IMG/VR virus record: IMGVR_UViG_3300037483_000582
Location: 1 to 39,057 of that record
Direction: 5' to 3' (one strand)
From: a virus
Lineage: Duplodnaviria > Caudoviricetes
Length of the DNA stretch: 39,057 nt
How positions within the stretch are numbered: position 1 is the first letter of the stretch; each line of letters begins with the position of its first letter. Below are positions 1-39,057 of this stretch, piece after piece. The notes below the pieces were generated by a model. That model was not told where the DNA came from. It saw nothing but the letters and a program-made list of their open reading frames with translations, and did not search any database. The position numbers and the translations under genes are program-made.

Positions 1-127
1 TCAGGGTCCACCGTTTACATCATTCGGTCTTGCAGCAGCACCATTTAGATGTATTTTGACGGCTTCTCAGAGAAGCGCAGGCTTGCCGCTTGCACACGGA
101 ACGCTTGGCAATGATAGCGTTATTATA
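1..127. repeat. Terminal direct repeat, copy 1 (circular assembly overlap)
   Basis: 1-127 is identical to 38931-39057; an ORF reads in frame across the join. Confidence 0.97.
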
Positions 128-180
128 TCGGGACAACGGGCAACAAGTTTTAACTACTTAATTATAGGACCGGCGGACTA

Positions 181-747
181 ATGGCATATATATCTACGGT
201 ACCCCTTCCGGGTCAACGAATACGTGATACGCAATCACCTATAAATAACAATTTCATTGATATACCAACACTTATACAGATCAACCATGTTGGCTTCGAC
301 TCACCCGATGCGGGCAAGCACAAATTTATTACATTTGTAGATAACCCTGCACCCCTTGCTGTTGCCGGCAATGAACTTGGTTTGTGGAATGAATCATATG
401 TAACAAGCAGCAGACAAGAATTATTTCTAAAGCGACCAATTGGCGCCGATGTACCAATAACCGGCGCATTACTGCAGGCAAACAACGGTTTTTCATGGTT
501 ACCGTCAGGGCTCTTGAAAAAATGGGGAACTGCTACCCTTGATGGAGCCGGAGCGTTTCCTATTAATTGGTCATTTGCGCCGGCGTTTGTTGGTACACCA
601 TTTATATTGATGCTTACGTATGCTACTAACGCGATTGTGCCAACATCGGCAGTACGGTATAACGGTGCATTTACCGCTACGGGAACGACAGTAAACGGTA
701 CTATCGGTATGGCATTTGATTGGCTTGTAATTGGCAAAGGAATTTAA
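181..747 (+). CDS. Virion/tail protein with fibre-type C-terminal domain (LPSGLxxxWG...W.vIG)
   Basis: Motif typical of phage tail-fibre C-termini; coupled start/stop with neighbours. Confidence 0.7.
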   Translation: MAYISTVPLPGQRIRDTQSPINNNFIDIPTLIQINHVGFDSPDAGKHKFITFVDNPAPLAVAGNELGLWNESYVTSSRQELFLKRPIGADVPITGALLQANNGFSWLPSGLLKKWGTATLDGAGAFPINWSFAPAFVGTPFILMLTYATNAIVPTSAVRYNGAFTATGTTVNGTIGMAFDWLVIGKGI

Positions 748-2910
748 ATGGCTTTTGACCGCTTTATGATTGCGCCGCTTGAAGGCGGTCTTCAAAATAA
801 CGTACGCCCGTGGCTCATACCCGACGAAGCCTACCAAGTATGCCGCAATGCCTATGTATTTAGGGGAAGAACCAGAAAGCGTGTCGGTTCTCGTTATATG
901 GGTAATACGGGAACTCAGCTCAACTCAAGATTACGTATAAATGTTGGCATTACTGATGCCGGCGGTAATACAATAGGTATCGTAGTGCCCGGAGTATTCC
1001 CGCTTACACAAATTGGGCAGATGTTCTCGATTGGCACTGAGATATTCACGGTAGTTACGCTTGTTGCACCATTTATAATGCTGAAAACGGGCAGTACGGT
1101 ATTGGCTACGTTTGATACAACAACGGGAACCGTACAGTTTACCGGTGCAACTCCGTTAACGGTCATTTATTATTATCCCGCACTGCCGGTAATGGGCTTT
1201 GCCAACTATCAGATTGGCGCAATTAATGCACAGCCGTCATTTGCCTGGGATACTAAGTTTGCCTATCAATTTACAAGCGGCGGTTGGGAGCGATTAACCG
1301 GTGGTGCTGATGTATGGACCGGTAATGATTCTCAATTCTTCTGGACTACTAACTGGATTGGCATTGATGCTAGCCAAGTACTGCTGTATGAGACTAATTT
1401 TAATATCGCTGACGGTATACGTTATTGGGATGGTCTTATATGGACACAGACTAACTTCATCTTAGACAATATTGGCACTGTTATGGATACTGCCTTAATG
1501 CTGTTTACCTTTAAGAATAGACTGGTTGCACTGCATACTATTGAGGGTGGTAATGAATTTGTTAATAGAGCCCGTTTTTCAAAAGCAGGCAACCCGCTAG
1601 CAGCAAATGCGTGGAATTCAGATATAGACGGCAATGGCGATTTCTTAGACGCACCAACAAAAGAGCCAATAATCTCGGCCCAGATACTCAAAGATCATCT
1701 TATAGTGTTCTTCGAGTCAAGCACCTGGGAACTTGTATTTACCGGCAACCAACTGGTGCCTTATTTATGGCAGCAGCTCAATATTGAACTTGGAGCCGAG
1801 TCTACATTCTCAACAGTACCTTTTGATGATCGCATAGTAACCGAAGGCAACGTCGGTATCCATGCATGTAATGGCTATAACGTGCAACGAATTGACCAGA
1901 AAATCCCTGATGAAATATTTAATATTTTAAGAGAAAATAACGGCATCAAAAGAGTATACGGTATTCGTGATTACTTTACTCAACTTGTATACTGGACATT
2001 CCCTTCAAATGATAATGGCACACGTTATCCCAATAGAGTTCTGGTATTTAACTATGTAACAGGCTCCTGGGCATTTAATGATGATAGCATTACCGCTTTT
2101 GGGTATTTCAACTCAGAATCTGCAATTACATGGGGTAATGCATTTACAACATGGGGTGAGACAACGTATACATGGGGCAGCGCAGAGCTCAGCGATCTCT
2201 ATAAAAAGATTATCTTCGGCAATCAAGAGGGTTATGTTCTCTTCCAAGAGCCGGGTGTAACACGCAATGCGGGTGCCTTACAAATAACCAATCTTACGGT
2301 ATCTGGTACTTTAATTACACTGACAATCATTGATCACAATCTGACGACCGGCGATTATATATTGCTGGAAAATATCGTTGGCGATCCGCTCATTGAAGCA
2401 TTGAACTTCTCAATATTTCAAATTGCTGAAGTTAATAAGGATCAAATATTAATAGTAGCCGGTGGCGTTACCGGTGTTTACGCCGGCGGTGGTACGGCAG
2501 CACTCGTGTCACAGGTTAATATTGTAACCAAGCAATACAATTTCTACGTCAAACAGGGCAAAAACGCACTTGTAAGCAAAGTAGACTTTATGGTCGATAA
2601 AACGAACACGGGCGAAATTACTGTTGATTACAACGTGTCTACGTCTCCGTTTTCTATGGTTAATCAGTCGCAGGCAACAAACTGTATTGTGGGCAATAAT
2701 ATACTTGAAACAAGACCATATGCTCTTGTGCCTCTTGAGCAGTCGCAAACAAGGCTATGGCATCCCGTGTACTTTCAGGCTGATGGCGAAGTTATACAGT
2801 TCAATCTTTATTGGACTGATGATCAGATTACTAATCCTGATATTTCACTGGTTGACTTCCAGCTGCATGCTTTTGTGATATATGCCCAACCAATCTCGAG
2901 GCTTCAATAA
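748..2910 (+). CDS. Tail tube/nozzle-like structural protein (beta-propeller-like), 720 aa
   Basis: Size, beta-rich composition and position after head-tail adaptor in a podovirus gene order. Confidence 0.65.
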   Translation: MAFDRFMIAPLEGGLQNNVRPWLIPDEAYQVCRNAYVFRGRTRKRVGSRYMGNTGTQLNSRLRINVGITDAGGNTIGIVVPGVFPLTQIGQMFSIGTEIFTVVTLVAPFIMLKTGSTVLATFDTTTGTVQFTGATPLTVIYYYPALPVMGFANYQIGAINAQPSFAWDTKFAYQFTSGGWERLTGGADVWTGNDSQFFWTTNWIGIDASQVLLYETNFNIADGIRYWDGLIWTQTNFILDNIGTVMDTALMLFTFKNRLVALHTIEGGNEFVNRARFSKAGNPLAANAWNSDIDGNGDFLDAPTKEPIISAQILKDHLIVFFESSTWELVFTGNQLVPYLWQQLNIELGAESTFSTVPFDDRIVTEGNVGIHACNGYNVQRIDQKIPDEIFNILRENNGIKRVYGIRDYFTQLVYWTFPSNDNGTRYPNRVLVFNYVTGSWAFNDDSITAFGYFNSESAITWGNAFTTWGETTYTWGSAELSDLYKKIIFGNQEGYVLFQEPGVTRNAGALQITNLTVSGTLITLTIIDHNLTTGDYILLENIVGDPLIEALNFSIFQIAEVNKDQILIVAGGVTGVYAGGGTAALVSQVNIVTKQYNFYVKQGKNALVSKVDFMVDKTNTGEITVDYNVSTSPFSMVNQSQATNCIVGNNILETRPYALVPLEQSQTRLWHPVYFQADGEVIQFNLYWTDDQITNPDISLVDFQLHAFVIYAQPISRLQ

Positions 2911-3452
2911 TGGCAAACGAAACAAAACTGGGTTCATTTATACCCTTAACACGACCATGGGAAGTAAACGAGATTGCCCAAGCTGATGTACAAAGTCCCC
3001 AGTTTAAGGAACTTATAGTTCGCTTGTATCAATATGTTAACCAGATAGCCATATCTGTTAATACTAAAGAAACTGCTTATTATGCTCTGACTGAATTTGT
3101 TACAGGTCAGCTTTTCTTCCCCAATCCGGCAAGCAACCAGAATGCACCACTAAACAAGCAATACAGGCAAGCATACCGTAAGACATTTTATATAACCGCA
3201 TTAGTGCCCGGTCCAAGCACTACGGTTATTCCACATGGCATTACTGTAACTTCAGAAACTACATGGACTCATATTTATGGAACTATGACGGATACGGTAA
3301 ATTTGCTTGGAATACCGCTGCCGTACTCATCATTCGTGCTCAATCAAAATATTACTTTAAGAGTAGATGCAACCAACATTTACATCGTTACGGGTATAGA
3401 TTATTCTAGTTATAATAAGATCATCGTTGTGCTTGAGTATTTGCAAAATTGA
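2910..3452 (+). CDS. Virion structural protein
   Basis: Coupled to previous gene (TAATG); C-terminal beta-rich domain ending VVLEY. Confidence 0.6.
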   Translation: MANETKLGSFIPLTRPWEVNEIAQADVQSPQFKELIVRLYQYVNQIAISVNTKETAYYALTEFVTGQLFFPNPASNQNAPLNKQYRQAYRKTFYITALVPGPSTTVIPHGITVTSETTWTHIYGTMTDTVNLLGIPLPYSSFVLNQNITLRVDATNIYIVTGIDYSSYNKIIVVLEYLQN

Positions 3453-3496
3453 CGACGACCTTTCGTAACAGTGTTTCAACGACACTTCCTTTAGGG

Positions 3497-3525
3497 GCCG
3501 TGGCTTTATCCACCACGGCTTTTTT
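3497..3525 (+). terminator. Intrinsic terminator
   Basis: GCCGTGG/CCACGGC stem followed by TTTTTT. Confidence 0.75.
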
Positions 3526-3591
3526 CTTTTACTTGTTTTTAAAAATTCATTCTTCATATAATGATCTTGTAATAAAGAATATGGAGATGAT

Positions 3592-4251
3592 ATGGCAACT
3601 ATACCAAGCGCACAACCAACATGGTCTGAGGCAATATTTGGCCGCCCTGGCCGCGTTGAGCAATTTCCCAGATTTACACCCGAGCAGCAAGGTTTGCAAT
3701 CGCAAGCAATTGGTGGAGCTCAAGGCCTCCTGGGACGCATGGGACAATTTGATTTTGCACCAATTGCCCAGCAGGCACGTGAGCGCTTTCAAACACAGAC
3801 ACTACCTGGCCTTGTAAATCAATTTGCAGGAACCGGAGGTATGGCCGGAAGCGCCTTTGCGCGTGCTCTTGGTGGTGCAGGCCGCGGCTTTGAAACTGAT
3901 TTGGCCGCATTGCAGCAAAACTATAACTTAAAGCAAGAAGATCAAATGATGCAACGCCTTCAGCAACTACTTGGTGTTGGCATGGCACCGTCATTTGAGT
4001 CTGCTTATATGAAGCCACAGCAAGGATTTGGTCCACAGTTGCTACAAGCGCTCTTGAGAATAGCACCAACACTTATTGGTACTGCGTTTGGTGGTCCGGC
4101 TGGTGGTGCAGCAGGTGCAGCCGGCGGCGAAGGTATAAGTGAACTATTAAAGAATTTATTTACCATGCAGCCAATGGGTCAAGACATGATGAACTGGCAG
4201 CAACAAATGTCTGAGCCTGACTGGATGATGAATGCTGGGAGGCAACAATAA
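3592..4251 (+). CDS. Putative ejection/internal virion protein
   Basis: GGAG SD; Gly/Ala/Gln-rich with a GGPAGGAAG segment; position. Confidence 0.6.
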   Translation: MATIPSAQPTWSEAIFGRPGRVEQFPRFTPEQQGLQSQAIGGAQGLLGRMGQFDFAPIAQQARERFQTQTLPGLVNQFAGTGGMAGSAFARALGGAGRGFETDLAALQQNYNLKQEDQMMQRLQQLLGVGMAPSFESAYMKPQQGFGPQLLQALLRIAPTLIGTAFGGPAGGAAGAAGGEGISELLKNLFTMQPMGQDMMNWQQQMSEPDWMMNAGRQQ

Positions 4252-5273
4252 TGCCTATACAACAATTTGATGAGGGGCCAGGCACCGGTGCTCTTCTTGG
4301 TGAATCACTTGGTCAAGGTTTACAGAACTTAGCCGAGATGAAATTGGGTGAGTGGCAAAGACGTAATGAGCAAGCAAAATTATCACAAGCACTTGATAAA
4401 TTTTTTCCGGGACGTGGTTCTCAATTGGCTTCATTACCGCAACCATTGCAACAACTTCTCATGAAAGAAGAAATGAGGGCTCCCGGCCGCGCTGCATTTG
4501 CTAATGCATTGAATGCAATTATGAGCGGCAAAGAAATGCCTCCTGAAAGTGCGGGAGATTTAACAACAGAAGAGCTCAATAAGCTTGCCGCACTCCAGCT
4601 ACAGAAAACATCTGGTGAAGAAACGCGAAGAATCCGTGAGGCTACTGAGCAAACGCGAAAAGAAACTGCTTTAACGCAAACACAACAACGCGAACAATCT
4701 CGTATCGATAGAACTAATAAGCCATTTGTTGATTATATTGATAGAGGCGCTCCGCTGGCTAAAAGTGCGCTTGATTTAAGTGGTGAGATACTTGATTTGA
4801 TGAAAACGGGAAAAACCGTATCAGGTGTCCGGGGTCTATTGCCTACAGTATTTCAGCCGGCAGAAGCCCAGCAAATGAAAGCAAAAATAAGTGATCTTAT
4901 AACTCTTTTGGCGGCATCAAGCGAAACCGGCAAGAATGCAAGCAAGTATAAATTGCAGCTTACAGAAGCCGGTAAAGTTGCTCTTGAACATAGACCAGAA
5001 ACACAATTTGCATTGCTTAAGGGTATTCAAGATAAATCTGGTCAGATTGTTCTTAAGGGGCTTATAAAGAATGCACTTATTGATGCGAATGATGGTCGCC
5101 AGCCAGAAAATATCAGTGCAAAAACAGATAAATTCTTTAATAAGATAGAACGTGCCCGTAAAAAAATGGCCATAGGCGATGATCTTATTGAAGATGAACT
5201 GGGAATACGTTTGCGTAATATGGGTACTTATTGGGAGCCGGTAGGTTTTGAGGAAGAAGAAGGAGCAGTCTAA
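4251..5273 (+). CDS. Putative ejection/internal virion protein (helical)
   Basis: Coupled; helical Q/E/K-rich; N-terminal LGESLGQGLQ. Confidence 0.55.
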   Translation: MPIQQFDEGPGTGALLGESLGQGLQNLAEMKLGEWQRRNEQAKLSQALDKFFPGRGSQLASLPQPLQQLLMKEEMRAPGRAAFANALNAIMSGKEMPPESAGDLTTEELNKLAALQLQKTSGEETRRIREATEQTRKETALTQTQQREQSRIDRTNKPFVDYIDRGAPLAKSALDLSGEILDLMKTGKTVSGVRGLLPTVFQPAEAQQMKAKISDLITLLAASSETGKNASKYKLQLTEAGKVALEHRPETQFALLKGIQDKSGQIVLKGLIKNALIDANDGRQPENISAKTDKFFNKIERARKKMAIGDDLIEDELGIRLRNMGTYWEPVGFEEEEGAV

Positions 5274-6490
5274 TGGCTATCAGAATCATACGAAGAAGTC
5301 CTGAGCAAAAGGCCCAAGTTCAACAACAGCAAACAATGCCACAACAACAACCACAAGATCAGGGCATATTATCACAAGTTGCTGGTTCTTTGGGAAATCT
5401 TGGCGTAAGTCTTGGTAAGGGTGTAGCTGATGTTGCTACACTTCCCGGGAGGGCTGGTGCGTTTGTAGCAGAAAAACTAGGATCACCATTTGCAAAATAT
5501 GGACCCGATGTATCGGGTGCAATAAAAGAAACAGAAGAAAAAATTAGAGGTGGCTTGCCTAAGCCTATTGGTTTTACCGGTGAAGAGTATCTTAATAAAG
5601 CAATTGAGAAACTGCCAGCATTTTATACGCCCGGAGGAGGCCTTAAAAATGCTGTAGGTAGAATACTTGGCAGCGATATTGGCAAAGGTCTTGCCGGATG
5701 GATGGGCGCCGGAGAAGTAGGTAAATTTTTTGGTAGTGCTATTGGTGGCCTCACTGCCTCAGGATTGTTATCCCATAAAGATCTAAAAGTACTTGAAAGC
5801 AAGAACTATAAAGAGTTCCTTAATTCAATACCTGAAGGCGCTAAGACTACACTTTCTAATGGTAAAGAAGTTTACAATAAGATTATGAAGGGTACATACA
5901 AAGACTTTAAAGGTCAAAGTCTGTTGCCTGATGTTAATAAATGGTTAAAAGATCATGGTTCAGATGTATTTGATAAGATTCTAAAGCCGAAGAATATGGG
6001 TATTGAAACAGCATTTAGAGATGGTTCACAACGGATGAACCAATTAATACGCACAGAGATACCCAAAAGTTTTAGCAAAGAAGCAAAAGACCAATTAAAG
6101 GGTATGCTTAAAGATGTTTCATCAGCAATAAAAAGTGATATTGTTAAATCAAAAGAACAATATCCTAAACTTTTTGCCAAGGGCCTAATAGATGGTTCGA
6201 GCTTATCTTTTGCTCGCAACAACCCTAATGTAATACGTAAAGTACTTAAATTTGCTGGCGTGCCATCGCTATCTACTGGTGGTCTTTTGGGTGCAGCATA
6301 TACGGCAGCACCATCAAAGATTACGGCTACGCTTGGAGGTGCAGCACCATATGTAGCAGCAGGAGGTCTTTTGGGTAGAGGGCTTGTAGAGCCGGCTATG
6401 ATGGCCGCCCAAAGTCCTGCAGCAAGAGATTACTATAAGCAGGCGGGAACTCAAACCCTACAGGGATTGCTTGCCAGTTTAAAAGTATGA
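5273..6490 (+). CDS. Putative ejection/DNA transfer protein
   Basis: Coupled; Gly/Ala-rich hydrophobic stretches; position. Confidence 0.55.
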   Translation: MAIRIIRRSPEQKAQVQQQQTMPQQQPQDQGILSQVAGSLGNLGVSLGKGVADVATLPGRAGAFVAEKLGSPFAKYGPDVSGAIKETEEKIRGGLPKPIGFTGEEYLNKAIEKLPAFYTPGGGLKNAVGRILGSDIGKGLAGWMGAGEVGKFFGSAIGGLTASGLLSHKDLKVLESKNYKEFLNSIPEGAKTTLSNGKEVYNKIMKGTYKDFKGQSLLPDVNKWLKDHGSDVFDKILKPKNMGIETAFRDGSQRMNQLIRTEIPKSFSKEAKDQLKGMLKDVSSAIKSDIVKSKEQYPKLFAKGLIDGSSLSFARNNPNVIRKVLKFAGVPSLSTGGLLGAAYTAAPSKITATLGGAAPYVAAGGLLGRGLVEPAMMAAQSPAARDYYKQAGTQTLQGLLASLKV

Positions 6491-6565
6491 TTCTTCTTTT
6501 TTGGTCAAATACCAATAGGTATGTGCTGCCCAGATGAGTATTAATATGATTAAAATTAGTGTCAT
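6479..6565 (-). CDS. 28-aa single-TM peptide (MTLILIILILIWAAHTYWYLTKKEESYF)
   Basis: Below ORF-track cutoff; ATGA overlap with the upstream RHH gene. Confidence 0.55.
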   Translation of the reverse strand: MTLILIILILIWAAHTYWYLTKKEESYF

Positions 6566-6738
6566 GAGTTCTTCCGTAAATTAGGATCCATTTCCAATAG
6601 TAACTTGTACAAGGCTCTCATAACAAGACGCGTTACGGTAACATGTCGCCTTCTTGCTTGCGCTTGAAGACGTTCATGTAGATCAACTGAAATATCCACA
6701 GATAATCTTTTTCTACCCTTGCGGCTTTCTTTTGCCAA
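6562..6738 (-). CDS. Ribbon-helix-helix (Arc/CopG-like) regulator, 58 aa, TTG start
   Basis: Translated by hand: KRLSVDISVDLHERLQAQARRRHVTVTRLVMRAL, the RHH pattern. Confidence 0.75.
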   Translation of the reverse strand: MAKESRKGRKRLSVDISVDLHERLQAQARRRHVTVTRLVMRALYKLLLEMDPNLRKNS

Positions 6739-6766
6739 CCTTGTTCAACCTTGTCAAGTTTAATCT

Positions 6767-6795
6767 AGTATAATTGTGTACACAAACAATTGCAA
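6767..6795 (-). promoter_or_regulatory. Sigma70-like promoter for the RHH gene with a palindromic operator in the spacer
   Basis: Minus strand TTGCAA-N17-TATACT; perfect palindrome TTGTGTACACAA at 6774-6785. Confidence 0.6.
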
Positions 6796-6854
6796 ATAAA
6801 AGTTCCCTCAATTGTGATGAGACTGACAATAACATCCCAAAAGAGAGAACTTTT

Positions 6855-9254
6855 ATGGCTAATATTATACAAGGAACCGGTTCAAAGTTCCCCTATGCAA
6901 ATATATTTCCCGCACCGATACTGGCAAATGCCGATCCGGGAGCCGGAGATAATTTTTATGAGGTTGGTCAGACCTGGATAAATCAGACTGCTAATTCTGT
7001 CTGGATTCTTGCCGGTTATGACTCGGCAGGTGTACCGCAATGGACTACATCACCCGCTTCTGGTGTTGGCGTCTTTACTACAGTAACTGTATCCGGTGGT
7101 GGAGGACCTGGCACAACTACTGTAGATATTGTTGACGGTGATCTTGAAATACAAAACGGTAATATTGAACTGACCGGTGATCTTAATATTACCGGCACCA
7201 TTAATCTGACCGGCGACTTCAATATTGCTGCTACTGATATTATAGCAACAGCAACCAATCAAATTTCGCTTACGGCAAACGGCAATATTGCTGATGCGAT
7301 TGTATTAAGTGCTACTGCGGGTGGCATAGACATTGATGCCGTTGGCGCGGCCGGCGAAGATATAGACATACTTAATACCGGTGGTTCGGTAAGAATACGC
7401 GCTACTGAAAGTGCAACAGATGCCGTTGTTCTTGAATCAACTGCCGGCGGTGTACAAATTCTGGCTTCCGGTGCTGCTGCAACCGAAGACATTGTCATAA
7501 CGGCAACGGGCAGTTCGATAAGAATTACAGCTACTGAAAGTGCAACAGACTCAATAAATATACAATCTACAACGGGTGGTATTAATATTCTTGCTTCCGG
7601 TGCAGCTGCTACCGAGGATATCAATATCACGGCAACCGGTAGTTCAGTAAGAATTACAGCAACTGAAAGCGCAACAGATGCAATTAATATTGAGGCTACG
7701 CTTGGCGGTATTAATATATTGGCATCCGGTGCTGCGGCCACTGAGGACATCAATATAACGGCAACCGGTTCATCGGTTAATGTTACTGCGACAGAAGATA
7801 CGGCGCGTGCCATTTATATACGTGCAAATGCCGGAACTTCAGAAACAATTCAACTTCACTCAGACCAGGGCACTGGCGTTGGTTCGGTCAATATCCTTTC
7901 AGATGTTGGCGGGATTACGTTTACGGCGACTGCTCTTGCATCAGCAGATGCGATTAACCTTGAGGCTACGCTTGGTGGTATAGATGCTGACGCAGCCCTA
8001 CAAATTAATATTGATTCAGCACAAGCAGCCGTTGCAGATTCGATCAGAATTGTTGCTTCTGCTGCTGATGGCGGTATAGACATTGATGCCGGAACGGGTG
8101 GTATCACCATAGATTCAACCGGTGCATTCTCCATAGATGGCGCCGCTGCTTCAAACGTAACAGTAACAGGTGCAGGTATAGATCTTACGCTTGCTTCAGT
8201 GCTTGGTTCAGTACTTGTATCAAGTACCGAAGATGCTGCACTTGCAATACGCTTGCATGCCGATGGCGGTGTAGCTGAAACCATTCAAGTACATTCAGAT
8301 CAGGGCACAAGTGCAACATCTATAGATATTCTATCAGATGTTGGTGGCGTTACTCTGCGTGGTGGACTTGCTACAGGCGATGCAATTAATATTTCTTCGA
8401 CTAATGCTGCCGGTGGTATAGATATAGATGCAGGTACTGCCGGTTTTATTGTAGACTCAACGGGCGCATTCTCCATAGATGGAGCTGCTGCATCCAATGT
8501 GACTACAACAGGTGCAGGTATAGATCTTACGCTTGCTTCAGTACTTGGTTCTGTTCTTGTATCAAGCACAGAAGACGCTGCGCTTGCGATACGTTTGTAT
8601 GCCAATGGTGGCACCTCAGAAACCATTCAGCTTCATGCCGATCAGGGCACAGCAGTTAACTCAATAGATCTGCTTTCAGATGTTGGCGGTGTCACTATAA
8701 GTGGTGGCCTTGCTACAGGCGATGCAATTAATATCGTTGCATCAAACGCAGCCGGTGGTATCGATGTTGATGCGGGTACAGCCGGTATTTCCCTTGTGGC
8801 AACCGGTGGACCAATTGTAATTACTGCCGGTACCGGTACTAACGGTACGGTAACCATCTCCTCAACTGGTACAGGCGACGTTGTTCTTGATTCTGACGAT
8901 ACCATGCTTCTTGATGCAGATGGTGTGCTTGAGCTTAACTCTTCAGCCGGGGCAATAAATATCGGTAATGATGCAGATGCACAAGCAATTAATATTGGTA
9001 GTGCCGGTGTACGTCCGATACAAGTTGGTAACGCTACTGCCGGTACAACATTAACGCTGCTAGGACCTGCAAACATTGGCGTAACACTACAAAACAGTGT
9101 TCGCATAATGACTGGTGCCGGTTCGCCAAATGGTGCCGTAACGGCGCCTGCGGGTTCAATGTGGTTGAGAACTGATCCGGCTGGTGCAACATCACGTATT
9201 TATGTAAATACCGATAGCGGTACAACATGGACAAACGTTACTTGCGCTGCATAG
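6855..9254 (+). CDS. Long repetitive tail fibre/spike protein (~799 aa; likely start ATG 6855)
   Basis: G/A/T/I/D-rich beta repeats; 43-aa and 114-aa internal repeats; terminal DP..D..YEVGQTW and GSPNGAVTAPAGSMWLRTD motifs. Confidence 0.75.
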   Translation: MANIIQGTGSKFPYANIFPAPILANADPGAGDNFYEVGQTWINQTANSVWILAGYDSAGVPQWTTSPASGVGVFTTVTVSGGGGPGTTTVDIVDGDLEIQNGNIELTGDLNITGTINLTGDFNIAATDIIATATNQISLTANGNIADAIVLSATAGGIDIDAVGAAGEDIDILNTGGSVRIRATESATDAVVLESTAGGVQILASGAAATEDIVITATGSSIRITATESATDSINIQSTTGGINILASGAAATEDINITATGSSVRITATESATDAINIEATLGGINILASGAAATEDINITATGSSVNVTATEDTARAIYIRANAGTSETIQLHSDQGTGVGSVNILSDVGGITFTATALASADAINLEATLGGIDADAALQINIDSAQAAVADSIRIVASAADGGIDIDAGTGGITIDSTGAFSIDGAAASNVTVTGAGIDLTLASVLGSVLVSSTEDAALAIRLHADGGVAETIQVHSDQGTSATSIDILSDVGGVTLRGGLATGDAINISSTNAAGGIDIDAGTAGFIVDSTGAFSIDGAAASNVTTTGAGIDLTLASVLGSVLVSSTEDAALAIRLYANGGTSETIQLHADQGTAVNSIDLLSDVGGVTISGGLATGDAINIVASNAAGGIDVDAGTAGISLVATGGPIVITAGTGTNGTVTISSTGTGDVVLDSDDTMLLDADGVLELNSSAGAINIGNDADAQAINIGSAGVRPIQVGNATAGTTLTLLGPANIGVTLQNSVRIMTGAGSPNGAVTAPAGSMWLRTDPAGATSRIYVNTDSGTTWTNVTCAA
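7381..7800 (+). repeat. 129-bp (43-aa) tandem coding repeat, just over 3 copies
   Basis: Units start near 7381, 7510, 7639 and 7768 (GSSxRITATESATD...ILASGAAATEDIxITAT). Confidence 0.85.
8070..8790 (+). repeat. 342-bp (114-aa) tandem coding repeat, just over 2 copies
   Basis: GGID(I/V)DAGT recurs at 8070, 8412 and 8754. Confidence 0.85.
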
Positions 9255-9262
9255 ACAATAAC

Positions 9263-9282
9263 GGGGGGCCTTAGCCCCCCTT
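9263..9282 (+). terminator. GC hairpin after fibre gene, possible terminator
   Basis: GGGGGGC-CTTA-GCCCCCC; weak U tract. Confidence 0.5.
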
Positions 9283-9296
9283 AAACTGGAGTAATT

Positions 9297-9476
9297 ATGG
9301 CATTTAAAAATCAATTAACAGTAGAAGTAGAACGCAATGGTAAGATATTTGTCTTTCTGATGCCCTCAGAGGCAACTTATGGAGAAGCATATGATGCTGC
9401 CTTTGAAGTTCTGCAAACAGTACTTGAAAAAGCAAAAGCAGCAGCAGACTTCGTTAAGCCTAAAGCGGGTGAATAA
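9297..9476 (+). CDS. 59-aa hypothetical protein
   Basis: GGAG SD; MAFKNQLTVEVERNGKIFVFLMPSEATYGEAYDAAFEVL...; TAATG coupling to next gene. Confidence 0.75.
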   Translation: MAFKNQLTVEVERNGKIFVFLMPSEATYGEAYDAAFEVLQTVLEKAKAAADFVKPKAGE

Positions 9477-9898
9477 TGTCATATGGAGTATGTAAGGTAG
9501 CTGACGAGATACGGGTGCTTGCAGCGGCCGATGTGCTAGCCACATGGGCGCCGCTTGTTAATAGCACACCAAGCCCATCTCCGTCGCTATTCCCTTTAAG
9601 ACAACTATTTATACAGAATCTTACCGATCAGACAGTAGTATTTAATTACGCAGACTATCCAATGGTCCCGCCTGCCGGTCCGAATCCGCTTGGTGTAGAG
9701 GGTACTAATTCGTATGTACAAATGGTACTGCCTGCATTTGGGTTCTTTTTAGATGACGTTTCTACCAATAGAAACGGTCCTGAAAATGAACTGATGTGGC
9801 CCAAGAATTTGACGCTGTATTGTGCTCAATTGCCGGGTGGTGCCGCACCAACAACCGGTGCCGTATACGCGAGCTATTTTTACGCACGAGGAGACTGA
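9476..9898 (+). CDS. Virion structural protein
   Basis: Coupled ORF in the tail module; beta-rich. Confidence 0.6.
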   Translation: MSYGVCKVADEIRVLAAADVLATWAPLVNSTPSPSPSLFPLRQLFIQNLTDQTVVFNYADYPMVPPAGPNPLGVEGTNSYVQMVLPAFGFFLDDVSTNRNGPENELMWPKNLTLYCAQLPGGAAPTTGAVYASYFYARGD

Positions 9899-9899
9899 A

Positions 9900-10442
9900 A
9901 TGAGTCAAGCGGGGCGCTTTATAAATGGTGTTATACCACCTGGCGGAATGGTCGGTTCGCTTACGGGAAATTCGGGCGGCGCAGTGTTGCCAGATGGTGC
10001 AGCGAACATTAACGTAGTTTTCGATGAGCAAGCAACAACATTGCCACCATCCGGCTTTACGTTTGTTGGGAATGCAGTTGCTAATACATTAACAGCAGAA
10101 CAATTTCTTTATAGTGCGGTTACCATTGGTGCAGTATCTACGGCGATATTTACATTGCCACTTAATGCCAATGAAGCAGCAATTATATATGCAGATATTG
10201 TAGCATTCAGAAGTGACTTTGTTTATTCGGGTGTTGGTCTTGTTGTTGGTGGTGGCTATAGACAAGCAGGGGCAGCAATTGCACAAGTACCATTATTTGA
10301 GAATATGCAAAATAATGATCCGGCTGGTGCACTGATTGCTACATTCACTGCTTCAGGAAATGATCTTGTTATTGGTGTATCTGGAATAGCTGGTTTTACT
10401 TATAACTGGTCTGCTTATGTTCGTTACCATATCCAAACTTAA
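9900..10442 (+). CDS. Tail-associated protein (likely start ATG 9900, MSQAGRF)
   Basis: GAG(G)AG-like SD; LTGNSGGAV motif resembles YTTDSGNAVP in the next gene. Confidence 0.6.
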   Translation: MSQAGRFINGVIPPGGMVGSLTGNSGGAVLPDGAANINVVFDEQATTLPPSGFTFVGNAVANTLTAEQFLYSAVTIGAVSTAIFTLPLNANEAAIIYADIVAFRSDFVYSGVGLVVGGGYRQAGAAIAQVPLFENMQNNDPAGALIATFTASGNDLVIGVSGIAGFTYNWSAYVRYHIQT

Positions 10443-10453
10443 CGGGAGATACA

Positions 10454-11581
10454 ATGGCAGCAAATCAAGGCTTTAGAGGTCGCCCAAATTTACAATATGC
10501 GTATGTTGAGGGTGCCTCAACTTCTGTGGCAATGGGTATTGATGATACCGATAGTGGTTTATTTAAAATACAAGCGCTTACCGGTAGTAGTGCATTGCCG
10601 ACACTTGGTGCTCAGCTTACCATAAATCCGTCAGCCAATGGTGATATAACGCTTGCGCCAAATGGTTCGGGCGATACAATTGTTGAAGTCAATAATTTGC
10701 AGGTTTCTGATGGGTCATTGCTTTTATTTAACAATGATGTTTCCATCGATAGCTCAATTGCCATTTTTAGGAAAAATAGAGCGGGGTCGATTGTACAGTC
10801 CGGAGATGGTCTTGGGCTTGTTGCATTTACCGGTTTTGATGGTGCTCAATATTGGACCGGCGCACAAATAAGTTCCAACGCTATCGGCACAATGGGCGTT
10901 AATCAGATATCCGGCAATCTCGGTTTTTGGACCAACCCTTCATCGACGGTTCCCCTTTTGCGCATGAATATTGATCAATTTGGCCAAATATTAGTTAATG
11001 CTCCAACATCGGGTACAACGCTTACGCTTGGTGGTACGTACAATCAAAATGTTGGCGGCACACAGCGGGTAATGGTCATTGATAATACTGGCAAAGTTGG
11101 TGTTAATACGGCAGGCATAGTCGCAACCACATACACTACCGATTCGGGCAATGCCGTGCCCGCAGCTGGTGTGCTTAATGTGCTTTCGGGACCGGGCATG
11201 TCTACATCGGGTAGCGGCAATACCATAACGCTTACCAATACGGGCGGCGGCCTTGATTGGTCTGTAGAGACTGCGGCTTCTGTTCAAATGGTAGTTAACC
11301 ATGGGTATATTGCCAATCGTGCTTCAGCTATAACATTCACGCTCCCCGTAACGGCTGCAGTTGGCAGTATTATAAGAATCACAGGTATCAACACGGCTCT
11401 TGGTTGGGCGGTAGCCCAGAATGCGGGCCAAAGCATTAGAATTATATCGGTATCAACGGTGGTTGGTGTAGGCGGAAGTCTCGCGAGTACGGCGGTTGGT
11501 GATTCAATAGAGCTTGTTTGTGTTGTTGCAGATACGACATTCAATATGATATCCGTGATGGGCAACATAACTATAGTGTAA
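10454..11581 (+). CDS. Tail fibre protein
   Basis: G/T/S-rich; C-terminal NHGYIAN...ITFTLPVTAAVGSIIRI fibre-type domain. Confidence 0.65.
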   Translation: MAANQGFRGRPNLQYAYVEGASTSVAMGIDDTDSGLFKIQALTGSSALPTLGAQLTINPSANGDITLAPNGSGDTIVEVNNLQVSDGSLLLFNNDVSIDSSIAIFRKNRAGSIVQSGDGLGLVAFTGFDGAQYWTGAQISSNAIGTMGVNQISGNLGFWTNPSSTVPLLRMNIDQFGQILVNAPTSGTTLTLGGTYNQNVGGTQRVMVIDNTGKVGVNTAGIVATTYTTDSGNAVPAAGVLNVLSGPGMSTSGSGNTITLTNTGGGLDWSVETAASVQMVVNHGYIANRASAITFTLPVTAAVGSIIRITGINTALGWAVAQNAGQSIRIISVSTVVGVGGSLASTAVGDSIELVCVVADTTFNMISVMGNITIV

Positions 11582-11588
11582 GGATAAT

Positions 11589-12776
11589 ATGGCAATTGGT
11601 AACGCTATTGGCATAGCGCCGATACCCGTGATATTGGATTCTCCGCAGACGACGGCATTCGGTGAAGCATCTGTTTCTATAAACAATGGTCGAATATTTG
11701 GACAGTTTCAATATAATTTGAATGCTGAACTTTTTGTTGACAGTAGTACGGCAAGCGGGCAAGTAACGGTATCACCGCCATTTTCTTTAACTGCGTCAGG
11801 AGCGGCAACAAATAGTTCGGGAGTCTTGGTATCGCGTCGTAGCATGGAATACTTCCCGGGTTGTGGTGGTCTTGTGCGATTTACCGCAGTTTTTGATACA
11901 TCGGTTAGCGGCAACAATCAGCTCGTGGGTCTTGGTGATTCTAATAATGGTTTTTTTATTGGTTATAATGGTACAACATTTTCTATTTGTCGCCGCTCGG
12001 GTGGCAGTAATAATTTTGTAGCGCAGGCCGATTTTAATATTGATACATTAGACGGTACCGGTGATAGCGTGATGTTGATTAATCCACAAATGGGTAACGT
12101 CTATCAAATTCAGTATCAATGGCTCGGCTTTGGGCAAATAAGCTTTTTTGTTGAGAATCCGGAAAGTGGCTTGTTTCGGTTATTCCATGTTATTTCTTAT
12201 GCAAATGCCAATACGACAACAAGCATTCAAAACCCATCATTACCGTTGCGGGTTGAATCAATAAACACATCAAATAACACCGATGTAGTTATAAAAGTTC
12301 CCAGCATTGCAGCGTATATGCAGGGCAATCTTAGTGAGGCTTCATTTTTGGTACATGGTGCCAACAGTATAAAAACAATATCAACAGAGACTGCCATAAT
12401 AACAATACGAAACAACAGTGTATTTGCCGGATTGACTAATTATGTTCAAGTTGGTCCCCAGATTATTACGGCCGCATCTGACGGTTCAAAATCGGTGCTC
12501 TTTAATATACGCAAGAATACTGCGCTTGGCGGGTCTCCGAGTTTTGTTGATTATAATTCAAATACGTCCGTTATTTCGATTGATACGGCCGGCACAACGG
12601 TAACCGGTGGTATTTTTATTGGGAGTCTCCATATTGCAAAGGTGTCAAATGATGTATTGGATATGTCGATATTAGATATTTTGTTATCACCCGGAGAGAC
12701 GTTGACCATTTCGGCATTAAGCGCCGCAAGCAATGATGTTAATGTGTCAATAATTTGGAAAGAAAGATTCAGTTAA
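11589..12776 (+). CDS. Tail-associated beta-sandwich protein
   Basis: AAGGA SD; YQWLGFG motif; tail module. Confidence 0.55.
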   Translation: MAIGNAIGIAPIPVILDSPQTTAFGEASVSINNGRIFGQFQYNLNAELFVDSSTASGQVTVSPPFSLTASGAATNSSGVLVSRRSMEYFPGCGGLVRFTAVFDTSVSGNNQLVGLGDSNNGFFIGYNGTTFSICRRSGGSNNFVAQADFNIDTLDGTGDSVMLINPQMGNVYQIQYQWLGFGQISFFVENPESGLFRLFHVISYANANTTTSIQNPSLPLRVESINTSNNTDVVIKVPSIAAYMQGNLSEASFLVHGANSIKTISTETAIITIRNNSVFAGLTNYVQVGPQIITAASDGSKSVLFNIRKNTALGGSPSFVDYNSNTSVISIDTAGTTVTGGIFIGSLHIAKVSNDVLDMSILDILLSPGETLTISALSAASNDVNVSIIWKERFS

Positions 12777-12786
12777 GGAGTAAGCA

Positions 12787-13512
12787 ATGGCTGAAAATAA
12801 TGCAATAAACAATCGTTCATCTACATTAACAGTAGACAATGGCTTTGTGGTAACAACCGGTACAACAACAATCAATTCTGGCACTTCTGCTTTAGGGATA
12901 AGTACCGATGCATCTGCAACTACAGTCAATATAGCGACGGGTGCAGCCGTTAAAACGACCGTCCTTGGCAGCACCAATAGCACAAGCGCCACAACTGTGC
13001 AAAGTGGTTCTGGAGCATGTAATTTGGGTACTACGGGAACCGGCGCAACCAATATGGGCAATGGCACCGGTACTACAAGCATACAATTCGGAACCGGCGG
13101 AGCGTTGAATTCATATGCTACCGGAGTCTGGACCCCTACCATTGTAGGCACTGTTGCAGGTATTACGACTTACACGACCCAGGAAGGTTCATATATAAAG
13201 ATTGGACAACTAGTATTTATAAGAGCGAATCTTGCGATATCTGCGGCTACTGGTACAGGCAATGCTATATTTGGTGGATTTCCGTTTACAATACAAAATA
13301 TATCAAACGGTGATCCCATAGGAGAAATAATTGTCAGCGCAGCTGGATGGGCATGGCCTGCAGGTGCTACAACTATAGCTTTTAGGGGAACAGCAAATAC
13401 CACTCAGGCTAATGCATATGGATATGCTAGCACTGTAGCCAATGCTGCATTGCAGATGACTAACGCCGGAGCGATTTTTAGATTTAGTTTAGTCTATATA
13501 TCAACGACCTAG
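12787..13512 (+). CDS. Tail fibre / receptor-binding protein
   Basis: Y..G.WTPT...G.Y.KIGQLVFI...GFPFT, a fibre head motif. Confidence 0.7.
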   Translation: MAENNAINNRSSTLTVDNGFVVTTGTTTINSGTSALGISTDASATTVNIATGAAVKTTVLGSTNSTSATTVQSGSGACNLGTTGTGATNMGNGTGTTSIQFGTGGALNSYATGVWTPTIVGTVAGITTYTTQEGSYIKIGQLVFIRANLAISAATGTGNAIFGGFPFTIQNISNGDPIGEIIVSAAGWAWPAGATTIAFRGTANTTQANAYGYASTVANAALQMTNAGAIFRFSLVYISTT

Positions 13513-13570
13513 TATAGCACTAGCATTCTATGTTGAAAGTCAGCAAGATTAATCACTTGCATCCTGCACA

Positions 13571-13598
13571 GGGGGGCTGTCATGGTGTCAGTACCCCC
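13571..13598. terminator. Hairpin between convergent transcription units
   Basis: GGGGGGCTG...CAGTACCCCC between the + tail arm and the - early arm. Confidence 0.45.
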
Positions 13599-13616
13599 GT
13601 TAGTAAAGGTATCTAT

Positions 13617-14057
13617 TTATACTTTACCCCTTAATGCACGCCACAGGCGCCCCCAATAGCCAATTCCCGGTTTCATTGTAGCAGTTGGCTTGATAATGCG
13701 CGGTAGATTACTGCGTTTTTTTGTTTCATGAAATGGATTTTTGCTTTTATTGAGCATCCCCTTTGGGAAGGTAGTTGATAGATGTTTCGGATTGACACAT
13801 TGTGAATTGTTACATAGTGATTTAAGGCCAACTTTAGCTTCGTCGCCATATTCATAGAACCAAGACAGCTGCCGAGCGCTCATAATATGCGACTTACGAC
13901 ATAGATATGGATAGCCACGCTCATTCATAGAGTGAGTCCATGTCCAGCAAGCATCTTTATCTTTGGGCATTATGATATAGCTGAAGAACTCTTCGCGCAA
14001 TCTCTTGACAAGCGGCTTATTCAGCTTTCTTTTTAGAGACCCCATATTGCCCTCCAA
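13617..14057 (-). CDS. Degenerate HNH (His-Cys/Zn-loop) endonuclease-like protein
   Basis: CWTW...GYP...CNNSQCVNPKHL; expected catalytic His is Ser. Confidence 0.7.
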   Translation of the reverse strand: MEGNMGSLKRKLNKPLVKRLREEFFSYIIMPKDKDACWTWTHSMNERGYPYLCRKSHIMSARQLSWFYEYGDEAKVGLKSLCNNSQCVNPKHLSTTFPKGMLNKSKNPFHETKKRSNLPRIIKPTATMKPGIGYWGRLWRALRGKV

Positions 14058-14491
14058 ATATTGCGCAGGTACGAAGATTTTATTTTCTGTGGTTTGTGTA
14101 TGGGTTTATGTTTATCTTTCTTTATGGATGAATTTTTAGGGGTATTTTTGTGCTTGTCCGGATCTTGTTTATTTAATGGAACATTTATTATTTTTAGATC
14201 CGGGCTAAATTTGGGATGTGTGTCTGAAAGATGTAATGGATTTACACACATACCATTTCGGCAGCTAACATAAAGCTGGGCCGGCGGGAATTCATCAAAC
14301 GCATAAAACCATGCAAGATTTCTCACGGAATAAAATACACTGTTGTGATAGAACGTTGGATAGCTGTCGCCTTGTCGCGGGCCAACCCACAGCCAACAAC
14401 CATCTTTATCATCTGACTTTTTGTATCTATCCTCGAAGAGAGATTGTATTTTTCGTGCTTGAGCTTTCGTAACAGTTTTCATTTTCATCAA
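14033..14491 (-). CDS. Degenerate HNH endonuclease-like protein
   Basis: CWLWVG...YP...CRNGMCVNPLHL; expected catalytic His is Val. Confidence 0.7.
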   Translation of the reverse strand: MMKMKTVTKAQARKIQSLFEDRYKKSDDKDGCWLWVGPRQGDSYPTFYHNSVFYSVRNLAWFYAFDEFPPAQLYVSCRNGMCVNPLHLSDTHPKFSPDLKIINVPLNKQDPDKHKNTPKNSSIKKDKHKPIHKPQKIKSSYLRNIWRAIWGL

Positions 14492-14745
14492 TTTTCTCGT
14501 ATTGCTTTCTTTATTTTATATAATTCAAGTACTTCATTTATAAATTTATCGCTATACAGGCTATCATCAAATGCTGATTCAAGTAAGGTACCGTACGTTA
14601 TCCATTCGGGTGTGTCTTCACTGTCACTGACTTGCAGATAAAACAAACCATAATTATTTTCATCGAACACCTGCCAGATGGTGCCGTATGGTTCTCTATC
14701 AAATTTGGTGGGTGCATTGTACTTCTCTTTTATATTGAAGCTCAT
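14488..14745 (-). CDS. Hypothetical protein
   Basis: ACGGAG SD; ATGA coupling. Confidence 0.7.
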   Translation of the reverse strand: MSFNIKEKYNAPTKFDREPYGTIWQVFDENNYGLFYLQVSDSEDTPEWITYGTLLESAFDDSLYSDKFINEVLELYKIKKAIREN

Positions 14746-14762
14746 TATTGACTCCGTGGGTA

Positions 14763-15167
14763 TTATCCCCTTCTTTTGGGGAAAATTCGGTTTCGGAAAT
14801 ATTCATAAACGCTATCTTCAACATGTACCGTATCACAATTCACCAATTTGAACGGTTCTGTTTTTTCGTAGAGTCGTTTATAATCCCGAGATTTCCATGG
14901 CACAACTTTAAGGTGATTGATATTCATGCACATTGTTATGGGGCAATCATTTACCACATATGATTTATGGGGTAATTTGCCCCTTTCAAGCACCCAAAGT
15001 ATGCGTTGGGTTTTATAGTAATTACCCACATAAAGAAAGTGTGGCACACCATTTCTTAATAGACCTGTCCATACCCAACACTGATCGGGCGCGCCTCGTG
15101 AGATATGCTTATATACGAGCTCTTTAAGCATATCTCGATGTTCGTCATTCAGAATTTCCAATACCAT
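14763..15167 (-). CDS. Degenerate HNH endonuclease-like protein
   Basis: CWVWTG...CPITMCMNINHL; ACGGAG SD. Confidence 0.65.
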   Translation of the reverse strand: MVLEILNDEHRDMLKELVYKHISRGAPDQCWVWTGLLRNGVPHFLYVGNYYKTQRILWVLERGKLPHKSYVVNDCPITMCMNINHLKVVPWKSRDYKRLYEKTEPFKLVNCDTVHVEDSVYEYFRNRIFPKRRG

Positions 15168-15189
15168 ATGTAGACTCCGTTACTAATGG

Positions 15190-15813
15190 TTACTGCTTAT
15201 TCTTTTGGACCCACTCCAATATACCATTGAATTTATCGCGTGTTATAGCGGCAAAGTCTTTGATTGAATATTTTTTAAGTATTTCTTCTTTCAATTTTGG
15301 ATGATTTTTGCATTCATATTCAAGAAGCCGCGCTTGGCTGTCGCTTATGACGTTGGTATTGGTTGGTCCCGTTTCCCCATCATTATCATCTTCAGCACAT
15401 AACCCCAAAAGCGACAGAATTGAATAACGTCTTTGATAGGTGACCGATTTTCCATATTCTTGTCTGAAGTTTTTCACTCGAATTTTACCATCTTTGTCAT
15501 ATTCATCATCAAGCTTGTCGACGATCCATGTTGATGCGTCAATTTGTACGCCGGTTACATGAAGCAAGATAGTCTTCAGCTTATTTTTGCCCGTTGGTTC
15601 ATGTGCTTCTTCGGGTTGTAGCAATACAAAGTTATTAGCAAGCAATGCATCTTCAATAGCATTAATCACAGCGTCAAGATCGGCATATTCTCTATCGGGA
15701 TTATTGCCCCAGCCCTTGATGATACGATTTTTATGTATTGGTTGCATCTCGCGTTTTGCTTTAATGAGGTCTTTTACTGCTTGTCCGATGAGATCTTTTG
15801 AATGAGTTAACAT
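15190..15813 (-). CDS. erf: ERF-family single-strand annealing recombinase
   Basis: YADLDAVI and GKSVTYQRRYSILSLLGLCAEDDNDG ERF signature. Confidence 0.9.
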   Translation of the reverse strand: MLTHSKDLIGQAVKDLIKAKREMQPIHKNRIIKGWGNNPDREYADLDAVINAIEDALLANNFVLLQPEEAHEPTGKNKLKTILLHVTGVQIDASTWIVDKLDDEYDKDGKIRVKNFRQEYGKSVTYQRRYSILSLLGLCAEDDNDGETGPTNTNVISDSQARLLEYECKNHPKLKEEILKKYSIKDFAAITRDKFNGILEWVQKNKQ

Positions 15814-16019
15814 TTTTTTACTTTCTGTGATTTATAGAATGAATCTTTTTTACTTTCTGAGTTCTGAATTCTAGCATCTATCTCCATTTGTTTGCACCAC
15901 TTGCCGGGATATACGTACAGTGGTGGTTCAATATTAAGATGGTCTACATATTCATCGATTGCTATAAGGTTAAGGCACACGGGGCACGCATGATACGTGC
16001 CCGATTTAGTTATGGTCAT
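15807..16019 (-). CDS. Small Zn-finger-like hypothetical protein
   Basis: CPVC...EYVDHL; overlaps erf start. Confidence 0.55.
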   Translation of the reverse strand: MTITKSGTYHACPVCLNLIAIDEYVDHLNIEPPLYVYPGKWCKQMEIDARIQNSESKKDSFYKSQKVKKC

Positions 16020-16020
16020 G

Positions 16021-16052
16021 GTCGAAACTCGGCCATCGATATCGGCCTTCGT
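16021..16052 (-). repeat. Dispersed hairpin motif, copy 1
   Basis: ACGAA-GGCC-GATATCGAT-GGCC-GAGTTTCGAC. Confidence 0.85.
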
Positions 16053-16080
16053 GCCAGTAATTCATGCACTGTATACTCCT

Positions 16081-16362
16081 CTATATAAGCTCTAATTCCA
16101 ATTTCCAATAGCGTACGGGTTCTTTACGGTACAGTTCAAGATTGACTGCTTTAAGTTCGGGTATTTTTGCATAATCTACATTGCCCTTTCGTTCGGTATA
16201 ATTAAATCTGAAGCCACCGCCATGTGCCGCTTCGTTTTGGCTGAGTGCTTTAAGTTTATCTTTAAGTTCTTCTGCATATTTTTCAAGCGATTTAAGTTGC
16301 TGCTGCAATTTATAGAGTTCTTCAGCGGTCATTTTCCATTCAGCATCTGTTATTAATATCAC
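16081..16362 (-). CDS. Coiled-coil protein resembling the C-terminal part of YqaJ-type exonucleases (likely GTG start 16362)
   Basis: Coiled coil then RKGNVDYAKIPELKAVNLELYRK; near erf. Confidence 0.5.
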   Translation of the reverse strand: MILITDAEWKMTAEELYKLQQQLKSLEKYAEELKDKLKALSQNEAAHGGGFRFNYTERKGNVDYAKIPELKAVNLELYRKEPVRYWKLELELI

Positions 16363-16363
16363 A

Positions 16364-16588
16364 TTACCCCCAAATCTCGCGTATAAGTTGTTCCGTAGTC
16401 TTAGACTTAATAAGATCTTCATGTTCTTTAAGCCACTCATCGCGTGACTTTATGAATGACTGCATCTCTTCATCTTCCAACAGCTCTTGAACAAAGCTCT
16501 TTTTCTTTGATTTGCTTTTGGTTAAAACTTGGCCATCGTTATCGCCCTTCGTGGCTGTTGAATGAATTTTCATCTTATAATCCGACAT
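16364..16588 (-). CDS. Small early hypothetical protein (likely start ATG 16588)
   Basis: First ORF after the leftward promoter; GGGA SD. Confidence 0.55.
   Translation of the reverse strand: MSDYKMKIHSTATKGDNDGQVLTKSKSKKKSFVQELLEDEEMQSFIKSRDEWLKEHEDLIKSKTTEQLIREIWG
16521..16552 (-). repeat. Dispersed hairpin motif, copy 2
   Basis: ACGAA-GGGC-GATAACGAT-GGCC-AAGTTTTAAC. Confidence 0.85.
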
Positions 16589-16627
16589 TTGTTTCCCAAC
16601 TCGTAACACGTTTAACTAACATAACCA

Positions 16628-16655
16628 ATTATAGACCAATCTTGAGCAATGTCAA
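16628..16655 (-). promoter_or_regulatory. Leftward early promoter
   Basis: Minus strand TTGACA-N16-TATAAT. Confidence 0.8.
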
Positions 16656-16680
16656 GCAATATTATTAAACAAATTCAACG

Positions 16681-16709
16681 TTGACAAAGTATGTATAATG
16701 TTGCACAAT
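16681..16709 (+). promoter_or_regulatory. Rightward early promoter
   Basis: TTGACA-N17-CACAAT; an additional TATAAT at 16694. Confidence 0.55.
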
Positions 16710-16726
16710 ATAGACATGGTACAACA

Positions 16727-16758
16727 ACGAAGGCCGATAATGATGGCCAAGTTTCAAC
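16727..16758 (+). repeat. Dispersed hairpin motif, copy 3
   Basis: ACGAA-GGCC-GATAATGAT-GGCC-AAGTTTCAAC. Confidence 0.85.
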
Positions 16759-16780
16759 AATATCACACATGGAATTACTT

Positions 16781-17068
16781 ATGAAAACTGATATCGGCAA
16801 ACACCCTGCCGGGCCGCTGGGCGATCACGATGCGCTGCGCAAGGCAATATTGCGAATGTTAGAGAAATCACCGAATACTATAAAGGGACTGGCTGCAGAG
16901 ATAGGCATTGCCAGCACGACACTTCGCACGTTTATGCGTGGCGAAAGAGACTTGGACAATAAGCGACGATTTCAGGTATACAGCTACTTGCGCAGGCACG
17001 GTATGATAGAAGAATTTGAAGATAGTGAGTCAGCCAATAAAAGCCGCGTTGGTGTGACGAACTGCTAA
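16781..17068 (+). CDS. XRE/Cro-like HTH regulator (likely start 16781)
   Basis: TIKGLAAEIGIASTTLRTFMRGER; first gene of the rightward unit. Confidence 0.8.
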   Translation: MKTDIGKHPAGPLGDHDALRKAILRMLEKSPNTIKGLAAEIGIASTTLRTFMRGERDLDNKRRFQVYSYLRRHGMIEEFEDSESANKSRVGVTNC

Positions 17069-17070
17069 AA

Positions 17071-17104
17071 ACAAAGGGACCGGCGGTTAAACCGGTCTCT
17101 TTGT
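17071..17104. terminator. Intrinsic, probably bidirectional terminator
   Basis: ACAAAGGGACCGG/CCGGTCTCTTTGT stem. Confidence 0.7.
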
Positions 17105-17339
17105 GAATACTGGTTCAGTGTTTTGCGACAAACCAGAATTTTAGCCTAGCACTACGACTCTTTTTAGCGTATGCTGTTGTCATAAAAATTGAATGTTTTT
17201 TTTGGTGCTTTCGATTGACCCTGAATGTCACCAAGAAAAGAAGAAAACAAATACGAAAGTGGACGATCGCCAACGATCCGAAAGCGAGTTAATCATGTAT
17301 CTATCAGAAAACGATCTATCCAACAAAGCGACTTGATTC

Positions 17340-17945
17340 ATGAATAAGAATAGCGCACTTTCAGCAAAAATCAAGCACAAATTACCAAAAGAAACAAATC
17401 TCCTTGTCGAAACTCGGTCATCGATATCGACCATCGTGGATCGCCGAGAGACGATAACGCACTCGGGCAAGGCAACTCATAAGTTATTGAGTCAATGCAC
17501 GCCATTCCAGCAAGATATATATTGGTTTTTATATGAATGGTATTTGAACTTTGACGGTAGGTTATTTGTGGCTGAGAGTACTATAGCAAAAGCTGTGGGT
17601 TGCACCACGCGCACGGTGGGTAACGCACTCATAAAGCTCAGATCGCTTAGGCTGTTGCAAACGATCTATAGGCATAGGCGCACGCTCATATACCGCGTTG
17701 GCAAAGCACATCAAGAAATGAGATCTCGGCAAGCAGCAGCCAGAAAGCAAAGTCAGCTCTTTTCTGACCATGATGATATTAATTTTGATTTAGTTAATAA
17801 AGAGACACACAACCAGAAAATTCTTGCTATGATGATGGTACTCCCGACCTTGTTGGGGGGGGCATCAAGGGGATGGGTGTCACAAGATAGCTTAGCAGAA
17901 GCTAGCGCAGTGGCAACCGGGTATTATTCTCACATGAATTGTTAA
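17340..17945 (+). CDS. Winged-HTH replication initiator-like protein (start uncertain)
   Basis: AESTIAKAVGCTTRTVGNALIKLRSLRLL...R..IYR. Confidence 0.7.
   Translation: MNKNSALSAKIKHKLPKETNLLVETRSSISTIVDRRETITHSGKATHKLLSQCTPFQQDIYWFLYEWYLNFDGRLFVAESTIAKAVGCTTRTVGNALIKLRSLRLLQTIYRHRRTLIYRVGKAHQEMRSRQAAARKQSQLFSDHDDINFDLVNKETHNQKILAMMMVLPTLLGGASRGWVSQDSLAEASAVATGYYSHMNC
17406..17437 (-). repeat. Dispersed hairpin motif, copy 4
   Basis: ACGAT-GGTC-GATATCGAT-GACC-GAGTTTCGAC. Confidence 0.85.
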
Positions 17946-17952
17946 CCGGAAC

Positions 17953-18106
17953 GCCCAAGTCTGGTTCGGGCACCCGCAAGGCGGGCAAGCGACGGGGCGT
18001 GCCCTGAGCTTGGGCTACAGCTAGTTCAGTTTATTTAATTAAATAAGAATACTGGACTGGTTCTCTGGGCGCCAGGGGGCACCGTCCCCCGGCTAAGGCG
18101 ACCAGA
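17953..18106 (+). other. Highly structured intergenic element (candidate origin or ncRNA)
   Basis: Three consecutive stem-loop domains and a 16-bp AT palindrome TTATTTAATTAAATAA at 18031-18046. Confidence 0.55.
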
Positions 18107-18117
18107 TATTAGATTGA

Positions 18118-18960
18118 ATGGATTTTATTTTACTACTGGAGACTGTTATGACGAATTATGCTGAACTTCTGAAAAAACTGAACCTGAATGAGGCCGATGC
18201 TATGGAGCTGGTCAATTATGGTTCGGAAGCTATTGACTACGCATTTAAGATCTACGAGCAATATCTTAAAGAGGGCAAAGAAGTCCCAAGAGCCTTTCCT
18301 TTTCTGAAGAAAGTTTGTATTAATTTTCTAGAAAAGAAGTCTAAATCAGCCAATCAGTTCAATGATAAGGCTTACGAGAACAAAGAAGAGTCGTCGGATT
18401 ACCACGGCCCCAAGATGAAGCCGATTAATATATTCATCTGGCGTACCGACTGCCGAACACCCGAGGACTATGCTAATGAGGATATGCGGTTTGAGCAATG
18501 GCTAAAGTCGGAAGATGGCGGCGAATATCTGTCTGTTTATGGTACTAAAGAAATACCCGAGCACTTCATCGAGTATGCACGTGAAGTAATACGGTACAAT
18601 CACCAAGTACGCCGCATGAAAGAAGATGAAGACTTTGAGAAATCAGGTACTCAATTACTTGGCAAGATTCGCGAAGTACGACCAATAGCTCCCCGTAGAC
18701 TCAAAAGCTATGTCGGATATTATCATTTCTCCAAAGCACAAATGGAAGGCTCCGAAGAAATACCCGATAATGTAGTAAAGCATTGGGTTGAGAAGATAGA
18801 CGGACATCTAGCCTGTCTCTTGAAGGCACAATCTACCGCAATAATACAAATGCTACCATTCGCCTTGCGCAAATATGCCGCTGAACAGATGGCTGCATTT
18901 ATTGCCGAACGTGGCCACGACGCAATAGAACAAAATGTTTGCTTAGCATGCAAAAGTTAA
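18118..18960 (+). CDS. Hypothetical, probably replication-associated protein (likely start ATG 18148)
   Basis: GGAG SD before MTNYAEL; position between initiator and RusA. Confidence 0.6.
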   Translation: MDFILLLETVMTNYAELLKKLNLNEADAMELVNYGSEAIDYAFKIYEQYLKEGKEVPRAFPFLKKVCINFLEKKSKSANQFNDKAYENKEESSDYHGPKMKPINIFIWRTDCRTPEDYANEDMRFEQWLKSEDGGEYLSVYGTKEIPEHFIEYAREVIRYNHQVRRMKEDEDFEKSGTQLLGKIREVRPIAPRRLKSYVGYYHFSKAQMEGSEEIPDNVVKHWVEKIDGHLACLLKAQSTAIIQMLPFALRKYAAEQMAAFIAERGHDAIEQNVCLACKS

Positions 18961-18981
18961 TATAGACTTAATTGAATTACT

Positions 18982-19290
18982 ATGGATGCGCCTATGAAAA
19001 AACTCTTCTCTTCTAGCTCTTTAAGTGTTGTCGTTTTGTTACTGTTATTGTCTTACTGGGGCTTACGCAGCTTGCAGCCCCGCTATAAGTACCATATGAA
19101 CCAAGACGGTACTATAACCCAGAAAGATGTTACATGGCGAATTGTCAAACCGCTTATAATTTTCAAACGCCGCCTTGCCCGCTTTGTGTTCCCACCAGGT
19201 CTAAAACCTATTGCATCCCGGGAGACCCGGTCCCGCTTGCACGTCATCGACATTCGGGTAAAAAGGCCTGGGATTCCCAGCGCCAGCTAA
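18982..19290 (+). CDS. Possible single-TM protein overlapping rusA
   Basis: VVVLLLLLSYWGL hydrophobic segment; 157-nt overlap makes the extent doubtful. Confidence 0.35.
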   Translation: MDAPMKKLFSSSSLSVVVLLLLLSYWGLRSLQPRYKYHMNQDGTITQKDVTWRIVKPLIIFKRRLARFVFPPGLKPIASRETRSRLHVIDIRVKRPGIPSAS

Positions 19291-19586
19291 AGTTCGCTAT
19301 CGGGCTACAGCTCCTTAAACAACATAATAATGAACCGTTCTTCAAGGGACCTCTACACTTAGAGGTCTTCTTTTTTTGTGAGATTCCCTCTTCTCGCCGC
19401 AAGAAAGAACAGCTCCACCACAAACCACATTATTATAAACCCGATAGCAGCAATCTCTTAAAGCTGGTGGAAGACTGCGCAAATAATATTATATTTAAAG
19501 ATGATGCGGCTATATTTTCTACATATATACAGAAAGTTTATAGCAATGAACCAAAAACAATATTTACTGTTTATCAATTATTATGA
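19134..19586 (+). CDS. rusA: RusA-family Holliday junction resolvase
   Basis: IPGDPVPLARHR...KPDSSNLLKLVEDCANNIIFKDD...KVYS. Confidence 0.9.
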   Translation: MANCQTAYNFQTPPCPLCVPTRSKTYCIPGDPVPLARHRHSGKKAWDSQRQLKFAIGLQLLKQHNNEPFFKGPLHLEVFFFCEIPSSRRKKEQLHHKPHYYKPDSSNLLKLVEDCANNIIFKDDAAIFSTYIQKVYSNEPKTIFTVYQLL

Positions 19587-20083
19587 AAAAAACTACTAAT
19601 AATAGCAAGAAGGACGAGAAACGAAAGGTCTCTCGCCCTTATAAATACTTTGATGAATACGAGCCTTTGTTCAGTAGACAAAAGGTGCCCGTTTCATTTG
19701 CCTATATTGATAGACTTATCGAAGAGATGGGCAAGCATTTAGACTATCTAGTCAATGAACTAAGAACAGGCAATAAAGATAAATGTTCATTTACGGCTGA
19801 GGAGTTTTATATAAAAATGCGCATACCTCATAAGACTATAGAATATTGGCGTTTGAAGCTTGATTATCTTAATGATGCACATAAGAATTTTGTTAAAGCT
19901 ATTGGCGAACTGCGCGAAGCAGGTGCTATCCATTCCATTTTAAGGGAGAAGATGATTATGCACGTAATGGCGCATTACTCTAAGATCTATGACGACGCAG
20001 ATAAGCGACGCGGGGCACTTGGTCTTGCCGATGAAGCAATATCAGTTGTTGAGATACCAACATATCCGGAAGAACAATCTTAA
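19583..20083 (+). CDS. Probable terminase small subunit
   Basis: HTH-like TIEYW segment, helical IGELREAGA core, C-terminal beta strand ISVVEIP; inference. Confidence 0.5.
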   Translation: MKKTTNNSKKDEKRKVSRPYKYFDEYEPLFSRQKVPVSFAYIDRLIEEMGKHLDYLVNELRTGNKDKCSFTAEEFYIKMRIPHKTIEYWRLKLDYLNDAHKNFVKAIGELREAGAIHSILREKMIMHVMAHYSKIYDDADKRRGALGLADEAISVVEIPTYPEEQS

Positions 20084-20092
20084 ACAAAGTTG

Positions 20093-20120
20093 TTGACTTT
20101 GGCTAAAGTTGTGTTATTCT
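20093..20120 (+). promoter_or_regulatory. Promoter, near-duplicate of 20395-20422
   Basis: TTGACT-N16-TATTCT with extended TG. Confidence 0.7.
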
Positions 20121-20158
20121 ATATGTAGTTAGTTGAACACTAGATACAAGGATATGGT

Positions 20159-20317
20159 ATGGTTTATAAATTCACTCCCGAAGAAATGCTTGCTCATATA
20201 AGAGAACAACATAAAAAGGCAGCCGAAGAAAGATTCGGTGGCTTGACATACAAGGAACCAGCAACGAGCTGTAAGTACATGGGTGATGGTTGTCCAAATT
20301 GTATAGCTCAACAATAA
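20159..20317 (+). CDS. 52-aa protein with Cys-rich tail
   Basis: AAGGA SD; MVYKFTPEEMLAHIREQHKK...CKYMGDGCPNC; directly after promoter. Confidence 0.65.
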   Translation: MVYKFTPEEMLAHIREQHKKAAEERFGGLTYKEPATSCKYMGDGCPNCIAQQ

Positions 20318-20394
20318 TATATAAGTATAAATTCCTGCTAAAAAAGCCCGTAAGGCCGTAACCGGATACTGCGGGCTAAATTATTACAATGTTG

Positions 20395-20422
20395 TTGACT
20401 TTGATCAATGTTGTGTTATAAT
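20395..20422 (+). promoter_or_regulatory. Strong promoter for the accessory island
   Basis: TTGACT-N16-TATAAT with extended TG. Confidence 0.75.
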
Positions 20423-20439
20423 AGTAATGTTGGTTAAAG

Positions 20440-20471
20440 ATCGAGGACGATAACGATGTCCGAGAGTTCTA
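20440..20471 (+). repeat. Dispersed hairpin motif, copy 5
   Basis: ATCGA-GGAC-GATAACGAT-GTCC-GAGAGTTCTA. Confidence 0.8.
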
Positions 20472-20482
20472 GAAAGGTATTT

Positions 20483-20947
20483 ATGAAAGCACAATTAATA
20501 GTCGGTTATTATTTCACTAGAATTGCACATGGCGAAGTTATAGACGCGATCTTGTTGTTTGATGAATGCAATCCAAAGACAACGGCATTTAATAAGCCGC
20601 GCCATGAAAGAGTGATACACAAGCGCTGGGATGGTAAACAATCTGACGTTAATTATATTCAGCCCGATGATAGAGCTAAATATCGAGCAGTATATAGAGA
20701 GCTATTCAGTGATATATTGGCAATGGATGTTTTTGCTTGTGGGAGAAATTACTCGTTCCAGATATGGAATAACAGCACGGACGACTTGCGCTTAGACATA
20801 TTGGGGATTTCCCTTTATGAATCTGATTACGGCGACATTGCTACATGTGTAGAAAATTGCCACTTGCAGCATATGATAACCGACATACAAAAGAATATAT
20901 TTGGTGGTATAGAGCCTTCCATCTTCCTATTTGCGGGGGATAGATAA
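20483..20947 (+). CDS. Hypothetical protein (likely start 20483)
   Basis: AAAGGT SD before MKAQ. Confidence 0.65.
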   Translation: MKAQLIVGYYFTRIAHGEVIDAILLFDECNPKTTAFNKPRHERVIHKRWDGKQSDVNYIQPDDRAKYRAVYRELFSDILAMDVFACGRNYSFQIWNNSTDDLRLDILGISLYESDYGDIATCVENCHLQHMITDIQKNIFGGIEPSIFLFAGDR

Positions 20948-21282
20948 TGGCACTCCATGAACATTACCCCGAGATAGAAGCAAATATCAAACTTCTTGAT
21001 CGTGATGTACTTGATAAGCTAGCCCATAAGATGCTGCTAGCAATATTGCAACATCAATCGCAGTACATTGGTGTTTTAAGGGGCGTTATAGACCAACTTA
21101 CTGATGAAACAGAAAAGAACTTACTCAAGTCACTTGTTGTTACATATACATCTTTATGGGATATGAGTACGGACAAGCATATAAAAATAACGCTACCGAT
21201 GTTACACAAGGAGTTTGAAGAGCTTATTACGGTATGGCGTGGCGCAACTGATGCTGTTAATAGAACGATAAAGAAAAGTTAA
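20947..21282 (+). CDS. Helical hypothetical protein, paralogue A
   Basis: IKLLDRDVLDKLAHKMLLAILQHQ shared with B and C. Confidence 0.7.
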   Translation: MALHEHYPEIEANIKLLDRDVLDKLAHKMLLAILQHQSQYIGVLRGVIDQLTDETEKNLLKSLVVTYTSLWDMSTDKHIKITLPMLHKEFEELITVWRGATDAVNRTIKKS

Positions 21283-21287
21283 AAGGA

Positions 21288-21662
21288 ATGGATATGGATA
21301 AGAAAACACCTATATATTGGAAAGATGTCAAACACGGCATAGAATCATTAGACAAAGAACAGCTACGTGATTTATCCAGCGTATTGTTAGCAGCAATAAT
21401 AAAGCATAATGAGCTAACAATTGCACATGTCAAAATATATCTTGAACTCCACCCATCTCCTATGGCAGAACAATTAATACGGTCCACGCTCGATAGCTAT
21501 TTAGCGCATTGGAATGGATACCCAAATGCAAATAAATCATTTAAAGACTGGCTTGTGTTGCTGAATAAAGATTTTAAGTTTGTTATTGATGATTGGGAGA
21601 CGGCAAGTAATGCTGTTGACAAGGGCATTGAGGAGTTAATGGGTGGGCGTAAGCTGTACTGA
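21288..21662 (+). CDS. Helical hypothetical protein, paralogue B
   Basis: IESLDKEQLRDLSSVLLAAIIKHN; C-terminal W..A..AV shared with A. Confidence 0.7.
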   Translation: MDMDKKTPIYWKDVKHGIESLDKEQLRDLSSVLLAAIIKHNELTIAHVKIYLELHPSPMAEQLIRSTLDSYLAHWNGYPNANKSFKDWLVLLNKDFKFVIDDWETASNAVDKGIEELMGGRKLY

Positions 21663-21786
21663 TTGTAAGCAGGCAATCAAGGCAAACTGCACAGTCATTG
21701 CAGATGATGGATACTTTTGCTTTGATTGCTTTGACGATAAAGTAGCGCGATATTATCAAGACGAAAGGTTGCGAAGTGAAGTTTAA
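21643..21786 (+). CDS. 47-aa C4 zinc-finger protein (GTG start)
   Basis: GAGGAG SD; CTDC...FCFDCF; fills the gap between genes. Confidence 0.65.
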   Translation: MGVSCTDCKQAIKANCTVIADDGYFCFDCFDDKVARYYQDERLRSEV

Positions 21787-22198
21787 GCAAGAGGTAGAAG
21801 ATCTCGTTAAAGAGGGTAAGGCATTACCATTTAATGAAGATGAATTCAGGGCAGGTATTGATAAGCTGACGCATGATGAATGCAAGCAGCTTGTACATGA
21901 GCTATTAAAAGCAGCAATGTTAAACCAGTCATTTTCATGCACGCTGCTCGGAGCGCTTAAGAAGCGCGAGCTTAATAATAACTTGCTGCTTATCATACAG
22001 GAATGTTTTTCGTATCCGCAGATACCATTTCATTTAATGTGCCGCAAGATTGGACACAATATAATAAAGATCTATTCACCGCTCTATCACGTGGTTGAGT
22101 CGTGGAGATTTTTATATGATATATCAGAGTCACCATCTAGCGTAGATGATTATATAGTTAATCTGGCTAATGAATTTGAGAAAGCGAGCATGAACTGA
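21776..22198 (+). CDS. Helical hypothetical protein, paralogue C
   Basis: IDKLTHDECKQLVHELLKAAMLNQ. Confidence 0.65.
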   Translation: MKFKQEVEDLVKEGKALPFNEDEFRAGIDKLTHDECKQLVHELLKAAMLNQSFSCTLLGALKKRELNNNLLLIIQECFSYPQIPFHLMCRKIGHNIIKIYSPLYHVVESWRFLYDISESPSSVDDYIVNLANEFEKASMN

Positions 22199-22557
22199 TG
22201 GAATGGAAATTATTGTCTGTAGAACTTCCCGACCGTAATGATACCTGCTGGGTCACTGATGGCAAAATAAGGGCCCTGGCTTCATGGGATACTGAAGCAC
22301 AACAATTTGAGATACTGGTACTTTATAATGTAACTATAAAGCCCGATTCTCTTACCCACTGGGCATATGCTGTCGACTTACCAAACAATACAAATGGCAG
22401 ACATATACGAATACGTAGCACTGTAGATGGAGCCGACATTATAAATTGGCGAGCACCAGCGCATGAATTACAGGCAAAATATTATGCATGCAAGCGCGAT
22501 AAAGATTTGCTTGAGCAAAAGCTTAATAAGCTGATGGAAATGATTAATGAATTATGA
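22198..22557 (+). CDS. DUF551-like protein with coiled-coil tail
   Basis: MEWKLLSVELP...LTHWAY..LP. Confidence 0.65.
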   Translation: MEWKLLSVELPDRNDTCWVTDGKIRALASWDTEAQQFEILVLYNVTIKPDSLTHWAYAVDLPNNTNGRHIRIRSTVDGADIINWRAPAHELQAKYYACKRDKDLLEQKLNKLMEMINEL

Positions 22558-22849
22558 AATATTGATGGATGTTGTTGCATATGCTTTATCTTTTTTGATG
22601 GGCTATATGTTTTGTAACAAGATTCAGCGTTGTCGTTTATTCACTTGCCAGCATACAAAAGAAATTGGAACTCTTATGCTTGAAATTAAATGTATTATGG
22701 AAGAGAACGAATCACTTACTCGCAATCTGCGCTGGTCTGAGCAGAGAGAAGCATTGAGTATTCAGTACGGGAATGAACAACACGAGATAAATAGCTTACT
22801 TCGTATACGGATCAATGAATTCAAGGAAAAGGTAAAGAATGGAAATTGA
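22547..22849 (+). CDS. N-terminal TM, coiled-coil hypothetical protein
   Basis: VVAYALSFLMGYMF followed by heptads. Confidence 0.6.
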   Translation: MNYEILMDVVAYALSFLMGYMFCNKIQRCRLFTCQHTKEIGTLMLEIKCIMEENESLTRNLRWSEQREALSIQYGNEQHEINSLLRIRINEFKEKVKNGN

Positions 22850-23054
22850 AGTTGTTGAACATAAGTCACCATTAATCTGTTATTTCTGCGAGAAACCGTG
22901 CGAAATGGCAATGAAATTTGAGGCTAACGACACCATTGTATTGTCATTTTGCTTTATGTGCTTTGTTACAATTCTTAAGCACAACGCAGACCAATTAAGA
23001 GTAAACCGCGAGAAGACAAGTAAACCATGGAATCCAACCACGATACAAGGCTGA
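22839..23054 (+). CDS. C4 zinc-finger protein
   Basis: CYFC...FCFMCF. Confidence 0.65.
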   Translation: MEIEVVEHKSPLICYFCEKPCEMAMKFEANDTIVLSFCFMCFVTILKHNADQLRVNREKTSKPWNPTTIQG

Positions 23055-23056
23055 AT

Positions 23057-23245
23057 ATGAATTGGATTAAATTTAGCGAACAGAAACCAACAAAAAGAGT
23101 ACCCTGTTTCGTTGGCACCGCAGACGGTTGTACAGTGTTGCAGTGGCTTGGCGAAGTATTCACTAAATTGGATGGTGAAATTGTAGAACTTGGACCTAAT
23201 GTATATTGGGCATATGCGGTTGATTCACTCCCAATACGGAACTAA
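23057..23245 (+). CDS. DUF551-like protein (likely start 23057)
   Basis: MNWIKFSEQKP...VYWAYAVDSLP, similar to 22198 gene. Confidence 0.65.
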   Translation: MNWIKFSEQKPTKRVPCFVGTADGCTVLQWLGEVFTKLDGEIVELGPNVYWAYAVDSLPIRN

Positions 23246-23247
23246 AT

Positions 23248-23454
23248 ATGTGCGACATTAAGAAATGCCCACACCGCTACAGATATAGCAAAGATGATGA
23301 ACGCATGAACTTTTATTACGATGGCATTGAAGAGAAAGAAGATCTCATGAGATGGTGGAATGAATATGGCAATGAGTTTATGGACCAATATCCATTATCA
23401 ACCAGTGTTTATTTTACAAAGTTTAAAAACAAATTAAGCAAGAGCGACCAATGA
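23248..23454 (+). CDS. Hypothetical protein
   Basis: Packed ORF, ATGA coupling. Confidence 0.6.
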   Translation: MCDIKKCPHRYRYSKDDERMNFYYDGIEEKEDLMRWWNEYGNEFMDQYPLSTSVYFTKFKNKLSKSDQ

Positions 23455-23717
23455 ACTTCTATGAAGCATGGCTGGTAATGCGCGATGGTAAAAGATGTAA
23501 GATTATTGAGCGTCCACTCCAGATTTTTTGGCTTGAAGAATTGAAGTGCGATAAGCCCTTTTATCTAGATAAAGCCAAAATGGTTTATTTATCTAATGAA
23601 CATGGCTGGCAATTAAAAGTTGTTCATAGAGATGTGTCTTATATGGTATCGGATGTTTGGTGTGATGAGGCGATGATTGATGCTTTTATGGGATTTAACT
23701 GGGAGATTGTTGAATGA
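23451..23717 (+). CDS. DUF2829/Tad2-like protein, copy 1
   Basis: MNFYEAWLVMRDGK...NWEIVE. Confidence 0.65.
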   Translation: MNFYEAWLVMRDGKRCKIIERPLQIFWLEELKCDKPFYLDKAKMVYLSNEHGWQLKVVHRDVSYMVSDVWCDEAMIDAFMGFNWEIVE

Positions 23718-24598
23718 ATGAATTTGAAATGAACTCTAAAATTGCAAAGCGTGTTTTTACTGGATTAATCTGCTTCATGTTGCTCTTTATAGCATGGGGA
23801 ATGAAGCCTTGGTATATTGTACAACCCGGAGAAACTGCTATTCAATTGCAATTCGGTAAGCCAAAGAGAGTAATCAATGAACCTGGTATTTATCTAAGGA
23901 CTCCCCTTATTGATAAGATTGTGTACATAAATAATAGAATTTGCAGAACATCTATTGAAACGCGCTCATTATCTAAAGACTTACAAACGGTAGATATAGG
24001 GGCAGTATTAAATTACAGAATAAACAAAGGGTATGAGATCTTTAAAAGTGTAGGTTCGGATTTTGAGACCATTATTATTAATCCATTTGTCCAGGAATCT
24101 CTTAAAGCTGTTGTGGCCAAGTTTACGGCTGAAGACCTTATACAGCAACGGCACAAAGCTTGTGATTGGGTTAATAATGAGCTGAAAGAGCGGTTGGCAT
24201 TACACAGTATAGTACTTATTGATTTCAACTTTATTCATCTGGATTTTACCAAAGACTTTATCCATGCAGTAGAACAAAAACAAATAGCTGAACAAGCAGC
24301 AAAAACAGTGCGTAATCTTACGGAGAAGGTAAAAGAAGAATCAGCGCAAGAACGCCTGAAATCAGATGCCCTAGCTTATGCATATATTACTGACGCAAAG
24401 GCCAAGGCCGAAGCTGTGCGAGTACGTGCCGATGCAGAGGCATATGCTCTTAAGGCAAAGCGTGAGTCTATTACGGCTAATCTGATTACTCTTAAGAAGG
24501 TAGAGGCACTTACTCATGCAGTTGAGAAGTGGAATGGTCAACTACCGCGCATTGTTACTGGAAGTAATCCATTTCTCGAAATAACTGACGGGGTTTAA
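23714..24598 (+). CDS. SPFH/prohibitin (band 7) membrane protein
   Basis: N-terminal TM; SLSKDLQTV, LKAVVAKFTAEDLI..R, AVEQKQIAEQ, EKWNGQLP. Confidence 0.92.
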   Translation: MNEFEMNSKIAKRVFTGLICFMLLFIAWGMKPWYIVQPGETAIQLQFGKPKRVINEPGIYLRTPLIDKIVYINNRICRTSIETRSLSKDLQTVDIGAVLNYRINKGYEIFKSVGSDFETIIINPFVQESLKAVVAKFTAEDLIQQRHKACDWVNNELKERLALHSIVLIDFNFIHLDFTKDFIHAVEQKQIAEQAAKTVRNLTEKVKEESAQERLKSDALAYAYITDAKAKAEAVRVRADAEAYALKAKRESITANLITLKKVEALTHAVEKWNGQLPRIVTGSNPFLEITDGV

Positions 24599-24600
24599 TA

Positions 24601-24801
24601 ATGAACTTTTATGAAGCATGGCAGGCGATGCGCGAAGGGAAAATAATAACATACAAATGCGGATCGTTAGATATGAAACTTGGCATTAATAATAATAAAT
24701 TAACTTTATATTCGCCCGCCATGCGTACAGTAATTATCAAAGGAGAACAATTTAAAACTTTGGTTAATTTATTTGAAAGAAATGATTATGAACTTCTATG
24801 A
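24601..24801 (+). CDS. DUF2829/Tad2-like protein, copy 2
   Basis: MNFYEAWQAMREGK...NDYELL. Confidence 0.65.
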   Translation: MNFYEAWQAMREGKIITYKCGSLDMKLGINNNKLTLYSPAMRTVIIKGEQFKTLVNLFERNDYELL

Positions 24802-25000
24802 AGCATGGCAAGCGATGCGCCAGGGGAAGAAAATTCGCCAACATTATCTGCCCAACCCCATACAAATGATTTATTTAATTAAAGACGACAAGCTTTTTAG
24901 TGAAATGCCCGTTGGCGAGCCATTGCATATAGAATGCAATGATATAACTTATTCTTATATTTTTGAAATGATGCGCCGAGATTGGGAGATTGTGGAATGA
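24788..25000 (+). CDS. DUF2829/Tad2-like protein, copy 3 (start 24788)
   Basis: MNFYEAWQAMRQGKKIR...RDWEIVE. Confidence 0.7.
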   Translation: MNFYEAWQAMRQGKKIRQHYLPNPIQMIYLIKDDKLFSEMPVGEPLHIECNDITYSYIFEMMRRDWEIVE

Positions 25001-25254
25001 ATTTCTATGAAGCATGGCAGGCGATGCTTGCGGGCAAAACAATAATAATAAAAGATTGTGCTTTAAGGGGACCGATGTCATTAACGCACGGACTACTTAA
25101 GGCCAAGTGTCCACTAACTGGTCAAGAGATACAGAAACACGTTCTTAATAAGCTCTATTACCATATGCCAAATGGTGATAAGCAGCCGGTTAATAATCTT
25201 ACTGCTGATGATATTACGCGCTTTATGGGTCTGGAATGGGAAATTGAAAGATGA
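24997..25254 (+). CDS. DUF2829/Tad2-like protein, copy 4 (start 24997)
   Basis: MNFYEAWQAMLAGK...LTADDI...EWEIER. Confidence 0.7.
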   Translation: MNFYEAWQAMLAGKTIIIKDCALRGPMSLTHGLLKAKCPLTGQEIQKHVLNKLYYHMPNGDKQPVNNLTADDITRFMGLEWEIER

Positions 25255-25514
25255 AGCTATTTATCTTTGATGTACAATATTTAACTCTTGATTACCATCA
25301 TGGCGGATCTTGTATTATCATTGCTGATGATCTTGATGATGCTATCAGACAATTCAATCAGTACGCCGATGATGAATTCGTTCAAGGTACACGATATGGT
25401 AATACTACAAAGCCCGAGCTAATGCCCGATGAAATAAGAGATGGAATCGTCTATGAGCTTGGGGGTAATTATCCAAAAAATATAATCATTCATTCAGATT
25501 CAGGATGCTGTTAA
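25251..25514 (+). CDS. Hypothetical protein
   Basis: ATGA coupling; acidic; IIIADDLDDA. Confidence 0.65.
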   Translation: MKLFIFDVQYLTLDYHHGGSCIIIADDLDDAIRQFNQYADDEFVQGTRYGNTTKPELMPDEIRDGIVYELGGNYPKNIIIHSDSGCC

Positions 25515-25515
25515 C

Positions 25516-25815
25516 ATGAACTACCAAGAATCGTATAATAACTTTATCAAAGATCTTGCAACCATTGGCGACCCATTGCTTTTAAGCCTATTTAAGCAGT
25601 TTACAGTCAAAGCAGCAGCAAGCAAATATCTTATACTTACAATGCACGCCAAGCTCTACTTTCTGACTGATCTGATTGAACAAACATCAAATCTGTGGAC
25701 TCCGCTACTTCTTAAGAGCTTCCCGGCAATGAACACTGTACAGTTTGAGCTTGAAGATGGCGAAATAAAATATGTGAAGATCATAAGCCCGACTGACGAC
25801 GATGACGTGGTTTAG
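25516..25815 (+). CDS. Hypothetical protein, possible DnaA-N / DnaX C-terminal-like domain
   Basis: Pattern Y..F...L...DPLL.SLF...L.L......FL.D.IE....W..LL..F; weak recognition. Confidence 0.45.
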   Translation: MNYQESYNNFIKDLATIGDPLLLSLFKQFTVKAAASKYLILTMHAKLYFLTDLIEQTSNLWTPLLLKSFPAMNTVQFELEDGEIKYVKIISPTDDDDVV

Positions 25816-26068
25816 ATCACCGGGACTAAAGCCACCACGTGGCACATGGGTGCTCGCCAAGTTTCAAGAAGATGGGCACTACTTCCGCATTATTAAGTAT
25901 ACAACCCGCAAGCTACCATATAAAAAGATTCAATCTATATGGGTGCCGTTTGATTATGGGTATTTCTGGCTTAAAGATGAAAGAATCTGGTGGAAACATA
26001 TTCCTGATGAGCTGGAATTTATTATTAATGAAAAAGATCATGATCCGTTGGTCTGGGAATGTAAATAA
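25802..26068 (+). CDS. DUF551-like protein
   Basis: MTWF....KPPRGTWVL...IWWKHIP. Confidence 0.55.
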   Translation: MTWFRSPGLKPPRGTWVLAKFQEDGHYFRIIKYTTRKLPYKKIQSIWVPFDYGYFWLKDERIWWKHIPDELEFIINEKDHDPLVWECK

Positions 26069-26070
26069 TC

Positions 26071-26098
26071 TTGCCCTTTATGGGGATTAATTTATACT
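26071..26098 (+). promoter_or_regulatory. Promoter for the DIP1984-like gene and ncRNA cluster
   Basis: TTGCCC-N16-TATACT; TCTTGCCCTTTATGGG also at 28140. Confidence 0.6.
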
Positions 26099-26122
26099 AA
26101 AGTTGGTCAAAGAAAGGCAAGC

Positions 26123-26638
26123 ATGAAAATCATAGAAGCACTAAAGAAAATAAAAGATCTAAACAAAAAAGCGGATGATCTTAAATTAAAGATAGCGACT
26201 TATTGCGCTGACTTGGATTGTGAGACGCCGACATATCCCGATCAAAAGCGTCAAGTAGCCGAATGGCTGCAAGCTCACGGCGATGTCGTTAAAGAAATCC
26301 TTCGCCTTCACTACTGCATACAAAAGACTAATATCATGACTCAAGTCTCTATTCTCCTGGGAGACAAGAGCGTGACAAAGTCTATATCTGAATGGATTCT
26401 GCGACGCCGTACCCTTGCATCGTTGCAGCAATCGGCTTGGAAGGCGTTGACTGATAAGAATCTTAAAGAGTCCTATGCTAATCAGTTGACGCCTAACAGT
26501 CCCCAGGCAATCATTAAGCGTAGATTATATTATGATCCGATTGAGCGTGACCGCATGATAGAACTTTATCGTTCAGAGCCCGCGATAGTTGACGCTACGC
26601 TTGAGGTTATTAACGCAACGACAGAACTTATTGAGTAG
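26123..26638 (+). CDS. DIP1984-family-like long helical protein
   Basis: MKIIEAL..., IQKTN..T, SISEWI.RR, YDP.E.D, C-terminal VDATLEVINATTELIE match the recalled MKLAEAL...I..TN...lD..iq..N..TEL.E pattern. Confidence 0.6.
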   Translation: MKIIEALKKIKDLNKKADDLKLKIATYCADLDCETPTYPDQKRQVAEWLQAHGDVVKEILRLHYCIQKTNIMTQVSILLGDKSVTKSISEWILRRRTLASLQQSAWKALTDKNLKESYANQLTPNSPQAIIKRRLYYDPIERDRMIELYRSEPAIVDATLEVINATTELIE

Positions 26639-26644
26639 GCTAGG

Positions 26645-26699
26645 CGGACCGCATGCCTCCCCGTCCTACCGATCGGGAGTTTAAAGCGGCGGTCTTGCC
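26645..26699 (+). ncRNA. Structured element 1
   Basis: GGACCGC/GCGGTCT outer stem with inner CTCCC/GGGAG. Confidence 0.45.
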
Positions 26700-26707
26700 G
26701 GTATAAA

Positions 26708-26772
26708 TTGGGGTCCTTGGTTTTTGTATCCTTCTAGGTAGTACTTAACCGACATGCAACACGGGGCCCCAA
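26708..26772 (+). ncRNA. Structured element 2
   Basis: TTGGGGTCC/GGGCCCCAA outer stem, TTGGTT/AACCGA inner stem. Confidence 0.45.
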
Positions 26773-26783
26773 AAACTTGAAAT

Positions 26784-26861
26784 CTCAATTAGATCAGCAT
26801 TGGTGAGGCTGGGGGCTTTGCGGCTCTGTAATACTTGCGGTTCGACTCCGCCTGATTGAGC
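26784..26861 (+). tRNA. Atypical tRNA-like element (anticodon unclear, TTG in loop)
   Basis: 8-bp acceptor CTCAATTA/TGATTGAG, T arm GCGG-TTCGACT-CCGC, D-like CAGC-ATTGGTGAG-GCTG; non-canonical anticodon arm, no CCA. Confidence 0.5.
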
Positions 26862-26877
26862 TTTCTTTCTTTGAAAT

Positions 26878-27212
26878 GTAAGCCGATGAAGAGACATAAA
26901 AACCGGTAATTGTATCTTCTGTAGGAAGTTAAGCTACATAAACATTAGCTCAGTTGGTTAGAGCACTACCTGAGGACGGTGGAAGTCGCAAGTTCGAGTC
27001 TTGCATGTTACATTAGGATTGTTAATCCTGCCAAAACACAGAATAAAGTTAGCAAGTATCAAGATTCAAGATTTTAAGGTTTAATTATAATAAGTCTCAC
27101 GTATCATGAATCAAGAACGTACCCCGAAGCGTAATTGCTCGGGAATGACCTAAATAAGTTTTTTATACAGTTTTAAGCGGATCTTCTTAGGGTTCCTCTT
27201 TAGGCGGCTTTC
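26878..27212 (+). ncRNA. ~330-nt structured ncRNA candidate
   Basis: Ends pair (AAGCCG/CGGCTT, AAGAG/CTCTT); contains a tRNA-like domain, hairpins and a periodic tract; no coherent ORF. Confidence 0.65.
26941..27009 (+). tRNA. tRNA-like domain embedded in the ncRNA (pseudo-tRNA/mimic)
   Basis: TA-GCTC-AGTTGGTTA-GAGC D arm; CTACC-TGAGGAC-GGTGG; GCAAG-TTCGAGT-CTTGC T arm; only 5-bp acceptor, no U33, no CCA. Confidence 0.7.
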
Positions 27213-27216
27213 AATT

Positions 27217-28023
27217 ATGAAATTTATAGATCTTTTTGCAGGAATTGGCGGCTTTAGGCTGGCGGCTGAATCATTTGGCCTTAAGTGTGTATTCAGCTCT
27301 GAAATAGACAAATACGCTTGCGATACATACGAGGCTAATTTCGGCGAGCGCCCAAGCGGCGATATAACAAAGATAGATGAACGCAATATACCCGCACATG
27401 ACATGATCTTTGCGGGCTTTCCCTGTCAGTCATTCTCGGTAGCCGGTAAGCGCAAGGGCACCGATGATCCACGGGGCCAGATGTTCTTTGAGATCTTGCG
27501 TATTGCAGGGGGTCATTCAACGCCAATACTTGTTCTTGAGAATGTTCCAGGTCTATTGTCACATAATGGTGGCGCAACATTTAATAGGTTCTTGCATCTT
27601 TTAGATCTTGGTGGCTATAATGTCTATTATAAGGTTCTCAATGCTGCTGATTATGGGCTACCACAACGTCGTAAGCGTCTTTTTATGGTGTGTTATGCTA
27701 GACATATAAGTAAACCCTATACGTTCCCCGAGCCAATACCATTAACAAAAACATTGGGCGACATCTTAGAAACCAATGTTACAAGAGATATTGCCAATAC
27801 TGTTAGAGTCGGTGGTCGCGGGTCGCCTATTGGCAGCAAGCAAAACTGGGACGGATACTATGTTGGCAATATAATACATCGCCTTACCCCAAGAGAATGC
27901 GCTAGGCTACAGGGCTTCCCCGATAGCTTTAAGATTCCCGTAAGCGATGCCCAAGCATACAAGCAATTTGGCAACAGTGTTGCAATTTATGCGGTAAAAG
28001 CAATTATTGATAAGATATTATGA
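27217..28023 (+). CDS. C5 cytosine DNA methyltransferase (orphan)
   Basis: FAGIGG, GFPCQSFS, LENV, PQRRKR, RLTPRECARLQGFPD, YKQFGNSV. Confidence 0.97.
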   Translation: MKFIDLFAGIGGFRLAAESFGLKCVFSSEIDKYACDTYEANFGERPSGDITKIDERNIPAHDMIFAGFPCQSFSVAGKRKGTDDPRGQMFFEILRIAGGHSTPILVLENVPGLLSHNGGATFNRFLHLLDLGGYNVYYKVLNAADYGLPQRRKRLFMVCYARHISKPYTFPEPIPLTKTLGDILETNVTRDIANTVRVGGRGSPIGSKQNWDGYYVGNIIHRLTPRECARLQGFPDSFKIPVSDAQAYKQFGNSVAIYAVKAIIDKIL

Positions 28024-28141
28024 AGCTGAGCATGCATCTACCGGTATGGATGGAAGACAATTTAGAATGCAATTGTTTGAAAAGAATGCAGAAATCAATA
28101 TATGACATCACGACCCCAACTATTTAGGATTCCTAGAATTC

Positions 28142-28169
28142 TTGCCCTTTATGGGCCATTGGTTAGGCT
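28142..28169 (+). promoter_or_regulatory. Promoter, related to 26071
   Basis: TTGCCC-N16-TAGGCT. Confidence 0.55.
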
Positions 28170-28198
28170 TAGAGTGATTCACATTCAAAGGATTCTCT

Positions 28199-28588
28199 AT
28201 GATTCTACTCATTCTCTTTATGGCATTCTCCGTCAACGCCATGGAGACCTGGCGCTTTAAAAAAGATTTAAGCACTTATACGGTGGCATTGCCTGCACGC
28301 TCTAACGCTTCGACGAATCTTCATGGCGATCTTAAGAAGAAAGCTGAAGCGTTACTGTATAACGCGGGCAAAGATGCCAACATAGCCAAGATCAAAGAGC
28401 TGCTTAACAGCTTCTCCTTTTTGGATATGAGGGTTGAGATTATAAATGTAATTGCGATGCTACAAGAATTCTATGCGATGGAGATTGGCCCATGGGACAA
28501 AAGACGTCTTGATTACCATGTAATACTTAACTTGTTTAGGCAACACTTACAAGACAATCGCTGGCAACAATATATAACATATGACTGA
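28199..28588 (+). CDS. Secreted hypothetical protein
   Basis: Short signal peptide MILLILFMAFSVNA-ME; AAGGA SD. Confidence 0.65.
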   Translation: MILLILFMAFSVNAMETWRFKKDLSTYTVALPARSNASTNLHGDLKKKAEALLYNAGKDANIAKIKELLNSFSFLDMRVEIINVIAMLQEFYAMEIGPWDKRRLDYHVILNLFRQHLQDNRWQQYITYD

Positions 28589-29945
28589 AGGCCGCATTAG
28601 ATTGGACGCATTTACTCCAAGATCCTATCAGTTACCTCTTTTCAGGGCATTAGAGAACAGAAACTTCAAAAAGATTATCTATATTGCCCCCCGCCGAAGC
28701 GGTAAGGACATTGCATGCTTCAATCTGTTAGTGCGCCAAGCAATACGACGAGTCGGCCTCTATTGTTATTGTTTGCCAACTTACAGACAAGCCAGGTCTG
28801 TTATGTACCAGGGGATGACCATTGATGGCAAACAAGTACTCGATTTCATTCCGTCAGCCCTTATAACAAAGAAGAACGCCAGTGAAATGCAAGTTCGTTT
28901 ACGTAATGGAAGCCTCATTCATTTTTTTGGGTCTAATAATTATAACCGCTCCCTTGTTGGTACTAACCCTATCGGTATTGTGTTTAGTGAAGCTGCTCAG
29001 ATGGATATGCGTGCTTATACATATGCTCGTCCGATTGTTGCAGCAAATGACGGATTTATGATTCTAAATACTACTCCCCGTGGTAAGAACGGATTCTATG
29101 ATCTTTATCATCGGGTTAAAGAATTTAAAGATGAATGGTTTACGTATCTCTGTACTCTGAATGATACAAAACATCTTTCAGACGAACAAATAGAATTTGA
29201 AAAGCGAGACATGTCTGACGAAATGTTTCAGCAGGAATTTCTCTGTTCGTTCGACTGTGGCATCGAAGGTACGTGGTATGGCAAATATATAGATCGCATG
29301 CGGCTTACCGGACAAGTTGGCGAGGCTGTGCCGTGGAACCCGTCGTTACCTGTTTATACAAGTTGGGATTTGGGCGTTGATCGTAATATGGCTGTGGTAT
29401 TCTTCCAAGTTATGAAAAGCGGCGTTGTACATATTATTGATTTTCTTCAGATGAAGACAGGCGCCCTTCCCGAGTACATCAAAGAAGTTAAAGATAAGCC
29501 CTACAATTATGCAAAACATATTGCGCCACATGATATAAATACCCGTGATATTGGTACAAATATGACCCGCTGGGACATGGGAAGAGATCTTGGCTTACGA
29601 TTTACCGAATCAATTAAAGTCGGTGTGCTTGATGGTATTGAGCGCGTTCGTGCCGAGCTGCCAAAGATCTACATTGATGAAGTACGATGTAAGCACCTTG
29701 TGCGTTCGCTCGAAAACTACCGTCAGACGTATGACCCGATCAAAGACCGATATGACGGCAAACCCGTTGGCGACTGGGCCGGGCATGCAGCCGACGCCGT
29801 CCGGTATCTCTGTGTATCGCTTAAATTATGCCGAGAAAATATGAGTGCGGAAGACTTAGATAATTTATATAAGAAGACTGTATGGGGACATGCGGCAAAC
29901 CCTGAAGACCCATTCTCATTACCCGATCAAAATTTATTTATTTGA
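28581..29945 (+). CDS. terL: Terminase large subunit
   Basis: Walker A PRRSGKD, Walker B IVFSEA, TTPRG, FQQEFLCSF, nuclease SWDLG and HAADAVRY. Confidence 0.96.
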   Translation: MTEGRIRLDAFTPRSYQLPLFRALENRNFKKIIYIAPRRSGKDIACFNLLVRQAIRRVGLYCYCLPTYRQARSVMYQGMTIDGKQVLDFIPSALITKKNASEMQVRLRNGSLIHFFGSNNYNRSLVGTNPIGIVFSEAAQMDMRAYTYARPIVAANDGFMILNTTPRGKNGFYDLYHRVKEFKDEWFTYLCTLNDTKHLSDEQIEFEKRDMSDEMFQQEFLCSFDCGIEGTWYGKYIDRMRLTGQVGEAVPWNPSLPVYTSWDLGVDRNMAVVFFQVMKSGVVHIIDFLQMKTGALPEYIKEVKDKPYNYAKHIAPHDINTRDIGTNMTRWDMGRDLGLRFTESIKVGVLDGIERVRAELPKIYIDEVRCKHLVRSLENYRQTYDPIKDRYDGKPVGDWAGHAADAVRYLCVSLKLCRENMSAEDLDNLYKKTVWGHAANPEDPFSLPDQNLFI

Positions 29946-30000
29946 CTTGATGTCTACATCATATATAGGATTCCAGTAAATTCTATACATGAGGTAGACG

Positions 30001-30105
30001 ATGTGTATAAAGCAAGTTCTTAACGTTCTTTTAGGATTCCCCTGCATCTTTGTAATTGCCTTTACGCTTGGCGGTATGTTTGTTTTTTGGCTCCATGAAA
30101 AATAG
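30001..30105 (+). CDS. 34-aa single-TM peptide
   Basis: GAGGT SD; MCIKQVLNVLLGFPCIFVIAFTLGGMFVFWLHEK. Confidence 0.55.
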   Translation: MCIKQVLNVLLGFPCIFVIAFTLGGMFVFWLHEK

Positions 30106-30176
30106 TGCTTGATTTGCTAATTTACCCCTCCTAGGTTTCTAGAGAACACATAGGTGTAAAAATTTAAGGGGGCAAA

Positions 30177-32261
30177 ATGCCTATTTTTCCTAATTTGGGT
30201 GATGGCTATCTATATTCAGAGCCGGATAATGACATACAACGGCGAATGAATTCAGTATATGCTGACGCTATTACGATCAATCAAGCCTTCTGGTCTGAGG
30301 CTGATTTTGATACGCGTTTTTATATGGGTGAACAATCCATTTATGGTGATATTTACGGTAACGTACCGATATTAAGACGTAGACAATACAACTTTAATCA
30401 AATCCGCCCTGTTGTGGATATGATAAGCGGTTATCAACGGCGCAACCGCAAAAGCATTATAGCAGTTCCTCTTGAGGAATATGCGCAGCAAACATCAGAT
30501 CAGTTCACGAAAATATTTTCATGGGTTAATCAGCAAGAAAATTACCTTGAAACGTTTTCTGAGGCCTTTCTTGGTGCTTGTGTAACAGGTATGAGTCTCT
30601 TGCAGGTCTGGCTAGACTTTCGCAATGATCCGATATCAGGCGATCTTAAAGTAGACAACTGCCCATATAATACTTTTCTTATTGATCCGTTCTTTAAAAA
30701 GACTGATCTGTCTGACTGCAATTATATTTGGAAGCGTAGCTATGTAACACGTGCTGAAGCATGTTCGTTACTTCCTGATCGTACTGATGAAATTCTGGCT
30801 CTTGGTGGTCAATCGCGTGACGGTAAGTTTCAATACCAGCCCGAAGCATACAACTATGGCACACGCACGCTATTAACATATGATGAATTCTTCTACAGAG
30901 ACTATCGTAGACAAAAACTACTCGTTGATAAGCAAACACAGCGTACGATTGAATGGAAATCTGATAACGACAAGGGCCTACGGGAATTTCTAGCAGAGTT
31001 CCCATCCGTTGAGGTATTTGAACAAGACATACCAACCGTTAAGCTTGCTATTGTCGTACAAGGACGCCTACTCTATGAGGGACCTCAACCCCTAGGCATA
31101 GACCACTATAGTTTTATACCAGTTTTTACGTATTTTAATCCACAAACACCATATTTCCCATGGCGTATCCAAGGTGTTGTCCGCAATATGCGGGATCCCC
31201 AATTTTTATTGAATCGCTTCCTGATAATAATGTCTGACATCTTAGAATCTCAGATTAACTCAGGCTTTAAATTCAAAGAAAACGCTCTTGTTAATCCTCA
31301 AGACGTCTTCATGCAAGGCCAGGGTAAGGGACTCGCGCTTAAAGAAGAAGCACAGATGACTGATGTAGAAAAGATTATGCCGGGCGACATTTCCCCTGGA
31401 TTCTTCAGTCTTTTGGGGCAGTTTAAGGAAATGATGTTTAAGACATCCGGTGTTACTGAAGAAAACATGGGCTCTGCAACTGATGATATGGCGGGAATTC
31501 TAAGCGTACTCCGGCAAGGCGCGGGGCTCACAACACTTCAACCGATCTTCGACCGTGCCGACGGAGCACTACGTCTTTTAGGGAAAGTTATGCTAGCCGC
31601 AGTGCAAACTAATTTCACCGCCGGCAAGGTGTCAAATATCCTGCAGGAGCAACCATCGCAGCAGTTCTATGATAAGGCATGGGGCCGCTTTGACGTAACC
31701 GTAGAAGAGGGACTTTATACGGCTACGCAAAGACAGCAACAATTTGCCCAAATGGTCTACTTGAAGCAAGCGGGCGTGCCGATTACTGATGAGGACATGC
31801 TCAAGGCTGCAACCATACAGAATAAGAATGACATCATTGAAAATGCAATGAAACGTCAGCAGGCAGCCGAGCAAATGCAGCAAAAACAATCTGAGCTGCA
31901 AATGGCCGAGCTTGAGGCTAATGTTAAGTTGGCTCAAGCAAGAGCAACGGCAGACCAAGGTCTCGGTATTGAGCGTCTAAGTAGAGTGCAAGAAAATCAG
32001 GCTCTTGCTGTCGAGAGGCAAGCAGAGGCTAAAAAAGATGAGATAGCGGCTTCATTAGACATGATCAAAGCGTTAAAAGAACTAGATACAATCGATTTGG
32101 CACATATTGAAAAGCTGATTCAGCTTTCAAGGGTGCTCAAAGAGGCTACTGATCGAGTCGCAGAACCTCTGCCTTCTAATGCAATGAAAGAAACAGTAAG
32201 CAACGTGCCTAATGAACCGTTGCCTCAAGAACCCGTGAGGACCAATGAAGGACAACCTTAA
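30177..32261 (+). CDS. Portal protein (P22-like, with C-terminal coiled-coil barrel)
   Basis: FNQIRPVVDMISGYQRRNR, IDPF, GVVRNMRDPQ..LN, Q-rich tail; follows terL. Confidence 0.9.
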   Translation: MPIFPNLGDGYLYSEPDNDIQRRMNSVYADAITINQAFWSEADFDTRFYMGEQSIYGDIYGNVPILRRRQYNFNQIRPVVDMISGYQRRNRKSIIAVPLEEYAQQTSDQFTKIFSWVNQQENYLETFSEAFLGACVTGMSLLQVWLDFRNDPISGDLKVDNCPYNTFLIDPFFKKTDLSDCNYIWKRSYVTRAEACSLLPDRTDEILALGGQSRDGKFQYQPEAYNYGTRTLLTYDEFFYRDYRRQKLLVDKQTQRTIEWKSDNDKGLREFLAEFPSVEVFEQDIPTVKLAIVVQGRLLYEGPQPLGIDHYSFIPVFTYFNPQTPYFPWRIQGVVRNMRDPQFLLNRFLIIMSDILESQINSGFKFKENALVNPQDVFMQGQGKGLALKEEAQMTDVEKIMPGDISPGFFSLLGQFKEMMFKTSGVTEENMGSATDDMAGILSVLRQGAGLTTLQPIFDRADGALRLLGKVMLAAVQTNFTAGKVSNILQEQPSQQFYDKAWGRFDVTVEEGLYTATQRQQQFAQMVYLKQAGVPITDEDMLKAATIQNKNDIIENAMKRQQAAEQMQQKQSELQMAELEANVKLAQARATADQGLGIERLSRVQENQALAVERQAEAKKDEIAASLDMIKALKELDTIDLAHIEKLIQLSRVLKEATDRVAEPLPSNAMKETVSNVPNEPLPQEPVRTNEGQP

Positions 32262-32397
32262 AAAGCGGATAACCTCCCACCTTAAGGAAGATATCGCTGA
32301 AGAAAAGAAAGAGATAAAGCGCGAGAAATCACGCATGGCTCATGATGTTAAAGACATCAAGAGAATAGAGAAGAAGAAACCGCGTAAACGTAAATAA
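32245..32397 (+). CDS. 50-aa highly charged basic protein
   Basis: GAGG SD; MKDNLKKRITSHLKEDIAEEKKEIKR...KKKPRKRK. Confidence 0.65.
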   Translation: MKDNLKKRITSHLKEDIAEEKKEIKREKSRMAHDVKDIKRIEKKKPRKRK

Positions 32398-32429
32398 GGA
32401 GGGACGATAACGATGTCCCGACTTTCAAC
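32396..32429 (+). repeat. Dispersed hairpin motif, copy 6
   Basis: AAGGA-GGGAC-GATAACGAT-GTCCC-GACTTTCAAC. Confidence 0.8.
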
Positions 32430-32441
32430 CAGGGAGCCACA

Positions 32442-32642
32442 ATGGCATATGATGAAAAAGGCATGATCAGCTCAGATAAGAGCAAGCATGCAAATTTACC
32501 AACAGAAGCAGTTATGAAGCAATATCCAATGGCCGGCGGTTATATTGGCGGAGAGCTCGGCAATGAATATGTCGCTGCTAATAAGCAAATGAACAAAGAT
32601 CACGCTGCCTTGAAGTCATCGTACGCACCGAAGAAGTACTAA
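32442..32642 (+). CDS. Small virion-associated hypothetical protein
   Basis: GGGAG SD; HANLPTEAVMKQYP. Confidence 0.7.
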   Translation: MAYDEKGMISSDKSKHANLPTEAVMKQYPMAGGYIGGELGNEYVAANKQMNKDHAALKSSYAPKKY

Positions 32643-32643
32643 G

Positions 32644-32793
32644 ATGGCATCGGCTCCTAGACCCTCTAAAAAGGCTAAGAAGCTGGCGCGTCAGTTCAAC
32701 GGTATTGCTCAGAATGCGATCGATCAGCCTTCAAAAAAGCAACGAAAGATCAAAGAGCGAGTCATTGCTGATAATAGAGCTTATAACAAATAG
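32644..32793 (+). CDS. 49-aa basic protein
   Basis: MASAPRPSKKAKKLARQ...; starts directly after previous stop. Confidence 0.6.
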   Translation: MASAPRPSKKAKKLARQFNGIAQNAIDQPSKKQRKIKERVIADNRAYNK

Positions 32794-32817
32794 GGGCGGG
32801 GCTACCCGCCTCTTTCT
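32792..32817 (+). terminator. Intrinsic terminator
   Basis: AGGGGCGGG/CCCGCCTCT stem followed by TTCT. Confidence 0.55.
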
Positions 32818-32826
32818 GGAGTGATC

Positions 32827-32952
32827 ATGGAAATATCAAAGAAAAAGAAAGATAAAAAAAAGAAAAGAAAACTTAAGCCGGTAATGCATGTAGAGGCAGA
32901 ACTGCGTGCAGAGAAAAAGGAAAAAGCCAATGAAAAAAAAGAGCGCTGTTAA
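32827..32952 (+). CDS. 41-aa Lys-rich peptide
   Basis: GGAG SD; MEISKKKKDKKKKRKLKP... Confidence 0.5.
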   Translation: MEISKKKKDKKKKRKLKPVMHVEAELRAEKKEKANEKKERC

Positions 32953-33154
32953 GATGGCAATGCAGCACCCTGACAAGCTTGGAGCCGGTGCCAAAAAGCG
33001 CAAGAAGCTGAAGCCAAAAGAAAAAATAGCTACCGTAATGAGTGAGTTCAAACGCGGCACCCTGCATAGCGGAGCAGGACCAAAGGTAACCAATCCAAAG
33101 CAAGCTATTGCGATTGCAATGTCAGAGGCCGGCAAGTCTAAAAAGAAGAAATAG
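32930..33154 (+). CDS. DUF6496-like basic protein (likely start 32930)
   Basis: VMSEFKRGTLHSG.G.KVTNPKQAIAIAMSEAG. Confidence 0.75.
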   Translation: MKKKSAVKMAMQHPDKLGAGAKKRKKLKPKEKIATVMSEFKRGTLHSGAGPKVTNPKQAIAIAMSEAGKSKKKK

Positions 33155-33163
33155 CGAGGAAGT

Positions 33164-33661
33164 ATGGCAAATAAGAAATGGGGACAAATTGCCTACGAGA
33201 TGATGTCTAAGCAAGCCGAACGACCCGAGAAGCTTGAGCAAATAGATATAGGTCGCGCCATGATGGAAGGCGACTATCTCAAAAATGTCTTAGAGATCAT
33301 AGAAAAAACGCGCAAGGTCCATAATGGTGAATTCTTTATTGAGGTGCGCTACAAGCAAGAACATTTTGGGCCCAATAGCATACGCTTTTCTCACTTTACG
33401 CGTCTTACATGTCCAACACCTATAACCGATCAAGTAGTTTATAAATACACTCCCGACGTAGACGAACTGGAATTGCTCTGGGTGTTGCCGTCTGATGAAT
33501 GGTGCACCGAACTGTTACTCCATAAACACGACATGGCACCCGAGCTTTATGGTCTTCTTAAACATGTCTTGGATTATAAAGATGGAACGCTTCTTGAAAA
33601 GTGTCAGAAGCACAATAAAGAAACATTTATAGATAATAGAATAATAATAATTGGAAGCTAG
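33164..33661 (+). CDS. Hypothetical protein in head module
   Basis: GAGG SD; R.TCPTP..DQ.VYKY...LLWVLPS. Confidence 0.7.
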   Translation: MANKKWGQIAYEMMSKQAERPEKLEQIDIGRAMMEGDYLKNVLEIIEKTRKVHNGEFFIEVRYKQEHFGPNSIRFSHFTRLTCPTPITDQVVYKYTPDVDELELLWVLPSDEWCTELLLHKHDMAPELYGLLKHVLDYKDGTLLEKCQKHNKETFIDNRIIIIGS

Positions 33662-33664
33662 GCT

Positions 33665-34339
33665 ATGTTTGAACAAGAAAACGAAGTATTAGAAACTCCG
33701 CAAGAGCAAGTTACAGAACAGCAACAGAATTCAAAAGAGTATAACTTTACGCAGATGCGTGAGCAAAAAGAGCGAGCTGAGCGTGAGCGCGATGAGATGA
33801 TGCGGCGTCTTGATGCAATTGAAAAAGCCCAAAAGCAGCAAGCAGACCCTGAAAAAGAATGGGATGACGATCAATATACTGAAGGCAGGCATCTCAGCAA
33901 GATTAAGAATAAGTTCTCTAAAGATATAGATGATCTTAAGAGTCAGATTAAGCAATATGAAGCGCAAGCGATTGAAGCACGTCTGCGTTCTGAATGTCCT
34001 GATATTGATAATGTTCTGGCTAATGAAAATCTGGAAACATTCAAAAAAGAATATCCCGAGCTTGCGGAAACGGTAAGTGCTAATAACAACTTCTACACTA
34101 AGGCAAAGGCGACCTATACTATGATAAAAAAACTTGGTATTAATAAACAGGATTCTCTCAGAGAGGAAACTGAAATGATACAAAAGAACGCGTCAAGACC
34201 AAGAGCATCAAATTCTACATCCTCTCAGTCAGGTCAAAATCCACTTTCAAAAGCCAATGAATTTGCCCAGGGTCTGACGCCTGAACTTAAGGAAAAGCTA
34301 TGGCGGGAGATGCAAGAGAGCGCAAAGAAACTCCGTTAG
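33665..34339 (+). CDS. Capsid scaffolding protein
   Basis: Acidic, helical, coiled-coil; precedes MCP. Confidence 0.7.
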   Translation: MFEQENEVLETPQEQVTEQQQNSKEYNFTQMREQKERAERERDEMMRRLDAIEKAQKQQADPEKEWDDDQYTEGRHLSKIKNKFSKDIDDLKSQIKQYEAQAIEARLRSECPDIDNVLANENLETFKKEYPELAETVSANNNFYTKAKATYTMIKKLGINKQDSLREETEMIQKNASRPRASNSTSSQSGQNPLSKANEFAQGLTPELKEKLWREMQESAKKLR

Positions 34340-34470
34340 AATGCAAAGAATGTAAGTCACCCTATATTGTCTGCGGGTCGTGGAAAAACGGTAATCCTAC
34401 ATACTGGTGCATAAAGCACTGCGGCCCGCAAGAAGCAGCACTTAAGAAATCTTCACAAACTAAGCCTTGA
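34300..34470 (+). CDS. 56-aa zinc-ribbon-like protein overlapping scaffold 3' end
   Basis: AAGGA SD; ECKECKSPYIVCGSWKNGNPTYWCIKHCG. Confidence 0.45.
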   Translation: MAGDARERKETPLECKECKSPYIVCGSWKNGNPTYWCIKHCGPQEAALKKSSQTKP

Positions 34471-34496
34471 ATTTTTTAATTCCCCTCTTCTATTAT
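34467..34496 (+). promoter_or_regulatory. Candidate late promoter for capsid operon
   Basis: TTGAAT-N18-TATTAT; spacer TAATT..CCCCTC resembles that of TTGATT-N17-TAGGTT at 30109-30137. Confidence 0.45.
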
Positions 34497-34500
34497 AAAA

Positions 34501-34590
34501 GTGAGCGTACATGAAGCATCGCTCACTTCATCCCTCCATGTCGTATTGAGTTTCGGCAACTCACGACGTAAAAAAGCTCTCGTCAAGCTT
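34501..34590 (+). promoter_or_regulatory. Structured capsid 5' leader with three tandem pseudoknot-like units
   Basis: Three units of S1-TA-x-S2-x-S1'-(A)-S2' with different stem sequences. Confidence 0.6.
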
Positions 34591-34627
34591 AAGTATATGA
34601 TTTAAACCCTATGCTTAAGGAAATCTT

Positions 34628-35587
34628 ATGGCAGTTACTACAACGAGCGTTCTGCCGCCACAGGTTACCCAAAGTGCCACGCTTAAACTTCTCTCGGTTC
34701 CTACACCGAATTTTATTCATAAGCTTGGCGCTATGTACGGGACTATGCCTAGAAATGGTGGTACAACGAAAAGATACCGACGTTACAATCCACTTGCCTC
34801 AGCACTTGTGCCACTTGGCAATACCGGTGTAACGCCTCCCCCCGTATCGCTTACCTCAGTAGATATTGACGCCCAAATGTCATTCTACGGAAGCTATATT
34901 GAACTTAACGAACAAACTGTATTGCAAAATCAGGAAGATGTTTTGAACGAAGCATCTATTCGTTTAGGTGTCCAACTGAGGCAAACCGAAGACGAGCTTA
35001 TTCGTAATATGCTCGCAAGTACGGCCAGCAGTGTAAATTGCGCATACGGTAATAACGGACAAAACCCAACGAACTTAACATTCGCTGACGCTTCTGCCGT
35101 TTCTTCCGACTTGCTTAATAACAATGCGTATACCGTACTAAGAAACGTACCCGGTGAAAACCGATTCTCGACGGGCCCTGTGCGTAACTCGTACTTGGCG
35201 CTTTGCAGTACACGCTTGACTCGTTCAATGGATGCGATTCAGGAATTTATTAACGTAGCAAACTATCCGTCGCAAAACGGTATCTTGGAATCTGAATATG
35301 GCACAATGGCCAATCTTCGGTTCTTTGTATCTTCAATTGGTTCAGTTATTCCCGCTTCTTCAAGCACCGGACAGGATGTATTCAACATCTTCTGTTGCGG
35401 TATTGAGAGCTACGCAATGATTGAGCAAGACGGCTATGGTATGCAATTTATCTATCGTCCGGCTCTATATACAGGACCGCTTGCACAAAACGTACAAGTA
35501 GGCTGGAAAGCAGGACAGGTTCCGCGACTTCTTAATGATCAATGGATTCTTAAGCTTCGCTGCACATTACCTAACGTACCGCTATAA
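34628..35587 (+). CDS. Major capsid protein (N4-gp56-like, HK97 fold)
   Basis: MPRNGGTT.RYRRYNPL, YGSYIELNEQ, NYPS...ESEYG...RF, PLAQ...VGWK. Confidence 0.9.
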   Translation: MAVTTTSVLPPQVTQSATLKLLSVPTPNFIHKLGAMYGTMPRNGGTTKRYRRYNPLASALVPLGNTGVTPPPVSLTSVDIDAQMSFYGSYIELNEQTVLQNQEDVLNEASIRLGVQLRQTEDELIRNMLASTASSVNCAYGNNGQNPTNLTFADASAVSSDLLNNNAYTVLRNVPGENRFSTGPVRNSYLALCSTRLTRSMDAIQEFINVANYPSQNGILESEYGTMANLRFFVSSIGSVIPASSSTGQDVFNIFCCGIESYAMIEQDGYGMQFIYRPALYTGPLAQNVQVGWKAGQVPRLLNDQWILKLRCTLPNVPL

Positions 35588-35596
35588 GGGGAAAAC

Positions 35597-36640
35597 ATGG
35601 ACGGAACTATAATACAATCCGGCAGGTTTACTTCTACCGGTGTTGCGGTATCATTGCCGATTCGCTCTGATCTTGATTGGATGTGGGTATATAACTATAC
35701 ACAAATTGCTACTACACAGGCAACTGGACGCGGTGCTAAATTCTATTGGCAACGCGGTTTAGATGCTAATGACGGTTTTGTATATTATAAATCTGATACT
35801 ACTGATGTTATTAATCTTGATACATCAGCTAGTCTTTCTGTTGGTGGCTTTACGCTTATTGATTCATCAATTAATGATCCTGAAGCTCAACTTACGGCAA
35901 CTGCGGTATCGAGTGCTGCGCCTGCTCAAGTTAGCATAGTAGCGCATGGTTATTCGACCGGTGATATTGTGCGCATCTATTCATCAAATCAGATGCCACA
36001 AATCAATGGTATGGAATTTACCATTACCGTTAACGGTGCAAACACATTCTTGTTAACTAACTTGGATACAACGGCAACGACCGGTACATGGGTTGCTTCT
36101 ACGGCTGCATTTGCATGCCGTATACCATTCAATCCAATATTTTATCCACGCGCACGCACGATAACTAATATTGGAACCGGTGCAACAACACTGGTAACCA
36201 TGGCAGTAACTCATGGATTCACGGTCGGTCAAAAAGTAAGAATATTGGTACCTTCCAATTTCGGCATGTCATCCAGCATTAATAATCAACAAGCAACGAT
36301 TACTGCTGTTGGTACTGCTGATGAATCCGGCTTTACCAATACTATTACTCTTGATCTTGATTCAAGTGCTGCCGGCACATTTGCTTGGCCGTCTAATGCC
36401 ACAACCAAGCTCACACAAGCACAAATTGTGCCAATGGGCGAAGATACGGCAATAGCATTGGCCCAAATGCCACCGCTTGATGTTCTTGCAGATGCGACCG
36501 TAAACCGTGCATATATCGGAATACGTTTGTCATCGGGAACAAGAAGTCCTGCTGGTTCAGAAGTTGATGTTATCTATTGGGTAGCGGGTAAATCTTATTC
36601 CGCTAATCAAATAACACCGATACTTGCATCACAGATGTAA
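35597..36640 (+). CDS. Virion structural/decoration protein with two HG(Y/F)xxGxxVRI beta-barrel repeats
   Basis: AHGYSTGDIVRI and THGFTVGQKVRI; follows MCP. Confidence 0.7.
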   Translation: MDGTIIQSGRFTSTGVAVSLPIRSDLDWMWVYNYTQIATTQATGRGAKFYWQRGLDANDGFVYYKSDTTDVINLDTSASLSVGGFTLIDSSINDPEAQLTATAVSSAAPAQVSIVAHGYSTGDIVRIYSSNQMPQINGMEFTITVNGANTFLLTNLDTTATTGTWVASTAAFACRIPFNPIFYPRARTITNIGTGATTLVTMAVTHGFTVGQKVRILVPSNFGMSSSINNQQATITAVGTADESGFTNTITLDLDSSAAGTFAWPSNATTKLTQAQIVPMGEDTAIALAQMPPLDVLADATVNRAYIGIRLSSGTRSPAGSEVDVIYWVAGKSYSANQITPILASQM

Positions 36641-36642
36641 TT

Positions 36643-36672
36643 AAATGGGGAGGGGTCATCTCCTCCCCATTT
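36643..36672. terminator. Intrinsic terminator after capsid/decoration genes
   Basis: AAATGGGGAGGGG/CTCCTCCCCATTT. Confidence 0.65.
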
Positions 36673-36673
36673 C

Positions 36674-37117
36674 ATGAAGGAAATAATGGCAAGAGGAAGA
36701 AAAAAAATGGTTAAAGAAGAAGTAGTTATGAATCACGAAGCGATTGTTGATATACCGAATGTCAGCATAAAACCTACCGTCATGGGCCCAAAGACCAAAG
36801 TAAGGGCAATATTCCGTAATCTGGAAACACCGGGCGCTAATATAACGTTTACATTCGGCACAACCAGAGATATGACCACCTACTTTATGGAAGATGGCAA
36901 GATTTATACCGTGACGCTTGAGTTGCTTGAGCATCTCAACAAGGGCTGTCGTTATCCCGTACACGCATGGCGTGTTAATGAAGACGGAACCAAGTCTTCG
37001 GTAATTGGTAAGAATGTACGACGCTTCAGCATGCAGCCCGTAGAGTTTGTTGATCCAAAATATTATAAAGACTGGGATGAATCTGAAATGGTTGAACCCT
37101 CTTATATGGTTAGATAG
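36674..37117 (+). CDS. Hypothetical head-completion protein (start may be ATG 36686)
   Basis: AAGGA SD before MARGRKK; position. Confidence 0.65.
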   Translation: MKEIMARGRKKMVKEEVVMNHEAIVDIPNVSIKPTVMGPKTKVRAIFRNLETPGANITFTFGTTRDMTTYFMEDGKIYTVTLELLEHLNKGCRYPVHAWRVNEDGTKSSVIGKNVRRFSMQPVEFVDPKYYKDWDESEMVEPSYMVR

Positions 37118-37120
37118 GAA

Positions 37121-37486
37121 ATGGGTTTCCGTTATGCGGTTGCTGACCCGACATTCCAGCCGGCATTAAGGCTTATAAACGCGATAACTAATGCACATGC
37201 AGCAGTTGTTACAACATCATTTGCCCACAATTATCTTGATGGAATGATTGTTCGTTTTTATGTGCCTGATGGTTATGGAATGCGTCAGATAAACCAAAAA
37301 ACGGGAACTATTATAGTTTTGGGGTCGGATTCATTCAGTGTAGATATAGATTCACTTTCTTTTGACCCATTTCTTTTGCCGAATCCGACCCCTGTACAAG
37401 AGGCATCTGTTGTGCCAATTGGCGAGATTAACTCAATACTCAGAGCGGCAACACGCAATGTTTTGCCTTCGGGTACATTTGAATAG
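37121..37486 (+). CDS. Small structural protein with the same beta-barrel repeat as 35597
   Basis: ITNAHAAVVTT..AHNYLDGMIVRF.VP..YGM.QIN. Confidence 0.7.
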   Translation: MGFRYAVADPTFQPALRLINAITNAHAAVVTTSFAHNYLDGMIVRFYVPDGYGMRQINQKTGTIIVLGSDSFSVDIDSLSFDPFLLPNPTPVQEASVVPIGEINSILRAATRNVLPSGTFE

Positions 37487-37494
37487 GAGATATT

Positions 37495-38493
37495 ATGGCA
37501 ATTTCCACTTTGTCGGCAATACAAACTAAAGTACGCCGCCTTACACGTAAAGTCTCCGTTAATCAGCTGAGTACGGCAGATCTAAACCAATATATAAACA
37601 CCTTTGTGCTCTATGATTTTCCACAACATATTAAGCTTGATAAGTTACGCACTACTTTTACGTTTTATACAGAGCCTAATATAGACCTCTATGAAACATC
37701 TAACGACGTAACGAGCCCGTTATTTGACTTCAAGAATCGCATTATAAACATCATCCCTCCCTTTTATGTGGCGGGTTACCAAGTTTATTATAGCCAATCA
37801 CGGCAGCAGTTCTTTAATATATTCCCACGCATAAATTCACTTGTTCAAGTTGGCACGGGAGACGGTTTAACGACGTTCTTTTCTGGAACTCTATCGCAAG
37901 TACCGGTACTACAAAATAACGTGCTCTTTGAATCGGCCGACGCAAGCAATAATGCGTTGACCATTGTAGATCTACCCGTAGACTCACAAACGGGGCTTTT
38001 GGTTGCACCGGGTAGTGCAGTACCACTTGGCGGCATAAATTATCTTACCGGGTCATTCAGTCTTACATTCGGCAATCCACCCGCTAGCGGTGCAAAGGTA
38101 AATGTACAAGTAGTGCCGTATGTAGCCTCAAGACCAACAGCGTTCTTGTTTTATGACAATAAAATTACTCTGAGGCCTGTGCCTGACCAAGTTTATCAAG
38201 TACAGATGGACTGCTTTGTGCCGCCAACTGAACTTCTTGATTCGGGACAAGACCCCGAGCTAAATCAATGGTGGCAGTATATAGCTTTCGGAGCCGCCAA
38301 AAAGGTCTTTGAAGATAATTATGATATGGAAAGCGTGCAGGCTATTATGCCTGAATTCAAAAAGCAGGAAGCATTAGTACTTAGAAGAACACTTATCAAC
38401 CAAGCCAACCAACGTACTTCAACTATCTATACAGAGCAAGTTGGGCCTTGGGCGTATCAAAATTGGTGGGGCAATAATACTTCGGGATTCTAA
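37495..38493 (+). CDS. Head-tail adaptor / tail tubular protein
   Basis: TLSAIQTKVRRLT, ITLRPVPDQVYQV, WWQYIAFGAA; position. Confidence 0.7.
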   Translation: MAISTLSAIQTKVRRLTRKVSVNQLSTADLNQYINTFVLYDFPQHIKLDKLRTTFTFYTEPNIDLYETSNDVTSPLFDFKNRIINIIPPFYVAGYQVYYSQSRQQFFNIFPRINSLVQVGTGDGLTTFFSGTLSQVPVLQNNVLFESADASNNALTIVDLPVDSQTGLLVAPGSAVPLGGINYLTGSFSLTFGNPPASGAKVNVQVVPYVASRPTAFLFYDNKITLRPVPDQVYQVQMDCFVPPTELLDSGQDPELNQWWQYIAFGAAKKVFEDNYDMESVQAIMPEFKKQEALVLRRTLINQANQRTSTIYTEQVGPWAYQNWWGNNTSGF

Positions 38494-39057
38494 ATGGCTG
38501 AATTACCATATACCGTTAATGTGCCGCTGAGCAATCAGCGAATTGATGATACACAAGAAAATATTCAGGATAACTTCGAGGCTATTAAGGATATCTTTGA
38601 AGTCAATCATATAACATTTGATGATCCGGGCTTTGGTTTCCATGACTTCATCTCACTGATTGATAATCTCAATAATCCAATTTCAGCAGTTACAAGCACT
38701 GAACTACTGATTTATAATGGCAATGAAACTCGAACGGAAGAACGCCAAGTATATATAAGACGCTCAGGACGTCTTGATGTGCCATTTACAGCCCAATTAA
38801 GCAACACACAAAAAGGTGACAAAATACCTGGCTGGTCTTATCTGCCCTCAGGATTGCTGCTGAAGTATGGAAATAGTGGTATGGGTAGTACGGGCACCGC
38901 TCAAAGAATAACTAAAACGCTTATTTATAATCAGGGTCCACCGTTTACATCATTCGGTCTTGCAGCAGCACCATTTAGATGTATTTTGACGGCTTCTCAG
39001 AGAAGCGCAGGCTTGCCGCTTGCACACGGAACGCTTGGCAATGATAGCGTTATTATA
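38494..39057 (+). CDS. Virion/tail protein spanning the circular junction (continues 128..181; 205 aa), paralogue of 181..747
   Basis: Not in ORF track. MAELPYTVNVPLSNQRIDDTQENIQDNF...GWSYLPSGLLLKYG...FNYLIIGPAD*; TAA overlaps the next ATG at 181. Confidence 0.85.
   Translation, partial: MAELPYTVNVPLSNQRIDDTQENIQDNFEAIKDIFEVNHITFDDPGFGFHDFISLIDNLNNPISAVTSTELLIYNGNETRTEERQVYIRRSGRLDVPFTAQLSNTQKGDKIPGWSYLPSGLLLKYGNSGMGSTGTAQRITKTLIYNQGPPFTSFGLAAAPFRCILTASQRSAGLPLAHGTLGNDSVII
38931..39057. repeat. Terminal direct repeat, copy 2
   Basis: Identical to 1-127; 127 is a common assembler k-mer size. Confidence 0.97.

Follow-up and report, generated by a model that had tools for sequence, protein, structure and literature searches.

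A gene for a DIP1984-fold protein and a conserved RNA with a periodic tract travel as one unit: comparative support for a putative two-component ribonucleoprotein

In a phage genome of 39,057 nt, which was analysed over its full length (the window), the gene of a small helical protein is followed by a gap that carries no further gene, and the question arises whether protein and gap belong together and which function they may fulfil. The 39-kb record is complete with direct terminal repeats and harbors genes for a terminase, a P22-like portal, an N4-gp56-type capsid, an SPFH protein and a dcm methylase; among genome bins, a 39-kb contig with the label Babeliales is its nearest relative (61%). 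The SPFH/band-7 gene (23714-24598) is located near the locus and was found to recur in just five of the loci compared below (also in L086, there 3' of the gene). A preliminary description had assumed a dedicated promoter, a DIP1984-like protein and a cluster of structured RNAs, on one of which the protein was proposed to oligomerise as a two-component ribonucleoprotein (RNP). Gene calling bore out the 171-aa ORF (26123..26638, plus strand), and the absence of a coherent gene from the gap was confirmed by zero forward-strand ORFs of at least 50 aa. As for the promoter, a putative sigma70-like site (TTGCCC-16-TATACT, 26071..26098, plus strand) with a 9/12 match does exist; it is weak, however, being one of seven such sites, as compared to 3.2 +/- 1.8 in shuffles.

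The 171-aa protein was predicted to consist of a long helical hairpin, a beta-hairpin and a C-terminal helix, with the AlphaFold model being confident (pLDDT 93). Its top solved-structure match was 3KDQ, an entry holding four chains, as identified by Foldseek (E 6.9e-4, probability 1.0) and likewise seen by VIA (Z 12.7, 149 aligned, rmsd 8.4; next match Z 8.2), and the canonical DIP1984 alignment matches the same entry with E 6e-45. The earlier assignment to the DIP1984 family thus holds for the fold, which is shared with 3KDQ over most of the chain, but not for the family cut-offs, as the protein scored 29.5 bits (E 7e-7) with the NF038048 model of the DIP1984 family (threshold 70 bits) and 19.2 bits with PF20935 (DUF6847; gathering threshold 27 bits); some of its close homologues carry a precomputed PF20935 match. 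A profile match of 89.9% to the DIP1984 family was obtained as well, and the identity to the family is 17-19%. As judged from its modelled structure, the protein is a divergent member of the DIP1984 fold that stands outside the curated family. Among 627 candidates, 557 homologues were identified, and 364 cluster representatives match the protein at E <=0.001. Lysine or arginine occupies 18 alignment columns in at least 90% of 51 homologues, 17 of which are Lys/Arg also in the 171-aa protein. Conserved residues include W91, R94 and R95 as well as R134 and R142. The folds of TRAP, HutP, ToxN and TROVE are absent among the fold matches listed for it, while a weak likeness to ESCRT-III CHMP chains (Z 7.3-7.9) corresponds to the background given by helical proteins. 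No PADLOC match was obtained, no nuclease fold was found, and searches of Pfam, NCBIfam and PADLOC revealed no toxin match and no membership in ToxN, CptN or TenpN. A scan of viral contigs with the single protein returned one locus, an alignment being needed for more, and tblastn of annotated phages with the protein returned none.

For the comparison of genomic surroundings 170 loci were fetched, to which the phage's own locus was added and from which duplicates and two loci without stop codon were removed, yielding 150 loci. The sequences downstream of the collected homologues were found to share a conserved closing stem and a periodic tract, as had been anticipated for an RNA partner. Sixty-six of the 150 loci served as seed for a model of the RNA 3' module, by which the module was identified at 136/150 loci and at 112 of the 114 unique loci having at least 900 nt downstream, with the AAG tract being visible by eye in the two loci that were missed; on reversed loci, which served as control, 0 matches were obtained. 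Both RNA modules were placed in 118 loci. In 110 of these the RNA lies downstream of the gene, starting within 30 nt of the stop codon (76), at 31-300 nt (24) or beyond 300 nt (10), and in the remaining 8/118 it lies upstream. The reverse approach, a pattern scan which started from the RNA, identified 40 loci, 28 of them on contigs already present in the protein-first set, and nine of the 12 new ones carry the protein as well. Altogether the protein gene was found within 2.5 kb in 37 of the 40 loci, the exceptions being a genuine RNA cut off by the end of its contig (L226) and two chance matches (L229, L242), so that among the informative loci (37/37) a full RNA without the protein was never found. 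The conserved RNA of ~330 nt hence travels with the protein gene as one unit. A conserved third gene was considered and rejected, since neighbours are not kept across the 150 loci: no neighbouring gene family is common to more than 12 of them, the two commonest being terminase and portal. A location in or near tRNA regions was observed for 19/118 loci, and likewise in T4-like phages. In one locus (L088) an ORF which by eye resembles an HNH/NUMOD homing endonuclease resides between gene and RNA, the latter being 800 nt off. A homologue of 35% identity was found in a Promethearchaeota bin (L170), where an AAG tract is present and the RNA core is unmatched by the models.

Within the gap of the phage locus itself, three elements on the plus strand precede the conserved RNA. 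Both stem-loops that had been described are present: stem-loop 1 (26643..26699; folding z -3.6) is specific to this locus as judged by nhmmer, and so far as nhmmer is concerned stem-loop 2 (26708..26772; z -1.9) has no match at other loci, a look-alike having been noted by eye in L116. The tRNA-like element (26784..26860) was also recovered as a degenerate, locus-specific structure with a 9-bp acceptor-like stem and a T-loop (folding z -1.5), for which ARAGORN remained silent and the Rfam tRNA-Sec model gave 23.9 bits (cut-off 47); it possesses no normal anticodon arm and resembles tRNA-Sec weakly. As nhmmer gave zero matches for all three upstream elements at the other 149 loci, they were rejected as conserved parts. 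What had been termed a cluster of structured RNAs therefore reduces to one conserved RNA, with the remaining elements being locus-specific extras.

This conserved structured RNA of ~330 nt (26880..27210, plus strand) is closed by helix P1 (26880-85/27205-10). For its characterization 107 RNAs were aligned, after 11 of the 118 had been dropped due to doubtful ends, truncation or near-duplication; their mean identity amounts to 49% (maximum 88%) and the length ranges from 250 to 437 nt. Folding of the single sequence is unremarkable (z -0.8), and the case for structure consequently rests on comparison. The 18 best APC-corrected G-test pairs are all helical and fall into P1, P2, P5 and P3 plus one isolated pair that alternates between G-C and C-G, and eight pairs (five in P1, one in P2 and two in P5) score higher than any pair in 40 tree-based null alignments. 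The pairing of the RNA ends (AAGCCG with CGGCTT, i.e., P1) is thus backed by covariation, and so is the AAGAG/CTCTT helix, the full form of which is P2 (TGAAGAG 26887-93 with CTCTTTA 27196-202). The segment 26887..26902 comprises the P2 5' strand, the isolated covarying pair C26895-G27192 and a conserved AUAAAAA, which is unpaired. A helix of ATAAAAA with TTTTTAT, as suggested earlier, does not hold true, since ATAAAAA occurs in 73/107 RNAs and TTTTTAT in the partner region of 4/107. The actual helix is P4 (AATTGTAT 26908-15 with ATACAGTT 27165-72), which retains the TGTAT/ATACA core of the alternative pairing AAAAC+TGTAT with ATACA+GTTTT but not the rest of it. P4 and P3 (26903-05/27178-80), whose 5' strands form the segment 26903..26915, cross P5 in a predicted pseudoknot; the opposing 3' region (27123..27192) is composed of a hairpin (27123-43), a conserved GAAUGA, P5 (27149-53/27187-91), AAGUU and the 3' strands of P4 and P3. 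P3 pairs fail the strict tree-based null and P4 aligns poorly. Duplexes with the own partner strand average -13.1 as compared to -8.2 kcal/mol for swapped partners in the case of P3+P4 and -9.8 as compared to -5.9 kcal/mol in the case of P5 (n=107 each), while own-partner duplexes lie within the best 5% for only 46/107 (P3+P4) and 50/107 (P5) RNAs; a swap average for P3 alone was set aside as an artefact of unpairable fragments. The RNA core is therefore predicted to be pseudoknotted, with a certainty that falls short of that for P1, P2 and P5. Near-invariant stretches are AGA(G/C)AUAAAAA, GAA, AAGUU, G(G/C)UUCC and GGG. Covariance-model searches of the phage locus, eight related and 15 distant loci identified no Rfam family but tRNA, and the models of GOLLD, ROOL, OLE and YrlA gave nothing above gathering in the same set, so that neither a lack of conserved structure nor membership in a known family other than tRNA, both of which would have spoken against the RNP, was seen.

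Between the outer helices resides a periodic tract (27046..27115, plus strand), the first units of which are AAG at 27046, 27054, 27061, 27068 and 27076, followed by AAT at 27083, AAG at 27092, ACG at 27099, ATG at 27106 and AAG at 27113. The layout of five AAG, a degenerate linker and four AAG with 7-8-nt spacing is nearly universal: 89/107 RNAs possess nine or ten units (36 and 53, respectively), the modal gaps are 7, 7, 7, 8, 7, 9, 8, 7 and 8 nt, and unit 6 is degenerate and in nine-unit RNAs mostly absorbed into a linker of ~16 nt. With a weight matrix trained on the 107 RNAs and applied equally to shuffles, the score of 106/107 RNAs surpasses that of every one of 321 shuffles. The tract has no covarying partner, and hairpin inserts, present in several loci, are found at its linker alone. 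If the tract were bound by a closed oligomer of fixed size, a constant number of units, a constant pitch and a single crossover point open to inserts would be expected.

A second tRNA-like module, missed by the preliminary description, is embedded in the conserved RNA (26939..27012, plus strand), where ARAGORN identifies a tRNA-Pro(agg) and the Rfam tRNA model gives 41 bits; G replaces U33 and CCA is lacking. Such a module is optional, variable in its anticodon and sometimes circularly permuted. ARAGORN detects a tRNA within 44/107 RNAs, with 27 anticodon labels (undefined and stop included), and motif searches in the 107 RNAs assigned the order D arm then T arm to 37, T then D to 10 and both orders to one, with a T arm only in 19, a D arm only in one and neither arm in 39. 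In the permuted T-then-D modules the acceptor is closed by a short loop; such elbows, in which the looped acceptor leads from the T arm to the D arm, were seen in L018, L025, L038, L064, L068, L077, L106, L137, L159 and L165, and by eye in L210. A CCA 3' of the module occurs in 8/38. A canonical anticodon loop, a conserved identity and a mature acceptor end, as expected of a functional tRNA, were not found for the embedded module. As the permuted forms would be unchargeable, it is the elbow that appears to be kept and not decoding, and as 39/107 RNAs are without any tRNA arm, a role as tRNA decoy cannot be general.

TTGAAAT indeed precedes both the upstream tRNA-like element and the long RNA (sites at 26777 and 26871), as had been noted. 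The second site is part of a boxA-like TCTTTGAAA (26868..26876, plus strand), the sole such site in the 39-kb genome, while the first one is without the preceding TCT. At 18/106 loci TCTTTGA(A/C)A occurs no further than 40 nt from P1, with 0.2 being expected and 0 found on the reverse strand, and the shorter TTGA(A/C)A accompanies 22/44 RNAs that are set apart from the gene, 4/56 abutting and 0/7 upstream RNAs. The boxA consensus of B. subtilis, which is bound by NusB, is AUGAUCUUUGAAA (PMC13753749), and a Legionella CRISPR boxA reads GTTCTTTAAAA (PMC7862264); a match to the boxA consensus lies upstream of the untranslated RNA. The motif at the long RNA is therefore likely a boxA antitermination signal, which would shield the long untranslated transcript from Rho. 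As a general processing site TTGAAAT was rejected, since it is missing from most abutting RNAs.

The question whether the arrangement extends beyond the clade of the 171-aa protein was approached with the canonical DIP1984 genes, which occur in 4/301, 14/201 and 3/201 sampled genomes (one unpublished genome of the second tally was left out of the analysis) and in 371 plasmid records, 342 of them from Acinetobacter. The regions 3' of 23 such genes contain GGTAG in 13 and GGG(T/C)GGG..GGG in 14 cases. In the 20 loci with an ACTACC-type anchor, three of the 23 being left out as motif or anchor is lacking, YAC/CAY peaks were identified at lags 7, 14-15 and 21-22 (lag-7 z 10-13, relative to mononucleotide shuffles and for a small sample of partly related genomes), and an AAG periodicity is absent from the same 20 loci. 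A candidate conserved RNA, distinct from that of the phage, may be described for these regions as GGTAG...GCGRRYAC...YAC tract...ACTACC...GAGGGTGGG..GGGG (L174-L196, L202, L204 and L212-L214), for which no Rfam match exists. On an 8.7-kb Acinetobacter plasmid (L201:1198-1900) a DIP1984 gene labelled 'septicolysin' is followed by a gene-free gap of 320 nt with the ACTACC anchor. This toxin label is without support in the fold. No viral contig was matched with the canonical DIP1984 protein as query, and the Pfam model gave a weak match in one of three named phages only.

Fold matches in BFVD led to phrog_1491, annotated as 'tail fiber' and present in 736 phage records, T5 included. Its members, among them T5.085 and proteins of T4-like Acinetobacter phages and Bacillus Herelleviridae, comprise about 190-215 aa and are connected via profiles to a bridge set (97%) and to 3KDQ (E 4.6e-6); directly, the link to the clade of the 171-aa protein is weak (52%, E 1.4e-4), so that the bridge set is needed. 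Most of the downstream gaps fold with their ends paired, and an A-N-A-G peak at lag 7 was found in seven and then six phrog_1491 loci (z 19 and 6, as compared to 1.7 in the upstream control; again mononucleotide shuffles and few, partly related genomes). T5.085 is followed by an unannotated gap of ~360 nt (about 43496-43140, minus strand, NC_005859), which a 20-bp stem closes. Within this segment (L220:2492-3495, gene and gap together) the putative helix-closed RNA comprises ~355 nt with about ten AAG/AAC units by eye. A stable RNA of 719 nt, rnaX, is annotated 1.6 kb beyond this gap, and abundant lncRNAs of 528 and 543 nt were described for phage K (PMC11598898 and PMC10383478). The 'tail fiber' label fits neither fold nor context. 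As read from the sequences, the layout of a protein gene and an RNA with a predicted periodic tract recurs in three divergent protein clades, with the triplet differing in one.

Comparative data thus lend strong support to the idea of a two-component RNP, namely the two-way linkage of gene and RNA, the location of the RNA upstream as well as downstream of the gene, the covarying core, the tract of fixed count and the recurrence in three clades. The protein probably binds the conserved RNA, and an RNP of fixed stoichiometry that acts in trans is the best explanation, which we consider fairly probable. The suggested mechanism assumes that the RNA is transcribed and released as a discrete species, aided by boxA, and that the protein assembles into a closed oligomer in which each subunit would take up a single AAG from the tract with its 7-8-nt spacing. 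The ring would wrap the RNA, whereby the conserved core and the optional tRNA elbow would stay exposed and act in trans. Two rings of 5+5 or 6+6 subunits, crossed at the linker, are a tentative proposal with somewhat less than an even chance. In the conflict of phage and host over RNA and translation such an RNP would most likely serve as a protected decoy, a decoy or anti-defence role in itself being a possibility that we regard as doubtful. Taking bacterial chromosomes, Acinetobacter plasmids and T5, T4-like and Herelleviridae phages together, over which DIP1984/DUF6847/phrog_1491 extends, the entire superfamily might constitute an unrecognised class of two-component RNPs, consisting of a ring, about ten heptad-spaced triplets, a clade-specific code (AAG, YAC) and a displayed pseudoknotted core with swappable tRNA elbows, acting on both sides of the phage-host conflict; for this generalization the chances appear evenly balanced.

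Among other explanations, an effector restrained by its RNA in the manner of type III toxin-antitoxin systems survives best and is still unlikely. Here the RNA would be the lid on a harmful helical oligomer, and its loss, e.g., by a rival's nuclease, would lead to cell arrest. The obligate two-part linkage, the repeated RNA units, the frequency of canonical members on Acinetobacter plasmids (342/371 plasmid records) and the weak CHMP likeness (Z 7.3-7.9) agree with this, but the CHMP scores stay within the helical-protein background, neither a nuclease fold nor a family match exists, the gene is carried by strictly lytic phages (T5, T4-like, Herelleviridae), and the units are 3-nt motifs in one closed RNA instead of 35-nt pseudoknot repeats. 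Cis feedback as in TRAP or HutP, by which a ring bound to triplets of its own transcript would control translation, termination or decay of its own or the next gene, is quite improbable: it shares the logic of ring and triplets, the P1 3' strand AGGCGG (within 27201-27219) may double as ribosome-binding site of dcm (27217, 7 nt past P1) and eight RNAs are located upstream of the gene, yet the RNA is downstream in 110/118 loci, an ORF start is found at most 15 nt from P1 in 14/99 only, the upstream RNAs mostly leave a separate ribosome-binding site outside P1, neighbours vary, and attenuation needs neither invariant core nucleotides nor tRNA inserts. That the RNA acts alone, be it as ribozyme or by GOLLD/ROOL-like self-assembly, with the protein as chaperone or linked otherwise, would explain the invariant junction nucleotides and the predicted pseudoknot and finds a parallel in tRNAs occurring in the GOLLD linker (PMC12286853); it is very improbable, given that at the informative loci the full RNA never goes without the protein (37/37), that the tract is without covarying partner and that the triplet varies by protein clade. 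A decayed tRNA cluster with chance pairings, to which the two tRNA-like elements in the gap and the MFE z of -0.8 might point, has next to no chance and is refuted for the long RNA, since the 39 RNAs lacking tRNA arms retain covariation, tract and linkage, and may still hold for the element 26784-26860.

If the preferred reading of an RNP acting in trans is true, a first function, RNA binding, would be assigned to a widespread family with a solved yet unexplained structure, two labels ('septicolysin' and 'tail fiber') would be corrected, and a new class of large structured RNAs, missing from Rfam, would be added; the presence of the pair in coliphage T5 would give experimental access in E. coli K-12. 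In the literature, searched at abstract level, no description of the protein-RNA pair was found, and in the literature searched no RNA partner of the DIP1984 family is described. The motif could be contained, without a name, in the candidate lists of large surveys on structured RNAs of phages. Type III toxin-antitoxin systems (ToxIN, AbiQ) are likewise two-part systems of a protein and a repeated RNA, with ToxI consisting of 35-nt pseudoknot repeats, whereas the phage pair is without toxin family, nuclease fold or tandem 35-nt repeats. Ro60/Rsr with its Y RNA (YrlA) resembles the phage pair in gene layout, a protein gene lying beside its cognate RNA with a tRNA-like domain, and a weak YrlA match was obtained in L064 (30 bits, cut-off 69); the phage pair differs in having no TROVE protein, an optional tRNA domain and a periodic tract. 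GOLLD and ROOL are likewise large, structured RNAs of phages and lie near tRNA islands; tRNAs are sometimes located within the GOLLD linker, and no protein partner is known for ROOL (PMC12286853). In contrast to these, the RNA described here is smaller (250-437 nt), has no Rfam match and always comes with the protein gene. As to the works-like model, the likeness to TRAP and HutP consists in an oligomer that would read one purine-rich triplet per site on an evenly spaced tract. TRAP and HutP are ring proteins of Bacillus which bind NAG triplets with a period of about 5 nt, as compared to 7-8 nt in the phage tract; no sequence match and, among those listed for the 171-aa protein, no fold match connects them, and their target is the leader of regulated operons whereas that of the phage protein would be a dedicated adjacent RNA. 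Of the relatives within the fold, phrog_1491 is a remote homologue with, likewise, a gene-free gap, a helix-closed RNA and a 7-nt AAG-type tract, differing by its longer protein (about 190-215 aa) and another RNA core, and the DIP1984 family (NF038048, PF20935, 3KDQ) shares the fold and, downstream of its canonical genes, a periodic element, which consists of YAC units and comes with a different RNA core where the phage locus has AAG units. This suggests a modular RNA-binding ring which would read one triplet per subunit with a specificity that is particular to each clade.

What the first reader, a model, noticed from the sequence alone, without database searches (positions are those of the whole stretch)
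27041..27115. 7-8 nt periodic NNTYAAG tract inside the long ncRNA
Seen: AATAAAG TTAGCAAG TATCAAG ATTCAAG ATTTTAAG GTTTAAT TATAATAAG TCTCACG TATCATG AATCAAG, about ten degenerate units with G at 27048, 056, 063, 070, 078, 094, 101, 108 and 115. The tract looks unpaired and is bracketed by hairpins (AGGATT/AATCCT before, CCCG-AGC/GCT-CGGG after). Knowledge: the Bacillus TRAP ring binds spaced NAG repeats one per subunit. Inference: a multivalent landing strip for a ring or filament of the upstream protein, with repeat count possibly matching subunit number.
Basis: partly seen in the sequence, partly recalled or inferred. Interest (0 to 1): 0.78.

Follow-up and report, generated by a model that had tools for sequence, protein, structure and literature searches.

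The report
Ten-slot AAG ruler in phage RNA
A phage carries a folded non-coding RNA of about 330 bases with ten evenly spaced short units (five AAG, one gap, four AAG) beside a small gene of unknown function; the pair recurs in over a hundred related loci and, in a distant form, in phage T5, and the protein likely assembles on the units to form an uncatalogued RNA-protein particle that would display tRNA look-alikes.

Summary
The tract is real (lag-7 autocorrelation 0.54 against 0.31 in shuffles, p 5e-5). It lies in a ~330-nt RNA (26880-27210) after a DUF6847/DIP1984-like gene of a complete 39-kb phage. The RNA's 3' core lies on the gene's strand in 123 of 136 untruncated homologous loci, upstream in 11, so it likely acts in trans. 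Across 104 loci the tract has a fixed layout: slots 1-5 and 7-10 end in AAG in 68-96 loci each, slot 6 in 20, flanks in 3 and 0; length 71-80 nt. Spacer letters vary and show no pairing covariation, while the flanking helices covary strongly. An optional insert holds tRNA-like pieces with many anticodons, some permuted. The protein is predicted to form a homodimer. A homologous family (profile E 1e-8) includes T5.085, also followed by folded RNAs with 7-nt tracts. Best reading: a protein landing strip in a two-part particle; binding, subunit number, expression and purpose are untested. It is not a TRAP or Y RNA member. No Rfam family and no paper found. This scan noted the same system before on other DNA (seven notes).

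The parts
26123..26638 (+). DUF6847/DIP1984-like gene, 171 aa, mostly helical; predicted homodimer
   Evidence: Pfam PF20935 E 0.0012 and NCBIfam NF038048 E 7e-7, both under the curated cut-offs; model pLDDT 94; best structural match PDB 3KDQ, Foldseek E 8.9e-4, VIA Z 12.4, rmsd 8.7 over 148 residues; self-association score 0.74 against 0.00
26785..26861 (+). degenerate tRNA-like element outside the conserved RNA
   Evidence: ARAGORN at lowered threshold only; not found at default
26866..26876 (+). TTTCTTTGAAA, boxA-like motif just before the RNA (label recalled)
   Evidence: sequence; a like motif precedes 23 of 88 RNAs
26880..27210 (+). conserved structured non-coding RNA, about 330 nt (244-430 nt in relatives)
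   Evidence: covariation, span, no Rfam family other than tRNA
26880..26895 (+). 5' arm of the closing helix P1, running into the conserved AGAGAUAAAAAC motif (26890-26903)
   Evidence: pairs with 27192-27210; 9 pairs above the tree-based null maximum
26903..26915 (+). 5' strand of a predicted pseudoknot with the 3' loop 27164-27180
   Evidence: own-locus duplex mean -11.8 against -7.7 kcal/mol for mismatched loci, 68 loci; single-column covariation just under the null maximum
26939..27012 (+). tRNA-like insert (called Pro, anticodon AGG): intact D and T arms, 5-bp acceptor stem, G where tRNAs have U33, no CCA
27015..27029 (+). small hairpin before the tract; variable among relatives
   Evidence: sequence
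27042..27115 (+). ten-slot tract: five AAG units, a deviant sixth slot (GTTTAATT), four more units (two degenerate here)
27123..27143 (+). hairpin after the tract; sequence and length vary among relatives
   Evidence: sequence
27142..27210 (+). conserved 3' core: GAAUGWCC motif, stem 27150-27154 with 27186-27190, pseudoknot loop, GGSUUCC motif, 3' arm of P1

Best explanation
The tract is a fixed-length row of ten slots inside a conserved, end-paired phage RNA that travels with one small helical protein gene, and it likely serves as the single-stranded landing strip on which copies of that protein assemble into a particle that would present the RNA's interchangeable tRNA-like insert, most likely as a decoy or bait for host enzymes that cut or handle tRNA. 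Shown: periodicity, the 5+1+4 layout, fixed length, free spacer letters, covarying helices around the tract, linkage to the gene on either side, a variable insert. Predicted: a two-fold protein dimer. Inferred: each AAG is read by one protein site; slot 6 is a turn or crossing point, since longer hairpins are tolerated only there; five dimers would give ten sites, nine of them filled by AAG. Odds: particle of this protein on this tract about 0.7; closed oligomer whose size matches the slot count about 0.35; tRNA-decoy purpose, given a particle, about 0.45.
For: AAG by slot in 104 loci: 94, 89, 78, 75, 88, 20, 95, 68, 79, 96; 3 and 0 in the two flanking slots; ten-slot length 71-80 nt, mode 75; 7 or more AAG in 81 of 104 tracts against 0 of 520 shuffled parses. 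AAG5 to AAG7 is 15-17 nt in 74 of 104; of 14 loci with a gap over 20 nt, 8 show an inserted hairpin at slot 6 by eye. Spacer identity within a tract 0.33, between loci 0.30-0.35, so the units are not recent duplications (TRF finds only 2.1 copies). No pairing covariation in the tract (top G 21) against G up to 169 in the flanking helices (null maximum 53); G-U 93 against A-C 31 marks this strand. 3' core in 104 of 147 unique loci within 900 nt downstream, and in 19 of the 32 remaining untruncated loci elsewhere on the same strand, 11 upstream and 8 further downstream. No third partner: the largest neighbour cluster covers 8 of 146 loci. Self-association score 0.74, best control 0.00; the mark was reached by 20 of 30 solved homo-pairs and 1 of 23 single chains; runs agree in at least 91% of contacts, partner pLDDT at least 85. 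tRNA-like inserts in 32 of 88 RNAs with over 20 anticodon labels; D-then-T order in 22, permuted T-then-D in 3, T arm only in 13. The homologous T5.085 family (probability 95.6, E 1.2e-8) has folded downstream regions with 7-nt tracts, significant in 8 of 10.
Against: No binding, expression or stoichiometry data. RNAfold does not single the tract out as open (unpaired 0.45 against 0.41 for the rest). The dimer prediction may pass by likeness to the solved 3KDQ, four copies lie outside the tool's calibration, and no confident contact beyond the dimer was listed. About half the RNAs (50 of 88) have no recognisable tRNA arm motif, so tRNA mimicry cannot be the only job. Among 12 canonical DIP1984 loci a lag-7 signal was significant in 4, and in only 2 (L184, L192) inside the apparent RNA. 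In B. halodurans TRAP, 19 triplets go with 12 subunits (PMC3184956, passages), so a repeat count need not give a subunit count. The parse forced ten units, the core model was built from 42 of the loci it then scored, and loci are related by descent.
Confidence: 0.55

Rival explanations
1. The particle forms as proposed, but its job is to shelter or deliver RNA cargo (a protected tRNA precursor, or a tether for repair or processing enzymes such as RtcB), in the way Y RNA tethers Ro60 to a nuclease, not to act as a decoy.
For: Some inserts look like near-complete tRNAs and a minority end in CCA (by eye); permuted inserts have the YrlA layout (PMC4201824, passages); one weak family member is followed by a tRNA-splicing-ligase gene (L185); T5-type pairs often lie at tRNA clusters.
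Against: Many anticodons begin with A or have loops of the wrong size, and acceptor stems are short; no ligase or Ro60 cluster recurs among neighbours of 146 loci.
Confidence: 0.17
2. A toxin-antitoxin or addiction module like type III systems: the protein is harmful when free and the repeat RNA soaks it up.
For: Two-part, mobile and patchy: over the cut-off in 3 of 201 genomes in each of three phylum samples and 0 of 151 in a fourth; canonical members on 370 plasmid records; tight gene-RNA linkage.
Against: No nuclease-like fold among structural matches; no credible PADLOC match (1 of 49 members each for two unrelated models); units of 7-8 nt, not the long tandem units of type III antitoxins (recalled); an elaborate pseudoknot and cargo site would be unexplained.
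Confidence: 0.1
3. The tract is a sponge for a host RNA-binding protein (Hfq, CsrA, ribosomal S1 or the anti-Shine-Dalgarno end), and the neighbouring protein binds elsewhere on the RNA.
For: AAG fits the A-R-N triplets read by Hfq (recalled); G follows AAG in 432 of 782 cases.
Against: GGA count is 0 or 1 in 60 of 104 tracts and AGGAG/GGAGG occurs in 5 of 104; the fixed 5+1+4 layout across very different hosts, and a changed motif in the T5 family, fit a co-inherited reader better.
Confidence: 0.1
4. A cis-acting switch like TRAP attenuation: protein bound to the tract changes termination or translation of the adjacent gene.
For: The RNA ends a few bases before the methylase start here and just before the partner gene in 11 loci.
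Against: The RNA lies before or after the gene and up to about 2 kb away; downstream genes are unrelated; its two ends pair with each other; no terminator-like site found.
Confidence: 0.05
5. A DNA element (iterons, a partition site or a single-strand origin) read by the protein.
For: Short phased repeats beside a small protein gene; no RNA data.
Against: Period 7-8 does not match the DNA helical repeat; long-range covariation with G-U excess on one strand and tRNA arms inside the element.
Confidence: 0.03

Closest known systems
DIP1984 / DUF6847 family (NF038048, PF20935; PDB 3KDQ)
   Same: Same fold by two structure searches; weak profile matches; canonical genes are also followed by a short end-paired region with shared motifs (by eye and RNAfold).
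   Different: Below both curated cut-offs; a mainly phage branch about 20 residues longer; no function or RNA partner is given for the family in what I could search; the periodic tract is clear here and weak in most canonical loci.
TRAP (MtrB) with trp leader RNA
   Same: Evenly spaced triplets ending in AG with free spacer bases, as would suit one site per subunit.
   Different: TRAP reads 11 NAG triplets 2-3 nt apart in an mRNA leader with an 11-subunit ring activated by tryptophan (PMC3184956, passages); here the period is 7-8, the protein is helical and unrelated, and the tract sits in a free-standing folded RNA.
Ro60 (Rsr) with YrlA Y RNA
   Same: A protein gene with an adjacent RNA that joins a protein-binding part to a tRNA-like domain, in either arm order, also in phages (PMC4201824, passages).
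   Different: No TROVE protein, no Rfam Y RNA match, a repeat tract and pseudoknot that Y RNAs are not described with, and the tRNA-like part is optional.
Large phage RNAs near tRNA genes (GOLLD, ROOL; recalled) and the T5 'stable RNAs' of unknown function
   Same: Phage-borne, ornate structure, boxA-like motif and tRNA neighbours.
   Different: No Rfam match; a dedicated partner gene; the T5 region after T5.085 is not among the misc_RNA features of AY543070.

Membership tests
DIP1984/DUF6847 | score over the curated profile cut-off | tested here: not met
   19.2 of 27 bits in Pfam, 29.5 of 70 in NCBIfam
DIP1984/DUF6847 | 3KDQ-like fold over the whole chain | tested here: met
   top hit in both searches; TM 0.53-0.59; Z 12.4 against 8.3 for the next row, rmsd 8.7 over 148 residues: a distant relative, not a cut-off member
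TRAP-leader system | TRAP/MtrB protein | tested here: not met
   no such Pfam or NCBIfam match; model is mostly helical with a different best match
TRAP-leader system | NAG triplets separated by 2-3 nt | tested here: not met
   units are 7-8 nt long
TRAP-leader system | position in the leader of a regulated operon | tested here: not met
   either side of the gene, unrelated downstream genes
TRAP-leader system | ring whose subunits each bind one triplet | not testable with these tools
   only a dimer interface was predicted; RNA cannot be included
Ro60-Y RNA | adjacent TROVE-domain gene | tested here: not met
   none among 30 window proteins scanned (about 30 of the larger ORFs, not all); no recurring neighbour in 146 loci
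Ro60-Y RNA | match to an Rfam Y RNA model | tested here: not met
   only tRNA matched in the window and 21 locus scans
Ro60-Y RNA | tRNA-like domain with D and T arms | tested here: met
   present here and in 25 of 88 by motif; not specific to Y RNAs
Functional tRNA-Pro gene | 7-bp acceptor stem, U33, CCA | tested here: not met
   5-bp stem, G at 33, no CCA
Type III toxin-antitoxin | endoribonuclease toxin and long tandem pseudoknot repeats (recalled) | tested here: inconclusive
   no family or fold match to a nuclease; toxicity not testable

The most novel reading that the evidence does not exclude
A widespread phage ribonucleoprotein class, present in T5 and hundreds of cultured phages, in which an RNA template counts out the protein subunits (five dimers threaded on a 5+1+4 ruler, closed by an end-to-end helix and a pseudoknot) and carries a plug-in slot for tRNA mimics that phages swap to match their host's tRNA-cutting defences.
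Probability: 0.25. Interest if true: 0.93.

Novelty: categorically new. Interest (0 to 1): 0.8.

Why it matters
It would give a function class to an uncharacterised protein family found in phages, plasmids and bacteria, add an RNA class absent from Rfam, and offer a rare case of an RNA whose repeat count is held fixed as a ruler. Relatives of T5.085 occur in 744 phage records, so the idea can be tested directly in T5 and laboratory E. coli. If the inserts are decoys, it bears on the old question of why phages carry tRNA-like sequences.

Tried and rejected
Chance or slippage repeat: rejected. Coding origin: no listed ORF of 70 aa or more overlaps the tract and the period is not a multiple of three. 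Fold-back of the tract around slot 6: RNAfold draws it in this window but no covariation supports it; a short stem in slots 6-7 occurs in 22 of 72 loci against 1-8 of 72 for other slot pairs, without covariation. Twelve-slot reading: an AAG 13-15 nt after slot 10 occurs in only 26 of 104. CsrA and Shine-Dalgarno motifs: not enriched. Rfam: nothing but tRNA, also at E 1. Sequence search of PDB with the alignment: 0 hits; PHROGs and PADLOC: nothing credible. ESCRT-III rows at Z 8 are level with unrelated helical hairpins. The window protein and two divergent members found no cultured phage by tblastn; the link came through T5.085. T5.081 next to T5 RNAX is not a homologue. The nucleotide core models did not find the T5 RNA. 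Papers: DIP1984 gave 1 unrelated clinical paper, DUF6847 0, 3KDQ 0, five accession terms 0, three multi-term searches 0, 'septicolysin' 34 of which the 20 listed are genome surveys (listings only). A 2016 review of RNA-repair systems that I recall mentioning Band-7 genes with tRNA-like RNAs is not held. No supplements were read; a table in one could list this RNA. Rows dropped: 14 duplicate loci, 11-17 truncated loci depending on the test, 16 loci without a 5' module match, 32 tracts with irregular parses, and one canonical locus that did not parse (L269).

Full report
Setting. The window is a complete 39,057-base virus record with direct terminal repeats; it encodes a terminase, a P22-like portal and a capsid protein. 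The tract lies in a 578-nt gap between a 171-aa gene (26123-26638) and a cytosine methylase (27217). The 171-aa protein matches DUF6847 and DIP1984 below their cut-offs; its model (pLDDT 94) has PDB 3KDQ as best match in two searches.

Observation. Letters, G positions and flanking hairpins are as reported. Lag-7 autocorrelation is 0.54 against 0.31 in dinucleotide shuffles (p 5e-5), and no other 75-nt stretch of the window has as long a phased AAG chain. The claim that the tract is unpaired is not backed by folding energy: unpaired probability 0.48 here, 0.45 against 0.41 over 88 loci, and tract energies equal those of shuffles.

Relatives. The protein has 557 relatives in one search and 584 clusters at 50% identity in another. 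Scans gave 160 loci (80 viral, 80 metagenomic), 147 distinct with the window. A profile of the RNA's 3' core, built from 42 of them, matched 104 of 147 within 900 nt downstream. Of the other 43, 11 are cut short; 19 of the last 32 have the core elsewhere on the same strand, 11 upstream of the gene and 8 further downstream; most of the remaining 13 show a tract with a diverged core. Independently of the model, a chain of six or more phased AAG occurs in 99 of 130 loci on the gene's strand and 1 of 130 on the other. Neighbouring genes do not recur: the largest cluster covers 8 of 146 loci. Gene and RNA therefore form a two-part cassette whose order can flip.

The RNA. In 88 loci with both end modules, 12 column pairs exceed the largest value of 12 tree-based null simulations; all are canonical-rich and define a helix joining 26880-26895 to 27192-27210 and a stem 27150-27154 with 27186-27190. 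G-U pairs outnumber A-C 93 to 31, marking this strand. The segment after the AGAGAUAAAAAC motif pairs with the loop of the 3' stem: own-locus duplexes average -11.8 kcal/mol against -7.7 for mismatched loci, and 10,000 permutations never passed -8.9 (68 loci); shared base composition within a locus may add to this, and single columns fall just under the null maximum, so the pseudoknot is likely rather than shown. Between the 5' module and the tract is an insert of variable length. ARAGORN at lowered stringency calls a tRNA-like piece in 32 of 88, with over 20 anticodon labels, many beginning with A or with odd loops. By motif, 22 run D arm to T arm, 3 are permuted as in YrlA, 13 have a T arm only and 50 have neither. 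The insert here has a 5-bp acceptor stem, G33 and no CCA. Rfam gives only tRNA.

The tract. Parsed into ten units in 104 loci, AAG ends slots 1-10 in 94, 89, 78, 75, 88, 20, 95, 68, 79 and 96 loci, and the flanking slots in 3 and 0; total length is 71-80 nt. The parse forces ten units, but shuffled regions reach 7 AAG in 0 of 520 trials against 81 of 104 real tracts, and the sharp edges are not forced. The unit is NNN(N)KHAAG. The distance across slot 6 is 15-17 nt in 74 of 104, and 8 loci carry an extra hairpin exactly there (by eye). Spacer letters are no more alike within a tract than between loci and show no pairing covariation (72 clean tracts). What is kept is the triplet, its spacing and its number, which is the signature expected of sites read by a repeating protein surface.

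The protein. With four copies the complex predictor scored 0.74 against 0.00 for the best control (mark reached by 20 of 30 solved homo-pairs and 1 of 23 single chains; contacts agree at least 91%; pLDDT at least 85), with the same residues on both sides, that is a two-fold dimer. The pass may reflect likeness to 3KDQ, and four copies are outside the calibration. Invariant residues at both termini (M1, K2, K8, K11, E152, D157, E161, N164) are not in the listed interface and are candidates for RNA or higher-order contacts (inference).

Wider family. Following an earlier scan note, I checked T5. T5.085 was the best hit of both profiles in a 40-kb stretch, though weak (E 0.004-0.02); an alignment of ten relatives matches the divergent alignment at probability 95.6, E 1.2e-8 over the first 109 columns. 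Relatives are in 744 phage records. The 363 nt after T5.085 fold with an end-to-end helix (z -4.9), and 8 of 10 such regions hold a significant 7-8-nt chain, mostly of AAA followed by G or C rather than AAG; two carry permuted tRNA arms by eye. Canonical bacterial DIP1984 genes are followed by shorter end-paired regions with shared motifs, but a lag-7 signal was significant in 4 of 12 and clearly inside the RNA in 2, so the strict tract is not universal.

Mechanism. Most likely the RNA is made as its own folded species, closes its ends, and offers the tract to dimers of the partner protein; five plus four AAG sites with a tolerant crossing point would suit a closed assembly such as five dimers. 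The insert is then held out as cargo. Since its anticodon is free to vary while D and T arms persist, an elbow-shaped bait for host tRNA nucleases or tRNA-handling enzymes is my preferred purpose, with cargo protection or enzyme tethering next. Binding, assembly size, expression and purpose are all inferred.

Comparison and novelty. It would work like TRAP in reading spaced triplets and like Ro60-Y RNA in pairing a protein gene with a tRNA-mimic RNA, but fails the membership tests of both. I read passages of PMC4201824 and PMC3184956 and search listings for the rest; ten searches found no description, within a library that lacks most subscription journals and with no supplements read. This scan has noted the same system on other genomes at least seven times; those are unchecked notes and not independent support. 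What this window adds is the slot-by-slot 5+1+4 layout with hairpin insertions confined to slot 6, the flipped gene-RNA order, and a profile-level link to T5.085.

Noticed in passing
window 23714-24598: Band-7/SPFH gene 1.5 kb upstream of the cassette; T5 also has one (T5.080) a few kb from T5.085, and a Band-7-like cluster appears near 4 other loci.
   Followed up: no
window 26640-26866: Further hairpins and a degenerate tRNA-like element (26785-26861) between the stop codon and the conserved RNA; relatives often have tRNA genes or other structures here.
   Followed up: partly
L185:1932-2721: A weak family member with its own structured RNA is followed directly by a tRNA-splicing-ligase (RtcB-like) gene.
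   Followed up: partly
L177-L179, L182-L184, L189-L192, L270, L271, first 230 nt after the stop: Canonical DIP1984 genes in bacteria and plasmids are followed by a 150-200 nt end-paired region with shared GCGAG and ACCAC/ACUAC motifs; no Rfam match in the three scanned.
   Followed up: partly
L274:20849-21567 (T5 rnaX): A 719-nt 'stable RNA with unknown functions' between T5.081 and tRNA-Arg, with an internal duplicated stretch; separate from the RNA after T5.085.
   Followed up: no
L004 and L005, tract region: Tracts that depart from the 5+1+4 layout, with a longer middle section.
   Followed up: no
L169, L238, L239, L248, L258, L259: Homologous genes with no tract or RNA motif in the first 500-900 nt downstream; upstream not checked for these.
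   Followed up: no
L162: A close relative lies on a 39-kb contig binned with a Candidatus Babeliales genome, a possible hint to the host group.
   Followed up: no
control genomes: Deinococcus radiodurans holds a DIP1984 gene over the cut-off, a tractable bacterial host for the canonical branch.
   Followed up: no
window 35597-37486: Two phage proteins with weak matches to the FCCH domain of ubiquitin-activating enzyme E1 (below cut-off).
   Followed up: no
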